In this document: in pieces, positions 1-26,918 of the stretch | How positions within the stretch are numbered: the stretch's first letter is position 1 | Layout: each line of letters opens with the position of its first letter | Virus record (IMG/VR): IMGVR_UViG_3300032323_001205 | Location: 1-26,918 of that record | Length of the DNA stretch: 26,918 nucleotides | DNA from: a virus | Lineage: Duplodnaviria; Heunggongvirae; Uroviricota; Caudoviricetes | Reading direction: 5' to 3' (one strand) | Program-made: the position numbers and the translations under genes | Notes under the pieces: generated by a model | Told to the model about the DNA's origin: nothing | Seen by the model: only the letters and a program-made list of their open reading frames with translations | The model's database searches: none

Positions 1-127
1 AGTCTTTGAACCGAAAGGCCGCTAGCAATGCGAGAACGGTCCCTGTCGGGAAGCGGGTGGAAGGTACGTGTGATGACTCCAAAGGTCTGATGTACTATAA
101 TTACCGCCGAGGGATGCAGAGCAATAT
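1..127 (+). ncRNA. 3' part of a candidate structured non-coding RNA upstream of tRNA-Cys (5' end outside window)
   Basis: GNRA-capped hairpins cc-GAAA-gg (11-18) and cgc..GCAA..gcg (20-32); long irregular stem tccct 40-44/aggga 110-114, cgg/ccg, gtac 64-67/gtac 92-95; no credible ORF. Confidence 0.45.
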
Positions 128-203
128 GTAGGTGTGACCCGAATGGTGAGGGCCCGGATTGCAAATCCGTAATATGCAGGTTCGAGTCCTGTCACCTACT
201 CCA
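128..203 (+). tRNA. trnC: tRNA-Cys(GCA)
   Basis: Acceptor gtaggtg/cacctac, U73, encoded CCA; anticodon loop ttGCAaa; T-loop ttcgagt. Confidence 0.96.
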
Positions 204-211
204 GAATACAT

Positions 212-285
212 GCGGGGTTCGTATAGTGGTAATACCTCAGCCTTCCAAGCTGATGCGGAGAGTTCGATTCTCTTACCCCGCTCCA
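212..285 (+). tRNA. trnG: tRNA-Gly(TCC)
   Basis: Acceptor gcggggt/accccgc, U73, CCA; tcagc-ctTCCaa-gctga anticodon arm. Confidence 0.97.
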
Positions 286-293
286 AGTTATCC

Positions 294-337
294 AAAAGCA
301 GTAGACAGATAAATAGTTTTCTGTTATACTGTCTTTT
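294..337 (+). other. Intergenic hairpin with ATAAATA (late-promoter-like motif) in the loop
   Basis: aaaagcagtagacaga / tctgttatactgtctttt imperfect inverted repeat around taaatagttt. Confidence 0.5.
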
Positions 338-367
338 GTTCTTTAAAAATTTAAATGACAGTTTTTT

Positions 368-444
368 GCCCCGGTGACGGAATTGGTATACGTGTTGGTC
401 TTAGAAGCCAAATTTTAGGAGTTCGAGTCTCCTCTGGGGCACCA
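368..444 (+). tRNA. trnL: tRNA-Leu(TAG) with short (5-nt) variable loop
   Basis: Acceptor gccccgg/ctggggc, A73, CCA; ttggt-ctTAGaa-gccaa; T-stem aggag/ctcct; variable region only atttt (412-416). Confidence 0.92.
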
Positions 445-517
445 TATAAAAACATATTTGATTAAACTCGGGTTCATCCGTGATAGCATTGCTACTATAT
501 CAAGTGTGTTTTTATAT
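444..517 (+). other. Long spacer stem-loop between tRNA-Leu and tRNA-Ala
   Basis: atataaaaacatatttgat (444-462) pairs with atcaagtgtgtttttatat (499-517), the two deviations being G-U compatible; internal mini-hairpins cggg-ttca-tccg and tagc-att-gcta. Confidence 0.7.
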
Positions 518-593
518 GGGGGCGTAGCTCAGTTGGGAGAGCGGTTGCTTTGCAAGCAATAGGTCGCAGGTTCGATCCCTGTCTCCTCCACCA
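518..593 (+). tRNA. trnA: tRNA-Ala(TGC)
   Basis: G3-U70 identity pair, A73, CCA; gttgc-ttTGCaa-gcaat. Confidence 0.97.
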
Positions 594-598
594 ATAAA

Positions 599-800
599 CC
601 CGGCTTACACTTTCACGTTATGAAAGTGCGTCCCTGTAACGATAGACCAGGGGGTACACTAGGACCTGACCTTACAGTCCCTGTTGGGGGATACTGAAAA
701 CTCCTGGGGTGAGGAACGCTAACCTTTACCAGAAGAAGAAATACGTGGACAGTGTAACAACTCAGAGATTGGGCTTATGTGGTGTAAGTAGCAGTCTCAT
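599..800 (+). ncRNA. Candidate ~200-nt structured ncRNA of unknown family
   Basis: cactttca/tgaaagtg (608-628), ccctg/caggg (632-652), cagt..actg (675-696), cttacac 604-610/gtgtaag 782-788, gagatt 765-770/agtctc 793-798; GC-richer than flanking spacers, no ORF. Confidence 0.55.
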
Positions 801-869
801 TTTATAAGTGTGTTTCGCACCCAGCTGATAAGACTGGCTCTGTAAGTGAAAAAGAAATACATTTATAAA
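801..869 (+). other. Long spacer stem-loop upstream of tRNA-Met
   Basis: tttataagtgtgtttc (801-816) pairs with gaaatacatttataaa (854-869), 16 bp with two G-U; inner hairpin ccag-ctgataaga-ctgg. Confidence 0.7.
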
Positions 870-872
870 TTA

Positions 873-947
873 CGCGGGTAGGGTTGGTCACCACTCCAGT
901 CTCATAAGCTCGGAGCATCGGCAGTTCGAATCTGTCACCCGCATCCA
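873..947 (+). tRNA. Atypical tRNA-Met(CAT), initiator-like acceptor (C1:A72 mismatch)
   Basis: cgcgggt/acccgca + t + CCA; loop ctCATaa; T-arm ggcag-ttcgaat-ctgtc; D-arm shortened and anticodon stem bulged. Confidence 0.75.
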
Positions 948-961
948 ATTAGGAGAATTAT

Positions 962-1111
962 ATGCCAATGTATGAAACAACAGTTCGCACACCAGAAGGC
1001 GACAAGAAAGATAAAGTCTATGCTCCCAATGTACAAGAAGCCAAAAAGCTTTTTGAACAAAGACATGGTCCACGAAATGTTCCATACATACCACATATGA
1101 TACCAAGTTAA
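962..1111 (+). CDS. Small hypothetical protein, 49 aa (MPMYETTVRTPEGDKK...)
   Basis: Not in supplied track; strong SD aggagaatt before ATG 962, TAA 1109-1111, fills gap between tRNAs. Confidence 0.8.
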   Translation: MPMYETTVRTPEGDKKDKVYAPNVQEAKKLFEQRHGPRNVPYIPHMIPS

Positions 1112-1113
1112 AT

Positions 1114-1149
1114 CCGAGTGTAGCGCAGCCTGGTTAGCGCATCTGCTTT
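1114..1149 (+). pseudogene. 5' half remnant of a tRNA-Pro gene (acceptor 5' strand, D-arm, 5' anticodon stem)
   Basis: ccgagtg-tagcgcagcctggttagcgca-tctgc-ttt is a typical tRNA-Pro 5' half; the sequence stops being tRNA-like inside the anticodon loop. Confidence 0.8.
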
Positions 1150-1167
1150 ACAGGCATAAATACATAC

Positions 1168-1788
1168 ATGCTAATATGTAAACACTGCAATAAAGAATGC
1201 AAGAATCTTAATTCTCTACGCAACCACGAAAGGTTGTGCAAATCTAACCCCTATCGACAAACTACATTCATTGAGGCTTATAATGAAAATCGTGTAGGGT
1301 CTTGGAATTCAGGCCTTACTAAGGAAAACAATTCTTCATTGAAGTCTGCCGCCGACAAGTTAAAAAAGAAATATGATTCGGGTGAACTTACTGCGCAGTC
1401 ACCTGCTTGTACTAAAGAATACTGGACAGAAGAAAAAAGAAAAGAAAAATCAGAGTGGCGCAAGCAATTGCACCGAGACTTCCCAGAAATGCATCCAAAT
1501 CGCAAATTGGCAGGGAATAGAAAGAAAATGTCTTACCCTGAACAAGTTGCATTTGACTTCTTAACAAGACATAATATAGTCTTTGAACACAATAAAAGGA
1601 TTGACAAGTATTACCCAGATTTTGTAATAGGAAATACTGTCATAGAAATTGACGGTGTTCAATGGCACGACAAAGAAAAAGATAGGATCCGTGATGAAGT
1701 AATAAGTAGTTATGGATATCAAGTTGTTCGTATTCTCTCAACTGAGAACATAGAAGAACGATTAACAATTTTACTCGGATTCGCCTAG
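1168..1788 (+). CDS. Putative free-standing homing endonuclease: N-terminal zinc finger + C-terminal DUF559/Vsr-like (EDxHD-type) nuclease domain
   Basis: CKHC..HERLC zinc-finger motif; C-terminal SYPEQ..YPDF..IEIDGVQWHD..RD..GYQVVRI pattern of Vsr-like nucleases; ATAAATA 5 nt before ATG. Confidence 0.85.
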   Translation: MLICKHCNKECKNLNSLRNHERLCKSNPYRQTTFIEAYNENRVGSWNSGLTKENNSSLKSAADKLKKKYDSGELTAQSPACTKEYWTEEKRKEKSEWRKQLHRDFPEMHPNRKLAGNRKKMSYPEQVAFDFLTRHNIVFEHNKRIDKYYPDFVIGNTVIEIDGVQWHDKEKDRIRDEVISSYGYQVVRILSTENIEERLTILLGFA

Positions 1789-1853
1789 TCTGGTCGATGG
1801 CACCTGCTTTGGGAGCAGGAATAACGTGAGTTCAAATCCCACATCCGAGACCA
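1774..1853 (+). tRNA. trnP: tRNA-Pro(TGG), first 15 nt overlap the endonuclease ORF
   Basis: Acceptor ctcggat/atccgag, A73, CCA; cctgc-ttTGGga-gcagg. Confidence 0.93.
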
Positions 1854-1877
1854 ATTTAAATTTTAAAAGGAGTTAGT

Positions 1878-2039
1878 ATGACATGTAGAGGTTATGATCC
1901 TAAAGCGGTCAAAGTTGATAAAACAGTAAAACGCATGGCGTCAACGATTTGTGATAATCACGTTCGTGGTGCATACATTCGTAGCTTTGTCGAGATTGCA
2001 AAATCACAATCACGAGGTGCTCGAAAGGACTCAAAGTGA
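1878..2039 (+). CDS. Small basic hypothetical protein, 53 aa (MTCRGYDPKAVKVDK...)
   Basis: Not in track; SD aaggag, ATG 1878, TGA 2037-2039 overlapping next GTG start. Confidence 0.75.
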   Translation: MTCRGYDPKAVKVDKTVKRMASTICDNHVRGAYIRSFVEIAKSQSRGARKDSK

Positions 2040-2221
2040 GTAAAGGTAGTAGACCACGTCCCTACAGTGTTGATTTAAACACTTTTAATAATAATTGGGA
2101 TAGCATCTTTAAAAAAAATCAAGTAGATGAAGACAAACAACCTTTATCGGGAACTAGTCGTATTGAATCATCCACTATTGATATTGATACAGAAGTTAAA
2201 GATAGTAACCATGGTGGATAA
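2036..2221 (+). CDS. Small phage hypothetical protein (SKGSRPRP..NWDSIF)
   Basis: GTGA start/stop coupling with upstream ORF. Confidence 0.75.
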   Translation: MSKGSRPRPYSVDLNTFNNNWDSIFKKNQVDEDKQPLSGTSRIESSTIDIDTEVKDSNHGG

Positions 2222-2573
2222 TACATATTGGGGATATCATTTGATGTTAGATTGTAGTGGATGTAAAAACATTGACAATCGGCAAACTATTTATAACTTT
2301 GTAAAGGCTTTGGTAAAAGAAATCGATATGGTAGCGCATGGTGAACCTATTATTGAATATCTATTATCCGGAGATCCTAAACAAGGTTATAGTTTGATGC
2401 AGTTAATTACTACTAGCAATATATGTGGACATTTTATGGAATTAGATAGTACTGCATATTTTGATATCTTTAGTTGTAAAGAATTTGATATCAACAAAGC
2501 ACAGAATATTGTGAGAAAATATTTCAGTCCAAAAAAAGTTAGAGTTAATTTCTTAACAAGACATGCAGATTGA
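2211..2573 (+). CDS. speD: S-adenosylmethionine decarboxylase proenzyme family (pyruvoyl-dependent)
   Basis: WGYHLMLDCSGC N-terminus, GYSLMQLITTSNICGHF self-cleavage region, YFDIFSCKEFD; ATG 2211 chosen over the track's longer start. Confidence 0.85.
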   Translation: MVDNTYWGYHLMLDCSGCKNIDNRQTIYNFVKALVKEIDMVAHGEPIIEYLLSGDPKQGYSLMQLITTSNICGHFMELDSTAYFDIFSCKEFDINKAQNIVRKYFSPKKVRVNFLTRHAD

Positions 2574-2588
2574 ATTAAATAAAATTAC

Positions 2589-2663
2589 GCATCGTTAACT
2601 CAGCGGTAGAGTGTCTCCTTTACACGGAGAGGGTCGGCGGTTCGATCCCGTCACGATGTACCA
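2589..2663 (+). tRNA. trnV: tRNA-Val(TAC)
   Basis: Acceptor gcatcgt/acgatgt, A73, CCA; tctcc-ttTACac-ggaga. Confidence 0.97.
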
Positions 2664-2680
2664 AATACATAGGAGTAATT

Positions 2681-2814
2681 ATGAGCAAGAGTAAAGATGT
2701 TATTGATCGTGCTTATGGAAACATTTCCAAAGAAGTTACTCCTATTATAGAATTTAATTTATTTCCAACATGGCGTGGTATTAAATACTACTACATCATG
2801 TTGAAACGAAAAAT

Positions 2815-2824
<10 letters not shown>
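2681..2824 (+). CDS. Small hypothetical protein, 47 aa (MSKSKDVIDRAYGN...), stop lies inside tRNA-Gly
   Basis: Not in track; SD aggag, ATG 2681, TGA 2822-2824. Confidence 0.7.
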
Positions 2825-2889
<65 letters not shown>

Positions 2890-2911
2890 AGTTGATAAGG
2901 GTGAAGTACAA

Positions 2912-4063
2912 ATGTTTTTTTATATAGGCGAATCTAGTCCTATCAAAGCTTTAACTCATGTACACACTAGCCTATACATAGATGATGCATGGTTTCATTC
3001 AGAAGTGTTCGGAGTACCAGTTTGGTACAAAGGATATAGTACTGACTGCGTACTTGCTGATGCACTCCAAGATATATTAAATGGTTATCAGCCAGCCGGC
3101 AAGTGGTGTGTCATCTCATATGACAATACTTACAAGATACATCACTACATTATTCGTCCTTTTCCTATTTTTCAACGCGGGGAAGAGTATACAAATATTA
3201 ATTTAGATGGGTTTATTCGAACTCCTTATGAGTTACCGCAAGAACCTATATATACTTCTCCTATATCTATTGACGATGCGGCAGAAAGAATAGGCGATGT
3301 ATTGCATAAAAACACAATCAACTTTTACAAGTACAATCAGATTGGCAGAATGAATGTATTATTTTCTGGTGGACTAGATACATTAACTAGTTGGGCGATA
3401 TTAGACAGTATTAGACATGATTATGATCTTAATGTTTATTTGCCTAAATTGGGTGATACTGGTGTTAAGCATACTGGACGAATACGAGAAGTAGAATCTG
3501 ATTTGATCGACAACCTTACTAATAACTATTGGGGTTACACTATAACTAGTACGTACAAAAACCCATCCTGGTATATTACTGGTTTTTACGGTGAAAGATT
3601 TACTTTGCGAGAAGTAACGCAATCTTTATCCATAGCCAAGTATTTAAAAATATTGCAGGAAGATATGTTGAAAGAAACTGACTACATGTATTGGTTTATG
3701 AAAAGACCGTCTAATCATCCTAGTCAAGTAGGCGTCAGCGACTTTGATAACGAAGCCGAATTAAGAAAGTATTTTTTCAATACATGTTACCATGACCATC
3801 AGATGTGGCACCTAAATAACAATTTTCATTTTAGTCCTTTCTTTGATATAAGAATAGCCAAGATATCACACAACCTGTCATTACATGACATTATGAAAAA
3901 TAGTGCTAATGGTATAACTCAACGAAAAGTTATAGAACGATTTAGACCTGAGTTCATACAGTTACTTTCGGACTACAAGAATGCAAAAGACATATTCAAA
4001 AACTTTAAGAAAAATTTCTTAAGTATCAAACTGAATCCAGAAGTCAAAGTAAAGTTAAGATGA
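2912..4063 (+). CDS. Asparagine-synthase-like / PP-loop (adenine nucleotide alpha hydrolase) protein
   Basis: VLFSGGLDT PP-loop motif; C-terminal FSPFFDIRI resembles the asparagine synthase C-domain PFLD motif. Confidence 0.6.
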   Translation: MFFYIGESSPIKALTHVHTSLYIDDAWFHSEVFGVPVWYKGYSTDCVLADALQDILNGYQPAGKWCVISYDNTYKIHHYIIRPFPIFQRGEEYTNINLDGFIRTPYELPQEPIYTSPISIDDAAERIGDVLHKNTINFYKYNQIGRMNVLFSGGLDTLTSWAILDSIRHDYDLNVYLPKLGDTGVKHTGRIREVESDLIDNLTNNYWGYTITSTYKNPSWYITGFYGERFTLREVTQSLSIAKYLKILQEDMLKETDYMYWFMKRPSNHPSQVGVSDFDNEAELRKYFFNTCYHDHQMWHLNNNFHFSPFFDIRIAKISHNLSLHDIMKNSANGITQRKVIERFRPEFIQLLSDYKNAKDIFKNFKKNFLSIKLNPEVKVKLR

Positions 4064-4069
4064 GAGGGG

Positions 4070-4258
4070 ATGACAAGAAAAAATATTGATTTTGTTCCGT
4101 TGTATTATGAAACTATACTAGATTATGCTAGGGACAACTGGAACAATGTAAATCAATTTCGGTGGTCTGCTACTGAGTATAACTATCGTAAAATTTTTAC
4201 GAACTACGATCTAATATCATCTATAGTTCAAAATACCCAAAAACTGCTTACACTTTAA
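4070..4258 (+). CDS. Hypothetical protein
   Basis: ORF with purine-rich SD-like gagagggg; 3' end overlaps the predicted promoter of the next gene. Confidence 0.4.
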   Translation: MTRKNIDFVPLYYETILDYARDNWNNVNQFRWSATEYNYRKIFTNYDLISSIVQNTQKLLTL

Positions 4259-4298
4259 CAAAACTAAGCTATAATACAATTTTTAACTGAAAGAAAAT

Positions 4299-4520
4299 AT
4301 GACAGAAAGCCGTGCAAGATACACTAGTGAAGATGCAGTTAATATGGTGGGGAATCGTTTTGATTTAGTCCTCATTGCCTCACAACGAGTACGAGAACTG
4401 AAACGAGGGCATAGGTCTACACTTAATATTAAAGCAGGTCCTATTGTTACTGCACTACAAGAAGTTGAAGCAGGACTTGTAGGTCGTGAATATCTAAAAC
4501 GTATTAGAAAAAATCTATAA
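4299..4520 (+). CDS. rpoZ: RNA polymerase omega subunit homolog
   Basis: ARYTSEDAVNMVGNRFDLVLIASQRVREL..ALQEVEAG matches the proteobacterial omega signature AR.T.ED....GNRFDLVL.A..RARQL..AL.EI..G. Confidence 0.92.
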   Translation: MTESRARYTSEDAVNMVGNRFDLVLIASQRVRELKRGHRSTLNIKAGPIVTALQEVEAGLVGREYLKRIRKNL

Positions 4521-4524
4521 ATAT

Positions 4525-4598
4525 ATCTCTCTGATGTAATGGCAGCATGTCGGTCTCCAAAACCGTTCGTGGGGGTTCGAGTCCCTCGGGGGATGCCA
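4525..4598 (+). tRNA. trnW: tRNA-Trp(CCA)
   Basis: Acceptor atctctc/ggggga-t, G73, CCA; cggt-ctCCAaa-accg. Confidence 0.93.
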
Positions 4599-4603
4599 TA
4601 TAT

Positions 4604-4691
4604 GGAAACGTGGTCGAGTGGCCTATGGCGTCGGTCTTGAAAACCGAAGAACCGAAAGGTTCCGTGAGTTCGAATCTCACCGTTTCCGCCA
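4604..4691 (+). tRNA. trnS: tRNA-Ser(TGA)
   Basis: Acceptor ggaaacg/cgtttcc, G73, CCA; long variable arm gaacc-gaaa-ggttc. Confidence 0.97.
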
Positions 4692-4711
4692 AGAACATTG
4701 CTCAAAAGCAA

Positions 4712-4740
4712 TTGTCAATAAATCAATACAGTGATACAAT
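4712..4740 (+). promoter_or_regulatory. sigma70-type promoter driving ncRNA unit A
   Basis: TTGTCA-N17-TACAAT with the phage-typical ataaatc spacer start. Confidence 0.7.
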
Positions 4741-4760
4741 ACGTGTATTGAAAGATTAAA

Positions 4761-4908
4761 AGGTTAGTCACATCAATACACCATTTATTTGAACTGATAG
4801 AATGTATGGTAGTTATTGGAGTCTACGGACGTTGAAGGTAACTATTGAAATGCACCTATCGCAATAGGAGTGATGGCCCTATTCAAAAAGCAGTCAACAA
4901 CTAACCTG
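4761..4908 (+). ncRNA. Array unit A (7-bp terminal stem + ACATCAA motif)
   Basis: aggttag-tc-acatcaa ... ctaacct-g; internal motifs shared with unit B. Confidence 0.75.
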
Positions 4909-5071
4909 TTTGTATTCTAGGATGATATATATTAAACCCTCTCTACAGCATTTTGATTAGTGTTCTTAGAAATTTTAGGTATATATCTCATTTCCTTATT
5001 CCATAATGACCAACATTGTTCCCAGTCGGATGATTTGATTATAGTCATAGGAGTAGAGATTATATTATTCA

Positions 5072-5698
5072 TTAATTATAAATTATATAGTTTTTATATT
5101 TTTCAAAACTTCTTTCTAGTAAGTCTTGATGTTTTTTTTCATCTAGCGGGCCTGCAAAAAACATTGTAATCTTTTTAAATTTTTTTGGAGCAAGAAAAGA
5201 TCCGTGAAAACCTTTGTGATTATTCAACGCAAACCAATTAGTATCTTCAGGTAATATAGGAAATACTGGATTAAATTCAAATCTAGATCGAGAATCGTAT
5301 TGAACCACATTTGGATTACTAGAATTTGGCAATACATAAAATGTTTCCAAAACATCTCTCATTACAAGATTTTTATATGATGTAGGTCCTATTATATTGC
5401 CCACTATATTTTTTGAAATAGGATCTTGATGAGGTTTATTGTATAAAATCTGTTCTCTAAAATCAATGTGTAATTTATTATCAAAATCCTCAAATGGCAG
5501 CATACGAACAATTTTTTCAAGATTGGGAAAAATTTCACGCAAATCAGAATCTATAGGTTGATTATATTTTTTAAATTCAACCCAGTCCCAATCCTGATGC
5601 CTAGTTTTTCGATCATTAAAATATTCGAGAACTTGATTTCTATCCAAATTGAGTCTAGGAATATCAATTGGTAAAAAGATGATGTTGTCCAGATTCAT
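5072..5698 (-). CDS. Hypothetical protein, possibly 2OG-Fe(II) oxygenase/cupin-like
   Basis: HQD (HxD) and a later NNHKGFHG histidine cluster; start set at ATG 5698 because TAAATA lies 5 nt upstream. Confidence 0.6.
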   Translation of the reverse strand: MNLDNIIFLPIDIPRLNLDRNQVLEYFNDRKTRHQDWDWVEFKKYNQPIDSDLREIFPNLEKIVRMLPFEDFDNKLHIDFREQILYNKPHQDPISKNIVGNIIGPTSYKNLVMRDVLETFYVLPNSSNPNVVQYDSRSRFEFNPVFPILPEDTNWFALNNHKGFHGSFLAPKKFKKITMFFAGPLDEKKHQDLLERSFEKYKNYIIYN

Positions 5699-5739
5699 AT
5701 ATTTATTTAATCTTTTGGAAAACAAACTTAAAAAAGTTG

Positions 5740-5768
5740 TTGACAAGTTGATTCAATTAGTATATAAT
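5740..5768 (+). promoter_or_regulatory. Perfect-consensus sigma70 promoter driving units B-D and the DUF2828 gene
   Basis: TTGACA (5740-5745)-N17-TATAAT (5763-5768). Confidence 0.9.
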
Positions 5769-5805
5769 TAACACATAGTAAGCAGAGATGCTTGTAGAGA
5801 GTTTT

Positions 5806-5972
5806 AGGATCGGTACAGCAACATTCATATTATTATGGATCGCTGGTCACCATGGTAGTTAACTGGAGCAGAGTGCGTAAAACCACCGAGTGTTGAAAGG
5901 TAACTATTGAAATGGCCCAGCAAACTCAGAGTGATGGCCTGAGTAAAATAAAAGCAGTCAACAACGATCCTG
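5806..5972 (+). ncRNA. Array unit B
   Basis: aggatcg-gt-ACAGCAA ... cgatcct-g. Confidence 0.8.
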
Positions 5973-5982
5973 TTTGTATTCT

Positions 5983-6239
5983 AGGATGATTACAGCAAAT
6001 TAAACATTAAATCTGAACTAACTGCTATAGAAGATGGTCGCAGGACACCGTAGAAATACTGTTCTAGGAAACTAGACATTGAAGGAATAGACGACACATT
6101 GGAAAGACTTTGTATGTTGCTAGTAGCAGACACAATTACTAGATAGTCAACATGAATTGTTGATAGGGTCAAGGTAACTGAACCGATATACAGGGGAAAG
6201 GCTGACCAGAAAATAAAAACACCAGTTACGCTCATCCTG
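5983..6239 (+). ncRNA. Array unit C
   Basis: aggatga-tt-ACAGCAA ... tcatcct-g; internal hairpins ctagta/tactag, tcaaca/tgttga, ggtca/tgacc. Confidence 0.8.
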
Positions 6240-6249
6240 CTAGAGACAT

Positions 6250-14491: not shown

Positions 14492-15010
14492 ATGCATCTA
14501 AGTAAGTTTATCGAATGTTTCAGTCACCGAATTACAGACGGTAGCGAGTACCAGTGGCAATCGTTTGGTCCCAATGCACGATATCTGGACTTTGAATCTG
14601 ACTATGCACATGGTTCGGTTATCTTTGATACAGTATCTCAAACAGTATATCAAGCCGATGTTAGTGCTAAGCCTGACGGTGATGACAACTTGCCAGGTCC
14701 ATATCGATTTCTAAATCCAGAATTTCGTGAAACATTCATCAATGAATGTAAACAACGGAAAGTAGAACCTTTTCATGCTTGGGACGATACCAACTATACT
14801 GAGTTGGAAGTCTGCGAAGACTTTTTAGAAAAAGCACATGCCATATTTAATAATCTTCCGTTTGACAAACGCATTGTTGTTCCGGTTGATCTAGATGATG
14901 ATTTAATCCTCAAGTTGGCAATGGAAGCACATAAGCGTGATATCACTTTAAACAAAATGGTAGAACTTGTATTGTTAGAGGCAATTGCTTTTCATGGTAA
15001 ATCGGTATGA
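14492..15010 (+). CDS. Hypothetical protein with C-terminal ribbon-helix-helix-like segment
   Basis: VPVDLDDDLILKLAMEAHKRDITLNKMVELVL resembles CopG/HicB-type RHH. Confidence 0.65.
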   Translation: MHLSKFIECFSHRITDGSEYQWQSFGPNARYLDFESDYAHGSVIFDTVSQTVYQADVSAKPDGDDNLPGPYRFLNPEFRETFINECKQRKVEPFHAWDDTNYTELEVCEDFLEKAHAIFNNLPFDKRIVVPVDLDDDLILKLAMEAHKRDITLNKMVELVLLEAIAFHGKSV

Positions 15011-15303
15011 ATTTTAAACAAGGTGTTGCCTCTACTGTAGCGTGGATCAAGGAAGACTATCAATCTAATCAGATACGATTTTTTTTAGAAGTTATTGCCT
15101 GGATAATTAGTATAGGATGTACGATAGCAGTAGCGGTGTACGCACCATATCCTCCTATGTTTGTATTATATCCTTTCTTTATTTTACAATGTACAATTTT
15201 TGCATATTGCGCATGGACAAGAAATAGTATGGGAATGTTTGCCAATTACCTTCTTATATCTACAATCGATTTAATTGGTTTAATTAAAATTTGGATGATG
15301 TAA
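15007..15303 (+). CDS. Membrane protein
   Basis: Three hydrophobic segments; ATGA coupling. Confidence 0.75.
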   Translation: MNFKQGVASTVAWIKEDYQSNQIRFFLEVIAWIISIGCTIAVAVYAPYPPMFVLYPFFILQCTIFAYCAWTRNSMGMFANYLLISTIDLIGLIKIWMM

Positions 15304-15767
15304 TGACAAAACGATGGTTAGCAGATGTAAAGGAAGATCCAGTTACTGGAGATGGCATCATTGAATTTCCTCCTGAAATGATGGAAGAAACTGGTTGGAA
15401 AGAAGGCGATGAACTTGTTTGGACTGATAATAAAGACGGAAGTTTCACTCTAACCAAAAAAGAAACACAGTGGGTATTAGTTGAAGCAGTATCTACTTTT
15501 CGTGAACGCTATATGGTTGAAGTACCAATTGGCATTGATAACTATGGTAAAGATAAAAGTGAATGGGCGCTTGATACTGTCACACTGAATGAAGCAAAAT
15601 CATTTTCATCAGAACATTTAGGCGAACAGATTGTCTCTCATCGTGTTATTACCATAACCGAAGCATTGGCTATATGCGATAAAGATAATGATTACACAAA
15701 ATCATGGCCCGATGACAAAAAGATCGAAACATTTTTTACACCATGGAAAGAACAAAATGACAACTGA
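15303..15767 (+). CDS. Hypothetical protein with N-terminal AbrB/MazE-like domain
   Basis: GDGIIEFPPEMMEETGWKEGDELVW..DGSFTLTK resembles the swapped-hairpin AbrB pattern; TAATG coupling at 15303. Confidence 0.65.
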   Translation: MTKRWLADVKEDPVTGDGIIEFPPEMMEETGWKEGDELVWTDNKDGSFTLTKKETQWVLVEAVSTFRERYMVEVPIGIDNYGKDKSEWALDTVTLNEAKSFSSEHLGEQIVSHRVITITEALAICDKDNDYTKSWPDDKKIETFFTPWKEQNDN

Positions 15768-16074
15768 ATTTATTGCACCCTCTATCCCATCTGAAATTGA
15801 TGACAAGTTGGAAAAACAAATTTACAAATGGTTGAAAAGTATATTGCCAACCACAGCAGCCACAATCACATTCACAAAGGTAGACGGTACCGAACGTGTG
15901 ATGAAGTGTACATTGGAAGAAAGTAAATTGCCACCTGTTGTAATTAAAGAAGATGCTAAGCCTCGCAAGCAATCCGACAGTACAAAGGCATTGCGTGTCT
16001 TTGACTTAGAAAAAGGTGAGTGGCGTAGCTTCACTATCAAAAACATCAAGCGTATTGAACTATCCATTAGTTGA
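15757..16074 (+). CDS. WYL_2-like (Sm/SH3-like barrel) phage protein
   Basis: ITFTKVDGTERVMKCTL and VFDLEKGEWRSF motifs. Confidence 0.75.
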   Translation: MTTEFIAPSIPSEIDDKLEKQIYKWLKSILPTTAATITFTKVDGTERVMKCTLEESKLPPVVIKEDAKPRKQSDSTKALRVFDLEKGEWRSFTIKNIKRIELSIS

Positions 16075-16099
16075 CAATAAATATAACTCATGCTATAAT
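16071..16099 (+). promoter_or_regulatory. sigma70 early promoter (repeat family)
   Basis: TTGACA-ataaatataactcatgc-TATAAT. Confidence 0.9.
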
Positions 16100-16106
16100 A
16101 TGGGTT

Positions 16107-16262
16107 ATGAAACGAGAAATAATATCCTTCAAACTTGAGCCGATGAAACATCGTGCCCATCGTGTGTTGTTTGATGACAACACACCGTTCAAACCTAAGG
16201 TTGCAAAATCTAAGGTTCAGTACCGTCGTAAAGACAAACATCCCAACCGCACCGAAATTTAA
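16107..16262 (+). CDS. Small basic protein, candidate ArfA-like ribosome rescue factor
   Basis: FKPKVAKSKVQYRRKDKHPNR resembles ArfA [24 protein letters not shown] but lacks KGKGS. Confidence 0.55.
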   Translation: MKREIISFKLEPMKHRAHRVLFDDNTPFKPKVAKSKVQYRRKDKHPNRTEI

Positions 16263-16278
16263 CAATAAGGAGTTACTA

Positions 16279-16485
16279 ATGAAAGTAATATTATTGTTCA
16301 CGGTCGCAATGCTTACCGGTTGTGCATCTAATATTCAACGCCCGAACTATGGTTACATGGTTCCAATGTGTCAAGGATTTCACAATAAAGGTGAGTTTGC
16401 CATCCACGCACAGTGTTCACAAAGTATCCGCAATGTTGAAGCACAAGTTGGTCAAAAAATTATCATGGAATTGATACGCCGATAA
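16279..16485 (+). CDS. Small lipoprotein
   Basis: MKVILLFTVAMLTG-C signal peptide II with lipobox LTGC; SD aaggag. Confidence 0.8.
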   Translation: MKVILLFTVAMLTGCASNIQRPNYGYMVPMCQGFHNKGEFAIHAQCSQSIRNVEAQVGQKIIMELIRR

Positions 16486-16486
16486 T

Positions 16487-16515
16487 TTGACAATAAATCC
16501 AATTCCTGATACAAT
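16487..16515 (+). promoter_or_regulatory. sigma70 early promoter (repeat family)
   Basis: TTGACA-ataaatccaattcctga-TACAAT. Confidence 0.85.
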
Positions 16516-16546
16516 ACATGCATTGAAACGATAAGGAATTGGAAGT

Positions 16547-16693
16547 ATGAAATTCACGTTGATTACAAGTAACGGTAAAGTATTCACTTTCTACGTTAAG
16601 GCTGTAGCAGAAACGTTTCAACAGGCATACGGTGGCACTCTGATCACCGGTTCTATTCTTACAAAGGAAAATCAAAATGCAATTCTCTCTTAA
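16547..16693 (+). CDS. Small hypothetical protein, 48 aa (MKFTLITSNGKVFTFYV...)
   Basis: Not in track; SD taagga, TAA 16691-16693. Confidence 0.7.
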   Translation: MKFTLITSNGKVFTFYVKAVAETFQQAYGGTLITGSILTKENQNAILS

Positions 16694-16913
16694 ACAAAAA
16701 GCACTATTTCAAACCGTCGGTTTGTTTGCCCTCGCTATTCCGGTAGCTATAATCGCAACCTTCATTGTATCAAATGTTAGTACTGTTGTACTACTCAATG
16801 CCTTAGGTGTAGGATTATTTGTTTGGTTCGGTTACCTCTTCTATAATGTTACCCTCAGTCGCCTTGAGCATGAGGAAACATTGAAGGAATTGAACAAAAA
16901 ATTTGACAAATAA
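16677..16913 (+). CDS. Two-TM membrane protein
   Basis: Two hydrophobic helices; SD aagga. Confidence 0.75.
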   Translation: MQFSLKQKALFQTVGLFALAIPVAIIATFIVSNVSTVVLLNALGVGLFVWFGYLFYNVTLSRLEHEETLKELNKKFDK

Positions 16914-16931
16914 TCGTTTTGGGCATATAAT
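16903..16931 (+). promoter_or_regulatory. sigma70 early promoter (repeat family)
   Basis: TTGACA-aataatcgttttgggca-TATAAT. Confidence 0.9.
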
Positions 16932-16963
16932 AGAATCTTAGATAGTTAACTAAAGGACTTAAA

Positions 16964-17248
16964 ATGACTTTGCAGGAAATCAATCGTGCTATCATCGCCG
17001 GCACTTTTTCTAATGAAGACCTCAACTCTATCGGGGATGCTATCAAGTTTGCAAGGGGCCAACTTGCACAGAAAGCCAAGTTCACCTTGCGGACAGGTTC
17101 GCAAGTAAAATTTACTAATTCCCGATCTGGTCAAACTGTACTCGGTACTGTTGAAAAAGTCAATCGTAAATATATCATCGTCCGTGAACACGGCAAAGCA
17201 TTTGGTGGTAATTGGAGAGTGCCCGCTAACATGTTACAAGCGGCTTAA
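16964..17248 (+). CDS. Hypothetical protein (C-terminal SH3/KOW-like beta pattern)
   Basis: SD aaagga; GSQVKF..GTVEKVNRKYIIV..WRVPANML. Confidence 0.8.
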   Translation: MTLQEINRAIIAGTFSNEDLNSIGDAIKFARGQLAQKAKFTLRTGSQVKFTNSRSGQTVLGTVEKVNRKYIIVREHGKAFGGNWRVPANMLQAA

Positions 17249-17264
17249 ACACAAAGGATATAAA

Positions 17265-17438
17265 ATGAGCAAAGTAAACGAATTGTATATGGATATTGAA
17301 TTGATGCTGGAAAAGGGCACACATCCTGCTACAATTTCCGCTGTACTTGATGTTCCGGTTTCTTGGGTCTATGAGGTTCTAGATGAAGCCGAAAAATCTG
17401 ATGAAGATTTTAGTCCCTTTAAAACAATCAATAGTTAA
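17265..17438 (+). CDS. Small HTH-like protein
   Basis: PATISAVLDVPVSWVYEVL HTH pattern; SD aagga before ATG 17265. Confidence 0.7.
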   Translation: MSKVNELYMDIELMLEKGTHPATISAVLDVPVSWVYEVLDEAEKSDEDFSPFKTINS

Positions 17439-17465
17439 TACTGTAGTATTACTTTTTGGCGAACT

Positions 17466-17584
17466 AAAGTATTCATTTTAATGCCACAGGAACGCTAGGA
17501 CCGATACTTTATCTAGGAATAGATACAGACACAATCCTAGCGTTTTTGCCAAAATTTGACAATAAATGGACATGGTGATATACT
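17466..17584 (+). promoter_or_regulatory. Stem-loop + sigma70 promoter element, copy 2
   Basis: aaagtattcattt; 10-bp stem aacgctagga 17491-17500/tcctagcgtt 17535-17544; TTGACA 17556-N17-TATACT 17584. Confidence 0.8.
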
Positions 17585-17614
17585 ATGTCTATAGATTGAT
17601 TAAAGGAGCTTGAA

Positions 17615-17944
17615 ATGCGTGAACAGGAAAAAGAGTACAAATCTGCTGGTCAATGGGCTTGGTTTGCTGAACGTGACGCACGTATGCGTAGTGCAGTCAA
17701 TAGTACTACTTTTAGCGATGCTCAAAAGCTGAAAGCCGAACGAGTTAAATTGGCCCTAGAACTGGTCTACAGTGCTGAAAAAGTATTCATCGAATATCGC
17801 AAAAAATTTATTAGTGTAAAAGTACACAAAGCACAAGTCCGTGATCGAAAGGGCCTGATTCTCTTGGAAATGTGCTATGAGAACGAAGGTCTGGAAAAGG
17901 TAAAAACTGCTCAGGGCGTGACTTACCGAATTCTCAAGGCTTGA
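17615..17944 (+). CDS. Hypothetical protein
   Basis: SD aaggag; TGA stop within next TTGACA. Confidence 0.8.
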   Translation: MREQEKEYKSAGQWAWFAERDARMRSAVNSTTFSDAQKLKAERVKLALELVYSAEKVFIEYRKKFISVKVHKAQVRDRKGLILLEMCYENEGLEKVKTAQGVTYRILKA

Positions 17945-17969
17945 CAATAAATCAGTTTGGGTATATAAT
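17941..17969 (+). promoter_or_regulatory. sigma70 early promoter (repeat family)
   Basis: TTGACA-ataaatcagtttgggta-TATAAT. Confidence 0.9.
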
Positions 17970-18001
17970 AGAATCTTAGACAGTCAACTAAAGGAAACGA
18001 A

Positions 18002-18427
18002 ATGGCTTACTTCAATCAAGAACGCAAACAGCAAAAAGCTCCTGCTATCAAGGCTATCCTGAAAAAGTACGGTGTCAAAGGTTCGCTTGCTGTTCGTAAT
18101 CATTCTACTTTTGTCCTGAACATCAAGTCGGGTTCGATTGACTTTATTGAAAACTTTATCGAAACCGATACCAAAGTTGTCTATGGCAAAAAAATGTCTC
18201 AGGAACAAATTGAGTACATTCGTAAGAATCGTTCGTTGGATGTTAACGTATACTGGTACAAAGAACACTTCAACGGCAAGGCATTGTCGTTCCTCAAAGA
18301 AGTTATCACTACAATGAACAGTGGTAACCACGACAATTCGGACGTCCAAACTGACTACTTTGACGTGGGTTGGTATGTGGATGTGAACATCGGTAACTGG
18401 AACAAACCTTATATCTTGGAGAGCTAA
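18002..18427 (+). CDS. Phage hypothetical protein (DNSDVQTDYFDVGWY motif)
   Basis: SD aaagga; highly-expressed codon bias. Confidence 0.85.
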   Translation: MAYFNQERKQQKAPAIKAILKKYGVKGSLAVRNHSTFVLNIKSGSIDFIENFIETDTKVVYGKKMSQEQIEYIRKNRSLDVNVYWYKEHFNGKALSFLKEVITTMNSGNHDNSDVQTDYFDVGWYVDVNIGNWNKPYILES

Positions 18428-18529
18428 ATGCTGAGTAAAATTTTTGAATTTATTGGGTCATATGCTAACACAATTGGCTGGGCACTATTGGTAATCGTAG
18501 GTTTAACACTTCTTTGGGGAAACAAATGA
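18428..18529 (+). CDS. 33-aa membrane peptide
   Basis: Not in track; ATG directly after upstream TAA; hydrophobic C-half. Confidence 0.55.
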   Translation: MLSKIFEFIGSYANTIGWALLVIVGLTLLWGNK

Positions 18530-18681
18530 ACAGTTATTTTGTAATGGTAAAATACAAAGATGAACCGGGCGCTGGATTCGGTCGTGTATACCTTAATGCT
18601 GACAATCCATATGCGGCAATCAGTATGGCCCGTGCTATGTATGGCAGGTTGTTGATTTCTGAATCGGCCATTCCGGCCTAA
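18526..18681 (+). CDS. Small hypothetical protein, 51 aa (MNSYFVMVKYKDEPG...)
   Basis: Not in track; ATGA coupling, TAA 18679-18681. Confidence 0.65.
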   Translation: MNSYFVMVKYKDEPGAGFGRVYLNADNPYAAISMARAMYGRLLISESAIPA

Positions 18682-18703
18682 CGAATAATGGGCAACACAA
18701 TGG

Positions 18704-18732
18704 TTGACAATAATGTCCTTTTGTGTTATCAT
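18704..18732 (+). promoter_or_regulatory. sigma70 promoter
   Basis: TTGACA-N17-TATCAT. Confidence 0.75.
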
Positions 18733-18794
18733 TATAACAGTGCTGAGTAATATCAGTACATTTTTAAACTTAGCTTTTATTTAAAGGAAACAAA

Positions 18795-19178
18795 ATGGCT
18801 AATTCTAATCAAACTTTCAAAGTCGCTGGTATTACTATTCACAATGGTAACGCTAAGGTTCGTTTCACTGATGACATGGTTCGCCGCATCAAACAATTTA
18901 CGAAAGGTGGCGCTACCCGTGTCGATTTCGTAGAGTTGCCGTCAGAGATGACTAAGGTTGAAGCATTGAAGTATATTGCTACTCTTCCCGAGTTCGCTAA
19001 CCCATCAGATCAGGCAACTATTGCTGATACCCTGGCTGATAAGACTAAAGAAGCAAATAAAGGTGAAGTCAAAGTTAAGAAGACTAAGCCAAGCCTCGAT
19101 GCTATCAAAGCACGTGGCAAAAAGAAAGATGTGACTCCTGAGCAAATCCTTGCTGTAGTAGAAGACGCTCCTTTCTAA
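18795..19178 (+). CDS. Hypothetical protein with Lys-rich C-terminus
   Basis: SD aaagga; highly-expressed codon bias. Confidence 0.85.
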   Translation: MANSNQTFKVAGITIHNGNAKVRFTDDMVRRIKQFTKGGATRVDFVELPSEMTKVEALKYIATLPEFANPSDQATIADTLADKTKEANKGEVKVKKTKPSLDAIKARGKKKDVTPEQILAVVEDAPF

Positions 19179-19183
19179 TTAAC

Positions 19184-19197
19184 GGGGCTTCGGCCCC
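19184..19197 (+). terminator. UUCG hairpin after 18795-19178 (terminator or stabiliser)
   Basis: ggggc-TTCG-gcccc; lacks a U-tract. Confidence 0.5.
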
Positions 19198-19209
19198 TAA
19201 TATACTAAT

Positions 19210-19416
19210 ATGAATCTACAAACATTTCGCCGATCGTTTAATCCTCGTAAAGAGTTTGATCCTGCAAATAAAAAAGATTTGCTGGAATTGAAGTTCTTTA
19301 AGAAAAATGGTAAATGGAAAAACGGATGTCCATTCTACCTAGAAGATCCGTTTATTGAAGTGCCCGCCATGTGTGAAAGTAAGTTTACTAATCATATGCT
19401 AGATAAAATAAAATAA
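19210..19416 (+). CDS. Hypothetical protein
   Basis: KWKNGCPFYLEDPF ORF. Confidence 0.75.
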   Translation: MNLQTFRRSFNPRKEFDPANKKDLLELKFFKKNGKWKNGCPFYLEDPFIEVPAMCESKFTNHMLDKIK

Positions 19417-19443
19417 AAAAAGCCCTTTAAGTGGGGCTTTTTT
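19416..19443. terminator. Bidirectional intrinsic terminator
   Basis: aaaaaagccct-ttaagt-ggggctttttt between convergent genes. Confidence 0.8.
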
Positions 19444-19469
19444 ACGGATTGTATCAACTTAAACTAAAT

Positions 19470-20591
19470 TCAGATATTCACGGGTAGTTGCTTAGTCAAC
19501 CAGTTCAAGTCACTACGATTATGTCTACGATACCAGCCCTTGTCTTGATATACATCTAAAACCATTTGAAAGTATTCTTCATACATAGGTGCTACTTTCT
19601 CAAATGTAAAGTTTTCAGCAAACTTTCTACAATTCTCGGGTTTGATGTTTTCTATATTTTCAGTAGCCCATACAAAATGATCGAATGTGCGACAACGGTA
19701 TCCCGTCAATCCATGTATATTGTTCTCTGTAAAACTACCCCAATCAGTTGTTATAGTAGGGGTACCACTTAACAACATTTCTACTTGAACTCCGCCAAAA
19801 GGTTCTATATACATACTTGGAACAAAAGCTCCTTTTGCTTTGCTCATTAGTTCTTTGCGCTTCTGAATATCGGCATAGCCCACAAATTCTACATGTTTGG
19901 GAAATGTCATACTGTCGGGCTTTTGTCCCGCAATTACTAGTTTCTGTCCTGCCGCCTCTGTTGCTTGTATAGCAACATGTACGCCCTTGCCCTCGTATAC
20001 ACGACCCAAGAACAAGAAATAATCTTCCTTTTTATCGTTGTATGTAAAATCGTCTGTGTCAAAGTAGTTTGGTATCACAGCATCATACCAATCTTGCTTA
20101 CAATTCCCCACAGCAGGTAGTCCATAGTATGCGTGATAGATAGCATAACTCTCAAATATCTTCCATCGTGCCCAATGTCCACCTGCATAACCAATACCGG
20201 GTTCTACGGTTATTAGATCAGGATGTGCGTCACACACAGGTCTTACACCACTACCCCAGAAGGGTAATATGAAATCGTGTTTTTGTTTGCGCCTGGACAC
20301 TTCAGTGATTGCGTTTTTATAGAATGTTTGATATGCGTGGTCGTTAATATCAAACTTAAAAAAGTTCTTACGCCAGTCATAACTGCCATATGCTTTTTGT
20401 AAGTCACTATTGCCTATAACCGTGACATGCTCATCACACACTAGGTCACTATCTTCATGACCATAATGTATGATTTCATGCCCTCTTGCCTTCATCATCT
20501 TGCCAAACTTGACAACTTTCTGCGTGTAGGCACAAGCATTGTATTCTTTGCTTGTGACCGTATGGGGGAGGCCTAAAATATGGAAGCGCAT
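19470..20591 (-). CDS. Glycosyltransferase family 4 (GT-B)
   Basis: FLFLGRVYEGKG and EPFGGVQVE (EX7E) motifs. Confidence 0.92.
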   Translation of the reverse strand: MRFHILGLPHTVTSKEYNACAYTQKVVKFGKMMKARGHEIIHYGHEDSDLVCDEHVTVIGNSDLQKAYGSYDWRKNFFKFDINDHAYQTFYKNAITEVSRRKQKHDFILPFWGSGVRPVCDAHPDLITVEPGIGYAGGHWARWKIFESYAIYHAYYGLPAVGNCKQDWYDAVIPNYFDTDDFTYNDKKEDYFLFLGRVYEGKGVHVAIQATEAAGQKLVIAGQKPDSMTFPKHVEFVGYADIQKRKELMSKAKGAFVPSMYIEPFGGVQVEMLLSGTPTITTDWGSFTENNIHGLTGYRCRTFDHFVWATENIENIKPENCRKFAENFTFEKVAPMYEEYFQMVLDVYQDKGWYRRHNRSDLNWLTKQLPVNI

Positions 20592-20600
20592 ATGTGGTTT

Positions 20601-20638
20601 ACCTAGTATAAAAATCTATATGATTACTTATACTAGGT
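20601..20638. other. Inverted repeat between collagen-like gene and glycosyltransferase
   Basis: acctagtataa / ttatactaggt, 11-bp perfect. Confidence 0.6.
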
Positions 20639-20654
20639 GAAGTCTTGCGTAAAT

Positions 20655-21611
20655 TTATGGAGTAGGATTGATTGCCGTTCCACCATCACTTACATACCAG
20701 CTACTAGTTGCAGATGAACCACCCGCGACCCAAATTAAATTACCGGTTGTGCTAAACACCATTAGACCTTGACTCTTGCCTGTTGTGTTGATAGTAGCAG
20801 CAGAATTACCTAAATCAGTGTCATTGGTAACAGTCAACACATTCGTTGCTGTAGCACCTGTAGCTCCTTGCGGCCCGGTAGCACCAGTAGCACCATCAAT
20901 ACCAGTAGCACCGGTAGCACCTGTTGCTCCTTGTGGACCAGTAGCACCGGTAGCACCTGCATCACCTTGGATACCTGTTGCTCCTTGAATGCCGGTAGCA
21001 CCTGCAGCACCTGTTGCTCCTTGTGGACCAGTAGCACCTTGTGGACCAGTAGCACCGGTAGCACCTGCAGCACCTGTTGCTCCTTGTGGACCAGTAGCAC
21101 CTGCAGCACCTGTAGCTCCTTGCGGCCCGGTAGCACCTGCAGCACCTGTTGCTCCTTGAATGCCGGTAGCACCTGCAGCACCTGTTGCTCCTTGAATGCC
21201 GGTAGCACCTGCAGCACCTGTTGCTCCTTGTGGACCAGTAGCACCTTGAATGCCGGTAGCACCTGCAGCACCTGTTGCACCGGTGGCTCCCGCGCCAGTC
21301 GCTCCTTGAATGCCGGTAGCACCTGTAGCGCCCACCCCTTTATAATTGTTGATAGTTTGATCTACTGCTGTTACGCTGATTGCACTAGGACCGGTGTACA
21401 CAGTTACAATATCACCGCTGTCATTACTTGTAGACTGAGTAATTGTTACTGAATTTGTGCCGGTGGTAGCAACGGCTTGATTGAATGTTGTTTCACTTCC
21501 TGAAACAACTGTCGGCCGATTAACTGCAATAAGATTTTGTTGCGCTGTTTCTCTTTCAAGTTGACGCAATATTGCTGGATCACCGACTCCTGCTTGTGGA
21601 TTTGTAGCCAT
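20655..21611 (-). CDS. Collagen-like (Gly-X-Y) protein, probably virion fibre
   Basis: About 50 consecutive [12 protein letters not shown] triplets; ATAAATA (21633-21639 on minus strand) and SD upstream. Confidence 0.92.
20850..21332 (-). repeat. 9-bp-period tandem repeats encoding the collagen domain, with 36-bp higher-order units
   Basis: Recurrent gtagcacctgcagcacctgttgctccttg(aatgccg/tggacca). Confidence 0.9.
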
Positions 21612-21702
21612 TTTAAGTTCCCTTTATTATACTATTTATGTGAAAGTCTCATTTTATTTCGGATATCACCGACTAATTGTGCCGATAAAGTTAACATTTC
21701 AA

Positions 21703-26918: not shown

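What the first reader, a model, noticed from the sequence alone, without database searches (positions are those of the whole stretch)
1114..1853. Endonuclease sitting at the anticodon of a broken tRNA-Pro and carrying its own replacement tRNA-Pro
Seen: a tRNA-Pro 5' half (1114-1149) stops inside the anticodon loop. It is followed by ATAAATA, a zinc-finger + Vsr/DUF559-like nuclease ORF, and a complete but different tRNA-Pro(TGG) whose first 15 nt encode the nuclease C-terminus (LGFA-stop). The motif gcaYctgcttt occurs at both 1139-1149 and 1800-1810. The downstream 3' half pairs only with the element-borne 5' half. Established: free-standing homing endonucleases occur in phage tRNA clusters (T4 SegB), and EDxHD/Vsr-like homing nucleases exist (I-Bth0305I). 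Inference: this is a selfish element that cuts the standard tRNA-Pro allele and delivers a resistant allele physically fused to its own coding sequence, so the nuclease cannot easily be lost without the tRNA.
Basis: partly seen in the sequence, partly recalled or inferred. Interest (0 to 1): 0.7.

Follow-up and report, generated by a model that had tools for sequence, protein, structure and literature searches.

The report
Nuclease cassette replacing phage proline tRNA
A selfish DNA-cutting-enzyme gene sits at the anticodon of a phage proline tRNA gene and brings a complete foreign proline tRNA as a spare; relatives still have the unbroken gene, and dozens of related enzymes in other phages show the same layout, which points to a way of invading a tRNA gene without an intron.

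Summary
Observation confirmed. A tRNA-Pro 5' half (1114-1149) stops at anticodon base 34. It is followed by CATAAATA, a 206-aa zinc-finger/Vsr-like nuclease (best structural match I-Bth0305I) and a full tRNA-Pro(TGG) that supplies its stop codon. A close relative (L088) and a 98%-identical strain in run X2 have the intact allele. The layout is family-wide: of 64 non-redundant homologs, 37 end at a tRNA-Pro(TGG) and 35 overlap it; 29 of 40 close ones keep a remnant. Cargo tRNAs avoid the common D-arm (4/37 vs 40/71 background), and dN/dS is 0.05-0.2. Best reading (0.72): a free-standing EDxHD-type homing endonuclease that cuts the common allele and carries a resistant spare. Cleavage is untested. 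Corrections: the cargo is a whole foreign allele, not a 5' half, and it is exchangeable and also occurs without the nuclease, so 'cannot be lost' is unsupported. Additions: promoter-to-ATG spacing is bimodal (leaderless vs Shine-Dalgarno, some with remnant-built hairpins), and the remnant may act as an operator. I found no paper describing this. The scan reported the same design before on other DNA, with other nucleases and tRNAs.

The parts
1114..1149 (+). Remnant 5' half (positions 1-34) of the resident tRNA-Pro(TGG); left end of the insertion; possible homology arm and operator
   Evidence: 35/36 identical to the intact allele at the empty site in L088/L141; 25/25 IMG/VR matches continue as intact tRNA-Pro
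1150..1154 (+). Junction AYAGG, fixed in the closest nuclease clade
   Evidence: Same junction in L161, L163, L166, L168, L172, L003
1155..1162 (+). T4-type late-promoter-like octamer CATAAATA. The 5-nt spacer puts the ATG at +1, predicting a leaderless mRNA (inferred)
   Evidence: TAAATA 4-5 nt before the ATG with no SD in 17 homologs; T4 consensus occupies -13 to -6 (PMC1524935)
1168..1788 (+). 206-aa endonuclease gene: N-terminal CCHC zinc-finger-like module, helical middle, C-terminal Vsr/EDxHD catalytic domain
   Evidence: dN/dS 0.05-0.20
1177..1239 (+). Zinc-finger-like module C4, C7, H20, C24
   Evidence: C4, C7 and H20 invariant, C24 in 59 of 60 homologs; weak Pfam zf-C2H2 hits
1519..1746 (+). 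DUF559/Vsr-like catalytic domain; D151, H167 and D172 align with I-Bth0305I D196, H213 and D222
   Evidence: PDB 3R3P is the top hit by profile (E=3.7e-7) and by fold (E=2.8e-5); residues invariant in 60/60; roles from PMC3239194
1774..1853 (+). Cargo tRNA-Pro(TGG), a complete foreign allele with encoded CCA, C1:G72 and A73
   Evidence: 75/80 identical to a free-standing allele in L295, 56/80 to the native allele of L088
1774..1788 (+). Overlap: tRNA positions 1-15 encode LGFA-stop, with T13-A14-G15 as the stop
   Evidence: 35 of 37 family loci with downstream Pro overlap it, 32 by 10, 11 or 15 nt

Best explanation
A free-standing homing endonuclease cassette of the Vsr-like/EDxHD type that targets the tRNA-Pro(TGG) gene of large freshwater phages. 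SHOWN: the cassette (promoter-like octamer, nuclease, whole foreign tRNA-Pro) lies between base 34 of the resident gene and that gene's 3' end. The old 5' half stays behind; the old 3' half is gone here, but its last 11 nt survive in L002. Relatives have the unbroken allele. INFERRED: late in infection the nuclease is made from a leaderless transcript. In a mixed infection it cuts the common allele (D-arm 3' strand GNGC, anticodon arm), most likely near the anticodon loop. The break is repaired from the carrier, using the remnant plus upstream flank on one side and the T arm, CCA end and downstream flank on the other. The carrier is immune because its remnant lacks everything beyond base 34 and its cargo differs in the D arm. 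The cargo keeps tRNA-Pro supply intact, so no intron is needed. SPECULATIVE: the remnant next to the promoter serves as an autorepression operator, as for I-TevI; RNase P cleavage at tRNA +1 removes the stop codon and damps nuclease output.
For: Empty site with the same flanks in L088/L141. Empty allele in a 98%-identical strain in run X2, which also holds a nuclease contig. None of 47 loci found with the downstream gene has the nuclease nearby. Family: 37 of 43 tRNAs at the nuclease 3' end are Pro(TGG). 20 clear remnants all stop matching at positions 32-35. D-stem 3' strand GNGC: cargo 4/37, unbiased viral sample 40/71 (p=3e-6), remnants 18/27; the bias holds without the class whose stop needs T13 (4/20, p=0.005). 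21 different cargo D-stems point to many swaps. Cargo stems are intact, with G72/A73 in 37/37. Catalytic residues are invariant and dN/dS is 0.05-0.20. Top structure is a proven homing endonuclease. Late-promoter motif and SD-hiding hairpins resemble T4 HEG control. An unrelated EndoVII-type ORF uses the same layout at tRNA-Pro in L177.
Against: No cleavage or homing was measured. Loci are related, so p-values overstate independence. No single base separates all cargos from all remnants; two cargos keep GCGC, and the L163 remnant resembles a cargo type of L172. 44% of background viral alleles also lack GNGC, so divergence alone is common. The remnant end may be inherited from one old insertion and need not mark the cut. 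TATAAATA is not enriched on this contig, and I did not look for gp55. An earlier scan note on a similar CPR cassette had its 'own enzyme cuts' reading priced low on later check (e1-2722251; AI note, not tested here).
Confidence: 0.72

Rival explanations
1. SegB-like homing: the nuclease cuts a generic tRNA motif or a neighbouring gene. The cargo tRNA-Pro only steers the cassette to the tRNA-Pro locus by homology, and the remnant is a recombination scar.
For: SegB cuts many tRNA genes at the T-loop motif (PMC2330249). Any cassette carrying tRNA-Pro would tend to recombine there. No invariant discriminating base was found.
Against: Does not explain why cargos avoid the GNGC D-arm, why remnants end at 32-35, or why the family stays beside tRNA-Pro in both the downstream and the mirror layout.
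Confidence: 0.13
2. A phage weapon, not a homing element: the nuclease attacks the host's or a competing phage's tRNA-Pro gene or RNA, and the cargo is the antidote.
For: Purifying selection; nuclease and tRNA stay paired; host tRNA-Pro genes could resemble the common allele (own knowledge, not tested).
Against: Patchy presence among near-identical strains. Insertion exactly in the phage's own gene. DNase-type fold closest to a homing enzyme. Cargo is decayed in L007, L026 and L039 while the ORF is open. Cutting a competitor's gene would itself cause homing.
Confidence: 0.08
3. An inactive relic that was inserted once and is now inherited passively.
For: Some family members have decayed remnants or cargo.
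Against: dN/dS far below 1, invariant active site, and remnant plus junction 42-43/43 identical in homologs whose synonymous sites are about one substitution per site apart.
Confidence: 0.05
4. A self-splicing intron in tRNA-Pro, as with I-Ssp6803I, joining 1149 to 1811.
For: The break at 34/35 is a classic tRNA group I intron position (own knowledge).
Against: No intron family found by Rfam at E<=1. The insert is filled by the ORF and would end in T, not G. The spliced product would pair only 2/7 in the acceptor stem. A complete tRNA is already present.
Confidence: 0.01

Closest known systems
EDxHD homing endonucleases (I-Bth0305I, phage Hef; PMC3239194, PMC2677866; PDB 3R3P)
   Same: C-terminal Vsr-like catalytic domain with the equivalent D, H and D residues; N-terminal DNA-binding region; phage-borne; free-standing members are known.
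   Different: N-terminus is a CCHC finger plus helices, not two NUMOD/HTH repeats. Known hosts are introns, split inteins or protein genes; no tRNA target or tRNA cargo appears in the passages read.
T4 SegB (GIY-YIG; PMC2330249, PMC2988022)
   Same: Free-standing homing endonuclease in a phage tRNA cluster that cuts tRNA genes; late promoter and RBS-hiding hairpin.
   Different: SegB lies between tRNA genes, recognises the generic T-loop motif and cuts its own genome's tRNA genes in vitro. It leaves no half gene and carries no cognate replacement. Different fold.
Fungal mitochondrial endonuclease elements with a foreign gene end (Allomyces macrogynus atp6; Glomus atp6, atp9, cox2, nad3; PMC3630166)
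   Same: The same logic: insert into a gene, displace the native part and bring a divergent foreign copy. Endonuclease-driven mobility is reported for these elements.
   Different: Protein-coding targets, LAGLIDADG/GIY-YIG enzymes, 3' ends replaced. Here a whole tRNA is delivered, the 5' half is displaced, and the cargo supplies the nuclease's stop codon.
I-Ssp6803I in the cyanobacterial tRNA group I intron (mentioned in PMC2677866)
   Same: PD-(D/E)xK-type enzyme homing into a tRNA gene.
   Different: Needs a self-splicing intron; none is present here.
Integrase elements that restore a tRNA gene at attL/attR (own knowledge)
   Same: A tRNA gene is split and function is restored by element DNA.
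   Different: No recombinase in the 700-bp cassette; whole tRNA carried; usually the 3' part is the one duplicated in att sites.

Membership tests
EDxHD homing endonuclease | C-terminal Vsr-like catalytic fold | tested here: met
   3R3P top by profile E=3.7e-7 and by Foldseek E=2.8e-5, TM by target 0.70; Vsr 1CW0 next; model pLDDT 87.5
EDxHD homing endonuclease | Conserved E, D, H, D active-site residues | tested here: met
   D151/H167/D172 align with D196/H213/D222; E125, E160 and D162 also invariant, 60/60
EDxHD homing endonuclease | N-terminal NUMOD2/HTH DNA-binding repeats as in I-Bth0305I | tested here: not met
   No NUMOD hit in Pfam at E<=1; a C2H2-like finger instead. A feature of the prototype, so this is a variant architecture
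EDxHD homing endonuclease | Homodimer cutting a pseudo-palindromic site | not tested
   No complex job was run; the anticodon arm is an inverted repeat in DNA, which is only a lead
Free-standing homing endonuclease | Absent from the homologous locus of close relatives | tested here: met
   L088/L141 and run X2 record 13
Free-standing homing endonuclease | Not inside an intron or intein | tested here: met
   No intron family; the ORF fills the insert
Free-standing homing endonuclease | Cleaves the empty allele, spares the carrier, is over-inherited | not testable with these tools
   Only indirect: D-arm bias of the cargo
Free-standing homing endonuclease | Late, delayed expression as for T4 HEGs | tested here: inconclusive
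   TAAATA within 45 nt of the ATG in 37 of 51 homologs, hairpins in some; no RNA data; gp55 not sought
Allomyces/Glomus replacement-type element | Displaced native part matches relatives; inserted part is foreign | tested here: met
   Remnant 35/36 to L088; cargo 56/80 to L088 but 75/80 to L295. Works like it; not a member (other enzyme, target and genome)
Group I tRNA intron | Catalytic core, terminal G, exons ligate to a foldable tRNA | tested here: not met
Integrase-type tRNA island | Recombinase gene and att repeats | tested here: not met
   The only ORF in the insert is the nuclease

The most novel reading that the evidence does not exclude
A widespread, isotype-specific 'cut the tRNA gene, carry a spare' gene drive of phages in which the wreck of the target is reused to control the nuclease. 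The remnant acts as an autorepression operator beside the late promoter (kept even in inverted orientation in one clade) or as one arm of an RBS-hiding hairpin. tRNA processing removes the nuclease's stop codon, and nuclease and tRNA alleles chase each other, driving tRNA-Pro allele turnover.
Probability: 0.25. Interest if true: 0.8.

Novelty: new variant of a known kind. Interest (0 to 1): 0.6.

Why it matters
Homing endonucleases normally avoid harming a useful gene by hiding in an intron or intein, or by sitting beside it. Here one appears to destroy a tRNA gene and supply a resistant foreign copy, a natural counterpart of engineered homing drives with a recoded rescue. It would help explain half-tRNAs, odd alleles and fast turnover in phage tRNA arrays. 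This locus gives a clean test set: a 206-aa enzyme, a known empty allele, its cargo, and 35 distinct cargo cores from relatives for mapping specificity. The annotation consequence is that ORFs overlapping tRNAs in such arrays are real and should not be filtered out.

Tried and rejected
(1) Mosaic cargo (element 5' half plus native T arm): suggested by the T stem shared with L088, but rejected because free-standing alleles L295 and L291 have the same T stem and match the whole cargo. (2) Intron, integrase island and assembly artefact: rejected. (3) RBS hairpin in the window itself: not significant (z -0.7 and -1.35), and there is no SD. (4) tblastn of cultured phage records found no match. GTDB gave one hit, on a 4.9-kb MAG contig with the same layout, probably phage DNA. 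(5) No RNA holder listed, so expression is untested. (6) TATAAATA is not enriched on the contig against one shuffle. (7) Automatic remnant alignment misplaced about four of 27 (L043, L054, L056, L057), so 18/27 is conservative; that run's Wilcoxon p=0.04 is weak. (8) The tree is the quick version with a weak backbone; only starred clades were used. (9) Literature searches found no description of this layout; the library lacks most subscription papers. (11) Searches were input errors; one search crashed after its summary counts and was rerun.

Full report
Setting. The window is the start of a 90,918-base virus record. It has ten tRNA genes in 128-4691, an AdoMet decarboxylase and an RNA polymerase omega-like gene. 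Relatives are environmental phage contigs; no cultured phage record matches the nuclease.

Observation. The acceptor 3' strand pairs 7/7 with the element's 5' end and 2/7 with the remnant. One contig of run X1 spans both junctions with no differences, and X3 and X4 hold variant copies with 28 and 52 differences. So this is not a mis-assembly.

The empty site. A search with the downstream 53-aa gene gave 47 loci; none has the nuclease in the fetched DNA. The closest, L088 (same contig as L141), has the same flanks around an intact tRNA-Pro. Its first 36 nt equal the remnant at 35 positions, and the 36 nt from the discriminator base on differ from the window at one position. All 25 IMG/VR contigs with the remnant 36-mer continue as intact tRNA-Pro. 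In run X2 a contig 98% identical to 921-1149 runs on into the intact anticodon arm, while another contig of that sample carries the nuclease with one difference. Filled and empty alleles therefore coexist among near-identical phages. In X4 a 4,458-nt contig matches only 1118-1990, which suggests the cassette sits in another background there.

The protein. Pfam gives DUF559 at aa 118-193 and a weak C2H2 finger. A 60-sequence profile hits PDB 3R3P, the I-Bth0305I catalytic domain, at E=3.7e-7. The AlphaFold model (pLDDT 87.5) also finds 3R3P first, then Vsr. D151, H167 and D172 align with D196, H213 and D222, which PMC3239194 treats as active-site residues. These, E125, E160, D162, C4, C7 and H20 are invariant in 60/60. 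dN/dS to close homologs is 0.05-0.20 (one pair was saturated). There are 202 homologs of similar length and 127 50%-clusters at E<=1e-30.

The family shares the layout. From I built 64 loci non-redundant at 90% aa. 37 have tRNA-Pro(TGG) at the 3' end; 35 overlap the stop, 32 of them by 10, 11 or 15 nt (stop at T8-A9-G10 or T13-A14-G15/A15). 14 have tRNA-Pro upstream. Of 43 tRNAs at the 3' end, 37 are Pro(TGG). Among 40 loci at >=45% identity, 29 have a 5' remnant at p<=0.02 against shuffles. The six close loci without an ARAGORN Pro call show atypical or decayed Pro genes (five) or a cut contig (one). Twenty clear remnants all stop matching at positions 32-35. In L002 the last 11 nt of the old gene, complementary to the remnant's acceptor strand, follow the cargo, so both ends of the old gene bracket the cassette. 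A distant clade is mirrored: full tRNA-Pro upstream and a 3' half downstream (L063, L067, p=0.003).

The cargo. It is a whole foreign allele: 75/80 identical to a free-standing tRNA-Pro in L295, 72/80 to L293 and L291, and 56/80 to the native allele of L088. The same type occurs right behind another tRNA in run X1. An 89%-identical nuclease carries a different allele (63/80), so cargo is swapped. Cargos look functional: anticodon stems fully paired, G72 and A73 in 37/37. They avoid the common D-stem 3' strand GNGC: 4/37 against 40/71 in a viral sample chosen without regard to the D arm (p=3e-6), while remnants keep it (18/27). Seventeen cargos need T13 for the stop codon, which is a confounder; without them the figure is 4/20 (p=0.005). 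The loci are related, but 21 different D-stems imply many events. This is the main indirect evidence that the common allele is the target and that the D arm to anticodon arm is read.

Expression signals. TAAATA lies within 45 nt of the ATG in 37 of 51 homologs, in two classes: 4-5 nt (17 loci, none with an SD) and mostly 14-27 nt (20 loci, most with an SD). The T4 late consensus occupies -13 to -6 (PMC1524935), so a 5-nt spacer, as in the window, puts the ATG at +1: a leaderless late mRNA (inference). In the second class, L033, L041 and L060 fold strong hairpins (z -8.2, -5.4, -4.8) in which the remnant's D-arm sequence pairs with the ribosome-binding region and the promoter lies in the loop. 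This is the arrangement known for I-TevI, segB and mobE (PMC2988022). Remnant plus junction is 42-43/43 identical in L161 and L166 although dS is 0.8-1.1, so it is either renewed by recent homing or under selection. In L063, L064 and L067 (one clade) a D-arm-like motif abuts the promoter in inverted orientation (p 0.003-0.007), where it cannot be a homology arm. That fits an operator like that of I-TevI, but it is one event and untested. Caveat: the motif is not enriched on this contig and gp55 was not sought.

Mechanism. Shown: insertion at base 34, a whole foreign cargo, empty alleles, an intact conserved nuclease, family-wide pairing and D-arm bias. Inferred (0.72): late-made nuclease cuts the common tRNA-Pro gene of a co-infecting phage, and repair copies the cassette in; the carrier is immune because the site is split and the cargo differs. 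Rivals: SegB-like cutting elsewhere with homology-guided placement (0.13), a weapon against host or competitor (0.08), a relic (0.05), an intron (0.01). The overlap may matter otherwise, since RNase P cleavage at +1 would remove the stop codon (lead from e1-5429204; not testable here).

Comparison and novelty. The enzyme fits the EDxHD lineage in fold and active site but not in its N-terminal modules. In logic it works like the Allomyces/Glomus mitochondrial elements that bring a foreign gene end (PMC3630166). SegB shares the habitat, not the design. My searches found no paper on endonucleases that split a tRNA gene and carry a cognate replacement. The scan itself has reported this design in several other genomes, with GIY-YIG, HNH and Vsr-like enzymes at Lys, Val, Arg, Gln and Pro genes; these are unchecked AI notes. 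I saw one independent case myself: L177 has a Pro remnant, CATAAATA, an EndoVII-type ORF and a divergent tRNA-Pro overlapped by 10 nt. Verdict: real, a new variant of a known kind, with good comparative support and no functional test; interest 0.6.

Noticed in passing
L177 (IMGVR 3300046001_004161), minus strand, 353 nt upstream of tRNA-Pro to its start: tRNA-Pro 5' remnant, CATAAATA, a 105-aa endonuclease VII-type ORF (PF02945) and a divergent tRNA-Pro overlapped by 10 nt: an unrelated nuclease with the same design at the same target. A second, distant DUF559-like ORF (191 aa) ends near tRNA-Met upstream.
   Followed up: partly
L198, L226 (upstream of TGGC-type tRNA-Pro); L297: HNH-like ORFs (by eye) end inside or right before tRNA-Pro; no 5' remnant detected. 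Similar alleles without a nuclease sit in cyanophage-like contigs (L184, L188).
   Followed up: no
L013, L037, L010/L011, L289 vs L027, L102: One nuclease clade has remnants of a short-D-arm TCAC allele, a type that is the cargo in L027 and stands alone in L102; possible shift of specificity to a once-resistant allele.
   Followed up: partly
L010/L011 (130-kb contig): A full cargo-type tRNA-Pro lies upstream of a remnant and the nuclease, whose 3' end overlaps a tRNA-Thr call; a second distant homolog lies 2.4 kb upstream.
   Followed up: partly
L007, L026, L039: The cargo tRNA-Pro is decayed while the nuclease ORF is open. L092 and L096 have no tRNA-Pro at the usual place. tRNA-Pro may be dispensable in these phages.
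   Followed up: partly
L033, L048, L053: tRNA-Pro(TGG)-like genes with an atypical T loop beside the nuclease; two are missed by ARAGORN.
   Followed up: no
L015/L058: tRNA-Pro(TGG) lies on the opposite strand, tail to tail with the nuclease.
   Followed up: no
window 368-444: tRNA-Leu(TAG) of 77 nt without the long variable arm; several relatives have an 84-85-nt version, others the short one.
   Followed up: no
window 594-872: ORF-poor stretch between tRNA-Ala and tRNA-Met; 743-951 is 89% identical in L001 and has no Rfam match. Possible structured RNA.
   Followed up: no
window 6320-7735: 471-aa DUF2828/vWA (Ro60-like) protein; another scan note links such proteins to small RNAs.
   Followed up: no
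window 2681-2824: A short ORF's stop lies inside tRNA-Gly(GCC) (2815), a second ORF-tRNA overlap without a nuclease.
   Followed up: no
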